From: Frankiaceae bacterium | GTDB taxonomy: Bacteria; Actinomycetota; Actinomycetes; BP-191 | Assembly: GCA_035556555.1 (NCBI GenBank) | Contig: DATMES010000022.1 | Coordinates: 7,577-71,576 of the forward strand | DNA length: 64,000 bases | Reading direction: 5' to 3' | Shown here: positions 1-64,000 of the stretch, piece by piece | How positions within the stretch are numbered: position 1 is the stretch's first letter | How the letters are laid out: each line of letters starts with the position of its first letter | Made by a program: the position numbers and the translations under genes | The notes under the pieces: generated by a model | What the model saw: only the letters and a program-made list of their open reading frames with translations | Databases searched by the model: none | What the model was told of the DNA's origin: nothing

Positions 1-1
1 G

Positions 2-74
2 CTACCAGCTCCAGATCCAGGCCGCCTCCAGGACGCTCGAGCTGACGCTGCGGCACCCCTACTTCGAGGGCTGA
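2..74 (+). CDS. 3' end of an unidentified upstream CDS (partial; ...LELTLRHPYFEG*)
   Basis: Open frame running into the window with a TGA at 72-74; high GC3. Confidence 0.3.
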   Translation, partial: YQLQIQAASRTLELTLRHPYFEG

Positions 75-114
75 GCGGCGGCGTTTCGCAGGTTGCGCGC
101 GGCTTTGCCAAGAT

Positions 115-1008
115 GTGCGCATGGACAAGGCGCAGTTCGACAAGGTGCGTGAGGGCCGTGGCTTCATCGCCGCGCTCGACCAGAGCGGCGGCAGCACGCC
201 GAAGGCACTGAAGCTCTACGGGGTCGAGGAGTCGGAGTACTCCGGCGAGACCGAGATGTTCGACCGCATCCACGAGATGCGGACCCGGATCATCACGAGC
301 CCCGCGTTCACGGGCGAGCGCGTCCTCGGCGCGATCTTGTTCGAGCAGACGATGGACCGCGAGGTCGAGGGGAAGCCCACCGGCGAGTACCTCTGGTCGG
401 TCAAGCAGGTCGTGCCGTTCATCAAGATCGACAAGGGCCTGGCCGACGAGGCCGACGGCGTCCAGCTCATGAAGCCGATGCCCGAGCTCGACGCGCTGCT
501 CGCGCGCGCGGCGGCCAAGGGGATGTTCGGCACCAAGGAGCGTTCGGTCGTCAAGCTCGCCAACGACGCCGGCATCGAGGCGATCGTCGCGCAGCAGTTC
601 GAGGTCGGCCGCCAGGTGCTCGCCGCCGGGCTCGTGCCGATCCTCGAGCCCGAGGTCGACATCAAGAGCCCCGAGAAGCCGCAGGCCGAGGCCAAGCTCA
701 AGGCCGCGATCCTCCGCCACCTCGAAGACCTGTCCGGCGACCAGCAGGTGATGTTCAAGCTCACGCTGCCCGACGAGGACAACTTCTACGCCGACCTCGT
801 CGACCACCCCAGCGTCGTCAAGGTCGTCGCGCTCTCCGGCGGCTACTCGCGCGAGGAGGCCAACGCGCGCCTGTCCCGCAACAAGGGCGTCATCGCGAGC
901 TTCTCGCGCGCGCTCACCGAGGGGCTCAGCGCGCAGCAGTCCGACGAGGACTTCAACCGGACGCTCGACACCGCGATCCAGGGGATCTACGACGCGTCGG
1001 TGAGCTAG
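115..1008 (+). CDS. fda: Fructose-bisphosphate aldolase, class I (Staphylococcus Fda type)
   Basis: GTG start; near-colinear match to class I bacterial FBA, including GFIAALDQSGGSTPKAL, ILFEQTMDREVEGK and VVALSGGYSREEAN. Confidence 0.9.
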   Translation: MRMDKAQFDKVREGRGFIAALDQSGGSTPKALKLYGVEESEYSGETEMFDRIHEMRTRIITSPAFTGERVLGAILFEQTMDREVEGKPTGEYLWSVKQVVPFIKIDKGLADEADGVQLMKPMPELDALLARAAAKGMFGTKERSVVKLANDAGIEAIVAQQFEVGRQVLAAGLVPILEPEVDIKSPEKPQAEAKLKAAILRHLEDLSGDQQVMFKLTLPDEDNFYADLVDHPSVVKVVALSGGYSREEANARLSRNKGVIASFSRALTEGLSAQQSDEDFNRTLDTAIQGIYDASVS

Positions 1009-1652
1009 GACCGCGCCTCGTCGAGCAGCTCTTCCTGCTCGCGCGCGATCGCCTTGCCCGCTCGGACGTAGTGCACGACGGCGACGACGATCGACAGCAC
1101 CGTCATGAAGCCGGCGGCGGCGAGCGCGTACTTGTCGAACGACTCCGCGCGCTCGCCCAGCACGTAGCCCGCCACGGGCACGCCGACGCCCCAGAGGACG
1201 CCGCCGACGACGTTCCAGAGGAAGAACGTCCGGTAGCGCATCTCGGTGCACCCGGCGATGAGCGGCGCGAACGTCCGCACCATCGGCACCACGCGCGCGA
1301 CGACGATCGTCATGCTGCCGAAGCGGTCGTAGAACGCCGTCGCGCGTCTGAGGTTGTGCTGGTTGAGCACGCGGCCGTCGCGCTTCGCGAGGAGCGGCCG
1401 GCCGGCTCTGCGGCCGATCGTGTAGCCGACGTTGTCCCCGACGATCGCGGCGACGACGATGCCCGCGCAGAGCACGACGATGTTGGCGCGGCCGCTGGCG
1501 GCGACGATGCCCGCGGCCACCAGGAGCGTGTCGCCGGGCAGGAAGAACCCGATCAGCAGCCCGGACTCGACGAAGACGATCGTCCAGACGACGACGTACA
1601 GCGCAATGCCCGTGAACGAATTGATGTCGAAGAACTCGATGGCCTCGGGCAC
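1005..1652 (-). CDS. DedA/VTT-family inner-membrane protein
   Basis: DedA signature region GFFLPGDTLLVAAGIVAASG plus multiple TM helices; stop overlaps the fda stop (convergent). Confidence 0.85.
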   Translation of the reverse strand: MPEAIEFFDINSFTGIALYVVVWTIVFVESGLLIGFFLPGDTLLVAAGIVAASGRANIVVLCAGIVVAAIVGDNVGYTIGRRAGRPLLAKRDGRVLNQHNLRRATAFYDRFGSMTIVVARVVPMVRTFAPLIAGCTEMRYRTFFLWNVVGGVLWGVGVPVAGYVLGERAESFDKYALAAAGFMTVLSIVVAVVHYVRAGKAIAREQEELLDEARS

Positions 1653-1843
1653 CGCCCGACCCTACGTCACGCCCACCGGGTGCGTTCGACCTGATAGCCC
1701 GTCCGGCGTAACCGCTGCCTGCTGCCTGCCGGGAAGTTCCGCGCATCCGAGTGAAATCGGGCGCGGGACGTACCGTCGCGCGTTCCGCTGCCGACTTGTG
1801 GTGTGCGGCGCCGCGCAGGACGGCCCGCGCAGGGAGGGACGCC

Positions 1844-2020
1844 ATGACAGAGGACGCACGCGTGACCGTGCTGCGGGAGGCCGTGGGCGAGCTGCTCGCC
1901 GGCTACTCGGAGGTCGCCCGGCTGGTGCCCGAGCTGGCACCCGACGTCCGCGACCCGCTGCTGGCGCCGTTGCGCCGCGCGGCCGACTCCGCGGCCGCGG
2001 CACTCGCGCAGGCTTCGTAG
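1844..2020 (+). CDS. Small hypothetical protein (58 aa)
   Basis: ATG preceded by GGGAGGGA RBS at 5 nt; high GC3; no recognisable domain. Confidence 0.35.
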   Translation: MTEDARVTVLREAVGELLAGYSEVARLVPELAPDVRDPLLAPLRRAADSAAAALAQAS

Positions 2021-2153
2021 CCAGGGCGGCTCCCTCCCGTTCTGTGAAGATCAGCACGCTCAAGACCGGCGGCTGGGCTCCACAGAACGAGCGGTGGGGC
2101 CAGGCGCGGTAGCGTTCGGCAGTACCCCGCCGGACGTCTGAGAGGGACCCACC

Positions 2154-2363
2154 GTGGCCGTCATCAAGACCATCGAGCTCGTCGGCGTCAGCCCGAGCGA
2201 CTGGACCGACGCCGCCAACCGCGCGCTCGCCGAGGCCGCCAAGACGCTGCGCGGCATCGAGGGCATGGAGATCCTCGACCAGACCGCGGTCGTCAAGGAC
2301 AACGCCGTGTCCGAGTACCAGGCGACCGTACGGATCCGCTTCCGCCTCGAGGACCGCGTCTGA
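2154..2363 (+). CDS. Dodecin family flavin-binding protein
   Basis: 69 aa; matches the dodecin pattern V.K..ELVG.S......A...AL..A..TLR.....E.......V.......EYQ..V...F.LED; GAGAGGGA RBS. Confidence 0.8.
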   Translation: MAVIKTIELVGVSPSDWTDAANRALAEAAKTLRGIEGMEILDQTAVVKDNAVSEYQATVRIRFRLEDRV

Positions 2364-2388
2364 CCCGTCCCGCTGGACGTTACCGGTG

Positions 2389-2458
2389 GGTACGGACTGC
2401 CAAAGTCACCGCTTCGTGCTCGCGCCGTAGTCCGTACTCACCGGTAACAACGCGGCCC
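2389..2458. repeat. Palindromic extragenic element, copy 1 (20-bp arms GTTACCGGTGGGTACGGACT / AGTCCGTACTCACCGGTAAC, 30-nt loop)
   Basis: Near-perfect inverted repeat between convergent genes; related to the copy at 21569-21637. Confidence 0.7.
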
Positions 2459-2481
2459 CGCCCGGGGGTCCGCCGGACCCG

Positions 2482-3384
2482 CTAGAGGATCGCGATGGCG
2501 CGGGGCTCGGGGAGGCCGTTGACGAGCTCGTGCCAGCGGACGCCGTTGTCGTTGCTGACGTAGAGCGACCCGCCGGGCGCGGCGCAGACGACCTGCTCGT
2601 CCCAGGCCGACAGGCAGTACGTGTCGACGTTGCCGGCGAAGTACTCCGGCAGCCCCAGCCGTACGCGGTCGAACACCGAGTCCTCCAGCGCGCGCCGGTA
2701 CAGCGCGGCCTCCGCGCCGTCGGGCCCGGCCGACACCGACAGCACGACGTGGTCGCCGGTGACGGCGATGGCGCGGCAGTACGTGTGCGGCATGCCGCGC
2801 GACTCGACCTCCCACGTCTCGCCGGCGTCCGTCGACAGCGCCATGCCCTGCGCCGTCGCGGCGAGGACCGTCGAGGCGTAGTCGGGAACGGTCACGACCT
2901 GGTGCACGTCCCACTCGATCTCGCCGGACGGCAGCCACGTGTCGCCCGCGTCGAACGACCGCACGATGCCGCCCACGTGCACCGACGCGAACAGCGCGTC
3001 GTCCTCGTCGACGTCGAGCGACCGTACGTCCGGCGGCCCGCCCCACGGCGTGTGCCACTTGTCGCGTCCCTCGACGTCGTCGAACGCCTTCACCGGCATC
3101 AGCTCGCCGCCGCGCACCAGCCACAGGTTGGCGCCCGCGGTGCCGGCCCAGACGTCGTCGCCGTTGACGAGGACGCAGGTGATCGCGCCGCGCGTCGGCG
3201 GCAGCGTCTCGAACTCCGCGGCCCCGTCGTCGTCGACGTTCCACAACGTCCCGTCGGCCGCGAGCGCGACCGCGCCGTCGTCCGCCGCCACCACGTGCCG
3301 GAACCCGCCCTCGACGAGCTGGCGCGAGGCGCCCTCGTCGTCCACGTAGTACAGGCCGTCGTCCGTCGCCACCACGAAGCTCAT
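2482..3384 (-). CDS. BNR/Asp-box repeat protein (sialidase-like beta-propeller), cytoplasmic
   Basis: Three SxDxGxTW Asp-box motifs (SFDAGDTW, STDAGETW, SNDNGVRW); no signal peptide; ATG overlaps upstream GNAT stop (ATGA). Confidence 0.7.
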   Translation of the reverse strand: MSFVVATDDGLYYVDDEGASRQLVEGGFRHVVAADDGAVALAADGTLWNVDDDGAAEFETLPPTRGAITCVLVNGDDVWAGTAGANLWLVRGGELMPVKAFDDVEGRDKWHTPWGGPPDVRSLDVDEDDALFASVHVGGIVRSFDAGDTWLPSGEIEWDVHQVVTVPDYASTVLAATAQGMALSTDAGETWEVESRGMPHTYCRAIAVTGDHVVLSVSAGPDGAEAALYRRALEDSVFDRVRLGLPEYFAGNVDTYCLSAWDEQVVCAAPGGSLYVSNDNGVRWHELVNGLPEPRAIAIL

Positions 3385-4154
3385 GGGGCCGCATTCTGCC
3401 GTGTCGGCGGCAGATACCTCACATGCCGGTCCGCGACGCGGAAGCCGACCGACTCGTAGAGGTGCCGCGGGCCCTGGTTGGCGGGGTCGCCGACGGCGTA
3501 CACGACGGCTGTCGTCGCGCCCGCCTCGCGCAGCCGGTGGAGCGCCGCGACGCAGGCCTGGGCGCCGTACCCCTGCCTTCGATGCTCCCTGTCCGTGCCC
3601 ACGGGCTCGAGCTCGCCGCTGGCCGAGCCGGCGTCGTACCAGGCCAGCGCGTACGCCCTCCACCCGACCACGACGTCGAGGTCGCCGCGGTACGGCGGCG
3701 TCGCACGGACGGCGTCGTACGTCTCCCGCGTGAACCGCGAGCTCGTCCACGCCGCGCGGTGCAGCGCGACCCGCCGGTCGGGGTCTTGTTCTCCGGAGAC
3801 GACCCCGCTGGGGAACGGCGGCAGGTCGTCGAGGTCCCGTACGCAGTGCCACAGCCAGTCCCCCGCCTCCGTGAAGCCCGCGTCCCTCAGTGCGGCGACC
3901 TTCGGCCCCTCGGACTCCAGCGCGTAGACGCTCGCGCCCGCCTCGGCCGCCCGCGCGACGAGCTCCGGCATGGCGTCGTCACGACCGCCGAGGTGCCAGA
4001 CGTCGTCGTCGCGGAAGGCGTACGCACCCTCCACCAGAAGCGCGCGGACCAGCTCCTTGCCGAGCGACGGGTTGGCCCCCCAGGCGATGTCGCCGACGTG
4101 CTGCTCGACGTACGGGCCGTGCGTCCGCCACCGCGCGCTCGCGATCGCCTGCAT
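3381..4154 (-). CDS. GNAT family N-acetyltransferase (tandem GNAT, MshD-like architecture)
   Basis: C-terminal acetyl-CoA-binding motif RQGYGAQACVAAL..LRE.GA; start assigned at MQAIASARW ATG, an upstream GTG is possible. Confidence 0.65.
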   Translation of the reverse strand: MQAIASARWRTHGPYVEQHVGDIAWGANPSLGKELVRALLVEGAYAFRDDDVWHLGGRDDAMPELVARAAEAGASVYALESEGPKVAALRDAGFTEAGDWLWHCVRDLDDLPPFPSGVVSGEQDPDRRVALHRAAWTSSRFTRETYDAVRATPPYRGDLDVVVGWRAYALAWYDAGSASGELEPVGTDREHRRQGYGAQACVAALHRLREAGATTAVVYAVGDPANQGPRHLYESVGFRVADRHVRYLPPTRQNAAP

Positions 4155-4199
4155 CGCGGCGAGGTCCTCGGGAGAGATCACCGGCCTATCGTCTACGCC

Positions 4200-4901
4200 G
4201 TGCCCTTCCTCCTCGACGACGTCGTCGTCACGCGCGGCGAGGGGGACGACCACGTACACCCGCTGGCGGACGTGTCGTTCGCGATCGCGCCCGCCCGCGC
4301 GACCGTCGTCGTGGGGCCTTCCGGCTCCGGCAAGTCGACGCTGCTGCGCCTGCTCAACCGCATGGAGGAGCCGAGCGGCGGCCGGGTCCTGCTGCACGGC
4401 AAGCCGTTGCCGGAGTACGACGTCCTCGCGCTCCGCCGCCGTGTCGGCCTGCTCATGCAGCGGCCGACGCCGTTCCCAGGGTCGGTCATCGACAACCTGC
4501 GGACCGGCGCGCCCGCGCTGTCCGAGCCCGAGGCGCTCGCGCTGCTGGCGCGGGTGGGTCTCGCGGAGACGTTCCTCCACCGCGACACCGACGAGCTCTC
4601 CGGCGGCGAGGCTCAGCGGGTCTGCCTCGCCCGCGCGCTCGCGGTCGGGCCCGAGGTGCTGCTGCTGGACGAGGCGACGAGCGCGCTGGACCCGTTCGCG
4701 GCGCAGGTCGTGGAGGGCGTCGTACGGTCGCTCGTCGACGAGGGCCTCACCGTCGTCATGGTCTCGCACGACCTCGCCCAGGCCCGCCGCGTCGCCGACG
4801 ACCTCGTCGTCGTGCTGGAGGGCCGGGTGGTCGCCGCCGGACCCGCCGTCGAGGTGCTCGCCGACCCGGCCGCGGCGGCGTACCTGAACGGCGTCGCGTG
4901 A
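4200..4901 (+). CDS. ABC transporter ATP-binding protein, FetA/YbbL-like
   Basis: Walker A GPSGSGKST, signature LSGGEAQR, Walker B LLLDEATSALD, H-loop; start is approximate (no upstream stop in frame). Confidence 0.8.
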   Translation: MPFLLDDVVVTRGEGDDHVHPLADVSFAIAPARATVVVGPSGSGKSTLLRLLNRMEEPSGGRVLLHGKPLPEYDVLALRRRVGLLMQRPTPFPGSVIDNLRTGAPALSEPEALALLARVGLAETFLHRDTDELSGGEAQRVCLARALAVGPEVLLLDEATSALDPFAAQVVEGVVRSLVDEGLTVVMVSHDLAQARRVADDLVVVLEGRVVAAGPAVEVLADPAAAAYLNGVA

Positions 4902-5704
4902 ACGACGTCCCCGTCCCGCAGTGGTGGGGCGTCGCGCTGGCGTCGTTGCTCGTCGCGGCCACTGGCGCGGTCATCGTGCGCGAACGCCTCGGCCTCGGTC
5001 GCGACGTGGTCGAGGCCGCCGTCCGCGCCGTCGTCCAGCTCGTCGTCGTCGGCTTCGTGCTGGTGTTCCTCTTCGAGCGCGCGGGCATCCCGGGCTCGCT
5101 CGGCTGGGTCGGCGGGATGGTGCTGCTCGCGGGTCGTACGGCGGGGCGGCGCGCCCGCGGCCTGCCCGGGGGCGTACGCGCCGCCACCGTCGGCATCGCC
5201 GTCGGCGTCGCCTGCACGCTCGGCCTCGTCGTCGGCGCGGGCGTCCTCGCCGCCGAGCCGCGCGTCGTCGTCCCCGTCGGCGGCATGGTCGTCAGCGCAG
5301 CCATGCAGGGCTGCTCGATCGTGCTGCAACGCGTCGCCGACGAGGTCGCGTCGTCGCGGCCGCTCGTCGAGGCGCGGCTGGCGCTCGGGCTGCCGGGGAC
5401 GGCGGCGTTCGCGCCGCACCGGCGCCTCGCGCTGCGCGCGTCGCTCGCGCCGGCCATCGACCAGACCAAGGTCGTCGGGCTCATCGCGCTGCCCGGCACC
5501 ATGACCGGCCTCATCATCGCGGGCGTCTCGCCGCTTACCGCGATCCGCTACCAGATCGTCGTGCAGTACATGTGGCTCGGCGCCGCCGCGATCTCCGGGC
5601 TGGTCGCCGCGCGGCTCGCGTCGCGGACCGTCTTCGACGACGCGCACCGCCTCCGCCCCCTCGTTACGGCGCGCCGCCGGAAAACTGTCACACCCCGCCC
5701 CTAA
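4898..5704 (+). CDS. ABC transporter permease, FetB/YbbM (UPF0014) family
   Basis: GTG overlaps ATPase stop (GTGA); about 268 aa polytopic membrane protein with the YbbM-like GLIALPGTMTG motif. Confidence 0.75.
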   Translation: MNDVPVPQWWGVALASLLVAATGAVIVRERLGLGRDVVEAAVRAVVQLVVVGFVLVFLFERAGIPGSLGWVGGMVLLAGRTAGRRARGLPGGVRAATVGIAVGVACTLGLVVGAGVLAAEPRVVVPVGGMVVSAAMQGCSIVLQRVADEVASSRPLVEARLALGLPGTAAFAPHRRLALRASLAPAIDQTKVVGLIALPGTMTGLIIAGVSPLTAIRYQIVVQYMWLGAAAISGLVAARLASRTVFDDAHRLRPLVTARRRKTVTPRP

Positions 5705-5715
5705 CGTCCCTCCCT

Positions 5716-7599
5716 ATGGAGCGGACCGGGGGACTGCCGTACGTCCCCGCCCTGGACGGCGTGCGCGGCGTGGCCGTGCTCGCCGTGCTGCTGTTCCACG
5801 GCGGCGTCTCGTGGCTGCCCGGCGGCTTCCTCGGGGTGGACGCGTTCTTCGTGCTGTCGGGGTACCTCATCACTGGGTTGCTCCTCGCGGGCGTGCCGCT
5901 CCGGACCTTCTGGTCCCGGCGCGTGCGGCGGCTGCTGCCTGCCCTCGCCTTGCTCGTGCTCGTCGTCCTGTGTCTCGGCTCCGTGCTCAACGCCGCACCC
6001 CGCGACGCGCTGGGCGCCTTGACCTACCTCTCCAACTGGCGGTCGTACGCCACCGGCGGCGGCTACTTCGCGTCGTTCGCCGATCCGTCGGCGTTCAAGC
6101 ACACGTGGTCGCTGGCCGTGGAGGCGCAGTTCTACGTCGTCTGGCCGCTCCTCGTGGTCTGCGTCTGCCGCCGCGCGCGCGGGCCCGTGCTCGCGGCTGC
6201 AGGCGTGGGGGCGCTCGTGTCGGCGGCGGCGATGGCGGCGTCGTTCCGGCCCGGCGGCGACCCCGCGCGGGCCTACTACGGCACCGACACCCGCATCCAG
6301 GCCCTCCTCGTCGGCGCCGCGCTGGCCGTCGTGCTCGCGCGCGCAGCGGTGCCCCGCGCGATCGGCTGGTCGGGCCTCGCGGGCGTGGGGCTGACGCTGT
6401 GGGTCTGGCACACCGCGTCCGGCACCTCCGACGACCTCTACGGCGGCGGCTTCCTGCTAGCGGCCGTCGCCACCGCGGCCGTCATCGCCTCGGTCGTGCT
6501 GCTGCCGTCCGGGCCGCTGGCCCGCGCGCTGTCCGTACGCCCCCTGCGCGCGGTCGGCATCGTGTCGTATGGCGTCTACCTCTGGCACTGGCCGGTGTTC
6601 CTGCTGCTCACCGGCGCGCGCACCGGCCTGAGCGGCTTCTGGCTCCTCGCGCTGCGGTTCGCGGCGACCGCCGCCTGCACCGCCGTCTCCTGGTACGCCG
6701 TCGAGGTCCCCGCCCGCACCTGGTCGCCCCGGCTGCCGCCGCTGCACGTACGGCGGGTGGCGCTGGCGGGCGGCACGGCGTTCGCGCTGGCGGCGTTCCT
6801 CGCGCTGTCGCCCGGCACGCCGCCGGGCCCGCCATCCGCGGCGGCTGACCCGCTACCCACGGCGTCACCCACGGCCGCGCGGCGCCCCGCCCGGGCGCCC
6901 ACGACGACCGCGCCGACGACACCCGCGCCCACCCGGGCCGCCGGCGGGCCGACGCGGGTGCTGGTCCTCGGCGACTCGGTGGCGCAGACGCTCGCGGCCG
7001 GGCTGCCCGACGGCGACGGGTTCGACGTCGTCAACGCCGCCGCCCTCGGCTGCGGCCTCGTCACCGGCGGGTACCGCTACTTCGGCGGCCAGTACGACGA
7101 CCCGCCGCACTGCGTCCAGTGGCCGCAGACCTGGGGCGCGGCCGTGGCACGGCACCAGCCGGACCTCGTCGCGGTGCTCGTCGGCCGGTGGGAGGTCATG
7201 GACCGCCGCCTCGACGGGGAGTGGCGGCGGCTGGGGGACGCGGCGTTCGACGCGTACGTCACCGCCCAGCTCGACCGCGCCGTCGACGTGGTCTCCGCCG
7301 GCGGCACCAAGGTCGCGCTGGTCACGGCGCCGTACTACCTCCGCGGCGAACGCCCCGACGGCGGCCGCTTCCCCGAGGACGACCCCGCCCGCGTCGACCG
7401 CTTCAACGCCCTGCTCCGCGACGTCGCGGCGAGACGCGGCGTCGCCGTTGTGGAGCTCGGGGCGGCGCTCGCGCCGGAGGGGACGTTCACGCGGCACATC
7501 AACGGCACCCTCGTCCGCTACGACGGCGTCCACATCAGCGGCGCCGGCGCGCGCATGCTGCGCCCCTGGCTCCTCCGCCAGCTCACCGCCGCCCTCTGA
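5716..7599 (+). CDS. Acyltransferase-3 (OafA/OatA-like) membrane domain fused to a C-terminal SGNH hydrolase domain
   Basis: N-terminal 10-TM acyltransferase-3 region (FHGGVSWLPGGFLGVDAFFVLSGYLIT); Pro/Thr linker; SGNH block VLVLGDSVA. Confidence 0.85.
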   Translation: MERTGGLPYVPALDGVRGVAVLAVLLFHGGVSWLPGGFLGVDAFFVLSGYLITGLLLAGVPLRTFWSRRVRRLLPALALLVLVVLCLGSVLNAAPRDALGALTYLSNWRSYATGGGYFASFADPSAFKHTWSLAVEAQFYVVWPLLVVCVCRRARGPVLAAAGVGALVSAAAMAASFRPGGDPARAYYGTDTRIQALLVGAALAVVLARAAVPRAIGWSGLAGVGLTLWVWHTASGTSDDLYGGGFLLAAVATAAVIASVVLLPSGPLARALSVRPLRAVGIVSYGVYLWHWPVFLLLTGARTGLSGFWLLALRFAATAACTAVSWYAVEVPARTWSPRLPPLHVRRVALAGGTAFALAAFLALSPGTPPGPPSAAADPLPTASPTAARRPARAPTTTAPTTPAPTRAAGGPTRVLVLGDSVAQTLAAGLPDGDGFDVVNAAALGCGLVTGGYRYFGGQYDDPPHCVQWPQTWGAAVARHQPDLVAVLVGRWEVMDRRLDGEWRRLGDAAFDAYVTAQLDRAVDVVSAGGTKVALVTAPYYLRGERPDGGRFPEDDPARVDRFNALLRDVAARRGVAVVELGAALAPEGTFTRHINGTLVRYDGVHISGAGARMLRPWLLRQLTAAL

Positions 7600-7632
7600 C
7601 CGTCCCCCGGCCCCCCGTCGGCCCGCACCCCG

Positions 7633-7662
7633 CCCCCGTCGCACCCGCACCCGCACCCGCAC
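7633..7662. repeat. Short (GCACCC)n hexamer tandem repeat in a convergent intergenic region
   Basis: cacccgcacccgcacccgcacc read directly. Confidence 0.5.
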
Positions 7663-7672
7663 CTCTGATCAT

Positions 7673-8533
7673 TTAGCGGCGGACGCGGTCCAGGAAGTCG
7701 CGCACGACCTCGAGGTAGCGGTCCTGCTCCTCGACGAACGTCATGTGCCCGCTCCGCTCGAACACCACCAGCTCCGCCCCCGGCACCCCCTCCGCGATCG
7801 CCTCGGCGGCCTCCGGGGGGCACGTACGGTCGTGCCGACCGGCCAGAACCAGCACCGGGTGCTCGACCGAGCCCAGAGCGGCCTCGACCTCGATGCCGCC
7901 GTACGACGCCGTCGCGAAGTGCCGCAGCACGTCCGGCGACCCGGCGAGCCCGGCGGTGCGGGCGTTGTAGTCGGCGATGCGCGGGTCGCGCGGGTCGGCG
8001 AAGTGCCACGGCGCCTGGTCCGCGAGGAGGCGTTCGACCTCCTCGGCGGACGTCACCGACGCCTCGGCCTCCCACGACGCCGTCACCTGGTCGCGCAGCT
8101 CCTCCGGCTCGAACGCCGCCAGCCGGTCGCCCAGCCCGTCGAGGTAGCGGGCCGACGGCAGCCCGCTCGACACGATCGTCCCCGCCGGCTCCCCGGCGAA
8201 GTCGACGGCGTGCTGCAGGGCGACGAACGCGCCGTACGAGTGCCCGAGGACGGCGTACGGGCCGTAGCCGAGCGCGGCGCCCAGCGCCTGCACGTCGGCG
8301 GCCATCTGCTGCAGCGTCCACGTCTCGGGCGGGCACGATTCGGAACGCCCCTGCGCCCGCTGGTCCACGAGCACCAGCCGGTAGTGGTCGGTCAGCGGGT
8401 CGAGGTAGTCGGCGAACATGTGGTGGTCGAGCCCGGGGCCGCCGTGCAGCACCAGCACGGGGAACCCCTCGCCGCGCTCCACGACGTACAGCTTCGTGTC
8501 CCCCACCGAGACGTAACGCTCGTTCTGGTCCAT
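7673..8533 (-). CDS. Alpha/beta hydrolase (proline iminopeptidase-like)
   Basis: HGGPG oxyanion motif and GHSYG nucleophile elbow; 286 aa. Confidence 0.8.
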   Translation of the reverse strand: MDQNERYVSVGDTKLYVVERGEGFPVLVLHGGPGLDHHMFADYLDPLTDHYRLVLVDQRAQGRSESCPPETWTLQQMAADVQALGAALGYGPYAVLGHSYGAFVALQHAVDFAGEPAGTIVSSGLPSARYLDGLGDRLAAFEPEELRDQVTASWEAEASVTSAEEVERLLADQAPWHFADPRDPRIADYNARTAGLAGSPDVLRHFATASYGGIEVEAALGSVEHPVLVLAGRHDRTCPPEAAEAIAEGVPGAELVVFERSGHMTFVEEQDRYLEVVRDFLDRVRR

Positions 8534-8542
8534 CCGGGCATC

Positions 8543-8968
8543 ATGCCTGCCATGGACCCGACCAACCTGCTCGCCGGCCCGCCGCCGACCCTGCTGCCCG
8601 CCGACAACCCCGCCGCCGACGACGCGCTCGCCCGCGGCGACGATCCGAAGACCGTCGCGGCGGCGCACCCGACGCACCTCGCGGCGTGGGCGGCGCTGGC
8701 GGACGCGGCGTACGAGAGCGGGGAGGCCGTCGCGTCGTACGCCTACGCCCGCGTCGGCTACCACCGCGGCCTCGACGCGCTGCGGCGCAACGGCTGGAAG
8801 GGCCACGGCCCCGTGCCGTGGAGCCACGAACCCAACCGCGGCTTCCTCCGCGCCCTCCACGCGCTCGGCAGGGCGGCCGGCGCCATCGGGGAGAACGACG
8901 AGGCGGAACGGTGCGCGACGTTCCTCCGCGACTGCGACCCGGCGGCCGCGGCGGCGCTCCGGACCTAG
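8543..8968 (+). CDS. Conserved actinobacterial hypothetical protein (DUF3151-like)
   Basis: 141 aa; conserved HPTHLAAWAALADAAYESGE...YAYARVGYHRGLDALRRNGWKG region. Confidence 0.55.
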   Translation: MPAMDPTNLLAGPPPTLLPADNPAADDALARGDDPKTVAAAHPTHLAAWAALADAAYESGEAVASYAYARVGYHRGLDALRRNGWKGHGPVPWSHEPNRGFLRALHALGRAAGAIGENDEAERCATFLRDCDPAAAAALRT

Positions 8969-9357
8969 TCCGCCGCGGGTCGCGCGCGCCGGCGCCCGGA
9001 CAGCAGCGGCGCCCCGGGGAACGACGACATCCGCGTTCCCACGTCGTCGATGACGCTCATGATCCGGCCGGTGGTGGCCGCGATCGCGGCGACCTGCTTC
9101 TGGGTGTCGTTGACGCCGACGACGATCGACTGGATCTCGTCGCCCTCCAGCGTGCGGGCCAGCTTCTCCAGTCCAGGCGCGAGCTCCCGCAGTGGCTGCT
9201 CCAGGTCGTCGAGAAGGCTGTCGAGGCGACGTACGACGCGCTGCGCGTCGATCGCCAGCTCCACGACCGCGCGGACCGCGTCGGGGACGGCGAGCAGCGC
9301 CTGGGTCTGCGTGTTGAGCAGGTCGACGACGTCGGACAGGCCGGGCAGCTTGGGCAT
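8965..9357 (-). CDS. Hypothetical protein (130 aa)
   Basis: ATG start; high GC3; no recognisable domain; convergent overlap with the upstream gene. Confidence 0.45.
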
Positions 9358-9445
9358 GGCGAGGAGCGTACGGCGTCCGGTAACATCTCTCCGCAAGAGG
9401 CCTCGGCACTTGCCGGGGTCTTTCGTTTTGTCCGGAGGAGCGCGT

Positions 9446-10729
9446 ATGCCCGCCGTCGTCATCGTCGGGGCACAGTGGGGAGACGAGGGGAAGGGCAAGG
9501 CCACCGACCTGCTCGGTGACCGGCTCGACTACGTCGTCCGCTACAACGGCGGCAACAACGCCGGCCACACCGTCGTCATCGGCAGCGAGAAGTACGCGCT
9601 GCACCTGCTCCCCACCGGCATCCTCACGCCGACGCTCGTGCCGGTCATCGGCAACGGCGTCGTCGTCGACCTCGGCGTCCTCTTCGAGGAGATCGACCTG
9701 CTGGACGCGCGCGGCGTCGACACCTCGCGGCTGCTCATCAGCGCCAACGCGCACGTCATCACGCCGTACCACCGCACCATGGACAAGGTGGTCGAGAGGT
9801 TCCTCGGCAACGCCAAGCTCGGCACCACCGGCCGCGGGATCGGGCCCGCGTACGCCGACAAGATGTCCCGCGTCGGGGTGCGGGTGCAGGACCTGTTCGA
9901 CGAGAAGATCCTGCGGCAGAAGGTCGACGGCGCGCTCAAGGCCAAGAACCAGCTGCTCACCAAGGTCTACAACCGCAAGGCCATCGAGACCGACGCGGTC
10001 GTGGACGAGCTGCTGACGTACGCCGACCGCCTCCAGCCGCTCGTCGCCGACACCGCCCTGCTGCTGCACCACGCGCTGCTCGACGGCAAGAACGTCCTGC
10101 TCGAAGGCGGCCAGGCCACCATGCTCGACGTCGACCACGGGACGTATCCGTTCGTCACGTCGTCCAACCCGACCACCGGCGGCGCCTGCACCGGCTCCGG
10201 CATCGCGCCGCGGCACCTCACGCGCGCGATCGGCGTGCTCAAGGCGTACACGACGCGGGTCGGCGAGGGGCCGTTCCCGACCGAGCTGAACGACGAGTGG
10301 GGCACGCTGCTGCGCGAGAACGGCGGCGAGTTCGGCACCACCACGGGGCGGCCACGTCGGTGCGGGTGGTTCGACGCCGTCATCGCCCGCTACGCCGCGC
10401 GCATCAACGGCCTCACCGACTTCTTCCTCACCAAGCTCGACGTGCTCTCCGGCATCGAGCGCATCCCCGTCTGCGTCGGCTACCGCGTCGGCGGCACGGT
10501 CTTCGACGAGATGCCGGTGTCGCAGTCGGACTTCCACCACGCCGAGCCGGTGTACGAAGAGCTCCCCGGCTGGGACGACGACATCACCGGCGCAACGACG
10601 TTCGAGGACCTGCCGAAGAACGCTCAGGCGTACGTCAAGGCGCTGGAGGAGATGTCCGGCGCGCCCATCAGCGCCATCGGCGTCGGCCCCGGCCGTACGC
10701 AGACGGTGGTCGTCAGGGACTTGGTCTAA
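9446..10729 (+). CDS. purA: Adenylosuccinate synthetase
   Basis: GGAGGAG RBS; N-terminal [10 protein letters not shown]-loop; full-length colinear PurA. Confidence 0.95.
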
Positions 10730-12102
10730 CCGAGGTACCCGCTCTTCCGGAGCGTGTCCTCCGCTGCCTCGGTGAGCGCCTCCAGCGCCGCGGCGATGAT
10801 CTCAGTGACGAGGGCGCTGATCTTGACGCGCGCCACTGTACGTAGCGTCGGCTCGACGTCGCGTACGGCGAACTCAGCTCGGCGACCCATCCCGGCGACG
10901 AGGAATGCGGGGCAGTCGTCGTCCGTGGCGATCAGCGTGACGATGCGGATCGCCCGCCGCGCGCCCGCGGGCGGATGCGACTCCGCGTTGATCTGAACGA
11001 TGCGGGGATCCGCAACAGACGACCGGTAGCCCGGCGCATCGAACCGTCCTTGACGGACGTCCACCGTGAGCGACACACCCACCGGTAGCGACAGCGCGGC
11101 TACCTGCTCGGACACTTCTGAGTGAACTGCGTCGAGCAGGCGGTTCGCCACGGCATCAAGCTGGTCGTGGCTGAGCCCGCCAACACCCGTGACGAGGTCC
11201 CTGAGTCGCGCCAACGACCCTGCCTGGTCAGCCTGCGCGCCGGCTCGGACCGTGAGGACAGCAAGATCCACGGTCTCGATGACGCGCTCGACAACGAACG
11301 AGACGAACCTGCGTAGGTCACCGGAGTCGGCGGCCGCTAGGCAGTCGAGGTACTCGTCGCGGTCCTCGCGCAGCAGCATGAACGGCACGCGCAGCGCGCG
11401 GTACAGCGGAACCGACGCGAGCGCGCGGGAGACGCGGCCGTTCCCGTCGGCGAACGGGTGGATCGCCACGAACGAGTAATGCAGGTACGCCGCCTGCACC
11501 ACCGGATGAGCGGCGAGATACGACTCCGACGACAGCGACGCCACGAGCCGCGCCATCTCCGGCGCGACCATGTCCGGCGGCGCGTAGTGGTGGATCTGAC
11601 CCGTCGCGAGACTGGTCGGGTTGTTGGGCAGCGTCTTGTACTGCCCCTTCGGTAGCGGCTGCTCCTGCGGCCCCACCTCGGTGTGTACGACGTACGTGTC
11701 CTGGCTGCGGCAGAGCATCACGTGGAGCTCGCGAATCACGTGCTCGGTGACCGGCCGCGACTCGGCCACGAGGTCGAGCACCCACTCGTACGCCTCGATC
11801 TGGTCCTTGATGATCGCCGCGGCGTTGGGGCCTCGCTCGTTCGCCGCCGCCTCCCAGCCCGCGGCCTCGATGGCGACGGTGCGGGTGAAGCCACGATCGG
11901 TCGTGTAGAGCCCTTCGATGGCTCCGGTGTCGGTGCCCGCGTACCGCATCGCCGTCTTCACGGCGTGCTCGCGCGCCTCCTCGGTCGCCTCGGCGCGAGC
12001 CTGTTCGAGGAGCGCGGCGTACTGGTCGTACGTCGTCGGGTCGAACGGCACCGCTGTCCACGCCGAGATGTCGGGGAACGGCTGGTATCCCTCGTCCGCC
12101 AC
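10726..12102 (-). CDS. Fic/DOC-family protein, class II (N-terminal inhibitory helix), with an uncharacterised ~200-aa C-terminal domain
   Basis: Canonical Fic motif [12 protein letters not shown]; N-terminal TGAIEG matches the (S/T)xxxE(G/N) alpha-inh motif; stop overlaps purA stop. Confidence 0.85.
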
Positions 12103-12223
12103 GCGGCGCCACCTCCGCTCCCGAGTCTAGAGACGGCGAACGGCGCCGGTGCCGAAGCCGGCGCCGCTCGCGGACGTCCGTTGCGAGTGCCGGCCGAAAC
12201 GGCACCCGGGGGTGGGGCCGCGT

Positions 12224-12436
12224 CTAGCAGAAGACCGTTGTCCACATCGAGCCGCCCCAGCACAGGGGCGCCTCGACGGTGACGGGCGTGCAGCCGCCTT
12301 CCGGCCGCGGGACGCAGTCCTGGTAGAGCACGACGTTGCGGTAGCAGGCCTCGGGGGCCACGCACTCGGCGTGCGCGGCGCCGCCGAGGAACACCGCGGA
12401 CAGCAGGGCGCCGACAGCGAGCAGGCGTCTGACCAT
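12224..12436 (-). CDS. Small secreted cysteine-rich peptide (70 aa precursor; 47-aa mature peptide with 6 Cys)
   Basis: Signal peptide MVRRLLAVGALLSAVFLGGAAHA|E; GGAG RBS; GC3 near 100%. Confidence 0.45.
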   Translation of the reverse strand: MVRRLLAVGALLSAVFLGGAAHAECVAPEACYRNVVLYQDCVPRPEGGCTPVTVEAPLCWGGSMWTTVFC

Positions 12437-12483
12437 GGCTGGCTCCGTTCGGTAGGGAATGCCCGGACGTGGGCGATGGCAGG

Positions 12484-13722
12484 ATGCCGCCCGTGAGAGT
12501 TCTTGTCATCGGCAACGGCGCCCGCGAGCACGCCCTCTGCCTCGCCCTGCGCCGCGACCCCGCGGTACGCCACCTCGTCTGCGCCCCAGGCAACGCCGGC
12601 ACCGCGCAGGTCGCCGAGACCCGCCACGTCGATCCCCTCGACGGCGACGCCGTCGCCGACCTCGCCGACGCCGTGGACGCCGACCTCACGGTCATCGGCC
12701 CCGAGGCGCCGCTGGTCGCCGGCGTCGCGGATGCCGTACGCGCCCGCGGCCGCGCCTGCTTCGGCCCCTCCGCCGAGGCGGCCCAGCTGGAGGGCAGCAA
12801 GGCGTTCGCCAAGGACGTCATGGCGCGCGCCGGCGTCCCGACGGCGGGCTACGCCGTCTGCGAGACCGGCGACGAGGTGGAGGCCGCGCTGGACGAGTAC
12901 GAGCCGCCGTACGTCGTCAAGGACGACGGCCTGGCCGGCGGCAAGGGCGTCGTCGTCACCACGGACCGCGCCGCCGCCGCCGAGCACGCCCGCGGCAAGC
13001 GGGTCGTGATCGAGGAGTACCTGGACGGCCCCGAGGTGAGCCTGTTCGGTATCACGGATGGCACGACGGTGCTGCCGCTGCAGCCCGCGCAGGACTTCAA
13101 GCGCATCGGCGACGGCGACACCGGCCCGAACACCGGCGGCATGGGCGCCTACTCGCCGCTCCCCTGGGCCGACCCCGGCCTGACCGACGAGGTCACGAGA
13201 ACGGTCCTCCAGCCGACGATCGACGAGATGCGCCGCAGGGGAACGCCGTTCCAGGGCCTGCTCTACGCCGGTCTCGCGATCACGAAGAACGGCCCGAAGG
13301 TCATCGAGTTCAACGCCCGCTTCGGCGACCCCGAGACGCAGGTCGTCCTCGCCCGCCTGAAGACCCCGCTGGCGCAGCTGCTCCACCAGGCCGCCACCGG
13401 CAGCCTCGCAGGCACCACCCTGGACTGGGACGACCAGGCAGCCGTCACGGTCGTCATGGCCGCGCTCGGCTACCCGGGCAAGCCCACCACGGGCCAGCCG
13501 ATCGACGGGCTGACCGAAGCCGCCAAGGCAGCAGACGTCCTCCACGCCGGCACCCGCCTCGAGGACGGCAAGGTCCTCACGAACGGCGGCCGGGTCCTCT
13601 CGGTCACGGCCACGGGCTCCGACCTGAACACCGCAAGAACGAAGGCGTACGAGGCCGTCGGCCGGATCTCCTTCCCCGGCGCCCAGTGGCGCACGGACAT
13701 CGCGGCGACAGCCGCCGGTTAG
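12484..13722 (+). CDS. purD: Phosphoribosylamine-glycine ligase
   Basis: RVLVIGNGAREHAL N-terminus; ATP-grasp fold; colinear PurD. Confidence 0.95.
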   Translation: MPPVRVLVIGNGAREHALCLALRRDPAVRHLVCAPGNAGTAQVAETRHVDPLDGDAVADLADAVDADLTVIGPEAPLVAGVADAVRARGRACFGPSAEAAQLEGSKAFAKDVMARAGVPTAGYAVCETGDEVEAALDEYEPPYVVKDDGLAGGKGVVVTTDRAAAAEHARGKRVVIEEYLDGPEVSLFGITDGTTVLPLQPAQDFKRIGDGDTGPNTGGMGAYSPLPWADPGLTDEVTRTVLQPTIDEMRRRGTPFQGLLYAGLAITKNGPKVIEFNARFGDPETQVVLARLKTPLAQLLHQAATGSLAGTTLDWDDQAAVTVVMAALGYPGKPTTGQPIDGLTEAAKAADVLHAGTRLEDGKVLTNGGRVLSVTATGSDLNTARTKAYEAVGRISFPGAQWRTDIAATAAG

Positions 13723-13788
13723 GCGCCACGCCGACGGTGCGAGAGAATGACCCCACCGCGCCCGCGAACATCCAGGGGAGAGAACGAC

Positions 13789-14274
13789 GTGCCCGACGAG
13801 AGCCCGAAGGTCGCCATCGTCTACGGCTCGCTGAGCGACGCCAACGTGATGAACCAGGCCGGAGCGATGCTGGAACGCTTCGGCATCGCGTACGACGAGT
13901 GCTCCATCTCCGCGCACCGCGCCCCGCGCGCGCTCGCCGACTGGATGGCCGAGCTCGAGCCGCGCGGCTACGAGGTCGTCATCGCCGGCGCCGGCATGAG
14001 CGCCGCGCTGCCGGGCGTCGTTGCGGCGCACACGGTCCTGCCGGTCATCGGCGTCCCGATCAAGGGCGGCGCGCTCGACGGGCTCGACGCGCTGCTCGCC
14101 ATCAGCCAGATGCCGCCGGGCGTGCCGGTCGCCTGCGTCGGCCTGGACGCCGCGAAGAACGCCGCCGTCCTCGCCGTGCAGATCCTCGCCACCAACGACC
14201 CGGACCTGCGCGCCAAGCTCTGGAAGTTCAAGGACGACTTCGAGAGCGCCGCCACCGCCTCCCTCTCTCGATGA
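13789..14274 (+). CDS. purE: 5-(carboxyamino)imidazole ribonucleotide mutase (PurE)
   Basis: VAIVYGS.SD, SAHRAP, VIAGAGMSAALPG, PVIGVP; GGGGAGAGA RBS before the GTG. Confidence 0.85.
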   Translation: MPDESPKVAIVYGSLSDANVMNQAGAMLERFGIAYDECSISAHRAPRALADWMAELEPRGYEVVIAGAGMSAALPGVVAAHTVLPVIGVPIKGGALDGLDALLAISQMPPGVPVACVGLDAAKNAAVLAVQILATNDPDLRAKLWKFKDDFESAATASLSR

Positions 14275-15572
14275 TCGGGCGGTACACCCTCCCCGAGATG
14301 GGCCGGGTCTGGTCCGAGGCCCACAAGTACGAGCTCTGGTGCCAGGTCGAGACCCTCGTCCTGGAAGCCCACGCCGCGGCGGGCGTCGTCCCCGCCGACT
14401 GCGTCGAGCCTGTCAAGAACGCGCCGCCGCCCACCCCCGAGGCGGTCGACGAGATCGAGCAGGTGACGCAGCACGACGTCATCGCGTTCCTGTCGGCCTG
14501 GGCGGACAACACGACACCGCGCGAGGCGGCGGCGTACGTCCACTTCGGCATGACGAGCAGCGACCTGCTCGACACCGCGCTGGCGCTGCAGCTCACCGAC
14601 GCCACCGACATCCTGCTGGCCAAGGCCGACGCCCTCGTCGGCCACCTCCGCGGCCTGGGTCTCGCGCACCGTGACACGGTCAAGGTCGGCCGTACGCACG
14701 GTGTCCACGCCGAGCCCGACACGTTCGGCCACACGGTCGCGAACTTCGCGTTCGCCATGGCCCGCAGCCGCGACCGGCTCCGGCGCGCCCGCGAGGCCGT
14801 CGCTATCGCCAAGATCAGCGGCGCGGTGGGGACGTACTCCAACATCGACGACGACGTCGAGCGCCACGTCGCCGCGCAGCTCGGCCTGACCCCCGCCGAC
14901 GCCGCGACGCAGGTCGTGATCCGCGACGGCATCAGCGAGTGGGTCTCCGCGCTCGGCGTCATGGCGACGGTCTGCGAGGCCGTCGCGCTGGAGGTACGCC
15001 ACGGCCAGCGCACCGAGGTACGCGAGCTCGAGGAGCCGTTCAGGAAGGGCCAGAAGGGCTCCTCCGCGATGCCGCACAAGCGCAACCCGATCCTCTGCGA
15101 ACGCATCTGCGGTCTGGCCCGCGTCGTCCGCGCGCAGGTCGTCCCCGTCATGGAGGGCATCCCGCTCTGGCACGAGCGCGACATCAGCCACTCCTCCGTC
15201 GAGCGGATCGCGCTCCCCGACGCCGCGATCGGCACCGACTACCTGCTGCACCTCACGACCAAGCTCGTCACCGGCCTCACCGTCGACGCCGAGCGGATGC
15301 GCGCCAACCTCGACGCGACCGGCGGCCTCATCTACACGAGCGCCGTCCTGCTGGAGCTGGTGGAGGCAGGCCTCTCCCGCGAGGACGCGTACGCCGTCAC
15401 GCAGGCCGCGGCGATGGAGACGTGGCAGAGCGGGGTGCCGTTCCGCGAGACGCTGCGCAAGCACCCCGAGGCCGACGCCCTCACCGACGAACGCCTCGAC
15501 GAGGTCTGCCGCCCCGACCGCTACCTCTCGCGCCTCGGCCCGGTGTTCGACCGGCTGGCGTCGCTGGCCTGA
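14271..15572 (+). CDS. purB: Adenylosuccinate lyase
   Basis: ATGA overlap with the purE stop; fumarate-lyase signature GSSAMPHKRNP. Confidence 0.95.
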   Translation: MIGRYTLPEMGRVWSEAHKYELWCQVETLVLEAHAAAGVVPADCVEPVKNAPPPTPEAVDEIEQVTQHDVIAFLSAWADNTTPREAAAYVHFGMTSSDLLDTALALQLTDATDILLAKADALVGHLRGLGLAHRDTVKVGRTHGVHAEPDTFGHTVANFAFAMARSRDRLRRAREAVAIAKISGAVGTYSNIDDDVERHVAAQLGLTPADAATQVVIRDGISEWVSALGVMATVCEAVALEVRHGQRTEVRELEEPFRKGQKGSSAMPHKRNPILCERICGLARVVRAQVVPVMEGIPLWHERDISHSSVERIALPDAAIGTDYLLHLTTKLVTGLTVDAERMRANLDATGGLIYTSAVLLELVEAGLSREDAYAVTQAAAMETWQSGVPFRETLRKHPEADALTDERLDEVCRPDRYLSRLGPVFDRLASLA

Positions 15573-16615
15573 TGCGGACGCTCGCGGCGGCCCTGGTCCT
15601 GGTGGCCGCCGTCGCGTGCACGAACGACGGCGAACCCGAGCCCACGTCGGCGCCGACCCCCACGGCCTCGGCCACGCGCGAGCCGATCGGCGGGACGCTC
15701 GGTTTCACGACGGCCCGCCAGGTCCGGCTCGCGCTGCCCGACGGCACGGTGCGGACGCTCGCCGGCCAGGCGCCCGAGGCCGACTCGATCGCGTGGACCG
15801 GCGACGGCAGGTACGTCGGCTGGTTCCAGCAGGCGCCGGGCGGCGGGTCCGCGCTCGTCGTCCACGAGCCGGCGACCTCGCGTACCGCGACCTGGGAGGA
15901 GCCGAACCTCTCGACGGAGGGGCTTCTGGGCACCGAGACCGGTTTCGTCACGACGTACCGCCCGGCGGGGAAGCGCTCCATGCTGGTCGTCGCCGACCCG
16001 GCGAAGATGCTCGCCGGCGGCAAGCCCCGCGTCGTCCCGCTCCGGCTGCGCGCCGGCGCGCTGCTCACGGCGAGGGGCCCGGTCCTCGTGGAGGAGCCGA
16101 AGCCCGGCGCGGCGTTCGCGGGCGGCCCGTCGACCGTGTACGAGCTCACCACGGACGGCCGCGCGACGCCGTTCTTCGCCAACCCGCGCGACTACCCGGT
16201 CCACCACGCGGCCGTCACCACCGACGGGCGCCGGGTCGTGCACAGCGCGGGCGACCGCATCAACCGGGACCGCACCAGGGAGTGGGTCGTCGTCCGTGAC
16301 CTCGCCGCGAAGCGCGAGCTGCCCATCGAGTCGCCGGTACGCCGCCGCGCCGAGCCGGCCGTGCTCTCCATCGTGACCGGCGCGGACGGCCGGATCGTCG
16401 CCACCCTCGCCTACCTCGGTCCCCAGGGCGAGGACGTCGCGAGCGAGGCGTACGCGCTCGTCGACGACGGGTGGAGGCACGTCGCGGCCGACGCGCGGTG
16501 GGCGGCGAGCGGGCCGGACGAGAGGCTCGCCGTGATCACCAGGGACGACCAGCTCCAGATCGGCGGCGACGTCTTCGCCGAGGGCGTGCAGGCCGCCGCG
16601 TGGGCGCCCGCGTAG
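15572..16615 (+). CDS. Putative lipoprotein (347 aa)
   Basis: TGATG overlap with the purB stop; signal plus lipobox LVAAVAC; no recognisable domain. Confidence 0.55.
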   Translation: MRTLAAALVLVAAVACTNDGEPEPTSAPTPTASATREPIGGTLGFTTARQVRLALPDGTVRTLAGQAPEADSIAWTGDGRYVGWFQQAPGGGSALVVHEPATSRTATWEEPNLSTEGLLGTETGFVTTYRPAGKRSMLVVADPAKMLAGGKPRVVPLRLRAGALLTARGPVLVEEPKPGAAFAGGPSTVYELTTDGRATPFFANPRDYPVHHAAVTTDGRRVVHSAGDRINRDRTREWVVVRDLAAKRELPIESPVRRRAEPAVLSIVTGADGRIVATLAYLGPQGEDVASEAYALVDDGWRHVAADARWAASGPDERLAVITRDDQLQIGGDVFAEGVQAAAWAPA

Positions 16616-16632
16616 ATGAGAGACTGGCGCCC

Positions 16633-17130
16633 GTGACCCCCGAGGAGTTCCTGGCCGAGGCCGAACGCCGCCTCGCCGCGAACAAGTACGCCGTGGAGCG
16701 CATCAGCCTGCGCGGCGTGCCCGCGATCGTCGGGCGGCGCAAGCCGTTCCGCGTCCAGTGGATGCTCACGCAGCTCAAGACCAGCGTCGTAGTCTGCGCG
16801 GTGCCGGAGGTGACGCTCCAGGGGTGGCTCGACTTCGTCAACGAGGCGACGCAGGTCGCGCGCGGCTTCCCGGGCGGCCTGCCGAACGGCCTCCAGTCCG
16901 GCTTCGGCGCCGTCCCCGTCCTCGCCGCCACCACCGTGGAGCCCGGCGCCGCCGGGGTCGCCCAGGGCACCAAGCCGCCGGTCGAGTGGTTCGGCGGCGT
17001 CTGCACGCCGGGCCTCGTCGACCTGACGCAGCGCCAGGTCCACGCGTTCGGCGGCAAGCAGATGGTCGGCGCCGTGTACTTCCCGTTCCTCCGCAAGCAG
17101 CGCGACCTCGTCACCAGCATCGTCCGATAA
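16633..17130 (+). CDS. Hypothetical cytoplasmic protein (165 aa)
   Basis: GTG start 18 nt after the lipoprotein stop; high GC3. Confidence 0.45.
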   Translation: MTPEEFLAEAERRLAANKYAVERISLRGVPAIVGRRKPFRVQWMLTQLKTSVVVCAVPEVTLQGWLDFVNEATQVARGFPGGLPNGLQSGFGAVPVLAATTVEPGAAGVAQGTKPPVEWFGGVCTPGLVDLTQRQVHAFGGKQMVGAVYFPFLRKQRDLVTSIVR

Positions 17131-17139
17131 AGGAGCCCC

Positions 17140-18051
17140 ATGCCCCTCGCCGCCGAAGAGTTCGCCGGTCTCACGCACGTCGGGTCCGGCAAGGTCCGCG
17201 AGCTGTTCGCGGTGGGCGACGACGCGATCCTGCTCGTCGCCTCCGACCGGATCAGCGCGTTCGACTACGTCCTCCCCACCGAGATCCCCGACAAGGGCGC
17301 GGTGCTGACGGCGCTGAGCCTGTTCTGGTTCGACCTGCTCGCGGAGATCGTGCCGAGCCACGTCATCACGACGAAGGTGGACGAGTACCCAGCCGAGCTG
17401 AAGCCGTACACCGAGCAGCTGCGCGGGCGTTCGATGCTCTGCAAGCGGCTCGCCATGGTGCCCGTCGAGTGCGTCGCGCGCGGCTACCTCACCGGCTCCG
17501 GCCTCAAGGACTACAACGCCACCGGCGAGGTCTGCGGCATCGCGCTGCCCGCCGGCCTCGTGGACGGCTCGAAGCTGCCCGCGCCGATCTTCACGCCGGC
17601 CACCAAGGCCGAGGTCGGGCTGCACGACGAGAACATCTCCGAGGAGGCCGTCGCCGCCACCGTCGGCCGCGAGCTCACCGACGAGCTCAAGCGGCTCACC
17701 ATCGGCATCTTCGAACGCGCCTCCGTCCACGCCGGCGAGCGCGGCGTCATCCTCGCCGACACCAAGTTCGAGTTCGGCCACGACGAGAACGGCGTCCTGA
17801 CCCTCGGCGACGAGGTGCTGACGCCGGACTCGTCGCGGTTCTGGCCCGCGGACACGTACGAGCCCGGCAAGGCGCAGCCGTCGTACGACAAGCAGTACGT
17901 CCGCGACTGGCTCGTCGGCTCGGGCTGGGACAAGAACAGCGAGCCGCCCGCGCTGCCCGCCGAGGTCGTCGAGAAGACGCGCGCGAAGTACGTCGAGGCG
18001 TACGAGCGGCTCACCGGCGCGTCGTTCGACGACTACCTGCGCAACGCGTAG
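17140..18051 (+). CDS. purC: Phosphoribosylaminoimidazole-succinocarboxamide synthase
   Basis: Long-form SAICAR synthetase; GKVRELF and ILADTKFEFG motifs. Confidence 0.95.
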   Translation: MPLAAEEFAGLTHVGSGKVRELFAVGDDAILLVASDRISAFDYVLPTEIPDKGAVLTALSLFWFDLLAEIVPSHVITTKVDEYPAELKPYTEQLRGRSMLCKRLAMVPVECVARGYLTGSGLKDYNATGEVCGIALPAGLVDGSKLPAPIFTPATKAEVGLHDENISEEAVAATVGRELTDELKRLTIGIFERASVHAGERGVILADTKFEFGHDENGVLTLGDEVLTPDSSRFWPADTYEPGKAQPSYDKQYVRDWLVGSGWDKNSEPPALPAEVVEKTRAKYVEAYERLTGASFDDYLRNA

Positions 18052-18236
18052 GGCGCGTCTCACCACCCGTGATCGTCGCGAGCGGCGTCCGGGATGGGGC
18101 ATCGCAAGGCGGAGGAGGCAACGCCGCGAGGTACCGTACCGGGCGTCGCACGGCAGATCGACGGGTCGTGAGACACGCCCTCCATGTGACGTAGATCACA
18201 GGGGTACGTCGCCACGAAACGGCGAAGCATGACCTT

Positions 18237-19166
18237 GTGACACGGTGGCGCCGCCTGCACGCCGGCGCGGTCGTCCTGACCCTCGTCGGCGGCTGCGGCG
18301 CGCTCGGCCTGCGCGCGCTCTCCGACGCCAAGCCGGTGAGCGTCGACGACGCCGTGGCCCGCTTCCGCGAGGGGCAGAGCGCGACGCCGTCACCGGGGTC
18401 GCCGACGAGTCCGGCGCCCACGCCGTCCGCGACCGGCACCGCCGTCCGCGGCAGCAGCGCTCCGGCCAAGCCGGGGACGAGCGGCGCGCCCACCGCGACG
18501 GCCCGGCCAGGCGGCACCACAGCGCCCAAGCCGGGGACCGCGGGGCCGAGCCTCACCGCCGCGCCCGAGGGCGTGTACGTCTACGCCACCACCGGCCACG
18601 AGACCGGCGACGCCGGCCCGACCACGTCGCGGCACGACTACCCGTCGGAGACCACGTGGACGATCCGGCGTTCGGGCTGCGGGTCGAGCCTGCGCTGGGA
18701 GCCGGTCGAGGGCCGCTGGGACGACGTCACCGACTGCGGGGACGGCAGGACCAGCAAGATCAGGACGTACGACACGATGCACACGTTCTACGGGATCTCC
18801 GAGCGGATGACGTACCAGTGCTCGGGCGACTCGTGGCTCCGTCCGCCCTCGACCGCGGCGGGGTACACGTGGGAGTTCGACTGCGTGTCGGAGCGCGCGA
18901 AGACGCACACCGAGGCGCGCATCGTCGGGATCGAACGCGTCTCCGCCGGCGACGGCACGGTCCGCGCGCTGCACGTGCGCTTCGACACGACGCTGTCCGG
19001 CAGCTCCACGGGCACCAACCCGAGCGACTACTGGCTGGCGCTCGACGGGCCGTACATGATCCGCAAGACGGGGCGCGTGGACGCGACGGTGCGCACGGAG
19101 TTCGGGACGATCGACTACCACGAGGAGTACGACGTCCGCCTCGTCTCGCGCAAGCCGCGCACGTAG
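18237..19166 (+). CDS. Putative lipoprotein with a Pro/Thr/Ser-rich linker (309 aa)
   Basis: Lipobox LVGGC; low-complexity PT linker followed by a Cys-containing globular domain. Confidence 0.5.
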   Translation: MTRWRRLHAGAVVLTLVGGCGALGLRALSDAKPVSVDDAVARFREGQSATPSPGSPTSPAPTPSATGTAVRGSSAPAKPGTSGAPTATARPGGTTAPKPGTAGPSLTAAPEGVYVYATTGHETGDAGPTTSRHDYPSETTWTIRRSGCGSSLRWEPVEGRWDDVTDCGDGRTSKIRTYDTMHTFYGISERMTYQCSGDSWLRPPSTAAGYTWEFDCVSERAKTHTEARIVGIERVSAGDGTVRALHVRFDTTLSGSSTGTNPSDYWLALDGPYMIRKTGRVDATVRTEFGTIDYHEEYDVRLVSRKPRT

Positions 19167-19204
19167 GTAGGGTTGGGCGCACCGCCAACCGAACGGAGCC
19201 CGCC

Positions 19205-19450
19205 GTGCCGCGCGTCGTCGTCGACGTCACGCTCAAGCCCGAGATCCTCGACCCGCAGGGCCAGGCCGTCGCCAACGCCCTGCCTTCGCTCGGCTTCACC
19301 GGCGTCGAGGGGGTCCGCGTCGGGAAGCACTTCGAGATCGACCTGTCGGGCGAGGTCGACGAGCAGCGGCTCGCCGACGTCCGCACGATGGCGGAGAAGC
19401 TGCTCGCCAACCCCGTCATCGAGGACTTCACCGTCCGAGTAGAGGAATGA
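19205..19450 (+). CDS. purS: Phosphoribosylformylglycinamidine synthase subunit PurS
   Basis: 81 aa; VVVDVTLKPEILDPQGQAV...GVEGVRVGKHFEIDL. Confidence 0.9.
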   Translation: MPRVVVDVTLKPEILDPQGQAVANALPSLGFTGVEGVRVGKHFEIDLSGEVDEQRLADVRTMAEKLLANPVIEDFTVRVEE

Positions 19451-20196
19451 CGCAGACCCCTGTGCCGCAGGTCGGCCAGGGGCGTCGCCCACCCGTCAAG
19501 CGCCCGTGGCCCCGGCTCCCGCTGTGGTTCTGGGCCGGCATCGGCGTGGTGCTCACCGGGTTCGTCGCCGTCGGCATCGTCGCGATCGTCACGATGGCGT
19601 CGTTCGAGGAGCAGCCCCTCTACGAACGCCGATCGCCCCCCATGGCCGGCGAGCAGTCGCACCACGTGGGCCGGGTCGTCCTGCCGGACGCGCCGGTGCG
19701 CGACGTCGAGTGCGGCGCGATCAGCGGCCTCAAGGTGCAGGGCGGCGCGGAGACCGGCGACCTGCTCGCCGAGGCACTGCGCGGGCTCTGCCGGCGGGTC
19801 GCCGCGGTGGACACGTACGGCGTCGAGCTGGCCGAGCGTATGAAGCGCCTCGCGGAGCAGGGCGCGGTGGTGTCGTTCGCCAACTTCGGGCGCACCGGCG
19901 AGCTGACCACGACGCTGCCGGGCACGCCGCCGCGCATCCTGCTCAACGACGCGTTCATCCGCGGCGGGGGGCAGTTCAAGGGGTTCCTGCTGCCGGAGCT
20001 GGCGCACGAGCTGTGGCACGCGGGCAGCGTCGACGTCACCGCCGAGGACGAGCTGACGGCGCGGAAGGTCGAGCTGGCTGCGTGCGCGCTGACGCCGTCG
20101 AGCGAGGCGTTCCGCGGGTGCACGGACGCGAAGCGGATCGTGGCCGAGGGCGACGAGAAGGCACTCGCGGGGCTGCGCGAGGCGGGATACCCCTAG
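19447..20196 (+). CDS. Membrane-anchored protein with an HExxH motif (putative Zn-dependent hydrolase), inserted between purS and purQ
   Basis: ATGA overlap with the purS stop; one N-terminal TM helix (LWFWAGIGVVLTGFVAVGIVAIV); LPELAHELWH contains HELWH. Confidence 0.55.
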   Translation: MTQTPVPQVGQGRRPPVKRPWPRLPLWFWAGIGVVLTGFVAVGIVAIVTMASFEEQPLYERRSPPMAGEQSHHVGRVVLPDAPVRDVECGAISGLKVQGGAETGDLLAEALRGLCRRVAAVDTYGVELAERMKRLAEQGAVVSFANFGRTGELTTTLPGTPPRILLNDAFIRGGGQFKGFLLPELAHELWHAGSVDVTAEDELTARKVELAACALTPSSEAFRGCTDAKRIVAEGDEKALAGLREAGYP

Positions 20197-20726
20197 GAGG
20201 GCTTCTTGCGCTCCGGCGGGAGCGCCGTCCACGTGATGGTGGCCTTGAACGTCCCCGTACCCCCGCGGTTGACGACCGCGAACGTGTAACGGCCCATCGG
20301 AAGCTGGTTGACCCGGAAGCTCAGGTGGTACTTGGTGAAGGTTTCGCTGTCCGGAAGCGGGCAGCACCCCACGATGTCGTGGCTGCGGTAGAAGTCGCCC
20401 TTGCTGGTGTACAGCACGAGCGCGCCGGCCATCGACGCGTCGAAGACGCCGCTGACGACGAACTCGCCCTTGGTCCTGCCCTTGGGGAGTGTGAGCCGGA
20501 GGTTGCGCACGCTGCAGCTCTGCTCGGTGCAGTCCTCGAGGACCGGGTCGATCTCGCCCTCGGTCGTGCCGGTGACCGGGACGGCGGCCGCGTCGAGCGT
20601 GCCGGACCACGTCCTCGACGTCGTCCGCTTGCCGTCCAGGGTGTACGTCCCCACAGCCGTCGCCGGCGACGACGCCAGCAGCGCGCTGACGGCGGTCGCG
20701 GCGAGGAGCACCCGGCGGACGTTCAC
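20193..20726 (-). CDS. Secreted hypothetical protein (178 aa)
   Basis: GTG start with AAGGGAGAG RBS; signal peptide VNVRRVLLAATAVSALLASSPATA; convergent overlap with the upstream gene. Confidence 0.5.
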   Translation of the reverse strand: MNVRRVLLAATAVSALLASSPATAVGTYTLDGKRTTSRTWSGTLDAAAVPVTGTTEGEIDPVLEDCTEQSCSVRNLRLTLPKGRTKGEFVVSGVFDASMAGALVLYTSKGDFYRSHDIVGCCPLPDSETFTKYHLSFRVNQLPMGRYTFAVVNRGGTGTFKATITWTALPPERKKPS

Positions 20727-20857
20727 GGCTCTCCCTTGCTGGGGGGTGAGAAAGCCTATTTCTGCGCCGATTGTGGGTTCTCCTTCCTGGCGCGTAAAGA
20801 CCCCGGCCCCCAGGTACGCTGGGACCGCACCCCTCCAGACCACGTCGAGGAGCCCGC

Positions 20858-21538
20858 ATGCCCGCCCGCGTCGGCGTCGTGACGTTCCCCGGATCGCTCG
20901 ACGACCGCGACGCGCTGCGCGCCGTCGAGCTGGCCGGCGGCGAACCCGTGAGCCTGTGGCACGCCGACCCGTCGCTGCACGGCGTGGACGCCGTGATCCT
21001 GCCGGGCGGGTTCTCGTACGGCGACTACCTCCGCTGTGGCGCCATCGCCCGCTTCTCGCCGGTGATGGAGGCCGTCATCGCGCACGCGCGCTCCGGCGGC
21101 CCGGTCCTCGGCATCTGCAACGGCTTCCAGGTGCTCTGCGAGTCGCACCTGCTCCCCGGCGCGCTCATGCGCAACGGCGGCCGCCGCTTCACCTGCCTCG
21201 ACCAGCGGCTGCGGATCGAGTGCGCCAAGACCGCGTGGACGACGGCGTACGCCGAGGGCGACGAGGTCACGATCGTCCTCAAGAACGGCGAGGGCCGCTT
21301 CTACGCCGACGAGCGCACGCTCGACGCGCTCGAGGCCGAGGGGCGGGTCGTCGCGCGGTACCTCGACGGCAACCCCAACGGCTCGCTCCGCGACATCGCC
21401 GGCATCACCAACGAGGACGGCAACGTCGTCGGCCTCATGCCGCACCCCGAGCACGCGGTCGAGGCGCTGACCGGCCCCGGCACCGACGGGCTCGGCTTCT
21501 TCACGAGCGTCCTGGAGCACGTCGGCCTCAAGGCGTAG
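20858..21538 (+). CDS. purQ: Phosphoribosylformylglycinamidine synthase I (glutaminase subunit)
   Basis: Class I glutamine amidotransferase; GICNGFQ nucleophile and PHPE motif. Confidence 0.95.
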
Positions 21539-21568
21539 CTGCGGGGGCCGACATCGGCCGGCGCAGAT

Positions 21569-21637
21569 GTTACTGGTGAGTAGCGACGTCGTGGCTCACC
21601 AGTTCGTGCTGGGCCGTTGTCGCTACTCACCAGTAAC
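21569..21637. repeat. Palindromic extragenic element, copy 2 (19-bp arms GTTACTGGTGAGTAGCGAC / GTCGCTACTCACCAGTAAC, with a nested 9-bp alternative stem)
   Basis: Inverted repeat read directly; same family as 2389-2458. Confidence 0.7.
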
Positions 21638-21664
21638 CGCGGGCAGCTTCGTTAGCCTGGCGGC

Positions 21665-22459
21665 GTGCCTGGTCTGGTCGGCGCCCTGTCGGTGCTGGGC
21701 ATGGCCGTCGTCGCGCCGCTCGGGCTCCGCCGCCTGGCGACGCCGGGCGTGGCCCGCCTGGTCCCGTTCTGGCCGTTCCTCGCGCTCGTCGCGGGCTGGG
21801 GTCTGCTGCTGGAACGCGGCGCCGTCGCGGTGGCTCTCGTGCTGCCGTACGCCGTCGCCTGCGCTGCCGTCGCGGCGCTCGCTGCACTGCGGTTCCTGCG
21901 CGACCGGCGGCTCGGCACGCGCGACATGGTGGCGGGGTTCGCCTGCGCGGCGCTGTTCGTCGCGGCGACCAGCCTCGTGGCGGAGCGCGCGGGAATCGAG
22001 TTGCTCGGCTTCACCCTCGCCATCCACGGGCTGACCGTGGCGCACTTCCACTACGCGGCGTTCGCGGCGGTGCTCGTCGCGGGGCTCACCTGGCAGGCCG
22101 CGCCGAGCCGTCTCACGACCGCGGGCGCGTGGGCGGTGCCGGTCGGGACCGCGATCACGTTCGCGGGCTTCTTCACCGGCAACGCCGTCGAGCTCGTCGG
22201 CGCCACGGTGCTGACGGGCGGGCTGCTGCTGACGTCGTACGCCCTGCTTCGCCTGCGCCCCCACGCGTTCCTCGTCGTCGCCGCGCTGGCCATCCCGCTG
22301 ACGATGGCGCTGGCGCTGTGGTGGGCGGCGGGCGAGGCGTTCGGGTACGGCCACCCGACTCTGCGGCAGATGGCCGCGACCCACGGCGTCGCGAACGCGC
22401 TCGGCGTCGGCCTCTGCGGCCTGCTCGGCTGGCGTTCGGTGACGCCGCCATCGCTGTAG
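21665..22459 (+). CDS. Integral membrane protein (264 aa, about 8 TM), unknown function
   Basis: GTG start; hydrophobic throughout; lies between purQ and purL. Confidence 0.5.
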   Translation: MPGLVGALSVLGMAVVAPLGLRRLATPGVARLVPFWPFLALVAGWGLLLERGAVAVALVLPYAVACAAVAALAALRFLRDRRLGTRDMVAGFACAALFVAATSLVAERAGIELLGFTLAIHGLTVAHFHYAAFAAVLVAGLTWQAAPSRLTTAGAWAVPVGTAITFAGFFTGNAVELVGATVLTGGLLLTSYALLRLRPHAFLVVAALAIPLTMALALWWAAGEAFGYGHPTLRQMAATHGVANALGVGLCGLLGWRSVTPPSL

Positions 22460-22510
22460 AGACGGCTCCGGCGCCCACCGAAGACAGCGGGCGCCGGGGC
22501 CGTCACTGGA

Positions 22511-22753
22511 TCAGCCGTCGTACGGCGGACAGTCCCAGGTCGGCTCACCTGCGACGTAGACGTCCCCCTGCGAGGTCACCGTGACCACGCCGTAGCTGCC
22601 GGCGAGGCTGGTGAAAGCCGGGCACGCCGCCTCGTCGGCATGGCCCGACCAGCAGCGCGGGTTGCCCGGGTTGGTCAGGTGACATGCGTCTGCCGGGGTG
22701 GTGCCGTACAGCGCACCACCCGCGAGCACCGTGACGAGCAGGATCCTCCTCAT
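22511..22753 (-). CDS. Small secreted Cys-containing protein (80 aa), truncated paralog of the two downstream genes
   Basis: Signal peptide MRRILLVTVLAGGALYG; shares the N-terminal ACHLTNPGNPRC motif with the paralogs. Confidence 0.45.
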   Translation of the reverse strand: MRRILLVTVLAGGALYGTTPADACHLTNPGNPRCWSGHADEAACPAFTSLAGSYGVVTVTSQGDVYVAGEPTWDCPPYDG

Positions 22754-22755
22754 CG

Positions 22756-23208
22756 TCACGTCCCCTCGATCGCGCCGGCGACTTGTGCGGTGACGGGCCC
22801 GCCACATGGATTGCCGACAGGGGACGTCACGACGAACACGGCGGCACCCGCGCCGTCGATGTCTCCCGTAGTCGTGATGACCGCCGTGGCGCCGACACGT
22901 AGCCAGGTGAAGTTGACGTCGATCGCGCCGGTGACCGAGCCGGTTGCGCTGCCACTGATGACGCAGGTCGCGTCAGCCGGGTCGACGACGGTGTACGAAG
23001 CGCTGGCGCTCCCGAAAGCAGCCCCAACGACCGTCAGTGTGGCGGTTCCGGGACGCGGACCTGGGCAGCCGAAACAGCCGATGCTGGCTACACCAGTGAA
23101 GCCCACAGCACACCGGGGATTCAGCGGTTGGGTCCGGCAGGCGCTCGCTACGGGAGCGGCGTGCGCCACGCTGCCGGTGAGCAACGTGGCGAGCAAGAAC
23201 AGCTTCAT
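22756..23208 (-). CDS. Secreted hypothetical protein, paralog A (150 aa)
   Basis: GGAGGA RBS; signal peptide; ACRTQPLNPRC...GCFGCPGPRPGTA...ITTTGDIDGAG...TSPVGNPCGGP. Confidence 0.6.
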   Translation of the reverse strand: MKLFLLATLLTGSVAHAAPVASACRTQPLNPRCAVGFTGVASIGCFGCPGPRPGTATLTVVGAAFGSASASYTVVDPADATCVISGSATGSVTGAIDVNFTWLRVGATAVITTTGDIDGAGAAVFVVTSPVGNPCGGPVTAQVAGAIEGT

Positions 23209-23224
23209 TCATCCTCCATTGCTG

Positions 23225-23695
23225 TTAGGTACCGGCCACCGCGCCGGCGACTTGCGCAGTGATCGGGCCGCCGCAGGGGTTACCGACCGGCGACGTGATG
23301 ACGAACGTGGCGACACCCGCGCCGTTGATGTCGCCCGTGGTCGTGATGACTGCCACGGCGCCGAGGCGCACCCAGTTGAAGTTGACGTTGACGGCACCCG
23401 TCACGTTGCCCGTCGCCGTGCCGCTGATGATGCAGGTCGTGTCAGCCGGTAGGACCGCCGTGTAGTCAGCGTGGGCGCTTCCGTTGATGACGACGCCGCT
23501 CGTGACCGACAGGCTGGCGGTACCGGGCCGTGGGCCAGGGCAGCCGAAGCAACCCATCTGGGTTGTTCCGGTGAACGCAGCGGAGTGAACGTGGCACCGG
23601 GGATTCAGCGGTTGGGTGATGTGGCAGGCGCTCGCCGAGGGAGCGCCGTACGCCACGCTGCCGGCGAGCAGCGCGAGTAGAGCGACTTTGCGCAT
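23225..23695 (-). CDS. Secreted hypothetical protein, paralog B (156 aa)
   Basis: GGAGGA RBS before the internal ATG (MRKVALLALLAG); family identity with paralog A is high. Confidence 0.6.
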   Translation of the reverse strand: MRKVALLALLAGSVAYGAPSASACHITQPLNPRCHVHSAAFTGTTQMGCFGCPGPRPGTASLSVTSGVVINGSAHADYTAVLPADTTCIISGTATGNVTGAVNVNFNWVRLGAVAVITTTGDINGAGVATFVITSPVGNPCGGPITAQVAGAVAGT

Positions 23696-23805
23696 TCTTC
23701 CTCCGTGGAAAAGCAAGGCTGTCTCTCACTCCGGCTGTATGAGTGAGTCAGCGTGACTGCGCAGCGGACCGCCCCGGAAGTAGTCCCGGGGCGGCCTCGG
23801 GTGCG

Positions 23806-24405
23806 CTACGGGAAGAGACGGTCGTTGGTCTCCATGCAGTCCGTCGGCTCCTGGATCGCGACAGCGAGCGCGAACTCGACCGGGCACGCGGCGACGTCGA
23901 AGTAGCCCCAGTCGGCCCCGCCGTCACGCCAGACCTCGAGCACCGGGAGCGTGCTCGGGCCCACGTTTCCCTCGAGGAACTGGATGCTCATCGTGGTGGT
24001 GCCGGTCTTGACGCAGACAGCACTGGCCGCGAGCCCGATCGAGATCTGGACGGGTACCGGGTCGGCGACCGTGGCGAGCACGGTGGGGCAGAGCGACGCG
24101 TCGTCGTCGACGTCCACGTCGGGCAGCGTGCCGCCGGACGCGACGTCCGCGATGATCGTGAGGCCCCCGAGCGGGACCTGTACCCACGTCCACCGGACGC
24201 AGACGACGGTGCGGGTCGAGCTCTGGCTGTCGATCCAGACGCGGTCGTCGGGCTGCTCGTTGAGGCCACCAGTGAAGAGCCTGGTGGACTCCGTCGCGCG
24301 GCAGTCGTCGGACGTGGCGGCGACGGCCGTGCTGGCCGGCAGCAACGTCGTGGTCAGGACGGCGGTGGCTGCCACGGCAGCACAGCGCAGGATTGCCTTT
24401 CGCAT
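23806..24405 (-). CDS. Secreted hypothetical protein (199 aa, 6 Cys)
   Basis: AAGGGGG RBS; signal peptide MRKAILRCAAVAATAVLTTTLLPASTAVAA. Confidence 0.5.
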   Translation of the reverse strand: MRKAILRCAAVAATAVLTTTLLPASTAVAATSDDCRATESTRLFTGGLNEQPDDRVWIDSQSSTRTVVCVRWTWVQVPLGGLTIIADVASGGTLPDVDVDDDASLCPTVLATVADPVPVQISIGLAASAVCVKTGTTTMSIQFLEGNVGPSTLPVLEVWRDGGADWGYFDVAACPVEFALAVAIQEPTDCMETNDRLFP

Positions 24406-24628
24406 GGTTCCCCCTTCTGGGTGTGAGATTCCCCCGAAACGGGACGAACCGTACGGGGGACCTCACTACGGTGTACAGGTTTGCTTGCCGATGAAGTACG
24501 GAAATGTGCGAAAGTAGTCAGCCCCGCCGCGAAATGGGTGATATCTCACCCGAATGGGCGCGGGTCGCGAATTCCGCCTCGCCTGGACGGCGGGGCGCCC
24601 GCCGCTCGGCGTCGTCTAGCCTGAGCGT

Positions 24629-26839
<2,211 letters not shown>

Positions 26840-26855
26840 GGTAGCGTCCCTCGCC

Positions 26856-27641
26856 GTGCCCGTACGACTGCCCGCAGGGGCCGACGCGCTCGCCGGCGTG
26901 ACGGCGCAGTACGCCCTCGTCTCCGAGACGGTGGCGGCGCTGTCCGACGAGGCGTTCGCGCTGCCGACGAGGCTCGGTACGTGGACCGTCGCCGAGCTGG
27001 TCGCGCACCTCGCCTCGACGCTCGACGCCGTGCCGCGCGCGCTCGCCAAGCCGGCGCCGGCGGAGCCCGAGGCGGACATGCTGACGTACCTCGGAGCCAT
27101 GCGCGCGGTCTCCGACGCCGTCGCGCAACGAGCCGTCGACAACGCCGCCGGCGTCGCGCCCGCCGACCTCCGCGCGCGGGTCGCCGCGGCCGTGACTGCC
27201 ACCGAGGAGGCGCTCGACGGCGCCGACCCCGCGCGGCTCGTGCTCGTCCGGCTCGGCGCCGTACCGCTGGGGGACTTCCTCGTCACGCGCTGCGTCGAGG
27301 GCGTCGTGCACGGCCTCGACCTCGCCGCCGCGACCGGCACCCCGTGGCCGCCGGACCCGACGGCGCTCAAGGTCGTGGTGCGCGCGTTCGCGGCGCTGCT
27401 CGAGCAGGTCGCGCCGGGCCGCGCGCTGGAGGTACGCGTCCCCGGTCACGTCGCCGTCCAGTGCCTCGGCGGCCCCCGGCACACCCGCGGCACGCCCCCG
27501 AACCTCGCCGAGGCCGACCCCGTGGCGTTCGTCGAGGTGAGCGCCGGGCGGCTGAGCTGGGTCAACGCGATCGCCCGTGGCCAGATCAGGGCGTCCGGCA
27601 AGCGTTCCGACCTCACCGAGCACCTGCCGCTGATCGGATGA
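26856..27641 (+). CDS. Mycothiol-dependent maleylpyruvate isomerase-like (MDMPI N-terminal, DinB_2 fold) family protein
   Basis: WTVAELVAHL motif typical of the TIGR03083 family. Confidence 0.65.
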   Translation: MPVRLPAGADALAGVTAQYALVSETVAALSDEAFALPTRLGTWTVAELVAHLASTLDAVPRALAKPAPAEPEADMLTYLGAMRAVSDAVAQRAVDNAAGVAPADLRARVAAAVTATEEALDGADPARLVLVRLGAVPLGDFLVTRCVEGVVHGLDLAAATGTPWPPDPTALKVVVRAFAALLEQVAPGRALEVRVPGHVAVQCLGGPRHTRGTPPNLAEADPVAFVEVSAGRLSWVNAIARGQIRASGKRSDLTEHLPLIG

Positions 27642-27934
27642 CCGAGTTCGAGCGCCGCGTCGTGGAGCACGTCCGCGTCGACGCCGAGGCGCGGGCCCGC
27701 GGCAAGTTCGGCTGGCTGCGCCGCGCCCACGAACGGCCACGCGAGCTGTACACGATGACCCCAGGACCGCGCGGCGGGCGGTTCAGCAGGGCCGCGATCA
27801 TGAGCGCCGTGTCGGAGGCGGCGGAGCGCTTCTCGGAGCAGGAACGCTTCGAGTTCGACCACGACCGGACGCTGCCCAACTGGTTCTGGACGTGGGTCGA
27901 CGAACGCGCGAAGTGGTGGGACTCGGAAGTGTGA
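27638..27934 (+). CDS. Small hypothetical protein (98 aa)
   Basis: ATGA overlap with the upstream stop; high GC3. Confidence 0.45.
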   Translation: MTEFERRVVEHVRVDAEARARGKFGWLRRAHERPRELYTMTPGPRGGRFSRAAIMSAVSEAAERFSEQERFEFDHDRTLPNWFWTWVDERAKWWDSEV

Positions 27935-28007
27935 CCACCGTCCCTACCCAGGGATCGGTACACTGAACCGCACGGCTTCCCCGCCCGCGACCGACGAGGA
28001 GCGCCGA

Positions 28008-29531
28008 GTGGCCATCAGCCACCCGCCGACCGAGCCGAACATCCCCGACGAGCAGCCACCCAAGGACGCCTGCGGCGTCTTCGGGGTCTGGGCGCCCGGC
28101 GAGGACGTGGCCAAGCTGACGTACTACGGCCTCTACGCCCTGCAGCACCGCGGGCAGGAGGCGGCCGGCATCGCCGTCAGCGACTTCACGAACGTCATCG
28201 TCTACAAGGACCTCGGGCTCGTCGCCCAGGTCTTCGACGAGCCGACGCTCGCGACGCTGACCGGCAGCCTCGCCATCGGGCACACGCGCTACTCGACGAC
28301 CGGCTCGTGCACGTACGAGAACGCCCAGCCGTCGTTCAAGCAGATCCAGGGCGGCCGCGGCAGCGTCGCGCTCGGCCACAACGGCAACCTCACCAACACC
28401 CACGAGCTCGCGCGCGAGGTCGACACCGCGCAGGACGAGATGGGCGCGACGACCGACTCGGACCTCATCACGACGATGCTCGCCGCCAACCCCGACCTGT
28501 CGCTGGAGGAGGCCGCCGTCGGCGTGCTGCCGCGGCTGCGGGGGGCGTTCTCGCTGGTGTTCATGGACGAGCAGACGCTGTACGCCGCCCGCGACCGCAA
28601 CGGCGTCCGCCCGCTCGTCCTCGGCCGCCTCGAGCGCGGCTGGGTCGTCGCGAGCGAGACCGCCGCGCTGGACATCGTCGGCGCGTCGTTCGTCCGCGAG
28701 GTCGAGCCGGGCGAGCTGGTCGCGATCGACAGCAACGGCCTGCGCGCCCGTACGTGGGCGGAGCCGGAGCCCAAGGGCTGCCTGTTCGAGTACGTCTACC
28801 TGGCCCGCCCCGACACGCGCATCGCCGGACGCGGCGTCCACGCCACCCGCGTCGAGCTCGGCCGCCAGCTCGCCCGCGAGGCGCCCGCCAACGCCGACCT
28901 CGTCATCCCCGTCCCCGAGTCGGGCGGCCCGGCCGCCATCGGCTACGCCGAGCAGAGCGGGATCCCGTACGGCGAGGGGCTGGTCAAGAACCGCTACGTC
29001 GGCAGGACGTTCATCCAGCCGTCCGACACGATCCGCCAGCTCGGCATCCGGCTCAAGCTCAACCCCGTCCGCGAGGTGCTGCACGGCAAGCGGCTCGTCG
29101 TCGTCGACGACACCATCGTCCGCGGCAACACCCAGCGCGCACTCGTCCGCATGCTGCGCGAGGCCGGCGCCCTGGAGATCCACGTCCGCATCTCCGCGCC
29201 GCCGGTGAAGTGGCCGTGCTTCTACGGCATCGACTTCGCGACCAAGGCCGAGCTCATCGCCAGCGCCGCGACCGTCGACGAGATCCGCAGGCACATCGGC
29301 GCCGACTCGCTGGCGTACGTCTCGCAGGAGGGCCTCGTCGCCGCGACGACGATCCCCGCCGAACGCCTCTGCAGCGCCTGCTTCGACGGCCAGTACCCGA
29401 TCCAGCTGCCCGCCGCCGAGCAGCTCGGCAAGCACCTGCTCGAGGGCATGGGCACCCTCGGCAGCGCCGACCCCGGCCCCGACGCGATGCTGGAGGGGGT
29501 CGGCGCGGCCGACGCCCTCCTGCGCCCGTGA
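28008..29531 (+). CDS. purF: Amidophosphoribosyltransferase
   Basis: N-terminal CGVFGVW nucleophile; PRTase domain. Confidence 0.95.
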   Translation: MAISHPPTEPNIPDEQPPKDACGVFGVWAPGEDVAKLTYYGLYALQHRGQEAAGIAVSDFTNVIVYKDLGLVAQVFDEPTLATLTGSLAIGHTRYSTTGSCTYENAQPSFKQIQGGRGSVALGHNGNLTNTHELAREVDTAQDEMGATTDSDLITTMLAANPDLSLEEAAVGVLPRLRGAFSLVFMDEQTLYAARDRNGVRPLVLGRLERGWVVASETAALDIVGASFVREVEPGELVAIDSNGLRARTWAEPEPKGCLFEYVYLARPDTRIAGRGVHATRVELGRQLAREAPANADLVIPVPESGGPAAIGYAEQSGIPYGEGLVKNRYVGRTFIQPSDTIRQLGIRLKLNPVREVLHGKRLVVVDDTIVRGNTQRALVRMLREAGALEIHVRISAPPVKWPCFYGIDFATKAELIASAATVDEIRRHIGADSLAYVSQEGLVAATTIPAERLCSACFDGQYPIQLPAAEQLGKHLLEGMGTLGSADPGPDAMLEGVGAADALLRP

Positions 29532-30586
29532 CGGGGCGGGTCGAGGGCGGCAGCACGTACGCCGCCGCCGGCGTCGACATCGAGGCGGGCGAACGCGCCG
29601 TCGAGCTCATGAAGGAGAAGGTCGCGAAGGCGACCAGGCCTGAGGTCGTCGGTGACCTCGGCGGCTTCGCGGGGCTGTTCGCGCTCGACACGGCGAAGTA
29701 CCGCAAGCCGCTGCTCGCGTCGTCCACCGACGGCGTCGGCACCAAGCTCGCCGTCGCGCAGGCGATGGACAAGCACGACACCGTCGGCATCGACCTCGTC
29801 GCGATGGTCGTCGACGACCTCGTCGTCTGCGGCGCCGAGCCGCTGTTCCTCCTCGACTACATCGCCTGCGGCAAGGTCGTACCCGAGCGGATGGCCGAGA
29901 TCGTCGGCGGCATCGCCGAAGGGTGCCGGCAGGCCCGCTGCGCGCTCATCGGCGGCGAGACGGCGGAGCACCCGGGGATCATGGACGACGACGCGTACGA
30001 CCTCGCCGCGACCGGCGTGGGCGTCGTGGAGGCGGACAACGTTCTCGGGTCCGACCGCGTCCGTGACGGCGACGTCGTCGTCGCGATGGCGTCGAGCGGC
30101 CTGCACAGCAACGGCTTCGCGCTCGTACGCCACGCGATCCTCGGCGCCGCGCGCATGCGCCTGGACCGCTACGTCGACGAGCTCGAGTCAACGCTGGGCG
30201 AGGTGCTGCTGACGCCGACGAAGATCTACGCCCGCCAGGTCCTCGCGCTCATCGAGGAGGTGGAGGCGCACGCCTTCGCGCACATCACCGGCGGCGGCCT
30301 CGCCGCGAACATCTCCCGCGTCATCCCCGAGGGGCTCGACGCGGAGATCGACCGCGGGTCGTGGGCGCTGCCCGAGCTGTTCCGGTTCATCTCCGAGCGC
30401 GGCGGCGTGTCCGAGGCCGAGATGGAGCGGACGTTCAACAACGGCGTGGGCATGGTGGCGTTCGTCAACCCCGACGACGAGGACCGGGCGCTGGCGGTGC
30501 TCCAGCGGCACGGCGTGCACGCGTGGGTCGCGGGGCGCGTCGTGCCGGGGACGGGCACCGCGCGGCTGGTCGGCAAGCACCCGTAG
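29528..30586 (+). CDS. purM: Phosphoribosylformylglycinamidine cyclo-ligase (AIR synthetase)
   Basis: GTGA overlap with the purF stop; colinear PurM. Confidence 0.95.
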   Translation: MTGRVEGGSTYAAAGVDIEAGERAVELMKEKVAKATRPEVVGDLGGFAGLFALDTAKYRKPLLASSTDGVGTKLAVAQAMDKHDTVGIDLVAMVVDDLVVCGAEPLFLLDYIACGKVVPERMAEIVGGIAEGCRQARCALIGGETAEHPGIMDDDAYDLAATGVGVVEADNVLGSDRVRDGDVVVAMASSGLHSNGFALVRHAILGAARMRLDRYVDELESTLGEVLLTPTKIYARQVLALIEEVEAHAFAHITGGGLAANISRVIPEGLDAEIDRGSWALPELFRFISERGGVSEAEMERTFNNGVGMVAFVNPDDEDRALAVLQRHGVHAWVAGRVVPGTGTARLVGKHP

Positions 30587-30588
30587 CC

Positions 30589-31332
30589 GTGCGCGCGTCG
30601 GTGGCCGCCGTCGTGGCGGCAGTGGTGCTGGCGGGGTGTGGCGGCTCGTCTCCCGAGCCGGTCGCCTCCGAGACGCCGACCCCCTCGGCGACGACGAAGA
30701 AGCCGCGCCCCAAGCCGAAGCCGACCAAGACCGCCACCCCGTCACCCACGCCGACGGCCACGACGCCGCCGCCGGTCACCGGGGATCCCGTCACCACCGC
30801 CGAGTCGTTGGTGGCGCTCGTGGACCCTGGCGTGCCGCGGCAGGGCAGCGAGTGCCGGGCGCTCGTACCCGACATGGCCACGCCCGCCTGCCTCGCGGTC
30901 AAGACCGACGCGGGTCAGCTCGTCTCCGCGACCGGGCGGATAGACGGGCGCAAGGCGATCCGGCTGCTGGTCCAGACCCCCAACGGGTACGTCGCCCGCT
31001 ACGAGGGCCGCGACGACGGGCGCTCGTGGGCGCAGCTCAAGGTGTACGCGACGCCGCTCACCGGGCAGGGCCTCGACGGCGTGGTGTTCTCCGTACGGCT
31101 CACCGACGGCGCGCTGACGTACGACGTCCTGACCTGGGCCAGGGGCGGCCCGCTGGTGCTGCGCGCCCACCGCGGGCCGGTCGCGGACGGGCGCCTCGTC
31201 CCGCGCGCGGAAGGGCTGGACGAGTACGCGCAGGCCGTCGACGGCTCGTACGTCCTCCGCCGGCTGGCCTGGGACGGCCGCCGCTTCCTCATCTCGAAGG
31301 GCGTCCGCGCGACGACGGTGCCCGGCCGCTGA
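30589..31332 (+). CDS. Putative lipoprotein (247 aa) with a PT-rich linker
   Basis: GTG start 3 nt after the purM stop; lipobox LAGC. Confidence 0.5.
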   Translation: MRASVAAVVAAVVLAGCGGSSPEPVASETPTPSATTKKPRPKPKPTKTATPSPTPTATTPPPVTGDPVTTAESLVALVDPGVPRQGSECRALVPDMATPACLAVKTDAGQLVSATGRIDGRKAIRLLVQTPNGYVARYEGRDDGRSWAQLKVYATPLTGQGLDGVVFSVRLTDGALTYDVLTWARGGPLVLRAHRGPVADGRLVPRAEGLDEYAQAVDGSYVLRRLAWDGRRFLISKGVRATTVPGR

Positions 31333-31335
31333 CGT

Positions 31336-31755
31336 TCAGGGCAGCAGAACGAGCGCGCCGACGTGGCGTGGGCGTACGACCGTGAAGTGACGACGGTCCA
31401 GGGTCGCGACTTCGGCAACACCCAGGCGCTCCGCGAGCGCGATCACGGCGGCATCGGTCGTGCCGAGGGGAAGGTCCGCGTACTCCTCGACGAGGTCGGC
31501 CATGCGCCCGTAGTCCTCCACGGTCAGGTCGACCGGCTCGAAGTCGCCGTCAGCCGCCGAACGAAGGAACAGCGATTCCACCGACGGACCGGCCTCCCGC
31601 GCGAGCAGGTAGCCGACCTCCGCGGTGACCGGTGCCGGCAACAGCAGGGCACGGCCCGCTAGGTGGAGCCCCGTGAACAGGTCGACGCACGTACGGTGCG
31701 CATCGTCGTTCGACAGCGCCGCGGCCACCAGCGGCCCCGTGTCACAGAGGATCAC
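31336..31755 (-). CDS. vapC: PIN-domain ribonuclease toxin VapC
   Basis: VILCDTGPLVAAL...D N-terminus typical of PIN; 140 aa. Confidence 0.75.
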   Translation of the reverse strand: MILCDTGPLVAAALSNDDAHRTCVDLFTGLHLAGRALLLPAPVTAEVGYLLAREAGPSVESLFLRSAADGDFEPVDLTVEDYGRMADLVEEYADLPLGTTDAAVIALAERLGVAEVATLDRRHFTVVRPRHVGALVLLP

Positions 31756-31964
31756 GCGGGGCGGCCGAAGCCCTCGGCGAGCAGGTCGTCGACGTTCGCG
31801 GCAATGTCCGTACGGCGCGCGACCGCAGCGCCGAACCAGGCGGGCGGCCACGACCCCGGAGAGCGTCGGACGGCGCGGCGGCGTACGTCGGCCAGCGCGG
31901 AAGGGACCTGGTCGTCAGGCAGCTCGTCGACCAGGCGGCGCAGCTCGTCACGTTCGGCACTCAC
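31752..31964 (-). CDS. vapB: Putative VapB-type antitoxin (70 aa)
   Basis: Small gene with a 4-nt overlap onto the vapC start; the assignment rests on operon context. Confidence 0.55.
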   Translation of the reverse strand: MSAERDELRRLVDELPDDQVPSALADVRRRAVRRSPGSWPPAWFGAAVARRTDIAANVDDLLAEGFGRPA

Positions 31965-32083
31965 ACCGCAAGTCTAGGACCGCTGCCGCTGCCGGACGGC
32001 GAGCGACGCAACCGGGTCGCGGGCTACGCACGGGAAAAGCGCAGAACGCACCCCGAAGGGCGTTCGGTCACGCGGACAGGCGG

Positions 32084-32272
32084 CTACGCGTCCTCGTCGT
32101 CGTCCGCGAACGGGTCGTACTCGTCGTCGTCCTCGTCGGGCTCGCTCGACGACGTGTGCTCGGCGCCGCCGGTGAGCTCGGCGCGCAGGCGTTCGAGGTC
32201 GGTGCCCCCGCTGCTGTACTTCAGGTCGCGCGCGATCTTCTTCTGGATCGCCTTGGCACGGCCGCGCCCCAT
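32084..32272 (-). CDS. DUF3073-family small acidic protein
   Basis: MGRGRAKAIQKKIARDLKYSSGGTDLERLRAEL followed by a poly-Asp/Glu tail; GGAGG RBS. Confidence 0.75.
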   Translation of the reverse strand: MGRGRAKAIQKKIARDLKYSSGGTDLERLRAELTGGAEHTSSSEPDEDDDEYDPFADDDEDA

Positions 32273-32426
32273 GTGGCTCGACCTCCTCGAGGGACGGGCA
32301 GGCGCTACGCCCCCCGTGAACGGTCCGCTTGCTTTCGGGAAGTGTCTCATGTCGCGAGACACCCCTACGGTACCTGACCTGTCGCCCTGTCACATCTTGA
32401 TCGCGCTTTGTCCCGTTATGGGCCGA

Positions 32427-32810
32427 TCAGACGGTCAGGCCGAGCATCTCCCGTACGACGGGGAGCAGCTGGGCGAGGTCGTGCTTGCGCAGGTACCGGT
32501 CGATCGCGGGCTCGCGCGACACCTCGACCGCGAGATCGTGCGTCGTGAACAGCAGGATCCGCGACGTCGGCGCCACCCGCTTGATCATCGGCGCGAGGTC
32601 GACACCCATGATCGTGCCCTCGATGAAGTGGTCGAGGATGACGAGGTCGGGCGCCATGGCCTCGGCGAGCGGCAGGGCCTCCTCCGCGCTGGCGGCCTCG
32701 CCGTCGACCTCGATCCCCGGCTCGCCCATGAGCGTGAGCCGGATGAGTCGCCGGAAGTCGGCGTCGTCCTCGATGACGACCAGCACCTTCAGCAACGGCG
32801 CGTCCGTCAC
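32427..32810 (-). CDS. Single-domain response regulator (receiver only, CheY-like)
   Basis: LVVIEDD...DLVILD; GTGA overlap with the kinase stop. Confidence 0.8.
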   Translation of the reverse strand: MTDAPLLKVLVVIEDDADFRRLIRLTLMGEPGIEVDGEAASAEEALPLAEAMAPDLVILDHFIEGTIMGVDLAPMIKRVAPTSRILLFTTHDLAVEVSREPAIDRYLRKHDLAQLLPVVREMLGLTV

Positions 32811-34939
32811 GTCACGCTCCTCGCCCGCGGCACCGTGTAGCGCAGCGTCGTACCCGTACCGACGTGGCTCTCCACGCCGATCTCGCCACCCTGTGCCTCG
32901 ACAAGGGCACGGCAGATGTACAGGCCCAGACCGGTGCCTTTCTCTCCCCCGGACGGCGTAGCGAGGCGGGAGAACTTTCCGAACAGCCGCGGCAGGTCCT
33001 CCGGCGGGATTCCCGGACCGCGGTCGCACACGCGCACCTCGAGAAAGTCCCCCACGACGCCCACAGAGACCCGGATCGGGTACTCCGGCGGGGAGAACTT
33101 CTGCGCGTTCGAGATGAGGTTGGTCAGCACCCGCCACTGGCGGTCCTCGTCGCCGAGCGCCGTGGGGAGGTCCTCCGGTACGTCGGCGACGACGTTGCGG
33201 TCGTCGCGCGCGGCGTTCATCTCGTCCACGGTGCGGGTGACGAGCGCGCCGAGGTCGAACGGCGCGATGTCGTACGGGAAGTCGCCCGACTCGATCCGCG
33301 CGACCTGCAGCACGTCCTCGACGAGGACCGACAACCGCTTGGTGTTCTTGCTCGCGACGCCGAGGAGCTCCCGCTTCATCTCGTCCGGCAGGTCGTCCCA
33401 GCGCTGGAGCACCGTGTCGACGTAGCCGGCGATGACGGTCATCGGGGAGCGCAGGTCGTGGGCGACGACGCCGACGAACTCGTTCTTCAACGCGTCCAGC
33501 TCGCGCAGCCGCGCCGTCGTCTCGCGCTCGTACTCGAGCCGCGCCAGCGTGTAGAGCGCGCCGCCGACGACGTTGACCAGCTCGCCGACGATGACGAGGT
33601 CCTCCGGCGAGAACGTGTCCGGCTCGGTCGCCGCGAAGCTCAGCAGCGCGCGCGGCTGACCCGTGACGACGACGGGCGCCGCGACGCAGGACCGGACGCC
33701 GAGCCGGACGGCGTGCTCGCCGAACGCCGCCGCGATGTCGTTCTGCAGGAACGGCCCCCGCGCCTCGAGGATCGCGTGGAGCAAAGGGTCGTCGAGGGAG
33801 ACCTCGCTGCCGATCGGCAGGGCGGTCATGTCCTTGCCGCAGACCGCGACGACGGTCGTCACCTCGCCGTCGACGATCGACAGCGTCGCCCGGTCGAACC
33901 GCAGCACGCTCGACACCGCGCCGGAGAACGCGTCGAACCCCTCACCGAGGCTCGTCGCCGTCGCGACGGCGAGGTACGCCGCGCGCAGCACCGCGTCGCG
34001 CCCAGTGCGCCGTACGAGCACGTCCTGGAACGCCAGCCGCCGCGCCGCCTCCTCCTCCAGCTTGGCGGCGAGCCCCTCGGCGACGAGCCTGCGGCGGCGC
34101 GCGTGCTGGCCGAGCGACGTCGCGACCGCGAGCAGCGCCGAGAAGACGAGGCCGATGACGAGTACGCCGCCGGCCGCCCGGTCGAGCGAGATGGTGCGCG
34201 TGGCGTCGGTGCCGAGGTTGGTCAGCGCCTGCCAGAGCACGAGCGTCGCCGCGAGCGCGCCCACCGCCACGGGGATGGGCAGCCAGCGCGGCAGACCGTC
34301 GGTGTTGGCGAGGTTCCACGCGGTCCCGAGGTAGCCCATGGAGAGCAGCAGCAGGAGGAACGCCGTCAACGGCGCCATCGCGGTGCTGGAGCGCCACGTG
34401 TAGGCGGTCGTGACGTCGGCGGCGTACCCGAACAGCGCGACCAGCGCGAGGCCGGCCACGAGCGAGGCGGCCACGCCGACCGCGAGCGCGGCGCGGCGGG
34501 ACCGTTCGGATCGCGCGAACCAGAACGCGCTCGCGCCGAGCAGGGCGAAGCAGGCGGCGGAGTTGCCCGGCATCCGGCCCGGCGACTCGCCGGTCTTCAG
34601 CCACGGGTCGAACAGCAGCCGGTCGATGCCGAGGTCGACGCCGGCGACGTACTCCACGACGGTCGCGGCACCGGCGAACGTCACCAGCGCGATCGGCACG
34701 GTCGCGAAGCGGACCCAGCGGGACAGCGTGAGAAGCAGGCCGACGCCGAGCAGCCCGAGGCAGAGCGCGGTGTTGAACTGCATCGGCACCTGGTCGGCGC
34801 GCAGCCGCACCAGCTCGACGCGGTGCGTCAGCCAGCCGGCGAGCACCACCGCGCCGCCCAGCACCGCGACGACGGCGGCGGCCTCGGCGGGAAGGCGGGC
34901 GCTACGGGGCGGCAGCGGTGCCGACGCGACCGACGCCAC
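32807..34939 (-). CDS. Sensor histidine kinase: polytopic membrane N-domain, GAF, HisKA, HATPase_c
   Basis: H-box EFVGVVAHDLRSP; N, G1 and G2 boxes; GGGAGG RBS before the GTG. Confidence 0.8.
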   Translation of the reverse strand: MASVASAPLPPRSARLPAEAAAVVAVLGGAVVLAGWLTHRVELVRLRADQVPMQFNTALCLGLLGVGLLLTLSRWVRFATVPIALVTFAGAATVVEYVAGVDLGIDRLLFDPWLKTGESPGRMPGNSAACFALLGASAFWFARSERSRRAALAVGVAASLVAGLALVALFGYAADVTTAYTWRSSTAMAPLTAFLLLLLSMGYLGTAWNLANTDGLPRWLPIPVAVGALAATLVLWQALTNLGTDATRTISLDRAAGGVLVIGLVFSALLAVATSLGQHARRRRLVAEGLAAKLEEEAARRLAFQDVLVRRTGRDAVLRAAYLAVATATSLGEGFDAFSGAVSSVLRFDRATLSIVDGEVTTVVAVCGKDMTALPIGSEVSLDDPLLHAILEARGPFLQNDIAAAFGEHAVRLGVRSCVAAPVVVTGQPRALLSFAATEPDTFSPEDLVIVGELVNVVGGALYTLARLEYERETTARLRELDALKNEFVGVVAHDLRSPMTVIAGYVDTVLQRWDDLPDEMKRELLGVASKNTKRLSVLVEDVLQVARIESGDFPYDIAPFDLGALVTRTVDEMNAARDDRNVVADVPEDLPTALGDEDRQWRVLTNLISNAQKFSPPEYPIRVSVGVVGDFLEVRVCDRGPGIPPEDLPRLFGKFSRLATPSGGEKGTGLGLYICRALVEAQGGEIGVESHVGTGTTLRYTVPRARSVT

Positions 34940-35134
34940 AGCCACCTCCCTGGGACCCCTGGAGCCGTTGCGTGGATCTTGCCCCCCTTTGGTCTCCCGA
35001 TGCGACAGGTTGGCCGAACGTTCGCGGCGGCGCCGCGCGGCATGCGAGACTCGGCGACCACGAGCAGCAACGGCGCTGCGACCCGTCCGGCCCGCTTCCT
35101 TCCCCAGGCTGCGTACCGCATTGGAGCCCGTTGC

Positions 35135-38100
35135 ATGACCCGCACCCCGTACCACCTCGACCCCGAACGCGACGCCTGCGGCATCGGGTTCGTCGCCGAC
35201 GTGCGCGGGCGGCGTACGCACGAGCCCGTCGCCGAGGCGCTGAACGCCCTCGGCAGGGTCGAGCACAGGGGCGCGATCGCCGACGACCCGCAGGCCGGCG
35301 ATGGCGCGGGCCTGCTCGTGCCGATCGACGCGGCGTTCTACGCGGCCCGGCTGCCTGGCCTCCAGCCCGACGACGTGGAGCTGCTGGGCATCGCGATGGC
35401 GTTCCTGCCTGCCGACGTCGAGGGCGGGGAGCCGATCCAGGCCGCCGCGCGGCGCGCCTTGGAGGACGCCTGCCTGCACGAGGGCATCGGCGTCTCCGGC
35501 TGGCGGGTCGTGCCCGTCGATCCCGAGGCGCTCGGCGAGCACGCGCGCAGGCACGCGCCGCGCATCGAGCAGGCGGTCCTGCTGCGCTCGACGTCGGTGC
35601 CCGTCGACGAGGCCGAGCGGCGCGCGTTCCGCGCCCGCAAGCGCTTCGCGCGGACGGTGGCGGCGCGCGGCATCCCCGCGTACCTCGCGTCGATCTCGTT
35701 CCGCACGGTGACGTACAAGGCGCTCTGCGCGGCGGAGCAGCTCGGCGCGTTCTACGCCGACCTGACGGATCCGGAGCTGACGGGGTCGTTCGCGGTGTTC
35801 CACCAGCGGTACTCGACCAACACGACGCCGACGTGGACCCGCGCGCAGCCGTTCCGCTTCCTCTGCCACAACGGCGAGATCAACACCATCCAGGGCAACG
35901 TCAACTGGATGAGCGCCCGCGAGGGGTCGCTCGGCACCGGCGACCTCATCGAGGAGGAGCTGGTCCGCCCGGTCATCGAGCCCGACGGCTCCGACTCGGC
36001 GATGCTCGACAACGCCGTCGAGCTGCTCGTGCGCGCGGGCCGCGACATCCGGCACGTCATGGCGATGCTGGTGCCCGAGGCGTGGGAGGACGCGGGCCAC
36101 CTGCCCGCCGACGTGCGCGACTTCTACGAGTACCACGCGGGCCTGACCGAGCCGTGGGACGGCCCCGCGGGGCTGGTCTTCACCGACGGCGAGCGGGTCG
36201 GCGCCTGCCTGGACCGCAACGGCCTCCGCCCGCTCCGGTGGGCGGCGTCACAGGACGGCCTCGTCGTCTGCTCGTCCGAGGCCGGCGTCGTCAACCTCTC
36301 GGGCCGCGGCACCGTCACGCGAGGCCGCCTCGGGCCGGGCCAGATGATCTGCGTGGACCCGCGGTACGGCCTGCAGACCGACGCCGACATCAAGGGCTGG
36401 CTCGCGCGGCGGCGCCCGTACGGCGAGTGGCTGCGCAACGGCCTGCGCCGCGTCTCCGCCGGCGCGCCCGTGCGTGAAGCCGGACCGGCGCTGGCGCTGC
36501 GGCAGGTGGCGTACGGCTACACCCGCGAGGAGCTCACGACCGTCCTGCGCTCGATGGGCACGACCGGCAAGGAGCCGGTCTCGTCCATGGGCGACGACAC
36601 CGCGCTGTCGCTGCTGTCGGGGACGCGGCGGTCCGTCGCGTCGTACCTGAAGCAGCGGTTCGCGCAGGTCACGAACCCCGCGCTCGACCACCTGCGCGAG
36701 CGCACCGTCATGTCACTGCGTACGCGCCTCGGCATGCTGGAGCCGCTGCTCACCGAGCGGCCCGAGGCGGCGCGCGGCGTGGAGCTGGCGACGTTCCTGC
36801 TGACGCCGGCGGGGCTCGACGAGCTGGTCGGCGCGTCCGAGGTGCTCGGGCGCTACACGCGCCTCGACGCGACGTTCCCCGTGGCCGACGGCCCGGCGGG
36901 ACTGGAGAGCGCGCTCATCAAGCTGTCGTACGCCGCCGAGTCGGCGATCCTCGCCGGCTCGGAGCTCGTCGTGCTGGACGACTCGGCCGTCTCACCCGAC
37001 CGCGCGCCGGTGCCGATGCTGCTCGCCGTCGGCGCCGTGCACCAGCACCTCATCGACGGGCAGCTGCGCTCGCTCGCGTCGGTCGTCGTGGACTCCGGCG
37101 AGCCGCGCGAGGTGCACCACTTCGCGACGCTGCTCGGGTACGGCGCCGAGGCCGTCTGCCCGCGCCTCGCGCTGGAGACCGTGGCCGCGCTCGCCACCAA
37201 GACCGGCGGTCCCGAGGCGGCGGGGCCCGCGCAGGAGGCGTACCGGCACGCGGTCGAGGACGGCGTGCTCAAGGTGATGTCGAAGATGGGCATCTCGTGC
37301 CTCGACTCGTACCGCGGGGCGCAGATCTTCGACGCCGTGGGCCTGTCCGCGGCCGTCGTCGACCGCTGCTTCCGCGGCACGGTGTCGCCGATCGGCGGCG
37401 CGGGGTTCGCGGACCTCGCGGAGGACGTGCTGTACCGGCACCAGAAGGCGTACGACGCCAAGCCGGTCCTCGACAACCCCGGCTACGTGAAGTGGCGGCG
37501 CGGCGGCGAGTACCACCACAACAACCCCGACGTCATCCAGGCGCTCCAGTCGCTGACGGTCCCGGATGCGCCACCGGTGCCGGGCGCCGACAAGGAGCTG
37601 GCCGCGGCCCACTCGCTGCGGACGGCCGTGCAGAAGGGCGAGCGGGCGGCGTACGACCGGTTCGCCGCGCTCGTCGACGACCGGCCGCCCACCAACCCGC
37701 GCGACCTGCTGGAGGTCATCCCCGCGGCGACCCCGGTGCCGCTGGACGAGGTCGAGCCGGTGGCGTCGATCGTGAAGCGGTTCTCGACCGGCGCGATGTC
37801 GCACGGGTCCATCGGCGCGGAGGCGCACGAGACGCTGGCGCGGGCCATGAACATGCTCGGCGCCAAGAGCAACTGCGGCGAGGGCGGCGAGGACCCGGCG
37901 CGGTTCCGCAACGACCGCAACAGCAGGATCAAGCAGATCGCGTCGGGGCGGTTCGGGGTGACGCCGGAGTACGCGGCGTTCGCCGACGAATTGCAGATCA
38001 AGGTGTCGCAGGGCTCGAAGCCCGGCGAGGGCGGGCAGATCCCAGGCCACAAGGTGTCGGAGGAGATCGCGCGGCTGCGGCACACGACACCCGGCGTCGG

Positions 38101-39634
38101 TCTCATCTCCCCGCCGCCGCACCACGACATCTACTCGATCGAGGACCTCTCGCAGCTCATCTACGACCTCAAGCAGGTCAACCCGCGCGCGGACGTCTCG
38201 GTCAAGCTCGTCGCGTCGGCCGGCGTCGGGACGATCGCGGCCGGCGTGGCGAAGGCGTTCGCCGAGGTCGTGCACGTCTCGGGCACCGACGGCGGCACGG
38301 GCGCCTCCGCGCTGTCGTCCATCAAGAACGCCGGCCTCGACTGGGAGTTCGGGCTCGCGGAGGCGCAGCAGTCGCTCCTCGCCAACGGCCTCCGCTCCCG
38401 CGTGCGGCTGCGCGTCGACGGCGGCTTCAAGACGGGCCGCGACGTCATCATGGCCGCGCTGCTGGGGGCCGACGAGTACTCGTTCGGCACGGCCGCGCTG
38501 CTCGCCGAGGGCTGCATCATGGTCCGCGCCTGCCACCGCAACACCTGCCCCGTCGGCATCGCGACGCAGGACCCCGAGCTGCGGAAGAAGTTCACGGGCA
38601 CGGCCGAGCAGGTCGCCGACTACCTGCGCTTCGTGGCCGAGGAGGTGCGCGAGACGCTCGCGGTGCTGGGCTTCCGTTCGCTGGACGAGGCGATCGGGCG
38701 TACGGAGTCGCTGCGGCAGCGGCGTACCGACGACCCGCGCGCCGAGTCGCTCGACCTGCGCCCGCTGCTCGCGGTGCCCGCGGAAGGCCCTCGTCGGTTC
38801 GTGGCGCCGGTGTCGATCCAGCGCCAGCACGCGCCGCTGGGCGACCGGCTCTTCGACGTCGCGTGGCCGGTGGTCTCGACCGGCGGCACGCTCGAGGTCG
38901 ACTGGGACATCCGCAACGGCGACCGGTCGTTCGGGGCGCGGCTCGGCGGCGCGATCGGTCGCGCGTTCGGGGCGGCGGCGCCTCCCGGCGCGGTCACGGC
39001 ACGGCTGACCGGCGTAGCGGGGCAGAGCCTCGGGGCGTTCCTCACCGAGGGCATCCGCGTCGAGCTGACCGGCGAGGCCAACGACTACGTCGGCAAGTCC
39101 ATGGGCGGCGGCGTCGTCGCGATCACGCCGCCCGCCGACGACGCGGGCGACGCCGTGCTGGCCGGCAACACCGTGCTGTACGGCGCCACCGGCGGCCGCG
39201 TGTTCATCGGCGGGCGCGCCGGCGAGCGGTACGCCGTCCGCAACTCCGGCGCCGTCTCCGTCGTCGAGGGCGTGGGCGACCACCTGGCCGAGTACATGAC
39301 CGGCGGCACCGTCGTCGTCCTCGGCCCGACGGGCCGCAACGTCGGCGCGGGGATGAGCGGCGGGGAGGTCTTCGTCCACGACCTCGACCAGGCCCGCGTC
39401 AACCCCGCGATGGTGCGCGTGGACGCGCTCACCGCCGAGCAGGCGGGGCGCGTGAAGGCTCTGCTCGAGGAGCACCTCGCCGCGACCGGCTCGCGCCGCG
39501 CCGCCGCGCTGCTCGCCGACTGGGCGGTCGAGGCGGGCCGGTTCCTGCGCGTCGCGCCGACGCCGCCGGTCGTCGAGCTCGACGTCGAGGACGAGGAGAA
39601 GGTGGAGGCGTCGGCGACGGGTTCGACCGGATAA
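35135..39634 (+). CDS. gltB: Glutamate synthase large subunit
   Basis: 1499 aa; N-terminal CGIGFVA amidotransferase nucleophile; FMN, Fe-S and GXGXG domains. Confidence 0.95.
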   Translation: MTRTPYHLDPERDACGIGFVADVRGRRTHEPVAEALNALGRVEHRGAIADDPQAGDGAGLLVPIDAAFYAARLPGLQPDDVELLGIAMAFLPADVEGGEPIQAAARRALEDACLHEGIGVSGWRVVPVDPEALGEHARRHAPRIEQAVLLRSTSVPVDEAERRAFRARKRFARTVAARGIPAYLASISFRTVTYKALCAAEQLGAFYADLTDPELTGSFAVFHQRYSTNTTPTWTRAQPFRFLCHNGEINTIQGNVNWMSAREGSLGTGDLIEEELVRPVIEPDGSDSAMLDNAVELLVRAGRDIRHVMAMLVPEAWEDAGHLPADVRDFYEYHAGLTEPWDGPAGLVFTDGERVGACLDRNGLRPLRWAASQDGLVVCSSEAGVVNLSGRGTVTRGRLGPGQMICVDPRYGLQTDADIKGWLARRRPYGEWLRNGLRRVSAGAPVREAGPALALRQVAYGYTREELTTVLRSMGTTGKEPVSSMGDDTALSLLSGTRRSVASYLKQRFAQVTNPALDHLRERTVMSLRTRLGMLEPLLTERPEAARGVELATFLLTPAGLDELVGASEVLGRYTRLDATFPVADGPAGLESALIKLSYAAESAILAGSELVVLDDSAVSPDRAPVPMLLAVGAVHQHLIDGQLRSLASVVVDSGEPREVHHFATLLGYGAEAVCPRLALETVAALATKTGGPEAAGPAQEAYRHAVEDGVLKVMSKMGISCLDSYRGAQIFDAVGLSAAVVDRCFRGTVSPIGGAGFADLAEDVLYRHQKAYDAKPVLDNPGYVKWRRGGEYHHNNPDVIQALQSLTVPDAPPVPGADKELAAAHSLRTAVQKGERAAYDRFAALVDDRPPTNPRDLLEVIPAATPVPLDEVEPVASIVKRFSTGAMSHGSIGAEAHETLARAMNMLGAKSNCGEGGEDPARFRNDRNSRIKQIASGRFGVTPEYAAFADELQIKVSQGSKPGEGGQIPGHKVSEEIARLRHTTPGVGLISPPPHHDIYSIEDLSQLIYDLKQVNPRADVSVKLVASAGVGTIAAGVAKAFAEVVHVSGTDGGTGASALSSIKNAGLDWEFGLAEAQQSLLANGLRSRVRLRVDGGFKTGRDVIMAALLGADEYSFGTAALLAEGCIMVRACHRNTCPVGIATQDPELRKKFTGTAEQVADYLRFVAEEVRETLAVLGFRSLDEAIGRTESLRQRRTDDPRAESLDLRPLLAVPAEGPRRFVAPVSIQRQHAPLGDRLFDVAWPVVSTGGTLEVDWDIRNGDRSFGARLGGAIGRAFGAAAPPGAVTARLTGVAGQSLGAFLTEGIRVELTGEANDYVGKSMGGGVVAITPPADDAGDAVLAGNTVLYGATGGRVFIGGRAGERYAVRNSGAVSVVEGVGDHLAEYMTGGTVVVLGPTGRNVGAGMSGGEVFVHDLDQARVNPAMVRVDALTAEQAGRVKALLEEHLAATGSRRAAALLADWAVEAGRFLRVAPTPPVVELDVEDEEKVEASATGSTG

Positions 39635-39709
39635 CTGCCTTGCCTGCCCCTTTCGTCATCGCTACGGTGCGCATCGCGCTGGACGCCCCCTACGAATAGA
39701 GGTCTCTCA

Positions 39710-40552
39710 GTGACGCGTTCCATGCCTTTCGCAGCCGCGACTGCAGTCGTCGGCGCGGCTTTGCTGGTGGCAGTTTCGACCCCCGCCGACGCCCAGACGC
39801 CGGAGGTGACCGTATCGTCATGCGCAGCCGAGAACTCGATGGCGCATGCAGGTACGAACGTTGGATGGACGTGCGTCGAAGTCAATGTCATGGAACTCCT
39901 GCAGAGCGACCCCCTGGAAACTCCGGTTCCGGTTCCTGATCCGTTCGCAACACTCGTCGACGACGCCGAGGAGTCCGCTGACTTCGCGACCGACGAGTTG
40001 TGGAACACCGCCACCGACAATCGGGTTTACCTCGACCCGGCCAACGACGTGGACGGTGGCTGCTCGATACAAACCGACTACTGCTACCGCTCCGACATCT
40101 ACCAGTGGCGCATGGACGGCACGCTCTGGTATGGCATCGGTGAGCGGACGATCGGCAAGATCCGTCAGCAGGGACGCATCTCGTTGAACGGCCGGCAGTC
40201 GAACTTCCTGTGGTCGGCGGACCCTATCGAGGGTCCCGCGATCGACTCGATCCTCGATACGTTCTGTACAGACGGCAACGGATGGCGTAGCAGCACCTCG
40301 TGCGGGCGCAATACGGTGAAGTCGTTTGGGTATACGACCAGTTTGATCAGCATGGCGCCGTCCTATTATCACAGTGACGACAGCGACTACTACGGCCGGT
40401 TCCGCCTCATGTTCAAGTCTCAGGGAAACCCGAATCCCTCGGATCAGAGTGGTCAAGGATACTTCTACGCACCGGTGATCACGAGCCAGTACTTCGACTG
40501 CGACGACGACTTCCGCGAATCGGCCAAGTGCCGGTTCCGCGAAGCGAGCTGA
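39710..40552 (+). CDS. Secreted cysteine-rich protein (280 aa) encoded in a low-GC islet
   Basis: Signal peptide ending ADAQT; at least 10 Cys; local GC about 58-60% versus about 72% in the flanks. Confidence 0.55.
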   Translation: MTRSMPFAAATAVVGAALLVAVSTPADAQTPEVTVSSCAAENSMAHAGTNVGWTCVEVNVMELLQSDPLETPVPVPDPFATLVDDAEESADFATDELWNTATDNRVYLDPANDVDGGCSIQTDYCYRSDIYQWRMDGTLWYGIGERTIGKIRQQGRISLNGRQSNFLWSADPIEGPAIDSILDTFCTDGNGWRSSTSCGRNTVKSFGYTTSLISMAPSYYHSDDSDYYGRFRLMFKSQGNPNPSDQSGQGYFYAPVITSQYFDCDDDFRESAKCRFREAS

Positions 40553-40554
40553 CG

Positions 40555-40857
40555 ATGACCGGTGCGGACCGGGTCGTGTACATAGCCGAGCGACTCGCCG
40601 AGGACGCTCACCTCGGGTGGCCTGCTACGACGCGACTCTACGGCCACTGCGAGAAGCGGCAGCCCCTGCCGAGAGTCGTCGAGGCTGGCCCGGGTTGGGA
40701 CAGTGCCGAGGACGCGATCGAGTGGGCCCGAGCCCGCGCGGCCGTCGTCATGCTTCGACTTGGCTCGACAGTTCCACAGGTGACCTACTCCGCCGGATCG
40801 GTCCATCCCGACCAGGATCTGCCGCTGTGGCCCGCCTCCGTGAGGGAGCAACAGTAG
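40555..40857 (+). CDS. Small cytoplasmic hypothetical protein (100 aa), downstream partner of the secreted protein
   Basis: ATG 3 nt after the upstream stop; GC about 64%. Confidence 0.4.
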   Translation: MTGADRVVYIAERLAEDAHLGWPATTRLYGHCEKRQPLPRVVEAGPGWDSAEDAIEWARARAAVVMLRLGSTVPQVTYSAGSVHPDQDLPLWPASVREQQ

Positions 40858-40999
40858 GTCTGCTGGAGAAGCGTTGTCCCTTGCGACGTAGCGCGCGGTG
40901 GCGCTCCGGCGCGTGGCACGACCTGGTGACGTACTCGCGGCTGCGGGGCGACTGAGCGTACGGTCTGCCGGTCACGCCCCCTACACCGGAGGAACCCCT

Positions 41000-41242
41000 A
41001 TGCGCCTGCGCCTCCTCGCGGCCGGCCTCGCCGCCGCCGCGTCGCTCGCCGTGCCTGCCGCGGCAGACCCGCTGTACTTCGAGCGCGAGTGCTCGGGGCC
41101 GGTCGACGCGGCCTGCTACCACGACTTCTGCGGGATCTACGACTGCATCAGGTCCGACTGCCTCGCGTACACCGGGCTGCTCGGCGAGGGCAACGCCGGC
41201 CTCTGCGTCGGCAAGGCGCGCCCGCGCGACCCCATCTCATAG
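41000..41242 (+). CDS. Small secreted cysteine-rich peptide (80 aa precursor; mature peptide with 6 Cys)
   Basis: GGAGGA RBS 7 nt before the ATG; signal peptide MRLRLLAAGLAAAASLAVPAAA|DPLY. Confidence 0.5.
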   Translation: MRLRLLAAGLAAAASLAVPAAADPLYFERECSGPVDAACYHDFCGIYDCIRSDCLAYTGLLGEGNAGLCVGKARPRDPIS

Positions 41243-41329
41243 GGGGCCTGTGGACGGCGGTCTCGGCGCCGTCCACAGATTGCGCCCGGCTGGTGGTCTC
41301 CGGGCTCGCGCGTCCCTAGCGTCGTACGG

Positions 41330-41770
41330 GTGGGACAGCCAGCCGGCCTCGACGTCGTCGAGGGGACCGTACGCCGCGAGCTCGACGCGCAGGAACGCCG
41401 CGTCGACGCGGCGGACTCCCACGCGCGCCTCGTCATGGCGACCGCCGGCGTCTTCGTGACCCTGGCCGACGGCGGCTGGCTACCGCTGCTGCTGACGTCG
41501 CGGCTGATGGCGGGGCTCGCCGCACTGGCGGCGTTGGTGGCCCTCGCACCCAGTACGCGCGCGGCATTCGACGCGCGCGTACTGGGCGGGTACCTCGACG
41601 CCGACCCGGCCGACGTGCGTCTGGAGCTGCTGGCCGGCGACATCCGGGCGTCCGACCGCCTGGAGGCGCGTCTGACGGTCAAGGTGGCGCGTCTGCGCCT
41701 CGCGTCCAGGCTGATCATGGCGTCGGTGGCGTTCGCCACGCTCGCCGCTATCGTCGACGGTGTGACGTGA
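41330..41770 (+). CDS. Small membrane protein (146 aa; 2-3 TM after an N-terminal helical segment)
   Basis: GTG start; hydrophobic helices; no recognisable domain. Confidence 0.4.
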   Translation: MGQPAGLDVVEGTVRRELDAQERRVDAADSHARLVMATAGVFVTLADGGWLPLLLTSRLMAGLAALAALVALAPSTRAAFDARVLGGYLDADPADVRLELLAGDIRASDRLEARLTVKVARLRLASRLIMASVAFATLAAIVDGVT

Positions 41771-41783
41771 CGGGAGGTACCCC

Positions 41784-42017
41784 GTGAAGTGTGTGTGCGA
41801 CGAGGACGGGAAGTTCGACTTCGACCTGATCGAGCCCCTCCGCGGGGTGCGGTACCTCCTCGGGGAGAAGCAGCAGTGGCTCCGCATGCAGGACGAGATG
41901 ATCGCCCGCATCCGCGCCAGGAGAGCCGAGATCGCGGCCAACAGGCGGGTGCCGTGCACGTGCGAGGCGAACTTCCGCCTCCTGTCGACCGGCACGCGCG
42001 AGCGGCCGGCCTCCTAG
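41784..42017 (+). CDS. Small protein with two CxC pairs (77 aa; possible zinc ribbon)
   Basis: GGGAGG RBS before the GTG; KCVCD...PCTCE. Confidence 0.45.
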   Translation: MKCVCDEDGKFDFDLIEPLRGVRYLLGEKQQWLRMQDEMIARIRARRAEIAANRRVPCTCEANFRLLSTGTRERPAS

Positions 42018-43457
42018 CTACGACCAGGCGATGAACGCCGCCGGGTCGGCCAGGCAGCGCGCCACGTCCGCGAGGAACTGCGACCCGAGCTGGCCGTCCA
42101 CCATCCGGTGGTCGAACGACAGCGCCAGCTGCGTCACCTGCCGGATCGCGATCTGCCCCTCGTGCACCCACGGCATCTCGCGGACGGCGCCGAAGCAGAG
42201 GATCGCCGCCTCGCCGGGGTTGATGATCGGCGTGCCGTTGTCGACGCCGAACACCCCGACGTTCGTGATCGTGATCGTCCCGCCGGTGAGGTCGGCCGGC
42301 GGCGTCTTGCCCTCGCGGGCGACGGCGGTGAGGTCGTTGAGCGCGCCGACCAGCTCGGGCAGCGACAGGGCGTCGGCGTCCTTGATGTTCGGGACCATGA
42401 GGCCGCGCGGGGTGGCGGCGGCGATGCCGAGGTTGACGTAGTTCTTGACGACGATCTCCTGCGCCGCCTCGTCCCACGACGCGTTGATCTCGGGGTTGCG
42501 CTTGACGGCGAGCAGCAGCGCGCGGGCGACGAGGGCGAGCGGCGTGATCTTCAGCCCGTCGAACTCCGGCAGCGCGCCGAGCGACTTCCGCAGCTCCATC
42601 ATCGGCGTCACGTCGACGGTGATGAACTCCGTGACGTGCGGCGCCGTGAACGCCGACTCCACCATCGCCGCCGCGGTCAGCTTGCGGACGCCCTTGATCG
42701 GCACCCGCGTCTCGCGCTCGCCCGAACGGACGGGCCGCGCGGCGCGTGCCGGGGCCTCGGACGGAGCGCCGTTGGACGACACCGCGGCCTGGACGTCGTC
42801 ACGGGTGATGACGCCGTCGGGGCCGGTGCCGTGCAGCAGCGCGAGGTCGACGCCGAGGTCCTTGGCGAGCTTGCGGACGGGCGGCTTCGCCTTGGCGCGG
42901 CCACCCGCGGGGGCTACGACGGCCGCGTGCTCGGCGACGGTCGCGGCGGACACCCGCGCGGGCGGGGTCGGCTTCGACGGCGTCGTGGGCGCGGCGGGGG
43001 CGCGGCGGGGGCGGCGTTCGGCGGTCGTCTCCTTGATGCCGTAGCCGACGAGGACGGCGGTACGGCCGGTGGACGTCTTGCCGCCGATCTTGCCCTCCTC
43101 GACCTCGTCCTCGGCGGGCGGTGCGCCGGCGGCGCCGGACAGCTCGGCCTGGACGGCGGCCCTGGCCTCGGAGACCGGGTCGGCGGACTCCGCGGGCAGG
43201 TCGCCGGCAGAAGGGTCGGTGTCGACGGCGATGATCGGCTGGCCGACGTCGACCGTCGTGCCCTCCTCGTAGAACAGCTTGGTCACGACACCGGTGAACG
43301 GGCACGGCACCTCGACGGCCGCCTTCGCCGTCTCGACCTCGACGATCGGCTGGCCGTCCTTGACCTCGTCGCCGGGGGCGACGAGCCACTTGAGGATCTC
43401 GCCCTCGGTGAGCCCCTCGCCGAGGTCGGGGAGCTTGAACTCGCGGATACGAGACAT
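42018..43457 (-). CDS. bkdC: Dihydrolipoamide acyltransferase, E2 of the branched-chain/pyruvate 2-oxoacid dehydrogenase complex
   Basis: N-terminal lipoyl domain (EVETAKAAVEVP), E3-binding domain, and C-terminal catalytic DHRMVDG. Confidence 0.9.
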   Translation of the reverse strand: MSRIREFKLPDLGEGLTEGEILKWLVAPGDEVKDGQPIVEVETAKAAVEVPCPFTGVVTKLFYEEGTTVDVGQPIIAVDTDPSAGDLPAESADPVSEARAAVQAELSGAAGAPPAEDEVEEGKIGGKTSTGRTAVLVGYGIKETTAERRPRRAPAAPTTPSKPTPPARVSAATVAEHAAVVAPAGGRAKAKPPVRKLAKDLGVDLALLHGTGPDGVITRDDVQAAVSSNGAPSEAPARAARPVRSGERETRVPIKGVRKLTAAAMVESAFTAPHVTEFITVDVTPMMELRKSLGALPEFDGLKITPLALVARALLLAVKRNPEINASWDEAAQEIVVKNYVNLGIAAATPRGLMVPNIKDADALSLPELVGALNDLTAVAREGKTPPADLTGGTITITNVGVFGVDNGTPIINPGEAAILCFGAVREMPWVHEGQIAIRQVTQLALSFDHRMVDGQLGSQFLADVARCLADPAAFIAWS

Positions 43458-43468
43458 GAGCGGGCTCC

Positions 43469-44446
43469 CTAGTACGAGAAGGTCTTGTCGACGGCGTCGA
43501 GCAGCCGGTCCAGGTCGGGGAGGTACTCCTCCTCGAGCCTGCTCGGCGGGTACGGGATGTCGAAGCCGGTGACCCGGCCGACCGGCGCCTCGAGGGCGTA
43601 GAACGCCCGCTCGGCGATCTCCGCGGCCAGCTCTGAGGCGATGGAGCCCTCGCGCGGCGCCTCGGTGACGACGACGGCGCGGCCCGTCTTCTCGACCGAC
43701 GCGAGGACCGGCGGCAGGTCGAGCGGCGACAGCGAGCGCAGGTCGATGACCTCGATCGAACGCCCGTCGGACTTCTGCGCGGCGGTCGCGGCATCGAGCG
43801 CCACGCGGACCATCGGCCCGTACGCCAGCACGGTCACGTCGCTGCCCTCCCGCACGACGCGCGAGGCGAACAGCGGGTCGGGCGTGATGGACGTGTCGAG
43901 CTCGGCCTTCTCCCAGTAGCGCCGCTTCGGCTCGAAGAAGACGACCGGGTCGTCGCACGCGACGGCCTGCTGGATCATGAAGTACGCGTCGACCGGGTTG
44001 GAGCACGCGACGACCCGCAGGCCGGCGGTGTGCGCGAAGTACGCCTCGGGCGACTCGCTGTGGTGCTCGACCGCGCCGATGCCGCCGCCGAACGGGATGC
44101 GGATCGTGATCGGCATCTTCACGTCGCCCTGCGAGCGGTAGTGCAGCTTGGCGACCTGGCTGACGATCTGGTCGAAGCCCGGGTAGACGAAGCCGTCGAA
44201 CTGGATCTCGCAGACGGGCCGGTAGCCGCGCATCGCGAGGCCTACGGCGGTGCCGATGATGCCGGACTCGGCGAGCGGCGTGTCGATGACGCGGTCCTCG
44301 CCGAAGTCCTTCTGCAGGCCGTCGGTGATGCGGAACACGCCGCCGAGCTTGCCGACGTCCTCGCCCATGACGAGGACCTTGGGGTCGTTCTCCATCGCCT
44401 TGCGCAGGCCCTCGTTGAGCGCCTTGCCGAGCGTTACCTGAGCCAT
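43469..44446 (-). CDS. bkdB: 2-oxoacid dehydrogenase E1 component, beta subunit
   Basis: Transketolase-like pyrimidine-binding and C-terminal domains. Confidence 0.95.
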   Translation of the reverse strand: MAQVTLGKALNEGLRKAMENDPKVLVMGEDVGKLGGVFRITDGLQKDFGEDRVIDTPLAESGIIGTAVGLAMRGYRPVCEIQFDGFVYPGFDQIVSQVAKLHYRSQGDVKMPITIRIPFGGGIGAVEHHSESPEAYFAHTAGLRVVACSNPVDAYFMIQQAVACDDPVVFFEPKRRYWEKAELDTSITPDPLFASRVVREGSDVTVLAYGPMVRVALDAATAAQKSDGRSIEVIDLRSLSPLDLPPVLASVEKTGRAVVVTEAPREGSIASELAAEIAERAFYALEAPVGRVTGFDIPYPPSRLEEEYLPDLDRLLDAVDKTFSY

Positions 44447-45519
44447 CAGTGACCACCCTCGAAACCCGCGATGTACGACGCGAACTCCTCACGCTGCTCC
44501 AGCAGGCGGGGCGTCGGCTCGGTGTAGACGTTGTCGAACAGCTCCATCGGCTCGGGGCTCGGCATCGACCGGCACCCCTCGCGCAGGTAGACGGCGAGGT
44601 CCTCGGCCTCCTTGTCGAGCGCCTCGAACCAGTCCTTCTCCGCGAGCTGGTTGCGGACGAGGAACGACCGCATGCGCTCGAGCGGGTCCTTGAGCTTCCA
44701 CGCCTCGAGGTCGCTGGAGAGGCGGTAGCGCGTCGGGTCGTCGGAGGTCGTGTGCGCGCCCATCCGGTACGTGAACGCCTCGATGAGCGTGGGGCCGTTG
44801 CCCTCGCGCGCGTAGTCGAGGGCCGAACGCGTCACCGCGAGCGTCGCGAGGACGTCGTTGCCGTCGACACGGACCCCAGGAAAACCGAAGCCCTGCGCGC
44901 GGCGGTACAGCGGGATGCGGGTCTGGCGCTCCAGCGGCTCGGAGATGGCCCACTGGTTGTTCTGGCAGAAGAAGACGATCGGCGCGTTGAAGACCGCCGA
45001 CCAGACGAACGCCTCGTTGACGTCGCCCTGGCTCGACGCGCCGTCGCCGAAGTACGCGATGACGGCCTGGTCGCCGCCGTCCTTCGCGATGCCCATGGCG
45101 TAGCCGGTGGCGTGCAGCGTCTGGGAGCCGATGACGATCGTGTAGAGCGCGAAGTTCTTCTCGTTGGGGTCCCAGCCGCCGTGCGAGGCGCCGCGGAACA
45201 GCGCCAGCAGCTTGAGCGGGTCGACGTCGCGGGTCAGCGCGACGCCGTGCTCGCGGTACGTCGGGAACGCGAAGTCGTCGCGCCGCAGCGCCCGGCCCGA
45301 GCCGACCTGCGCGGCCTCCTGGCCGAGCAGCGAGGCCCAGATGCCGAGCTCGCCCTGCCGCTGCAGGGCCGTCGCCTCGACGTCGATGCGGCGGGTCAGG
45401 ACGAGGTCGCGGTAGAGCCCGCGGTACTCCTCGTCGCTGAGCGAGATGTCGTACTCGGGGTGGCTGACGCGCTCACCCTCGGGCGTGAGCAGCTGTACGA
45501 GCTCCGCGCCGTCGTCCAT
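44446..45519 (-). CDS. bkdA: 2-oxoacid dehydrogenase E1 component, alpha subunit
   Basis: TPP-binding motif YFGDGASSQGDVNE; ATGA overlap with E1-beta. Confidence 0.95.
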   Translation of the reverse strand: MDDGAELVQLLTPEGERVSHPEYDISLSDEEYRGLYRDLVLTRRIDVEATALQRQGELGIWASLLGQEAAQVGSGRALRRDDFAFPTYREHGVALTRDVDPLKLLALFRGASHGGWDPNEKNFALYTIVIGSQTLHATGYAMGIAKDGGDQAVIAYFGDGASSQGDVNEAFVWSAVFNAPIVFFCQNNQWAISEPLERQTRIPLYRRAQGFGFPGVRVDGNDVLATLAVTRSALDYAREGNGPTLIEAFTYRMGAHTTSDDPTRYRLSSDLEAWKLKDPLERMRSFLVRNQLAEKDWFEALDKEAEDLAVYLREGCRSMPSPEPMELFDNVYTEPTPRLLEQREEFASYIAGFEGGH

Positions 45520-45736
45520 GCGTCCGTCGTCTCCTTCGCGAACGCGCCAGGTCGTACGGGTTGTCCGCGACCGGGCGCTGGGACCGCGCGGGACCGCCCC
45601 GGCCGGAGGGACGGCCGGATCGCCACGCGCGGGTGTTGCTGCGGCTCCGCGCGCGGGTCTTCGCGGCGGGAGCCGTCATTGTGACGCATGAGCCGTCGCG
45701 CGCACTAGCCGGGGCCGTCTGGCCCGGGGGCAGCCC

Positions 45737-46438
45737 CTACTTGCGGCCGGACTTGCCGCGGTTCTTCTTCGCCTTGGTCTCGGAGTACGACGGGGCGGAC
45801 GACTCGGACTCGTACGACTGGTAGCTCGTCGTCGAGTAGCCGGACGGGGTGGCCGAGGCGTCGGCGGCGCGCGGGCAGCGGGGCTTGCGGCCGGTGCCGC
45901 AGGTCGGCGCGGGGCTCGGGGCCTGCGTCGTGGACGTCGGGGCCGGCGTCGTCGGCTTCACCGTGGGCGACGGGCTCGTCGTCTTCTTCGGCGGCGCGGT
46001 GGTGGCCGGCGCCTTGGTGGGGGCCTTGGTCGCGGTGGGCTGCGTGCCGGGGTTGCTGACGGACGTCGTGGACGTACGGACCGGGTCGGGCGTGCGGGCG
46101 TTCGTCGTCTCGTCCGGGCCCTGCGTCGGCGCGTCGGTGGGCGCGGACGAGCCGGGGCCGGAGGTCGGGCGGACGGACGCGGGCGCGTCCGTGGCGGGGT
46201 TCTCGGTGACCTGGACGTTGCGCGACTCCTGGTCGTCGCCGCCGAACGTCGACGGGATGACGGACTCGGGCAGCGTCTGGAATCCGACGACGACGAGCAG
46301 CCCGGTCGCGGCGGTCGCGAGCATGACCATGAACACGCTGGACAGCAGCGGACCACGCTGCGCCTTCTTGCTGGTCACCGTGGCCACCTCCCCGGAAGGG
46401 CTCTCGGTGCGGATGCTTTCCGCAGTTCTCTTCGGCAC
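45737..46438 (-). CDS. Membrane-anchored Pro/Thr/Ser-rich low-complexity protein (233 aa)
   Basis: Single TM helix (LLSSVFMVMLATAATGLLVVV) followed by a PT-rich repeat region. Confidence 0.45.
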   Translation of the reverse strand: MPKRTAESIRTESPSGEVATVTSKKAQRGPLLSSVFMVMLATAATGLLVVVGFQTLPESVIPSTFGGDDQESRNVQVTENPATDAPASVRPTSGPGSSAPTDAPTQGPDETTNARTPDPVRTSTTSVSNPGTQPTATKAPTKAPATTAPPKKTTSPSPTVKPTTPAPTSTTQAPSPAPTCGTGRKPRCPRAADASATPSGYSTTSYQSYESESSAPSYSETKAKKNRGKSGRK

Positions 46439-46526
46439 GTTCTTCCACTGACTGTACCCGCGTAGTCACGCTGTGTCACTAACAGTAGCACGTCGGGACG
46501 AACTGGACACGGGCCCTACGGCAGGG

Positions 46527-46748
46527 TCAGAGGTTGTAGCCCTCGGCGACGAACGTCGCCACGGCCCACGTCGTCGCGACGAAGCCCACGACGACCAGCG
46601 CGACGAGCCGGCCCTGGGACGGCGTCCGGGCGGCCCCGGCGGGCGGGCCCTCGCGGCGCAGGCGCACCAGCGCGAGGCCGTACGCCACGACCATCGCCAG
46701 CCCGATGGCCGCGATGAACTCGATGAGGATGACCGGGAGCGGGATCAC
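46527..46748 (-). CDS. Small 2-TM membrane protein (73 aa)
   Basis: GTG start; two hydrophobic helices; a weak call. Confidence 0.3.
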   Translation of the reverse strand: MIPLPVILIEFIAAIGLAMVVAYGLALVRLRREGPPAGAARTPSQGRLVALVVVGFVATTWAVATFVAEGYNL

Positions 46749-46815
46749 GCCGTCGATCGTGCCATGTGACGCGGGTCACGCCCGTCCAGCGTAGAAACCG
46801 ACCGGTCGGTCTGAT

Positions 46816-47418
46816 ATGGTGCCGGACGTGGCCAAGGGAGCGCAGACCCGCGAGCGGATCGTCGAGCTGGCGGCGGGCGTGTTCAGCGAGCGGGGGTTCT
46901 TCGGGACCTCGATGACGGACCTGCTCGCGGTCACCGGCCTGCAGAAGGGCGGCCTCTACAACCACTTCGCCGGCAAGGAGCAGCTCGCGCTGGAGTCGTT
47001 CGACTGGTCGGTGGGGCTGGTCGAGGCGCGGTACGCCGCGGCGCTCGACGGCGTCGACGGCAGCGTCGACAGGCTGCTCGCCATCGTCGACGTCATCCGC
47101 GGCCTCTGCGCGGACCGCGCGCTGCCCGGCGGCTGCCCGATCCTCACCACGGCGATCGAGGCCGACGACACGATGCCCGCGCTGCGCGACCGGGCCCGCG
47201 AGGCCATGACCCGCTGGCAGCGGCTCATCGGCGGCACCGTCAAGGCCGGCGTCGCGCGCGGCGAGCTGCGGCCGGACGCCGACCCGTACGAGGTCGCCAC
47301 GATCGTCACCGCGACGCTCGAGGGCGCGGTGTTCCTCTCGAAGCTGTACGACGACGACGTGCACATGCTGCGCGCCGTCGACCACGTTGCCGCCTACGTA
47401 CGGGGACTGACCCGATGA
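46816..47418 (+). CDS. TetR/AcrR family transcriptional regulator
   Basis: N-terminal HTH region FGTSMTDLLAVTGLQKGGLYNHF. Confidence 0.85.
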   Translation: MVPDVAKGAQTRERIVELAAGVFSERGFFGTSMTDLLAVTGLQKGGLYNHFAGKEQLALESFDWSVGLVEARYAAALDGVDGSVDRLLAIVDVIRGLCADRALPGGCPILTTAIEADDTMPALRDRAREAMTRWQRLIGGTVKAGVARGELRPDADPYEVATIVTATLEGAVFLSKLYDDDVHMLRAVDHVAAYVRGLTR

Positions 47419-47912
47419 CCACCATGACGACGACCGCGCCCGCGCTGCGGATCCTCCAGCCGAGCGACGACGTACGGCTCGAGCGCCTGTTCTACCGGCT
47501 CTCTCCGGAGTCGGTGTACCGGCGGTTCTTCACGCTCTACACGACCCCGCCGTGCGGGGTCCTGCGCAGGCTGACCGAGCTCGACCACGACTCCCGCGAC
47601 GCCATGGTGGCGGTCGTGGACGACGAGATCGTGGCCGTCGCGCGGTACGGCGCCGTCGGCCCGCACGAGGCCGAGGTCGCCGTGCTCGTGGAGGACGCGT
47701 GGCAGGGGCACGGCCTCGGCCCGCGGCTGCTCACCTGCATCGCGGCGCTGGCCCGCGTGCACGGCTACACGACGCTGACGGCGACCGTTCTCTCCGAGAA
47801 CCGCCCCGCCATCGCCATGCTCCGCGCCGTCTTCCCCGACGGGGAGTGGACCCCCGACGGCACCGAGTACGCGTGGCGCGTCGCGCTCGCGCCCGAGAGG
47901 AAGACAGCATGA
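47415..47912 (+). CDS. GNAT family N-acetyltransferase
   Basis: Acetyl-CoA-binding motif WQGHGLGPRLL; overlaps the TetR stop. Confidence 0.8.
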   Translation: MTTMTTTAPALRILQPSDDVRLERLFYRLSPESVYRRFFTLYTTPPCGVLRRLTELDHDSRDAMVAVVDDEIVAVARYGAVGPHEAEVAVLVEDAWQGHGLGPRLLTCIAALARVHGYTTLTATVLSENRPAIAMLRAVFPDGEWTPDGTEYAWRVALAPERKTA

Positions 47913-48358
47913 CCATCGACTACGCCGCGCTGCCGCAGCTGTTCGCGGCGGCGGTGCCGTTCGCGGGGTTCCTCGGGATCACGTACGACGCGGTCTCACC
48001 CGGCTCGGCCGTGCTGCGGCTCGCCGACGACCCGGCCAAGCACAACCACATCGGGACGCTGCACGCGGGGGCGCTGTTCTCGCTGGCGGAGTCGGCGTCG
48101 GGGCTCTGCATGATGGCGACCGTCGCCGAACGCCTCGCCGGCGTGACGCCGCTCGCGGCCCGGGCGGAGATCACGTACAGGAAGGTCGCGCGCGGGGACG
48201 TCACCGCGACCGCGAGGGTCGACGCGCCGGTCGAGGAGATCCTCGCGACGCTCGACTCCGCCGGGAAGGTCCGTTTCGCCGTCGAGGTCGAGCTGGCCGA
48301 CAGCAGCGGCGAGGTCTGCGCGGAGGTCACCGTGGACTGGCACCTCAGGCGCGCCTGA
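47909..48358 (+). CDS. Hotdog-fold (PaaI-like) thioesterase
   Basis: ATGA overlap with the GNAT stop; HNHIGTLHAGALFSLAESA motif. Confidence 0.7.
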   Translation: MTIDYAALPQLFAAAVPFAGFLGITYDAVSPGSAVLRLADDPAKHNHIGTLHAGALFSLAESASGLCMMATVAERLAGVTPLAARAEITYRKVARGDVTATARVDAPVEEILATLDSAGKVRFAVEVELADSSGEVCAEVTVDWHLRRA

Positions 48359-48445
48359 CGTTCACCCCTTCGGGACTTTGGTACGTCCGCACGTCACCCG
48401 AACGGGGTAACCCGCGACCCCGTCTCAGCCACGATCCTTGCCGGT

Positions 48446-48868
48446 ATGGACGACGTGCGTACTCGCGACGAGGGCTTCTCGCTGGTGGAGCTGCTCGTGG
48501 TCATGGTGATCATCGGCATTCTCAGCGGCATCGCGATCCCCGCGCTGGCCGCGCAGACCAAGAAGGCGAAGATCGCCGCGCTGAAGTCGCAGCTCAAGGC
48601 CGCCGCGCTCGCGCAGGAGGAACGCCTCACCGACGGGCTGCCGTACGCCGTCCCTGGTCCGGTCGGCCTCGCGCACCTCGCCGAGCAGGGCTTCGTGCTC
48701 AGCAGCGGTGTCGTCATGACGATCGTCGACGACGACATGGTCGCCGGCGGCCGCGGCTTCTGCCTCCGCGCGCACCACGAGACGCTGACCGCCGCCGACG
48801 ACTGGTACTACGCGAGCACCGGCCCGAACGCAGGCCGACCCACCGCGACCGCCTGCGTGGCGTCGTAG
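48446..48868 (+). CDS. Type IV pilin-like protein (prepilin-type N-terminal cleavage/methylation domain)
   Basis: Class III leader MDDVRTRDEG|FSLVELLVVMVIIGILSGIA, with Glu at +5. Confidence 0.75.
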   Translation: MDDVRTRDEGFSLVELLVVMVIIGILSGIAIPALAAQTKKAKIAALKSQLKAAALAQEERLTDGLPYAVPGPVGLAHLAEQGFVLSSGVVMTIVDDDMVAGGRGFCLRAHHETLTAADDWYYASTGPNAGRPTATACVAS

Positions 48869-48869
48869 C

Positions 48870-49529
48870 TCAGAACAGCCGCAGGCCGCTCGGCTCGTAG
48901 CCGCGCAGCTCGTCGTAGTCCACCGTCACGCAGCTCAAGCCCCTGTCGGCCGCGAGCACCTTCGCTTGCGGCTTGATCTCCTGCGCCGCGAAGACGCCCC
49001 GCACCGGCGCGAGCAACGGGTCGCGGCCCAGCAGCTCGACGTAGCGCGTCAGCTGCTCCACCCCGTCGATCTCGCCGCGCCGCTTCACCTCGACCGCGAC
49101 GCAACCGCCCTCGGGGTCCCGGAACAGGATGTCGACGGGCCCGATCGCGGTCGGGTACTCGCGGCGTACGAGCGTCAGGCCCTCGCCGAAGCACTCCGGG
49201 TGGTCGGCCAGCAGCTCCTGCAGGTGCGCCTCGACGCCGTCCTTGACCAGCCCCGGGTCGAGCCCGAGCTCGTGGGTGAGGTCGTGCAGCACCTCCTCGA
49301 TGGAGATGACGAGCTGCTCGCCGGTCTTGTTGGTCACCCGCCAGACTCCGGGCGCCTCCTCGAGGAAGCACGGCGGGCTCATCCAGTTCAGCGGCTTGTA
49401 CGCCCTGTCGTCGGCGTGCACCGACACGCTGCCGTCGGCCTTGACCAGCAGCAGGCGGGTGGCCGTGGGCAGGTGCGCGGTCAGCCGGCCGACGTAGTCG
49501 ACCGAGCACTTCGCGATGACGAGCCGCAC
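48870..49529 (-). CDS. nucS: Endonuclease NucS (EndoMS mismatch-specific endonuclease)
   Basis: Colinear NucS, including the catalytic region DILFRD...VEVKRRGE. Confidence 0.9.
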
Positions 49530-49623
49530 GCCCGGACGATACTTCCCCCTTGCCGTCCGCGAGGCAGCGGGCCCTCGGCCGTTCCTCGATGTGTCAGGTC
49601 ACCCCTACGCCGAGGGGTCACTC

Positions 49624-49785
49624 ATGAGCAAGGTTCTCCTCGCTGGTGTCGTCGCCGCGCTGGCCCTCGTGCCGGCGTCCGCGCACGCCGACCCCCTCCC
49701 CGCCGCGTGCGTCGTCGTGACGCCGGCGCACGTCCAGGCCGGCTACGCGCCGAACGGGCCGAGCGACTGCGTCGTCCTGGCGTAG
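49624..49785 (+). CDS. Small secreted peptide (53 aa precursor; 31-aa mature peptide with 2 Cys)
   Basis: GAGGGG RBS; signal peptide MSKVLLAGVVAALALVPASAHA|DPLP; high GC3. Confidence 0.4.
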   Translation: MSKVLLAGVVAALALVPASAHADPLPAACVVVTPAHVQAGYAPNGPSDCVVLA

Positions 49786-49794
49786 CAGCGCGCC

Positions 49795-51783
49795 TTACGC
49801 CGCGAGCTGCGGCGGCAGCGGCTCGTCGTGGACCACCGTGAGAGACGTGACGGCGCGGGTGAGGACGACGTAGAGCCTTCTGAGCCCGCGCGGCTCGGCC
49901 GCGGCGATGGCGGCGGGCTCGACGACGACCACGTGGTCGTACTCCAGGCCCTTCGCCAGCGTCGCCGGCACCAGCTCGACGCGGACGTCGTGCGCCTCGG
50001 TGTCGGCGCCGAGCAGCCGCGCCTCGACCTGGGCAGCGGCCAGCGCGGCGTGGAGGGCAGGCGCGGCGGCGTCGGCGACGATGACGCCGACCGAGCCCTC
50101 CCGCTGGAGAGCCGCGGTCACGGCTGACACGGGGTCTCCGCTCGTGAGGGCGAGCGAGCCGGCGCCGCGGCGTACGGAGGTCGCGGGGTCCACCCCGGCC
50201 GCGATCGTCGGGAGCAGCCGGTTGGCGAAGTCGAGGACCTCCTGCGGTACGCGGTAGCCGCGGGTCAGCGCCTGCACGCGGCCGTCGGGCTTGCCGAGGT
50301 GGGCGAGCGTCGTATGCCAGTCCCCCGTCGCCCACGGCGTCGTGCCCTGGGCGACGTCGCCGAGCAGCGTCGCGGAGCCGGTCGAGCAGCGGCGGCCCAC
50401 CGCGCGGCACTGCATCGGGGAGAGGTCCTGCGCCTCGTCGAGGATGACGTGGCCGTAGCTGGGGGTGCGTTCCAGCAGGTCCGCGACCTCGTCGGCGAGG
50501 AACGCGTCCGCCCGCGTCCACGGCGCGCTCCTCGGGCTCCGGGGCGTCTCCCGCCAGAGCAGCGCGGCCTGCTCGTCGCCGGTGAGGACGCCGTCGGCGG
50601 CCTTGGCCAGGGTGGTCGCGTCGGTGAACAGCGCGTACAGCAGGCCCGCGGGGTCCGTCGCCGGCCAGTGCTCGTCGACGTACGCCCGCACGTCGGGGCT
50701 GCCCGCGATCCGCTGCACCGCGCCGTCCGTCGGCGTCGAGCCCTCCGCCTCGAGCTCGCGGCGGACGTGCTCGGCGACGTGGGTACGGAGGCGCTCGCGC
50801 GCGGTGGCGTACCGGACGTCGGCCTGGAGCAGGTCGCGCACCAGCCCGCGCAGTACCTCGGTGTCGAGGCGCCGTCTCCGGCCGCCGGCCTCCAGGACGA
50901 GAGGCGTGGCGGGGCGGCGGATGCGGGCGTACAGCGCCTTCTTCAGCACCGCCGCCATCCGCGCGTCGCCCTTCAGCGTCGCGACGTCCGGGGGCTCCGT
51001 GGCTTTGACCGGAACGGCGGTGGCGAGGTCGTCGACCGTCTGCTGCGTGACGTCGATCTCGCCGAGCGCGGGGAGGACGTCGCCGATGTAGGAGAGGAAC
51101 GCCTTGTTCGGGCCGAGGATGAGCACGCCGCCGCGGCGGAGGCGGTCGCGGTAGGTGTAGAGCAGGTACGCCGCGCGGTGCAGGCCCACCGCGGTCTTGC
51201 CGGTGCCGGGGGCACCCTGGACGCAGATCGTCTCGGCGAGGTCGGCGCGGACCAGCTCGTCCTGGTCGGGCTGGATCGTGGCGACGATGTCGCGCATCGG
51301 GCCGACGCGGGGACGTTCGATCTCCTCGGTGAGGATGCGGCTGGTGATGCCGAGCGCCTCGCCGCGGGTCAGCGCCTCGTCCTCGAAGGACGTCAGAACG
51401 CCGTGCGAGAAGCCGAAGCGGCGGCGGCGTTCGACGCCCATCGGCTCCAGCGCCGTAGCCCGGTAGAACGGCAGCGCGATCGGCGCGCGCCAGTCGACGA
51501 CCATCGGGTCGCCGCGGGTGTCGAGGATGTGCCGGCGGCCGATGTGGAACGTCTCGTCGGTATCCGCCTGGTCGACGCGGCCGAAGAACAGCGGCGTCGT
51601 ACCGTCGTCGACCAGGGCCTTGAGGCGCTGTGCGCGCGCCTTGCCGAGCGCCTCGGACGCCAGCGCGTCGACGGCGAAGTCGCCGATGGCCTCCGCGCGC
51701 TCGCGCATGTGCCGCAGGGCGGTACGGCTGGCGGCCATGTGCGCGCGCTCGGCGTCGAGCTCGGCGCGGACGTCCGTCGTCAT
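49795..51783 (-). CDS. helD: HelD-family (UvrD-like, RNA polymerase-associated) helicase
   Basis: Walker A GAPGTGKT; N-terminal HelD-specific domain; DEAQD motif. Confidence 0.85.
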   Translation of the reverse strand: MTTDVRAELDAERAHMAASRTALRHMRERAEAIGDFAVDALASEALGKARAQRLKALVDDGTTPLFFGRVDQADTDETFHIGRRHILDTRGDPMVVDWRAPIALPFYRATALEPMGVERRRRFGFSHGVLTSFEDEALTRGEALGITSRILTEEIERPRVGPMRDIVATIQPDQDELVRADLAETICVQGAPGTGKTAVGLHRAAYLLYTYRDRLRRGGVLILGPNKAFLSYIGDVLPALGEIDVTQQTVDDLATAVPVKATEPPDVATLKGDARMAAVLKKALYARIRRPATPLVLEAGGRRRRLDTEVLRGLVRDLLQADVRYATARERLRTHVAEHVRRELEAEGSTPTDGAVQRIAGSPDVRAYVDEHWPATDPAGLLYALFTDATTLAKAADGVLTGDEQAALLWRETPRSPRSAPWTRADAFLADEVADLLERTPSYGHVILDEAQDLSPMQCRAVGRRCSTGSATLLGDVAQGTTPWATGDWHTTLAHLGKPDGRVQALTRGYRVPQEVLDFANRLLPTIAAGVDPATSVRRGAGSLALTSGDPVSAVTAALQREGSVGVIVADAAAPALHAALAAAQVEARLLGADTEAHDVRVELVPATLAKGLEYDHVVVVEPAAIAAAEPRGLRRLYVVLTRAVTSLTVVHDEPLPPQLAA

Positions 51784-51903
51784 CGTGTCCCCGGGTCGCG
51801 GTGGGTGCCCACTGCCCTCGACCGTACGGCCTGGCTCGACGGGGCGCGGGTGTTCCGCGCGAGCGGGGGAGGCTACTGGCCTTCCGCTTCCCGCGCCAGC
51901 GGT

Positions 51904-52203
51904 TCAGGCCCCGAGCATCCGCGCCTCGACGGCGAGGTACTCGGCGGCGGCGCGCTCGTACAGCGCCTCGAAGTCCGGTCCGAGCCGATGCGCGCGCCGC
52001 CCGAACCGCAGGCGTACGACGCTCCCGCAGAGCAGCCGCGCCAGCCGCCACGGCACGCCCGGGTCGAAGTGGTCGGCCTCGTCCACGAAGACCACGACCT
52101 CGGCGCCGCGCGGCACGTCCACCACCGCGAGGTCGACGTCCCACTCGGTCAGCAGCCCGTCGCCGCGTACCGGGTCGAGGCGGACCTCGTACTCGGCGCT
52201 CAC
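51904..52203 (-). CDS. Hypothetical protein (about 100 aa) located immediately downstream of dnaB
   Basis: GTGA overlap with the dnaB stop; high GC3. Confidence 0.45.
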   Translation of the reverse strand: MSAEYEVRLDPVRGDGLLTEWDVDLAVVDVPRGAEVVVFVDEADHFDPGVPWRLARLLCGSVVRLRFGRRAHRLGPDFEALYERAAAEYLAVEARMLGA

Positions 52204-54791
52204 CCTGCGGGAGTCATGTCGATGAAGCGGGAGTAGTGGCCCTGGAACGCCACCGTGATCGTGCCCGTGGGGCCGTTGCGGTGCTTGGCGACGATGAAGT
52301 CGGCCTCGCCGGCGCGGGGCGACTCCTTCTCGAACGCATCCTCGCGGTACAGCAGGATCACCATGTCGGCGTCCTGCTCCAGCGAGCCCGACTCGCGCAG
52401 GTCGGACAGCTGCGGCTTCTTGTCGGTGCGGGACTCGGGGCCGCGGTTCAGCTGGCTGATCGCGACGACGGGGACCTCGAGCTCCTTGGCCAGCAGCTTC
52501 ATGGACCGGGAGATCTCGGAGACCTCCTGCTGTCGGTTCTCGACCTTGCGCGGCGAGCTCATGAGCTGCATGTAGTCGACGACGATCAGCTCGAGGTTCT
52601 GCCGCTGCTTGAGCCGCCGCGCCTTGGCGCGGATCTCCATCATCGTGAGGTTGGGGCTGTCGTCGATGAACAGCGGCGCGTTGGCGACCTCGCCCATCCG
52701 GCGCGCCAGCCGCGACCAGTCGTCGTCGGTCATGCGGCCGGTGCGCATGTTCTGCAGCGAGACCCGCGCCTCGGCGGAGAGCAGGCGCATGGTGATCTCG
52801 TGCTTGCTCATTTCGAGCGAGAAGATCACTGAGGTCTTGCCTGCCTTGATCGACGCCGCGCGGGAGAAGTCGAGCCCCAGCGTGGAGTTGTGCGTCGGGA
52901 TCATCGAACGCGTCGCGAGGTAGAGGTGCTCGTCGTTGCCGACCTCGACGCAACGCACGGGAACGCTCGGGATCGGTCGCACCGCGACGATGAGCCGCGA
53001 CCGGTTGCGCGCGTCGCCCTTGGCGCCGCGCCGGTCCTTGTGCACGAGCCGCTTGCGCTCCAGGCGGAACACGTCGTCGGAGGTCGTGAAGTTGAGGATG
53101 TACGCGATCGACGACTCCGGCGTACGGCCCCGCACGGCCTTGGTACACACCGAGACGCGATAGCCGAGGCTGGTGACGAGCTCGCGGACGTCCTCGGCCA
53201 GCCGGCGCGACGTGACGCAGAACTGCAGCTGCCCCCTCGGCGTCACGGTGCCGTCAGTGTCCATGAGCCCGGCGAGCAGCGCGCGCCGCTGTGCCTCCGA
53301 CGCGCGGAGGTACGCGGCCGGGATGTGCTTGGCACCGAGGACGCCGAGCGTGCGCAGGATGCCCTGCACGGTGCCGTGCGCGTCGTGGCACTCCTGGCAG
53401 CGCAGCAGACCGGTGGACGGACGGCCGCAGTCGGGGCAGGTCGGCGCGGGGACGGGAGCGGACACGAAGCGGGCACGGCCGCCGCAGGACTGCCCGCAGG
53501 TGCGGACGTGGGCGAGCGGGTTGACGAACTCGGTGCCGCAGACGGCGCAGGCGCGCGGCGCGGGCGGCGGCGGCTCGGGGAGCCGGATCGTGAACGTCAG
53601 GCCGTTCGACGCGCTCGGAACGACGCGGTATCCCTCGTCCTCCAGGTACAGCACCATCTCCGGATCGGCCGTCGTGATGCGCGCGGCGGCGGAGTGGCCG
53701 TCGCCGAGCCAGGCACCGAGGACGTACGGCGACAGGGGCAGGACGGCGGCGGGCAGGTCGAGCGGGGCGGCGTTGGGGACGGAGTGGTTGAGGCGCCGGT
53801 CCGCCGTCTCGCAGCGCAGGGTCGCGGCGATCTCCGCCGTGGTCCTGACCGAAGCCACAGCACGGCCGCTCGACCGTCGTGACGCGCGGGTGTCGGTGAG
53901 CCACTGGTGCTCGGCGTCGGCGACGACGACGGTGCCGTCGGCGAACTCCACCTCGTAGCACGACCGATCGGTCATGACCTCGGTCGCCGCGACGACGGGC
54001 GTCGGACGGCCCGAACGGTCGAGCAGCAGGTCGCCGACCGCGACCTCGCCCATCGTCGTCCACCCCGTGGGCGTGGGCAGCGGGGTGTCGAGCGCCAGCG
54101 CCTTGCCGATGGCGGGACGCGCGGCGACGATGACGAGCTGGCCGGGGTGGAGGCCGTTGGTCAGGGCGTCGAGGTCCTTGAAGCCCGTGGGAACGCCGTG
54201 CAGGTCGCCGTCGCGGGAACCGATCGCCTCGATCTCGTCCAGCGTCGGCTGCAGCAGGTCCTCGAGGCGGATGTAGTCCTCGGACGTACGCCGCTCGGTG
54301 ACGTCGAAGATCGCCTGCTGCGCCCGGTCGACGATGTCGTCGACCTCGCCGCCGCGGCCGCCGTAGCCGAGCTGGACGATCCGGGTGCCGGCCTCGACGA
54401 GGCGGCGCAGGATCGCCTGCTCGGCGACGATCTTGGCGTAGTAGCCGGCGCTGGCGGCGGTGGGGACGGCGGACGCGAGGTCGATGAGGTACGTCGCCCC
54501 GCCGATCCGCCCGATCTCCCCCGTGCGGGTGAGCTCGGCGGCGACGGTGATCTGGTCGACGGGCTCGCCGCGGCCGTAGAGGTCGACGGCGGCCTCGTAG
54601 ATGACCTGGTGCGCGGGCCGGTAGAAGTCGCCGGGGCGGAGCACCTCGACGACGTCGGCGATGGCGTCCTTGGACAGCAGCATCCCGCCGAGCACGCTCT
54701 GCTCGGCCTCGATGTTCTGCGGCGGCGTGCGGTCGAACTCACGATGCTCGACGGGCGGCGCTGCGCGCTGCGGGAACTCGACTGCGGTCAC
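52200..54791 (-). CDS. dnaB: Replicative DNA helicase DnaB, interrupted by an intein in the Walker A motif
   Basis: N-terminus aligns with actinobacterial DnaB (QNIEAEQSVLGGMLLSKDAIADV); Walker A is split as AARPAIGK|[intein]|STLGLDF. Confidence 0.9.
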   Translation of the reverse strand: MTAVEFPQRAAPPVEHREFDRTPPQNIEAEQSVLGGMLLSKDAIADVVEVLRPGDFYRPAHQVIYEAAVDLYGRGEPVDQITVAAELTRTGEIGRIGGATYLIDLASAVPTAASAGYYAKIVAEQAILRRLVEAGTRIVQLGYGGRGGEVDDIVDRAQQAIFDVTERRTSEDYIRLEDLLQPTLDEIEAIGSRDGDLHGVPTGFKDLDALTNGLHPGQLVIVAARPAIGKALALDTPLPTPTGWTTMGEVAVGDLLLDRSGRPTPVVAATEVMTDRSCYEVEFADGTVVVADAEHQWLTDTRASRRSSGRAVASVRTTAEIAATLRCETADRRLNHSVPNAAPLDLPAAVLPLSPYVLGAWLGDGHSAAARITTADPEMVLYLEDEGYRVVPSASNGLTFTIRLPEPPPPAPRACAVCGTEFVNPLAHVRTCGQSCGGRARFVSAPVPAPTCPDCGRPSTGLLRCQECHDAHGTVQGILRTLGVLGAKHIPAAYLRASEAQRRALLAGLMDTDGTVTPRGQLQFCVTSRRLAEDVRELVTSLGYRVSVCTKAVRGRTPESSIAYILNFTTSDDVFRLERKRLVHKDRRGAKGDARNRSRLIVAVRPIPSVPVRCVEVGNDEHLYLATRSMIPTHNSTLGLDFSRAASIKAGKTSVIFSLEMSKHEITMRLLSAEARVSLQNMRTGRMTDDDWSRLARRMGEVANAPLFIDDSPNLTMMEIRAKARRLKQRQNLELIVVDYMQLMSSPRKVENRQQEVSEISRSMKLLAKELEVPVVAISQLNRGPESRTDKKPQLSDLRESGSLEQDADMVILLYREDAFEKESPRAGEADFIVAKHRNGPTGTITVAFQGHYSRFIDMTPAG
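52887..54101 (-). mobile_element. DnaB P-loop intein, class 3-like (N-terminal Ala, internal Trp and Cys, C-terminal THN) with a LAGLIDADG homing endonuclease domain and a Cys-rich insert
   Basis: Begins ALALDTP and ends SMIPTHN, followed by extein Ser; LGAWLGDGH and LLAGLMDTDG motifs; block F VRCVEV; boundaries are approximate. Confidence 0.8.
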
Positions 54792-55197
54792 TCGGGCGGA
54801 TCCGTTTCGGGTGGGTGAGCCGAGCATCGGAGGGGGGTGTGACAGAAAGTTATCCACAGGTAGTGAACAGGCTGTGGATGGGGGCTCGGGGCCAAAGGGG
54901 ACGCTAGGCGACCAGCCGACGCGACGTAACCCACGCACCCGAACCCGCCCTGTGCACAGCCGGTGAACGTCGCGGCGTGGCGTTGTGGACGGGCTGGGGA
55001 CGAACGCGGGGAACGACCGCCGCTGAGCACGAATCCGTCCACACGGGGTGTGCGCAAAGAAACGTGCGGGGTGTGTGGAACGCCGGTCGCGCACTCGCGC
55101 GTGTCGCCTTACCTAACGCGCCTCACCCGGTGCGGAGACGCCGAACGGCCCGGTGCCGCGCGGGCGCGGGCCGGGCCGTTCGGTGGATAACCAACTG
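54792..55197. promoter_or_regulatory. rplI-dnaB intergenic region with a cluster of DnaA-box-like 9-mers and the dnaB 5' leader
   Basis: TTATCCACA (54850-54858), TGTGGATGG, TTGTGGACG, CGTCCACAC, GTGGATAAC (55183-55191), plus the palindrome TGTGCACA. Confidence 0.4.
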
Positions 55198-55644
55198 CTA
55201 CTGCGCGACTACCTCGATGGAGATGGTCGCGTCGACCTCGGGGTGGACCTTGACGGTCACCGAGTGGGTGCCGAGCGCCTTGATGGGCGCGTTGAGCACG
55301 ACGCGGCGCTTGTCGAGCTTCGGCCCGCCGGCGCGGGTCACCGCCTCGACGACGTCGCCGGCGGTCACCGAGCCGAACAGCCGGCCTCCCTCGCCGGCGC
55401 GGGCCGGCAGGGTGACGGTCAGCGCGCCGAGCTCGGAGGCCATCGTCTTGGCCGAGCCGAGGTCACGGACCTCGCGCACCTCGCGAGCGCGGCGGATCGC
55501 CGCGATCTGCTTCTCGGCGCCCTTGGTCGCGAGCATCGCCTTGCCCTGCGGGAGCAGGTAGTTGCGGCCGAACCCGTCCGCGACCTCGACCATGTCGCCG
55601 GGGCCACCGAGGCCGGTGACCTCCTGCTTGAGGATGAGCTTCAT
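55198..55644 (-). CDS. rplI: 50S ribosomal protein L9
   Basis: [13 protein letters not shown]; colinear L9. Confidence 0.95.
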
Positions 55645-55653
55645 CGCCGCCCC

Positions 55654-55890
55654 CTACCGCGCGGTGCTGGTGTAGGGCAGCAGCGCCATCTCACGGCTGT
55701 TCTTGACGGCCGTGGCGACGTCGCGCTGGTGCTGCGAGCAGTTGCCGCTGACGCGGCGGGCGCGGATCTTGCCGCGGTCGGAGATGAACTTCCGCAGCAG
55801 GCCCGTGTCCTTGTAGTCGACGTAGGTGATCTTGTCCTTGCAGAAGACGCAGACCTTCTTCTTCGGCTTCCGCGCCGGAGGCTTAGCCAT
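55654..55890 (-). CDS. rpsR: 30S ribosomal protein S18
   Basis: 78 aa; [10 protein letters not shown]...[20 protein letters not shown]. Confidence 0.9.
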
Positions 55891-55924
55891 GTCTTTAGGG
55901 TCTCTTTCGTGTTCGGGGAAGTAG

Positions 55925-56401
55925 CTAGAAAGGGGGCTCGTCGGTCGCCGCGCCCACCCGCGCGGGAGCCGGGCTGCCCCACGGGTCGTCCGCGGGAGCG
56001 CCGCCGCCGAAGCCGCCGCCGCCACCCGCGCCGGAGCGCTGGACCTTGTTGACCTTGGCGGTGGCGTACTTGAGGGAGGGGCCGATCTCGTCGACCTCGA
56101 CCTCGTAGACCGTGCGCTTCTCGCCTTCCTTGGTCTCGTACGACCGCTGCTTGAGCCGCCCGGAGACGATGACGCGCGCGCCGCGGGTGAGCGACTCGGC
56201 GACGTTCTCCGCCGCCTGGCGCCAGATCGAGCAGCGCAGGAACAGCGCGTCGCCGTCCTTCCACTCGTTGGTCGTCTTGTCGAGGAACCGCGGGGTGGAC
56301 GCGACGGTGAAGTTGGCGACGGCCGCGCCGTTCGGCGTGTACCGCAGCTCGGGGTCGTCGGTGAGGTTGCCGATGATCGTGATGGTCGTGTCGCCTGCCA
56401 T
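55925..56401 (-). CDS. ssb: Single-stranded DNA-binding protein
   Basis: OB fold ([27 protein letters not shown]); Gly-rich tail ending DEPPF. Confidence 0.95.
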
Positions 56402-56486
56402 GTGCGTTCGCCCTTCCGCGAGCGGGACTGACTACGGGTGACTGCCGCGGGCGCGGGAGCCGGTGTGGGGAAGGGAGGTGCCGGTC

Positions 56487-56777
56487 CTAGTGCATGTCCG
56501 GACGCAGGACCTTGGTGCGCATGACGGCCTCGGAGAGGTTGAGCTGACGGTCCAGCTCCTTCACCGTGGCGGGTTCGGCAACGAGGTCGACGACCGCGTA
56601 GATGCCTTCCCAGCGCTTCTGGATCTCGTACGACAGCCGGCGGCGACCCCAGATGTCGACCTTCTCGACCGTGCCGCCGCCGTCACGGATGACGCCGAGG
56701 AACTGGTCGAGCTGCGGTCCTACCGACTTCTCTTCGAGGTCGGGGTTCAGGATCACCATGAGCTCGTAGTGACGCAT
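56487..56777 (-). CDS. rpsF: 30S ribosomal protein S6
   Basis: [16 protein letters not shown]; colinear S6. Confidence 0.95.
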
Positions 56778-56921
56778 GGAAGTGCCTCACCTCCTGTGGG
56801 CTAGGCGGCCACGGTCTCTCCGTGGCAGGAGGGCATTCGCGTCAACGAATCCACGGAACGGTAGCAGACCACCTCCACCCGCTCGAACCGGACTCCCTTG
56901 CTTCCCTGCCCGACACGCTAG

Positions 56922-56988
56922 GACGGGGGTGTGACAGAAACGAGGGGGCGGCGCGGATCTGTGGACGGCGCGCCGACGATCTGTGGAC
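56922..56988. promoter_or_regulatory. rpsF-operon upstream region with the 16-mer GGGGGTGTGACAGAAA and two direct GATCTGTGGAC (DnaA-box-like) repeats
   Basis: Exact 16-mer also found at 54833-54848; direct repeats at 56955-56965 and 56978-56988. Confidence 0.4.
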
Positions 56989-57113
56989 AGCCGCGCGGCT
57001 AGTGGCGCTCCGGGCGGCGGTGGTCGTTCTGTGCAGCCGGTACGCCGGTCTCGAGCGTGTTGATCTTCACAGAACGGGCAGCGGGCGCGGCGGGGCAGGG
57101 ATGCACCCCGCGG

Positions 57114-57863
57114 CTACGGCGACGGCGGGGCGCTGGCGAGCAGCGCGCGCAGCTCGGCCGAGCCGACGCCGCCGATGAGCAGCAGCGCGAGCATGACCGG
57201 CAGGCCCTTCTCGCGGCCGGTGGCCGGCTGCGGCGTCAGCCCGCCCGCCCCGAGGAACGTCTCCTTCGGCGTCTCGGGGTCCGGCGCGACGCTGGGCAGC
57301 AGCGGCGTCGAGGTCGCCGACGGCGGCGCCACGGAGCCGCTGGGGATGGCCGGGGACGCGGTGCCCGAGGACGGGGTCGGCGACGGCGTCTCCGACACGG
57401 TCTCCGACGGGCGCGGCGAGGAGGTCGCGGTCCGCGTGGTCGTCGGGCGCGGCGACGACGTCCTGGTCTTCGTCGGCGACGGCTTGACCGTCCCCTCGAC
57501 GATGACGGTGCCCTTCATGCCGACGTCCTCGTGCGTGGTGCAGACGTAGCGGTACGTCCCCGCGCGCGAGAACGTCGCCTCCGTCGTGAAGTTCAGCAGC
57601 GCGGGCGGGCCGACGGGGTCGCTCTTGTCCCAGTTGGCGCTGGACGACGTGACGTTGTGACCCGAGCCACCGGCGTACTGCCACGTCACGGTGTCGCCGG
57701 GCTTGATGCGCACGGTCGCGGGGGTGAAGCGGTTCTCGTTGTTCTGGCCGACCGCGACCGTCTGGTCCTCCGCGGTGGCCGGCGTCATGAACGCGGGCAC
57801 GACGAGGAACGCCGACGCGCCGAGGGCGGCGACGGCGCGCAGGACGCGGAACGCGGGGCGCAC
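57114..57863 (-). CDS. Secreted/membrane-anchored cupredoxin (type-1 blue copper) protein with a PT-rich linker and C-terminal TM anchor
   Basis: Signal peptide; copper ligands GHNV...YVCTTHEDVGM (His, Cys, His, Met). Confidence 0.7.
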   Translation of the reverse strand: MRPAFRVLRAVAALGASAFLVVPAFMTPATAEDQTVAVGQNNENRFTPATVRIKPGDTVTWQYAGGSGHNVTSSSANWDKSDPVGPPALLNFTTEATFSRAGTYRYVCTTHEDVGMKGTVIVEGTVKPSPTKTRTSSPRPTTTRTATSSPRPSETVSETPSPTPSSGTASPAIPSGSVAPPSATSTPLLPSVAPDPETPKETFLGAGGLTPQPATGREKGLPVMLALLLIGGVGSAELRALLASAPPSP

Positions 57864-57919
57864 CGATCCAGTGTCGCACCCGGGCTGGCAGGGTGTCCGC
57901 CCAAGGCGTACAAACCTGG

Positions 57920-59426
57920 CATGGCCGAGAACGCGCGCGAGCTCCGCATGCTCATCGACGGCGAGCTGACCGGCGCCGCCGACGGGCGGACGTACGAGTC
58001 GATCAACCCGTCCACCGGCGAGGTCTCCTGCGTCGTCCCCGACGCGGGCACGGAGGACGTCGAGCGCGCGCTCGCGGCGGCGCGGAAGGCGTTCGACACG
58101 AGCGACTGGGCCACGCAGGGGCGGGAGAGCCGCGTCCGCACGGTGAAGGCGTTCGTCGAGGGGATCACCGCGCGGCTGCCGGAGTTCATCGAGTACGAGG
58201 TCGCCGACGCCGGCCACACGAGCCGCCTGGCCAACCTCTTCACGGTGCCGCTCGCGGTGGAGCACAGCAGGCAGGCGATAGAGCTGTACGAGCAGCGCCG
58301 CGACGTCGAGCCGCTGCCGCAGATCACGACGCCGGCGCTGTCGGCCAACTACGTCCGCCGCGAGCCGGTCGGCGTCTGCTCGCTCATCAGCCCGTTCAAC
58401 TTCCCGATCCTCATCGCGATGTGGAAGGTCGCGCCGGCGCTGGTCACCGGCTGCACGGCCGTGCTCAAGCCGAGCCCGCTGACGCCGGCGACGGCGCTGC
58501 TGCTCGGCGAGGTCGCGGCCGAGCTGCTGCCGCCCGGCGTCCTCAACGTCGTCACGCCGAGCGGCATCGGCCCCGCGGAGGTGCTGACGACGAGCCCGCT
58601 GCCGGACAAGGTGTCGTTCACCGGGTCGACCGACACAGGGCGAAGGATCATGCGCGGCGCGGCGGACACGTTGAAGGACCTGACGCTGGAGCTCGGCGGC
58701 AAGGGGCCGGCGATCTTCCTCGACGACGTGGACCTCGAGGCGGCGGTGCCGGGGGCGCTGTTCGGCTTCCTCATGCACCAGGGGCAGGCCTGCGAGTCCA
58801 CGACGCGGCTGCTCGTGCCGCGACGCCGGTACGACGAGACGCTCGAGGCGCTGAAGGCCGCGACGGAGGCGCTCGTGGTCGGGCCGGCCGACGACTTCGG
58901 GTCCGACCTCGGGCCGCTCATCTCCGCGGGCCAGCTCGACCGCGTGCAGCGGTACGTCAAGCTCGGCCTCGACCAGGGCGCGCGCCTGCTCACGGGCGGC
59001 GAGCCGATCGAGATCGGCGGCGGGTTCTTCCACCAGCCGACGATCTTCGCGGACGCCACCAACGACATGACGATCGCCCAGGAGGAGATCTTCGGGCCCG
59101 TGCTGACGGTGATCCCGTACGACACCGAGGGCGAGGCCGTCGCGATCGCCAACGACACCGTCTTCGGCCTGTCGGCGTCGGTCTGGTCGCGCGACGTGCC
59201 GCGCGCGGCGGGCGTCGCGCACCGCGTCCGCGCCGGCACCGTCTGGATCAACGACGTGCACCTGCTCAACGGGTACGCGCCGTTCGGCGGCTACAAGCAG
59301 TCCGGCGTCGGCCGCGAGCTCGGCCCGCAGGTGCTGGACGCGTACCTCGAGACGAAGCACGTGCACGTCGACCTGTCGCCGTCGCTGGCGCAGAAGTACT
59401 GGTACGGCACCATCGGGCTCGGCTAG
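57920..59426 (+). CDS. NAD(P)-dependent aldehyde dehydrogenase
   Basis: ALDH Glu and Cys active-site motifs: LELGGKGP and FLMHQGQACESTTR. Confidence 0.9.
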
Positions 59427-60526
59427 TCCACGACCACCTTGTGGGTCTCGGTGGCCCACTGGCGGTCCTCGCCGTCGCAGCCTGTCGAGGAGAAGGTCAG
59501 CGTGACCGTGCGCGCGCCCGCCGAGGCGTACTCGTGCGCCGCCTCGTCGGCGAACCTCGTGTTGGGGTAGCGCGCGCCGTCGCCGTCGTCGCACTCGCGG
59601 CTCCCGCGGAACCGCTCGGGCTCGGAGCCGTCGCCCCAGTCGACGAGGACGGACGAGACGTAGCCGTCGGTGTCGCGCAGCGTCCACTCCAGCGTGACCG
59701 TCCGGTAGAACTCGTCGTCGCCATAGAGGTGGCCGACGTGGTCGGCGAACGGCGAGGCGGGGCCGTTGGAGACGACCTTGCCCGGGCGGATCTCGATGGG
59801 AAGGCGGACCGTCTGGCGCTCCTGCTCGACGCCCTCGTCGCAGTAGTCAAACGAGACGACGGTGACGAGCACGGTGTACGTCCCCGGGTTGCGCCAGGCG
59901 TGGGTGAACGACTCGCGCAGCGACCCTGGGTCCTTCTCGTCGGGGCCGTCGGACGGCACGCAGGAGCCGCCGGCGCTGACGGCGCCCTTGGGCTCGCCCT
60001 CGCCCCAGTCGATCACCGGCATCGCGGGCTGGCCGTCGTCGTCCTCGGCCTCGACGGTGAGCGTCACCGACGTCGCCGTGGGCGCGCCGCCCTTCGCCAG
60101 CGTCGCGACGACGCGCAGGCCGCTCTCGCCACCGGCCGACCCGGTGACTGGGCCGGGGTCGGTCGGTGACGGCGTCGCCGGCGGCGCGGTCGTGGCCGTC
60201 GGCTGGTCGCTCGGCGGCGGCGCGCCGGTCCGGGTCGAGTACGGCGTCGGGACGCTCGTCGGGCTCGTGGTCGGCACCAGCTCCTCGGACGGCGTCGCGC
60301 TGGGCGTGTCGACGGCGAGGACGCCGACGGTGCTCTTGTCGCCGCGGTCGAGCGTCGCGACGCCGGTGCCGGCGATCGCGGCGGCGAGGACAGCCGTACC
60401 CGCGATCATCGTCTGGCGGGCACGCTGCCTGCGGGCCATCCGCGCCCCGAGACCAGCGCGCGGGTCGAGGTCGGGCGTGGCCGCGGCGTACGCGGACAGG
60501 GCGCGGCGGACGTCGTCGTCACTCAT
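59423..60526 (-). CDS. ECF-sigma-associated membrane protein with extracytoplasmic PKD-like repeats (putative anti-sigma factor)
   Basis: 8-nt overlap with the upstream ECF sigma stop; short cytoplasmic N-terminus, one TM, PT linker; IDWGEGEP and VDWGDGSEP PKD-like motifs. Confidence 0.6.
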   Translation of the reverse strand: MSDDDVRRALSAYAAATPDLDPRAGLGARMARRQRARQTMIAGTAVLAAAIAGTGVATLDRGDKSTVGVLAVDTPSATPSEELVPTTSPTSVPTPYSTRTGAPPPSDQPTATTAPPATPSPTDPGPVTGSAGGESGLRVVATLAKGGAPTATSVTLTVEAEDDDGQPAMPVIDWGEGEPKGAVSAGGSCVPSDGPDEKDPGSLRESFTHAWRNPGTYTVLVTVVSFDYCDEGVEQERQTVRLPIEIRPGKVVSNGPASPFADHVGHLYGDDEFYRTVTLEWTLRDTDGYVSSVLVDWGDGSEPERFRGSRECDDGDGARYPNTRFADEAAHEYASAGARTVTLTFSSTGCDGEDRQWATETHKVVVD

Positions 60527-61016
60527 GAGCCAGGTCTCCAATGGGAAGCGCGGCGCGCAGCGTCGCGAGCGCGCGGGACGTCGTGCTCTTCACGGTGCCG
60601 ACGGAGCAGCCCATGGCTCGCGCGACCTCGGTCTCGGGCAGGTCCTCGTAGAACCGCAGGACCACCGTGGCGCGCTGGCGGGGCGTGAGCGTGGCGAGCG
60701 CGCGGCCGATCTGGTCGCGCTGGTGCACGGCGTCGTACGCGTCGGCCGCCGCCGGCTCCGGCAGCTCGCCGGTGGGCACCTCGGCGCGCCAGCGCCGCCG
60801 CCACCACGCGACGGACGTCGACGCCATGACGCTGCGGACGTACGCCGGTGCCGACCCCTCGTCGCGCAGGGTGGGCCAGCGCGACCAGGTCTTCACGAGC
60901 GCGGTCTGCAGGAGGTCGTGCGCGAGGTGGGCGTCACCGGTCAGCAGAAATGCCGTCCGCAGCAACGCCCTGCCGTGCGCGTCGACCATGGCGTCGAACG
61001 CCTCCCGCCGTGCCAC
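60519..61016 (-). CDS. ECF (group IV) RNA polymerase sigma factor, copy 1
   Basis: Region 2 (LLQTALVKTW) and region 4 (VVLRFYEDLPETEVARAMGCSVGTVKS); GGAGGGGG RBS before the GTG. Confidence 0.85.
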   Translation of the reverse strand: MARREAFDAMVDAHGRALLRTAFLLTGDAHLAHDLLQTALVKTWSRWPTLRDEGSAPAYVRSVMASTSVAWWRRRWRAEVPTGELPEPAAADAYDAVHQRDQIGRALATLTPRQRATVVLRFYEDLPETEVARAMGCSVGTVKSTTSRALATLRAALPIGDLAHE

Positions 61017-61127
61017 CTGTGTAGCCCCCTCCGTCACCGGCTTCGATGCCCCAGGGTGGCGGAAAGGTTGTGAGCACGTGCGAACGCCCCCGCCGGGGGG
61101 GTGGCAGGGGCGTTCGCGGCTCGCGTA

Positions 61128-62189
61128 CTAGACGGTGATCGTGAGGGTGATGCTCTTGGTCTGGCCCTGGCCGGCGTCGCAGTTCACCGACATCACGGTG
61201 ACCGTGACGGTGTACGTGCCCGGCTCGGCGTAGGAGCGGCCCGCGCCGGTGTTCCACTGGGAGCCCTGGCCGTCGACGCAGGAGTCGAGCGAGCGCGGGC
61301 CGACGTACGACTCCGGCGAGCCGTCGCCCCAGTCGATGTAGAACTTCTTCACGAACCCGTCCGCGTCGGCGCCGGACAGCGAGATCCCGGTCGCGGTCTG
61401 CTTCGCGGAGACCGTCGGCTGCGCGGGGCCGTTGCCGGTCCCCTCGGCGATGACCTTGACGCTCGTCGAGACCGACTTCGTCTCGGTCTCCGCGCCGCAG
61501 CCACCGGTCGTGACCGTCGCCTTGCCGGTGTACGTCCCGGCCTTGGCGTACGTGTGCGAGAAGAACTGCTTGACGCTGGTGCCGTAGCCGCAGGCCTCGC
61601 TCGGCTCGTACACCTTCGACTGCCCGTCGCCGAACTGCACCTCGATCCGCAGCAGGCGGCCCGCGCCGTCGTACGCCTTGACCTTCCAGTCCATCGACTG
61701 GCCGGCGACGGCGTCGGTGTACGGCCAGAACTCGACCTGCAGCGGGTCGCCGGTGACCGTCGGCTTGGACTCCGTCGGCTTCGGCTCGTCCGGGTCCTTC
61801 GTGTACGTCGGCTCGGGCTTGTCCGGCTCGTCGTACGTCGGCTTCGGCTCGTCGGGCGCGTACGTCGGCTTCGGCTTCTCCGTCTTCTTCGCCGTGGGCT
61901 TCGGCTTCGGCGTCGTCGTCGGGTCCGCCTTGGGCGTCTTGACCGCGACCGGCTTGGGGCTCTTCGTCGGCTCCACGATGAGCGAGTCGGATCCGGCGGG
62001 CGTCGTGCTGATGACCTGCGTCGCGCCGAACGCGACCGACGCGACGAGGAACGCCGAGAGCGTGGCCTGCGTGGCGACGCGGCGGCGGGTGTGCACTCGT
62101 TCGATGCGCCTCATGACTGCTCCCCTTCGACCGATGGTGGTGGGGGGCGTGCCTACGAGGTCGTCGAGTGCCCTGCGGATGTCGTTCAC
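61128..62189 (-). CDS. ECF-sigma-associated membrane protein with PKD-like repeats (putative anti-sigma factor), paralog 2
   Basis: GTGA overlap with the sigma stop; same architecture as copy 1; VQFGDGQSK and IDWGDGSPES motifs. Confidence 0.6.
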   Translation of the reverse strand: MNDIRRALDDLVGTPPTTIGRRGAVMRRIERVHTRRRVATQATLSAFLVASVAFGATQVISTTPAGSDSLIVEPTKSPKPVAVKTPKADPTTTPKPKPTAKKTEKPKPTYAPDEPKPTYDEPDKPEPTYTKDPDEPKPTESKPTVTGDPLQVEFWPYTDAVAGQSMDWKVKAYDGAGRLLRIEVQFGDGQSKVYEPSEACGYGTSVKQFFSHTYAKAGTYTGKATVTTGGCGAETETKSVSTSVKVIAEGTGNGPAQPTVSAKQTATGISLSGADADGFVKKFYIDWGDGSPESYVGPRSLDSCVDGQGSQWNTGAGRSYAEPGTYTVTVTVMSVNCDAGQGQTKSITLTITV

Positions 62190-62731
62190 GCCGGCTGCTC
62201 CCTTCGCTCCACGCCCCGCTGGACGGGCAGGACGGAGGCGCCGGGGACGTCCCCGACGAGGCCACGGAGCCGGACGAGCGCCCGCGACGCGGTGCTCTTG
62301 ACGGTCCCGACGCTGCACCCGAGGAGCGATGCGACCTGCGCCTCCGAGAGGTCCTCGTAGAACCGGAGGACCACGATGGCGCGCTGGCGGGGCGGCAGCT
62401 CCGCGAGCGCGCGGCGGAGAGCGTGCCGCGAGTCGACGTCGGCGTACGCGTCGCGAGCGGGGACGTCGGGGAGCTCACCCGTCGCCAGCTCGCCACGCCA
62501 CTTCCGGCGCCACCACGTGGCGTACGTGCGCGCCATGACCTGACGCACGTACGACTCCGCGGCGTCCTTGTCGCGCAGCCTGTCCCACCGGAACCAGGTC
62601 TTGACCAGTGCCGTCTGCAGCAGGTCCTCGGCCAGTCCCCAGTCGCCCGTGAGCAGGTACGCCGTCCGCAGCAGGCTCGCGGCACGGACGTCGACCAGAG
62701 CGTCGAACGCCTCCCGGTCTTCCGTGTCCAC
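62186..62731 (-). CDS. ECF (group IV) RNA polymerase sigma factor, copy 2 (paralog of 60519-61016)
   Basis: REAFDALVD...LLRTAYLLTGD...LLQTALVKTW; strong GGAGAGAGAGGAGGG RBS. Confidence 0.85.
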   Translation of the reverse strand: MDTEDREAFDALVDVRAASLLRTAYLLTGDWGLAEDLLQTALVKTWFRWDRLRDKDAAESYVRQVMARTYATWWRRKWRGELATGELPDVPARDAYADVDSRHALRRALAELPPRQRAIVVLRFYEDLSEAQVASLLGCSVGTVKSTASRALVRLRGLVGDVPGASVLPVQRGVERREQPA

Positions 62732-62967
62732 GAGCCCTCCTCTCTCTCCGTTGGCGTCTAGGACTACCTGGGTACGTGGTTAGGTTGAGCCGTCGTCACT
62801 CTCAGTGATCGGGTATTTCTGAGGACGGGTCGTACGCCCGTCCGGGCTACTCCGGTCGTGGCGCGCGGCTCTTCGTGATCTTGGCCGCATCCGTGTCGCC
62901 CGGGCAGCACAGACGCAACCAAGATCACGTCCATCGGAACGTCGGGCGCGTCGTTAGGCTGGGCAGC

Positions 62968-63732
62968 ATGCAGATCGGGGCGCACGTCGACCGCCAGGAC
63001 CCCGTCGCCGAGGCGAAGGCGCGCGAGGCGGACCTCGTGCAGTTCTTCCTCAGCGACCCGCAGGGGTGGAAGAAGCCGGAGCCGCGCGAGGACGCCACCG
63101 CGCTGCGGGCCAGCGGCGTGACGCTCTACGTGCACGCGCCGTACATCGTCAACGTCGCGTCGCTCAACAACAAGATCCGCATCCCGTCGCGCAAGATCCT
63201 CGCCGACCAGTGCGCCGCGGCGGCCGAGATCGGGGCCACCGCCGTCATCGTTCACGGCGGGCACGTCGGCTCCGAGGACGAGGTCGAGGCGGGGTACGAG
63301 AACTGGCGCAAGACGTTCGAGCGCCTGGAGTCGCCGGTGCCGGTGCTCATCGAGAACACCGCCGGCGGCGACCACGCGATGGCCCGCCGCTTCGACCGGC
63401 TGGCGCGGCTCTGGGACGCCCTCGACGGCTACGACGTCGGCTTCTGCCTCGACACCTGCCACGCCCACGCGGGCGGCGAGGAGCTCGTCGGGATCGTCGA
63501 GCGCGTGCTGTCGATCACCGGCCGCATCGACCTCGTGCACGCCAACGACTCCAAGGACCCGGCCGGCTGCGGCCGCGACCGGCACGAGAACTTCGGCTCC
63601 GGCCAGATCGACCCCGAGGTGCTCGTGGCGGTGGTCGCGGCGGCAGGCGCGCCGGTCGTCTGCGAGACGCCGGGCGGCGCAGAGGGCCAGGCGAACGACA
63701 TCGCGTTCCTCCGCGACCGCCTGCCGCGCTGA
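62968..63732 (+). CDS. nfo: Endonuclease IV (AP endonuclease, xylose-isomerase-like TIM barrel)
   Basis: Colinear with the mycobacterial End / E. coli Nfo family, including [25 protein letters not shown] and CLDTCHA. Confidence 0.85.
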
Positions 63733-63822
63733 GTTTTTCCGGACATTTCCGGCGCGTACCTTCCCGGGGGTCGGCGGCGTTAGTAGGGTTCCGCGCACGC
63801 TCGACCGTGGGGGGATCCACGT

Positions 63823-64000
63823 ATGCAGTACCGCCGCCCAGCCCGGCTCGTTCTTGCCTTGTCACTGCTCGCCGTCGGCTTCGCCGTTCCCGCGACGTCG
63901 TCGGCCGCGCCGTTCTCCTTCGCGCGCGTCGCCGTCGGCTCGCTGACCGCACCGCTGACGCGGACGTTCGCCGTGCCCTCCGGCGCGGTGCTCGCCGGCG
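63823..64000 (+). CDS. 5' end of a secreted protein gene (partial; signal peptide MQYRRPARLVLALSLLAVGFAVPATSSAA)
   Basis: ATG with a signal peptide; the ORF runs off the end of the window. Confidence 0.4.
   Translation, partial: MQYRRPARLVLALSLLAVGFAVPATSSAAPFSFARVAVGSLTAPLTRTFAVPSGAVLAG

Follow-up and report, generated by a model that had tools for sequence, protein, structure and literature searches.

An identical 16-mer upstream of dnaB and of the rpsF-ssb-rpsR-rplI operon in a Frankiaceae-type actinomycete is probably the upstream half of two PafBC-type DNA-damage promoters

In a 64,000-nucleotide stretch of DNA from an uncultured Frankiaceae-type actinomycete (hereafter, the window), the same 16-mer, GGGGGTGTGACAGAAA, precedes both dnaB and the rpsF-ssb-rpsR-rplI operon. 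What is this element, and does it form one module with the TCCACAG-containing sequences that lie beside it? An earlier note on this DNA placed the two exact copies at 54833-54848 (copy A) and 56925-56940 (copy B), and rechecking of the coordinates bears out both. The copies are intergenic, and a search of the window allowing up to three mismatches found no further match. Both read TTTCTGTCACACCCCC on the minus strand, which is the strand of the downstream genes dnaB (GTG, 54791-54789) and rpsF (ATG, 56777-56775). A literature lookup by sequence strings returned unrelated primer matches only.

The similarity of the two copies does not end with the 16-mer but extends to a -10-like hexamer placed at the same distance in both (xTCC[G/T]AnnnT), so that both read TTTC-TGTCAC-N10-[T/G]AnnnT on the minus strand. 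Copy A thus occupies about -32 to -17 of a proximal dnaB promoter, and copy B the same positions of a distal rpsF-ssb-rpsR-rplI promoter, in line with the earlier note's proposal that the 16-mer sits at a promoter in both places. The pattern TGTCAC-N10-[TG]ANNNT is observed three times in the window versus 0.27 expected. A consensus scan of positions 54700-57150 for sigma-70-type -35/-10 pairs and terminators found none, and neither promoter has a -35 element. This build is reportedly that of the PafBC-dependent (RecA-NDp) promoters known from mycobacteria and other Actinobacteria (Gamulin 2004; Muller 2018, 2021).

The published PafBC motif is tGTCgg(N10)tA(N3)T, with the -26 element at -23 to -28 and lower case marking conservation of 50% or less (PMC8635444). 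Only the GTC guanines are read, and these are strictly conserved across actinobacteria (PMC8635444). The window sites share with known PafBC promoters the GTC at about -26 (within a TGTCNN at about -28 to -23), a distance of exactly 10 nt from TGTCNN to the -10, a -10 of the tAnnnT form, the lack of a -35, DNA-damage genes downstream and coexistence or exchange with LexA SOS boxes. They differ in three respects. The hexamer is TGTCAC, extended to TGTCACACC(CC), rather than TGTCGG(TG); the dnaB -10 starts with G; and the rpsF promoter lies far upstream of a ribosomal-protein operon, with a leader of about 130 nt. The GG at hexamer positions 5-6 is described as 'highly conserved' in M. smegmatis (PMC8682763), whereas AC stands there in the window. 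Because GG is in lower case in the consensus and orthologous promoters grade through AC, GC and GG, we treat these positions as variant and not disqualifying. We therefore regard it as probable that the 16-mer makes up the upstream half, at about -32 to -17, of two PafBC / RecA-NDp DNA-damage promoters. The earlier note had considered an unknown factor besides DnaA, but the factor need not be unknown, since the GTC triplet, the -10 hexamer and the N10 between them are those of this class. The window sites most likely use an TGTCACACC variant of the -26 element, that is, known biology and not a new system, and none of the results overturns current understanding; what is gained is a concrete, testable mechanism for a motif of an uncultured organism.

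By analogy with the mycobacterial system, from which the mechanism is taken over, DNA damage would generate single-stranded DNA, which would activate PafBC, a WYL-domain heterodimer. The helix-turn-helix of PafB would recognise the GTC triplet and PafC would contact region 4 of sigma-A, and housekeeping RNA polymerase could then start at these otherwise silent promoters, each consisting of the -26 TGTCAC, a 10-nt spacer and a -10 (TAGCGT at rpsF, GATGCT at dnaB) in the absence of a -35. Cells would thereby obtain more SSB and more DnaB helicase with which to repair DNA and restart replication; because ssb resides in a ribosomal-protein operon, S6, S18 and L9 would rise along with SSB. In M. 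tuberculosis, ssb is under PafBC control and induced without RecA, and dnaB, which has a putative SOS box, depends partly on PafBC (PMC8151990). These precedents agree with the functional link that the earlier note drew between the two operons through ssb and dnaB. Together with the repair genes found behind the extended element and the replacement of the dnaB element by SOS boxes, both described below, they place the sites in a damage regulon. No WYL/FERD-type open reading frame that could be pafB or pafC was found within the 64-kb window; in Actinobacteria, Frankia included, pafBC lies with the Pup-proteasome locus, and RecA-NDp is found beyond mycobacteria (PMC8223512). We infer the identity of the binding proteins and the induction from this analogy, which suggests that, well outside mycobacteria, a damage response independent of LexA extends to the replicative helicase and an ssb-containing ribosomal operon.

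At dnaB, the -26 element TGTCAC with its GTC triplet lies at 54839-54844 (minus strand), in the geometry of the published motif (PMC8635444). The -10-like hexamer GATGCT (54823-54828, minus strand) follows exactly 10 nt 3' of it, and transcription is predicted to start near 54815-54817. The site, ACCCCCCTCC-GATGCT, thus has the N10 spacing, and its first -10 base is G instead of T, a position conserved to 50% or less in the published motif (PMC8635444). The sequence 17 nt upstream of the -10 is ACTTTC. Gene callers place the dnaB start of the window and of one relative (L201) at an in-frame ATG (54825-54827 in the window) inside the proposed -10. We prefer the GTG at 54789-54791 (minus strand), which accords with the relatives' Shine-Dalgarno pattern, because L203, L205 and L207 lack the ATG and have a GAAGGGA-like Shine-Dalgarno sequence before the GTG. 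A second, housekeeping-type promoter appears to be present at both dnaB and rpsF. Upstream of dnaB it would be TTACGT-17 nt-TAGCGT (54901-54929, minus strand), a putative assignment from conservation, TAGCGTC being kept in place across L201-L208.

At rpsF, the -26 TGTCAC (56931-56936, minus strand) is separated by N10 from the distal -10 TAGCGT (56915-56920, minus strand). The site, ACCCCCGTCC-TAGCGT, has both the N10 spacing and the tA(N3)T form, CGTTTC is found 17 nt upstream of the -10, and the predicted distal start is near 56907-56909. The putative housekeeping promoter here is an extended -10, TGCTACCGT (56858-56866, minus strand), lying downstream of the damage-type promoter but ahead of the leader hairpin, and its TGnTAnnnT-like sequence is conserved in close and distant relatives. 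An Rfam search gave no RNA family in the whole window at the gathering score or in 54700-57150 at E<=1, the rpsF leader included, and a tRNA/tmRNA search found none.

Conservation was followed in eight close relatives, Frankiaceae-type MAG loci (L201-L203 and L205-L209) whose RpsF is 98-86% identical. Before rpsF, TGTC[AG][CG] followed by N10 and TAGnGT occurs in 9/9 clade members (the window and the eight relatives); the distal -10 of all relatives is TAGCGT, TAGGTT or TAGTGT, and the 3' part of the spacer drifts across the clade while the core is retained. Before dnaB, a promoter of the 16-mer type is present in the window, L201, L203, L205 (as TGTCGG) and L207. The orthologues of its -26 element in these relatives are TGTCAC, TGTCCC or TGTCGG, and A2 and T6 of the -10 are retained (GATGCT, CACCCT, GATCCT, GACCGT). 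No orthologous site of the type has lost the GTC. The full 16/16 identity of the two copies is peculiar to the window genome, the closest relative showing 14/16. Among 80 distant loci, the best matches to the 16-mer itself still carry 3-4 mismatches, and only a search for motif geometry was informative. By that search, the canonical TGTCGG(N10)[TG]ANNNT precedes dnaB at about 20 of the 64 actinomycete loci, and loosening the pattern to TGTC[AG] gives 22. The canonical form has a density of 0.71 per kb there versus 0.020 per kb elsewhere. Before rpsF, the element is found among distant relatives only in the three closest, at the same distance as in the clade, as TGTCGG in L003 and L011 and as TGTCGC in L002. 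In L003, the canonical element stands at -51 for dnaB and -167 for rpsF, compared with -53 and -159 in the window.

In four close relatives, the dnaB element has given way, at the same promoter-proximal place, to another known device. L202, L206 and L208 carry a perfect TCGAAC-N4-GTTCGA beside a -10, and L209 has CGAAC-N4-GTTCG. The former sequence is reportedly the LexA SOS box consensus of Actinobacteria (Davis et al. 2002), and we take the boxes to be LexA SOS boxes. A LexA box acts by release of repression, whereas a PafBC-type element acts by activation, and neither window site has an SOS box. With one or the other at dnaB, the clade would keep the gene under DNA-damage control either way. 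On this reading, the switch among close relatives is a clear case of regulatory turnover with preserved output.

The third window promoter of this class, TGTCACACCCCGCCCC-TAACGT (5686-5707, plus strand), is followed 8 nt later by the ATG (5716) of an acyltransferase_3/SGNH gene; that this is no repair gene counts against the damage-class reading. All three window sites have AC at hexamer positions 5-6, and they share the 12 bases CTGTCACACCCC. When metagenomes were scanned with the extended core CTGTCACACCCCNNNCCKANNNT, more than 119 sites came back, K being T in 66 of 75 distinct ones, and at 36 of 80 sites a long open reading frame starts no more than 10 nt from the -10. The genes downstream include RecA (3), RadA-like (3-4), SbcD-like phosphoesterase (3), DUF222/HNH (3) and DNA methylase (2), as well as RmuC, a 5'-3' exonuclease, an AddB/Cas4-like nuclease and a polA-like gene. 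In an Ilumatobacteraceae MAG, recA is preceded by SOS boxes and by TGTCACACCCCTTTCG-TATGGT. The extended TGTCACACC element is widespread in Acidimicrobiia and the Frankiaceae-type clade, and its (CC) form is a common variant of the -26 element in environmental Actinomycetota.

The 12 shared bases exceed what a reader of GTC alone would need, and we therefore keep a paralogous or additional factor as a candidate. TGTCACACC(CC) would then be the longer site of a different -26 activator, WYL-type or other, with a damage or stress regulon of its own. Other WYL activators do work at -26, for example SiwR, yet its site is a 19-bp palindrome with GGA at -26, unlike the window element (PMC10693628). 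The flavour of the hexamer also differs between samples: on contigs seeded with TGTCACACC, 12 of 18 further TGTCNN(N10)TANNNT sites have AC, versus GG in 35 of 49 at the relatives' loci. However, one orthologous promoter grades from TGTCAC through TGTCGC to TGTCGG within the clade, and the single genome of L205 has TGTCAC at rpsF and TGTCGG at dnaB. Both facts likewise weaken the idea of two lineage-specific flavours with their own regulators. Moreover, the metagenome regulon (recA, radA, nucleases) is that of PafBC, and the Ilumatobacteraceae recA pairs the element with SOS boxes as mycobacterial recA pairs its P1 and P2 promoters. A different activator is thus an unlikely, if still credible, explanation. 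Two metagenome open reading frames resembling WYL regulators were set aside: L099 has neither a Pfam nor an NCBIfam match, and L159 is too short for such a comparison.

MtrA, a response regulator linked to replication genes in mycobacteria, deserves mention since GTCACA lies inside the 16-mer and the M. tuberculosis protein binds to oriC and to the promoter of dnaA (PMC4285127; PMC2945938). Its sites read GTCACAgcg, usually as direct repeats, whereas the window has a single copy with CCC after GTCACA. The A to G changes in relatives (GTCGCA, GTCGGA) destroy GTCACA but keep GTC. MtrA sites have no fixed relation to a -10, and a response regulator of this kind would explain neither the strictly fixed -10 spacing nor the repair genes downstream in metagenomes. 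We consider MtrA very improbable.

The PafBC-type reading leaves the neighbouring TCCACAG sites to be accounted for. Adjoining the 16-mer at dnaB is a 32-bp block (54850-54881) containing the inverted ATCCACAG / CTGTGGAT pair of the earlier note. It comprises two inverted DnaA-box-like sites, TTATCCACA (plus strand, 54850-58) and CCATCCACA (minus strand, 54873-81); a degenerate site, CTGTTCAC, stands in the middle. Of the 9 clade members, 8 retain the block as rTCCACAGsCTGTTCA-N5-yTGTGnAyAA. Further DnaA-box-like copies of CCGTCCACA lie in the rplI-dnaB spacer at 54984-92 (minus strand) and 55035-43 (plus strand). Before rpsF, the two direct GTCCACAGATC repeats previously noted are both present on the minus strand, although the first is at 56956-66 rather than 56955-65 and the pair (the second at 56978-88) is 22 and not 23 bp apart. 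The proximal repeat ends 19 nt upstream of TGTC, and an GTCCACAGAT box stands 18-20 nt upstream of TGTC in L201, L202, L203, L205 and L003.

The DnaA box is TTGTCCACA in Mycobacterium and Streptomyces and TTATCCACA in E. coli (PMC4285127). TTATCCACA, CTGTCCACA, CCGTCCACA (3 copies) and CCATCCACA all have at most two mismatches to one of these. Like known boxes, TTATCCACA, CTGTCCACA and CCGTCCACA (0-2 mismatches) form close pairs conserved before replication genes; they differ in that the first two T are often C and the following G (CACAG) is conserved. Across 80 actinomycete loci, RTCCACA reaches 5.5 per kb ahead of dnaB and 1.9 per kb ahead of rpsF versus 0.19 per kb elsewhere, a 10- to 29-fold enrichment. 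Six of the ten RTCCACA of the window cluster at the rpsF/dnaB locus, and box positions are kept across the clade. The DnaA-box likeness suggested earlier for these elements is thereby strengthened, as they are conserved ahead of both genes throughout Actinomycetes. Most likely, the adjacent GTCCACAG sites are DnaA boxes, which would tie both operons to replication status. Caulobacter dnaB has predicted DnaA boxes upstream and was assigned to the DnaA regulon by its expression pattern (PMC8203912); for Actinobacteria, we found no paper describing control of dnaB or rpsF by DnaA.

Do these boxes and the 16-mer act as one? In the strongest version, DnaA or a TCCACAG-box factor would also need the 16-mer, and the whole composite would be a single DnaA-dependent module. 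The enrichment of the boxes before both genes, their abutting the 16-mer at dnaB and their conserved 18-20 nt spacing at rpsF speak for it. However, the 16-mer itself bears no resemblance to TTGTCCACA and is no DnaA site, contrary to one proposal of the earlier note. A DnaA-box-like site lies within 100 nt in just 1 of 78 other promoters of the class, and L206, which lacks a 16-mer-like element, carries the box block at about 90 nt from a promoter of the LexA type. The boxes and the promoter element therefore occur independently, the boxes being a separate, gene-specific module almost confined to rpsF/dnaB within the class, and a single DnaA-dependent module is highly improbable. A looser composite is speculative and fairly unlikely: DnaA over the -35 region might gate (block or assist) PafBC sigma adaptation at both operons. 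If so, SSB and DnaB supply would integrate replication-initiation status with DNA damage. In addition, TGTCACACC may reflect a co-evolved regulator specificity beyond GTC.

Could the pair be a chance repeat, or the remnant of a small dispersed or mobile repeat with no regulatory role? The window is 72% G+C and contains 73 groups of exact repeats of at least 16 bases, nearly all of them G+C-rich coding sequence, so exactness alone is weak evidence. The 16-mer pair is non-random because 7 of its 16 bases are A/T and both copies are intergenic, in the same orientation before genes and equally spaced from a -10-like hexamer. The flanks are dissimilar, shared sequence stopping after the 16 nt and the promoter positions, which argues against the small repeated element once proposed. 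A dispersed repeat would lie at unrelated positions, whereas there are just two copies, with no third in the window, each at a gene start. In 8/8 relatives the core is kept while the spacer drifts, the orthologous promoters changing base by base with TGTC and the -10 retained. This conservation pattern largely refutes a chance or dispersed-repeat origin, which we consider barely plausible, and upholds the view that the 16-mer is a shared regulatory module and no generic repeat. The rpsF spacer does hold a true dispersed repeat of 57 nt, in favour of such an origin; as a structured RNA this repeat was rejected, its hairpin being no better than shuffles (z = -1.4).

An ECF-sigma promoter (GGAAC-like -35 plus CGT) was discarded, as the copies have TTTC rather than GAAAC and the 10-nt spacing is too short for a -35/-10 pair. 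Least probable of all is WhiA/WhiB2 (GACACGCC). In M. tuberculosis, precisely these two transcription units are documented to share it as a regulator, WhiA binding to the promoters of dnaB and rpsF and activating them (PMC13473873). However, GACAC(GCC) is absent from the 16-mer, GACAC being on neither strand, and L202-L206 have lost the sole GACAC-like match (complement of TAGCGTGTCGGG) that lies near the rpsF promoter. A candidate site with the differing GACACGCG motif is conserved about 250 bp farther upstream of dnaB, at 55098-55105.

The 16-mer GGGGGTGTGACAGAAA occurs exactly twice in the window, at 54833-54848 and 56925-56940, precisely where the earlier note had placed it, and no third match is found there even allowing three mismatches. 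Each copy lies between genes, with TTTCTGTCACACCCCC as its coding-strand sequence. One precedes dnaB (52200-54791, minus strand), which has a GTG start and encodes an 863-residue protein with a LAGLIDADG intein. The other precedes the operon of rpsF (56487-56777), ssb (55925-56401), rpsR (between ssb and rplI) and rplI (55198-55644), also on the minus strand. The exactness of the pair is weak evidence, because the window (72% G+C) holds 73 groups of exact repeats of at least 16 bases, nearly all in G+C-rich coding DNA. Rather, the pair is non-random because of its composition, position, orientation and the sequence 3' of the 16-mer. The adjoining TCCACAG-type elements are present as described, an inverted ATCCACAG/CTGTGGAT pair and two GTCCACAGATC copies, although the latter have a period of 22 bp, not 23 bp, with the first copy at 56956-66.

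The 16-mer continues as CTCC-GATGCT at dnaB and GTCC-TAGCGT at rpsF, and thus both copies read TGTCAC-N10-[G/T]AnnnT. Three such sites are observed in the window versus 0.27 expected. The in vivo PafBC motif, tGTCgg(N10)tA(N3)T, combines a -26 element (-23 to -28) with a sigma-A -10 and lacks a -35; lower-case letters denote conservation of at most 50%. PafB R46 and R50 read nothing but the two guanines of the GTC triplet, which hardly varies among actinobacteria (PMC8635444). At 10 nt, the hexamers lie too close together to form a -35/-10 pair, and a consensus scan of the region found no sigma-70-type pair. As judged from sequence, the two 16-mer copies most likely represent a further instance, with a variant hexamer, of this known class of promoter, and conserved DnaA-box-like sites lie next to them. 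The dnaB -10, GATGCT, is weak and overlaps an alternative ATG picked by gene callers; relatives without that ATG favour the GTG start. No pafBC gene was found within the 64-kb window. The third promoter of the class, aaaaCTGTCACACCCCGCCCC-TAACGT (CTGTCACACCCCGCCCC-TAACGT), lies on the plus strand at 5686-5707; 8 nt separate it from the start codon, ATG, of an acyltransferase_3/SGNH gene (5716-7599, plus strand). A transcript from it would be nearly leaderless, and this cell-envelope enzyme is an unexpected damage-regulon member.

Among 80 distant actinomycete loci retrieved via RplI (the best only 74% identical), the 16-mer itself is not conserved. The canonical TGTCGG(N10)[TG]ANNNT is found upstream of dnaB in ~20 of 64 loci, or 22 with the looser TGTC[AG], at a density of 0.71 per kb versus 0.020 per kb elsewhere. 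The dnaB site sits at -51 in one such locus (L003) versus -53 in the window. The canonical element also precedes rpsF in the three closest distant loci, at -142 to -168, the same distance as in the window (-159).

RpsF homologues, many of them 98-80% identical, place the source among Frankiaceae-type MAGs, and eight close loci were compared. All retain the rpsF promoter as TGTC[AG][CG], N10 and TAG(C/G/T)(G/T)T; most keep TTyC-TGTC-r-CACC, with the spacer varying towards its 3' end. The rpsF hexamer is graded, being TGTCAC in the window and relatives L201, L202, L205, L207 and L208, the intermediate TGTCGC in L203 and L206, and TGTCGG in L209. Identity of the two copies over 16/16 bases is confined to the window, with 14/16 in L201. 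The dnaB promoter is of PafBC type in the window, L201 (TGTCCC), L203, L207 and L205 (TGTCGG). In L202, L206, L208 and L209 this element is gone, and a perfect SOS box, TCGAAC-N4-GTTCGA (in L209 of the form CGAAC-N4-GTTCG), lies beside a -10 (TACACT, TAGTAT or TAGGAT) instead. Since one or the other element is present throughout the clade, dnaB would be kept under DNA-damage control by either known actinobacterial pathway. The dnaB promoters display regulatory turnover between two DNA-damage pathways inside one clade.

A distinct activator with longer specificity might read the element instead, as 12 bases are common to the window sites and contigs with one 'AC' site tend to carry others. However, a single genome, L205, has TGTCAC at rpsF but TGTCGG at dnaB, which argues for a single regulator, and we regard a separate activator as unlikely. 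An MtrA site (GTCACAgcg) is not supported by motif comparison with the 16-mer. WhiA/WhiB2 (GACACGCC) activates dnaB and rpsF in M. tuberculosis (PMC13473873), but GACAC is absent from both strands of the 16-mer, which is therefore not a WhiA site.

Of only 10 RTCCACA sites in the window, six fall in the two regions that hold the 16-mer copies. Across the 80 loci and the window, there are 5.5 such sites per kb upstream of dnaB, 1.9 ahead of rpsF and 0.19 elsewhere. The boxes match TTGTCCACA (Mycobacterium/Streptomyces DnaA box) or TTATCCACA (E. coli) with 0-2 mismatches and are putatively bound by DnaA. A 32-bp dnaB block, rTCCACAGsCTGTTCA-N5-yTGTGnAyAA, is retained in 8/9 clade members, and within the clade the rpsF TGTC is preceded, at 18-20 nt, by a GTCCACAGAT box. 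A box within 100 nt is present at just one of 78 other promoters of the class, and in L206 the dnaB box block lies ~90 nt from a LexA-type promoter. Thus, the boxes are an independent layer specific to the two replication-related operons and not part of the promoter type. The earlier interpretation is thus partly right: the 16-mer is a shared regulatory module, but a module of DnaA alone is contradicted, because boxes and promoter occur independently. The conservation pattern likewise contradicts a chance or mobile repeat. Elsewhere, at 41247-41279 (plus strand), there is a perfect inverted pair, CTGTGGACGGCG-N7-CGCCGTCCACAG, with two more GTCCACAG sites; one site reads GCCGTCCACAGAT, as at rpsF. 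The pair lies just 3' of a small secreted-protein ORF and ~35 nt before TAGCGT and the GTG of ORF 41330-41770, and may form a terminator-like hairpin or serve as a further binding site for the factor that binds the other boxes.

A metagenome scan with CTGTCACACCCCNNNCCKANNNT returned >119 sites, and these behave as promoters. Of 75 distinct ones, 66 have T at the K position of the pattern. Long ORFs begin within 10 nt of the -10 at 36/80 sites, indicating leaderless transcripts. Downstream genes encode RecA (3), RadA-like proteins (3-4), SbcD-like phosphoesterases (3), DUF222/HNH proteins (3), DNA methylases (2), RmuC, a PolA-type 5'-3' exonuclease and an AddB/Cas4-like nuclease. One RecA (locus L161) was assigned to Ilumatobacteraceae, class Acidimicrobiia, and recA in a named Ilumatobacteraceae MAG has SOS boxes and TGTCACACCCCTTTCG-TATGGT upstream, the same pairing of RecA-independent and LexA-dependent promoters as in mycobacterial recA. 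This arrangement and the repair-gene set identify the TGTCACACC variant as a damage promoter of several Actinomycetota lineages. Metagenome locus L144 (Ga0315334_10000264, 5 kb, 62% G+C) carries eight TGTCACAC...-N-TACACT promoters within 5 kb, each followed by a TACATAC-like stretch and small ORFs; it resembles a phage or another mobile element that uses the damage-response promoter of its host.

In M. tuberculosis, ssb shows RecA-free induction and is PafBC-regulated, and dnaB is partially PafBC-dependent with a putative SOS box (PMC8151990). The RecA-NDp promoter reaches other Actinobacteria, and pafBC goes with the Pup-proteasome locus (PMC8223512). PafBC is described as being activated by ssDNA (PMC11804915). 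By this scheme, DNA damage would generate ssDNA and so activate PafBC, which would slot between sigma-A region 4 and DNA and read GTC at -26; RNA polymerase would start ~7 nt after the -10, yielding more SSB (with S6, S18 and L9) and more DnaB. Conservation also points to putative housekeeping-like promoters, an extended -10 TGCTACCGT at 56858-66 for rpsF and TTACGT-17 nt-TAGCGT at 54901-29 for dnaB, which would fit with PafBC-type promoters being expected to stay silent unless their activator is present.

The rpsF leader (56790-56833, minus strand) contains an anti-Shine-Dalgarno hairpin, CCCTCCTGCCACGG...CCGTGG...CAGGAGG, kept from close to distant relatives. It is probably the S6:S18 autoregulatory structure, and no Rfam family matches it even at E<=1. 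Within the rplI-dnaB spacer there is a block, TTTCTTTGCGCACACCCCGTGTGGACGG, at 55035-55062 (minus strand), whose counterpart, tttcTTT(T/C)GTGCACAC...TTTCCGCAGGTCAG, is also seen ahead of dnaB in many distant actinomycetes, and a clade-conserved WhiA-like GACACGCG at 55098-55105 (minus strand). An imperfectly palindromic repeat of 57 nt, CCCGTTCTGTGAAGATCAnCACGCTCnAGACCGGCG....GGCTnCACAGAACGA, is present in intergenic DNA at 2036-2092 (plus strand), upstream of a dodecin gene, and at 57022-57078 (minus strand), between a cupredoxin gene and the promoter region of rpsF; the copies are ~85% identical. It has no Rfam match, and its hairpin is no better than shuffles (z = -1.4). L203 carries two diverged copies in other intergenic places (5605, minus; 11679, plus), where U-G replaces G-C in the outer stem. 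Upstream of rpsF, the open frame of 857 codons (57114-59687, minus strand) is over-extended, and its cupredoxin/copper-binding match covers only the last ~245 codons. A cupredoxin gene precedes rpsF in 7/8 close relatives, the exception being L203. Among the relatives, DnaB varies from intein-free (454-459 aa, in L202, L205, L207 and L208) to forms with one intein, and the 1289-aa DnaB of L203 probably contains two.

Follow-up and report, generated by a model that had tools for sequence, protein, structure and literature searches.

Tandem, anciently paralogous pairs of SigE-family ECF sigma factors and putative single-pass anti-sigma factors in a Frankiaceae bacterium

The window, by which we mean the whole 64,000-nucleotide stretch of DNA analysed here, carries on its minus strand two consecutive and paralogous pairs of genes, in each of which an ECF sigma factor gene is followed directly by the gene of a membrane protein with PKD-fold domains. 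We consider it quite probable that these are two independent, anciently paralogous modules, each consisting of an ECF sigma factor and its membrane anti-sigma factor, arranged as a tandem array. On comparative grounds, the partner most likely holds its sigma inactive until a signal arrives from outside. The first pair to be read comprises sigma2 (62186..62731, minus strand) and partner2 (61128..62189, minus strand), the second sigma1 (60519..61037, minus strand) and partner1 (59423..60526, minus strand). The two pairs lie where the initial annotation had placed them, and the sequence motifs that it quoted as common to the two sigmas are present in both.

Sigma2 (181 aa, module clade A) and sigma1 (module clade B) are indeed ECF sigma factors. 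We took as ECF (group 4) those proteins of less than about 200 aa that have the sigma2 and sigma4 domains only, without sigma3 or sigma1.1; in each of the two, Pfam finds Sigma70_r2 and Sigma70_r4_2 and no other domain. Their whole-protein scores against the NCBIfam model TIGR02983, 206 bits for sigma2 and 192.4 bits for sigma1 with a curated cut-off of 141.55 bits, place both in the SigE family, and the NCBI record of sigma2 (HWL36015.1) is already named “SigE family RNA polymerase sigma factor”. Aligned over 159 aa, they share 64% of their residues (E 6e-68). Read from the GTG at 61037, sigma1 has 172 aa; the alternative GTG at 61016, which is preceded by the Shine–Dalgarno sequence GGAGG and gives a protein of 165 aa, is the more likely start.

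The partners are putative single-pass anti-sigma factors of 353 aa (partner2, GTG start) and 367 aa (partner1, ATG start). The GTG of partner2 overlaps the TGA of sigma2 as GTGA, an overlap of 4 nt, and the ATG of partner1 sits 8 nt inside sigma1, as had been noted in the suggestion that each pair is translationally coupled. The NCBI version of partner2, HWL36014.1, has 328 aa and begins at an internal ATG, and the 25 codons upstream of that start are conserved in homologues; in all, the analysis corrects two start-codon calls of the public record. Partner2 consists of a cytoplasmic N-terminal segment, which we propose to be the sigma-binding element (aa 1-38; 62076..62189, minus strand), a transmembrane helix at about aa 39-62 (62004..62075, minus strand) that is preceded by RRR in keeping with the positive-inside rule, a disordered Pro/Lys/Thr-rich linker with pLDDT below 50 (aa 63-148; 61746..62003, minus strand), and an ectodomain of two PKD-fold beta-sandwich domains (aa 151-247 and aa 259-352; 61131..61745, minus strand). 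In partner1, the corresponding parts are aa 1-37 (60416-60526, minus strand), a membrane helix at about aa 38-58, a linker reaching to about aa 125, and PKD-fold domains at aa 127-247 and aa 260-366. As first described, both partners have DxRRAL near the N-terminus, a single hydrophobic helix, a Pro/Thr/Lys-rich linker and FGDG/DWGDG motifs. In the C-terminal part, about 170 residues of the two can be aligned, at 32% identity (E 7e-16).

The assignment of the repeats to the PKD family was to stand or fall with structure prediction, and it stands: two confident beta-sandwich domains are predicted in each partner, and Pfam scores, read against the gathering thresholds, give the same answer. Partner2 scores 38.7 bits with PKD_4 (PF18911; cut-off 27) and 31.1 bits with PKD (PF00801; cut-off 23.5); partner1 scores 29.2 bits with PKD and, at 25.7 bits, falls just under the cut-off for PKD_4. 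One of the partners is already called “PKD domain-containing protein” by NCBI. Taking as a PKD fold an Ig-like beta-sandwich of about 80-90 aa that superposes on solved PKD domains, we assign the modelled domains to it, and they resemble those of ColH (4u7k), PrtV (4l9d) and an M14 peptidase (4xed) in fold and in their WDFGDG-like and HxY...GxY motifs. They differ from these in that a loop bearing two conserved Cys residues is inserted in each domain, the pair being seen in both domains of partner2, and in that a membrane anchor and an N-terminus linked to a sigma take the place of the enzyme to which the PKD domains of ColH, PrtV and the M14 peptidase are joined.

The case for an anti-sigma function rests on the N-terminal segment. 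With AF2, that of partner2 is predicted to form a helix at residues 2-12 and, after a conserved PP loop, another from residue 21 onwards that merges with the membrane helix; two helices are also predicted at the N-terminus of partner1. Within sets of orthologues, this segment is the most conserved region of the protein, with a mean pairwise identity of 0.68 in partner2 and 0.66 in partner1, against 0.59/0.60 and 0.42/0.42 for the PKD domains and about 0.3 for the linker (0.29 in partner2). Between the paralogue clades, the identity of the N-terminus falls to 0.29.

The same segment recurs in relatives. In 80 loci of other Actinobacteria (Kribbella, Streptomyces, Micromonospora, Nonomuraea and others), whose sigmas are 49-63% identical to those studied here, the gene downstream of the sigma encodes an N-terminus of median length 39 aa followed by a single membrane helix in 78 cases. 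A [DE]..LR..L-type motif is found in 74 of these 78 partners, an RRR run before the membrane helix in 69, and the same 4-nt overlap with the sigma gene in 49. Their C-termini, by contrast, are unrelated: PKD is found in only 4 of 77, the remainder having no Pfam match, and in this comparison the full double-PKD module is confined to the window lineage and one further locus (L007). The short N-terminus is thus the rule for partners of the whole sigma clade, not a peculiarity of these genes; the array offers a clean natural example in which it is this segment that goes with SigE-family sigmas, and the ectodomain does not.

This arrangement resembles that of the ECF222/ECF51/ECF38/ECF39 clade of ECF classification 2.0, for which putative single-helix anti-sigmas with a common cytoplasmic profile have been described (Casas-Pastor et al. 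2021, PMC7826278); the window sigmas were compared with that description at the level of the clade (ECF38, ECF39, ECF51 and ECF222). They share with the clade the sigma sequence family, a partner that is encoded directly downstream and combines a single membrane helix with a short, conserved cytoplasmic stretch, and promoters of the AAC/CGTC type. By the features of the partner, both proteins qualify as putative anti-sigmas of the SigE-family clade. What sets them apart from the clade in general is the lineage-restricted double-PKD ectodomain and the occurrence as a tandem array of one to three copies in a fixed chromosomal slot.

The cytoplasmic segment of 37-38 aa is, as had been pointed out, shorter than a canonical anti-sigma domain, and neither partner matches a known anti-sigma family in Pfam or NCBIfam. 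We rejected a class I domain (ASD/ZAS, of the RsrA, RslA or RseA type), in which some 80-90 cytoplasmic residues fold as a helical bundle, in many cases with the zinc motif HxxxCxxC, and which matches Pfam families of the zf-HC2 or RskA type: the cytoplasmic part is too short, it has no Cys/His motif, and no class I Pfam match is found in the partners at E up to 1. When PDB profiles were searched with the alignment of the partners, neither RsbN nor any other anti-sigma chain was among those listed. The cytoplasmic domain of RsbN is roughly double the length of that of the window partners, and RsbN lacks the PKD ectodomain that they carry. Like the pairs proposed here, Sigma-BldN/RsbN of Streptomyces venezuelae (PDB 6dxo) combines an ECF sigma from an actinobacterium and an anti-sigma that spans the membrane once and is unrelated to the canonical domain; the sequence match to Sigma-BldN is weak (E 4.2e-6). 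Short cytoplasmic domains are an established class among anti-sigmas, class II, in which CnrY has 45 aa and two helices (PMC6851896). In the CnrH–CnrY system of Cupriavidus metallidurans (ECF20), the single-pass CnrY has a cytoplasmic domain of about 45 aa with two helices, far below the canonical length, and the likeness of the window partners to it lies in this length and in the two helices predicted by AF2, there being no detectable sequence similarity (PMC6851896). The two systems also differ in gene order and belong to unrelated sigma groups, and CnrY is almost devoid of an ectodomain and works with a separate sensor, CnrX, whereas the window partner carries a putative sensor domain in the same protein.

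Alternatively, the partner might be cargo of its sigma, that is, a surface or secreted double-PKD protein whose N-terminus is a long signal anchor or a Tat/Sec-type signal with no regulatory role. We regard this as unlikely, although three things speak for it: the RRR(V/A), hydrophobic and AxGA-like stretch of both partners resembles a twin-arginine signal, the ectodomain is also found in stand-alone, signal-anchored proteins away from sigma genes, and, as stated, no known anti-sigma family is matched. The n-regions of signal peptides are normally poorly conserved, whereas aa 1-38 of partner2 outdo every other region of the protein and have 17 invariant positions in clade A. Moreover, the stand-alone double-PKD relatives lack the N-terminal segment, and the three that were examined have no upstream sigma gene, whereas the segment accompanies nearly all the related sigmas regardless of the ectodomain. 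The hydrophobic stretch has the length of a membrane helix and is predicted by AF2 to form one continuous helix with the cytoplasmic helix, which also argues against a signal. Thus, where the initial annotation left the choice between a non-canonical anti-sigma factor and a sigma-associated surface protein, the comparative evidence favours the former.

Somewhat less probable still, in our opinion, is that the partner acts as a co-sensor or positive factor while sigma activity is set mainly by transcription or by a regulator encoded elsewhere. The precedent is the sigma-E of Streptomyces coelicolor, which belongs to the same NCBIfam family as the window sigmas, has no anti-sigma and is controlled through a two-component system (CseA/CseB/CseC; PMC6767563), so membership of the SigE family alone does not imply an anti-sigma. 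Some ECF39 subgroups are likewise listed with two-component systems and without an anti-sigma (PMC7826278). The likeness to S. coelicolor sigma-E extends to an envelope-related role, a proposed one for the window sigmas, and to its promoter consensus, with AAC at −35 and (CG)TC at −10 (PMC6767563). In contrast to that transcriptional control, however, the window sigmas have a coupled membrane partner, and two-component genes are absent from the conserved slot at all six loci. Tight translational coupling and one-to-one co-duplication of sigma and partner fit a stoichiometric binder, and in the classification paper the single-helix proteins encoded at position +1 in the clade are regarded as putative anti-sigmas (PMC7826278).

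The initial annotation had proposed a phylogeny of the two pairs, and the trees of the sigmas and of the partners agree on three module clades, which share one syntenic slot in 1, 2 or 3 copies. The pairs are paralogues duplicated as sigma-plus-partner units; this part of the proposed tandem duplication holds. The event is ancient, not recent, with the two pairs falling in old, separately conserved clades of a 1-3 copy array. The window derives from a metagenome-assembled genome, but an origin of the second pair by an artefact of assembly or by a recent duplication of the segment is barely conceivable and was rejected, since identity is just 64% between the sigmas and about 25-32% between the partners, the orthologues of each pair form a separate clade, and both pairs occur in matching order in L001 and L089, independent assemblies from other samples.

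ECF-type promoter-like motifs, with AAC at −35 and a CGT/GTC-like −10, precede the sigma genes. Upstream of sigma2 lies CAACCT-N16-AGTCCT (62760..62787, minus strand), kept at the equivalent place in L001 and L002 and one of only three strict matches in 64 kb to a pattern defined post hoc from few sequences; the clade A −10 element is (A/C)GTCC. Upstream of sigma1 is CAACCTTT-N14-GCATCGA (61043..61070, minus strand), the −10 element of clade B is CATC(G/A), and the motif precedes all six clade-B sigma genes examined. The pattern is conserved before every clade A and B sigma except the clade-A copy of L089, upstream of which it was not found. In the related loci, [GC]AACC is present in 59 of 77 upstream regions against a background of 27%, and these [GC]AACC-type promoters resemble the AAC/CGTC promoters of S. 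coelicolor sigma-E (PMC6767563). A search of the flanks with the pattern found no regulon members.

We propose that each sigma would be produced together with its partner through translational coupling, and that the partner would insert into the membrane with its N-terminus in the cytoplasm. In the segment of 37-38 residues, a turn with Pro would join a short amphipathic helix to another that continues into the membrane helix; the segment would keep its cognate sigma from RNA polymerase by clamping it. The disordered Pro-rich stalk would hold the two disulfide-capable PKD-fold domains out in the cell envelope, where they may serve as the sensor; on an envelope cue, regulated proteolysis of the partner or a conformational change would set the sigma free. 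The sigma would then use promoters of the AAC...(C/A)(G/A)TC type, that of its own operon among them, and so regulate itself positively. Because the N-termini have co-diverged and the −10 motifs differ, the two modules are probably separate channels.

It is tempting to go one step further, and we do so tentatively, more in doubt than in confidence: the two-helix N-terminus of SigE-family partners, at 37-38 residues, may represent an anti-sigma module of minimal size, uncharacterised in structure, to which any ectodomain can be joined. In this lineage, its fusion to a free-standing envelope protein with two PKD domains would have been followed by multiplication, and the outcome would be an array of fixed order (A-B-C) whose channels are insulated from one another and differ in their co-diverged sigma-binding segments and −10 specificities (GTCC versus CATC). 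The value of the finding is modest, as the design is ordinary actinobacterial signalling with an uncommon, PKD-type sensor domain and not a new kind of system. The pattern of the N-terminus supports the putative classification as anti-sigmas of very many “hypothetical proteins” of Actinobacteria. The array lends itself to the study of how cross-talk between paralogous ECF modules is avoided, and its co-diverged sets of sigma, partner and promoter, in 1-3 copies, could give small orthogonal sigma/anti-sigma parts for high-GC hosts.

Two smaller features may be added. Within the linker of partner2, a tandem repeat of 27-30 nt (61773-61906) codes for repeats of the (D/E)EPKPTY type. Directly 3′ of the partner2 stop codon, between the pairs, lies a GC-rich hairpin with a 15-bp stem (61080..61117, minus strand; ΔG −36.2 kcal/mol, z −5.33, with 0 of 200 shuffles folding equally well). 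It has no U tract and is likely a terminator or insulator; a hairpin is found at the equivalent position in L001 and L002.

The interval 59423-62731 is filled by four genes, all on the minus strand, within a high-GC actinobacterial chromosome (about 70% GC in the window) from a metagenome-assembled "Frankiaceae bacterium". The first pair consists of sigma2 (62731..62186, minus strand, 181 aa) and partner2 (62189..61128, minus strand, 353 aa, GTG start); the sigma2 stop and the partner2 GTG share the sequence GTGA, giving a 4-nt overlap. Sigma1 (61037..60519, minus strand, 172 aa when read from GTG 61037) and partner1 (60526..59423, minus strand, 367 aa) form the second pair, the partner1 ATG lying 8 nt inside sigma1. 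Thus, the two consecutive, overlapping and paralogous pairs described in the initial annotation are borne out, and all the sequence motifs quoted there for sigmas and partners are present.

The start of sigma1 is ambiguous (61014-61037, minus strand). GTG 61016, which gives a protein of 165 aa, is more likely than GTG 61037: it is preceded by GGAGG at 61032-61028, it agrees in length with orthologues of 163-165 aa, and GTG 61037 would be left without a leader if transcription begins at about 61036, as predicted from the promoter motif. The GTG start of partner2 at 62189 is backed by conservation among homologues of 47-68% identity. The GenBank entry for partner2, HWL36014.1 (328 aa), begins instead at an internal ATG and omits a conserved 25-residue N-terminus (62114-62189, minus strand), and the start of the partner2 orthologue at comparison locus L001 is mis-called in the same way. 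At the other end, the stop codons of partner1 and the convergent aldehyde dehydrogenase gene (plus strand, end 59426) overlap by 4 nt, 59423-59426, so an intergenic terminator between them is impossible.

Sigma1 and sigma2 are 64% identical (E 6e-68) and contain Sigma70_r2 and Sigma70_r4_2 as their sole domains. Both score above the curated cut-off of 141.55 bits for NCBIfam TIGR02983, "SigE family RNA polymerase sigma factor" (sigma2, 206 bits; sigma1, 192 bits), the name that sigma2 already carries at NCBI (HWL36015.1). The partners are 32% identical across their C-terminal 170 residues (E 7e-16). AlphaFold2 models, built from alignments of 31-32 rows, predict the same architecture for the two. 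It begins with a short helix, spanning residues 2-12 of partner2 and 3-16 of partner1; after a turn comes a long helix containing the membrane span (21-54 and 22-53, respectively), then a disordered Pro-rich linker and, last, two β-sandwich domains with pLDDT >90. A run of RRR ahead of the helix predicts, by the positive-inside rule, an N-in single-pass topology. Pfam PKD and PKD_4 matches exceed threshold in partner2, with only PF00801 doing so in partner1, and PDB PKD domains are also found by sequence with the partner profile; the earlier assignment of PKD repeats therefore withstands structure prediction. In every PKD-fold domain a Cys pair is invariant, and the signatures DxDG, DWGDG and NGPxxP are present. 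The linker varies in length among homologues. In partner2 its coding DNA (61773-61906) is a tandem repeat of 27-30 nt (4.5 copies, 75% matches) that encodes peptides of the (D/E)EPKPTY type. Stalk length probably changes through repeat expansion.

What accompanies related sigmas elsewhere bears directly on the function of the partners. Among 80 loci from named genomes (including Kribbella, Streptomyces, Micromonospora, Nonomuraea, Nocardioides and Lentzea), whose sigmas are 49-63% identical to sigma2, the next gene encodes a single-hydrophobic-helix protein in 78, with the helix starting at median residue 39. An exact 4-nt overlap with the sigma gene is found for 49 of these 78 partners, a [DE]..LR..L-type motif in 74 and an RRR run ahead of the helix in 69. 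Their extracytoplasmic parts are unrelated: PKD occurs in only 4/77, the rest having no Pfam match. Since the ectodomains vary while the helix and N-terminus recur, the constant element beside this sigma clade is a short N-terminus with a membrane anchor. The cytoplasmic segment is short, as stated in the initial annotation, and its length is normal for the clade. The full double-PKD partner was seen only in the lineage of the window and in one "uncultured Frankiaceae" genome (L007), with a single-domain relative in L004.

The converse comparison starts from the ectodomain. A full HMMER scan with the partner profile against 1.84 billion representatives (E <= 1e-30) matched 356 clusters, some of which lack the cytoplasmic segment and bear a short signal-anchor only. 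In 3/3 of such segment-less relatives with DNA inspected, no sigma gene lies upstream, its place being taken by a minus-strand gene, ligA or a PD40/Tricorn-like gene. A scan of metagenome contigs with profile alignment A5 gave 3 short loci only. The three segment-less proteins, stand-alone relatives of the double-PKD ectodomain with just a short signal-anchor, are P0123, P0117 and P0107 (loci L092, L093 and L094/L095), one of which is translationally coupled to a PD40/Tricorn_N β-propeller protein.

Conservation among orthologues gives a third comparison. The pairs fall into module clades, with pair 2 in clade A and pair 1 in clade B. Within orthologues no part of the partner is better conserved than its N-terminal segment, whose mean pairwise identity is 0.68 (clade A) and 0.66 (clade B), against 0.59/0.60 and 0.42/0.42 for the PKD domains and about 0.3 for the linker. 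Seventeen of the first 38 residues are invariant in clade A, and across paralogue clades the identity of the segment falls to 0.29. Such a pattern is what a specific protein-binding surface should show if it co-diverged with its sigma. It has also been considered that the partner is a plain sigma-dependent surface protein whose N-terminus is a signal-anchor, read as a Tat/Sec-type signal peptide; this is improbable, given that high N-terminal conservation is unlike a signal-peptide n-region. That the partner is a non-inhibitory co-factor, the sigma being controlled transcriptionally, appears unlikely to us.

The neighbour survey, its converse and the conservation pattern, three independent comparisons, point the same way, towards a putative anti-sigma role for the partner, and we consider it likely that both pairs are sigma/anti-sigma modules. 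In ECF classification 2.0, putative anti-sigmas, mostly with a single helix, share a cytoplasmic profile common to the ECF222/ECF51/ECF38/ECF39 clade (PMC7826278), and class II anti-sigmas, CnrY being an example, work by means of a 45-residue cytoplasmic domain of two helices (PMC6851896). A short N-terminus is thus usual in this clade, and a known mechanism could accommodate it. The partners have no sequence similarity to CnrY and are at most candidate members of class II. One caution is that the sigma after which the family is named, S. coelicolor sigma-E, lacks an anti-sigma (PMC6767563). An "anti-ECF38" from S. coelicolor is functional in E. coli, the published accounts giving no sequence or domain detail; ECF38 as the group of the present sigmas is to be taken only as a lead.

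A promoter-like motif lies upstream of each sigma gene: CAACCT-N16-AGTCCT for sigma2 (62787-62760, minus strand) and CAACCTTT-N14-GCATCGA for sigma1 (61070-61043, minus strand). A strict pattern, defined post hoc, has three matches in the whole 64 kb, two of which are these motifs. They are kept at equivalent positions in the orthologous loci with clade-specific -10 elements, (A/C)GTCC in clade A and CATC(G/A) in 6/6 clade-B genes; the clade-A copy of L089 is an exception, the pattern not having been found there. Upstream of the related sigmas, [GC]AACC occurs in 59/77 regions versus a 27% background, often as GCAACC-N16-18-CGT(C/T), and the motif is similar to promoters of S. coelicolor sigma-E (PMC6767563). 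The stop codon of partner2 is followed directly by a GC hairpin of 15 bp (dG -36.2 kcal/mol, z -5.3), with a hairpin at the corresponding place in L001 and L002. Given a conserved motif per sigma gene and a hairpin between the pairs, each pair is probably its own autoregulated operon. The 10-15 kb flanks of six loci hold no further conserved motif sites that might mark candidate regulon members. A sigma-70 promoter scan gave no match; two terminator-like sites from the same scan were rejected, both being weak-stemmed and located within coding sequence. No Rfam family was found in 59-64 kb.

In the mechanism we propose, sigma and partner are made by coupled synthesis from overlapping genes, the partner comprising a two-helix cytoplasmic segment, a membrane helix, a flexible stalk and a PKD ectodomain. 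The N-terminal segment would sequester the cognate sigma until the PKD domains sense an envelope cue, whereupon regulated proteolysis or a conformational change would release it to amplify its own operon from an ECF-type promoter. Diverged N-termini and -10 preferences may insulate the A and B channels. The ECF sigma/putative anti-sigma design is standard for actinobacteria and was partly annotated in GenBank beforehand. Three features are specific here: an ectodomain of the PKD type, which partners of this sigma clade seldom have; the conserved array of 1-3 copies; and the natural "domain-swap" evidence for the N-terminal segment as the sigma-linked part.

The array occupies a fixed slot, with nfo (AP_endonuc_2) on one side and aldehyde dehydrogenase, a cupredoxin gene, rpsF-ssb-rpsR-rplI and dnaB on the other. 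In independent assemblies the slot holds one pair (L087), two (the window, L001, L089, L091) or three (L002). Sigmas and partners, each placed in a neighbour-joining tree, resolve into the same three module clades, of which C is absent from the window; the order of the clades is always A-B-C. The duplication noted in the initial annotation is real, but it is not recent: sigma and partner divergence, the same slot in independent assemblies and the three-clade trees refute a recent event or an assembly artefact. Duplication of the sigma+partner(+promoter) units long predates the divergence of these genomes, and the clades have been differentially lost.

Beyond nfo, on its upstream side, the five orthologous loci (L001, L002, L087, L089 and L091) carry conserved genes with envelope-related products, namely an Amidase_2 cell-wall hydrolase of 409-445 aa and GT87/GT2 glycosyltransferases; a search for a sigma-type promoter motif ahead of them in these loci found none. 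The cupredoxin/plastocyanin-like protein (57114-57900, minus strand) has a hydrophobic tail and a C-terminal region that is long and rich in Pro, Ser and Thr, and its gene adjoins the aldehyde dehydrogenase gene in all syntenic loci. The replicative helicase gene dnaB (52200-55094, minus strand) encodes 964 aa with a LAGLIDADG_3 homing-endonuclease match at aa 602-674, upstream of the best-scoring (aa 737-958) of two DnaB_C stretches, which suggests that this DnaB contains an intein; the L087 dnaB has the same intein-like feature, and that of L091 is intein-less. Elsewhere, a Fic/DOC-domain protein of 458 aa (10726-12102, minus strand) is encoded between two purine genes, purA (9050-10729, plus strand) and purD (12469-13722, plus strand).
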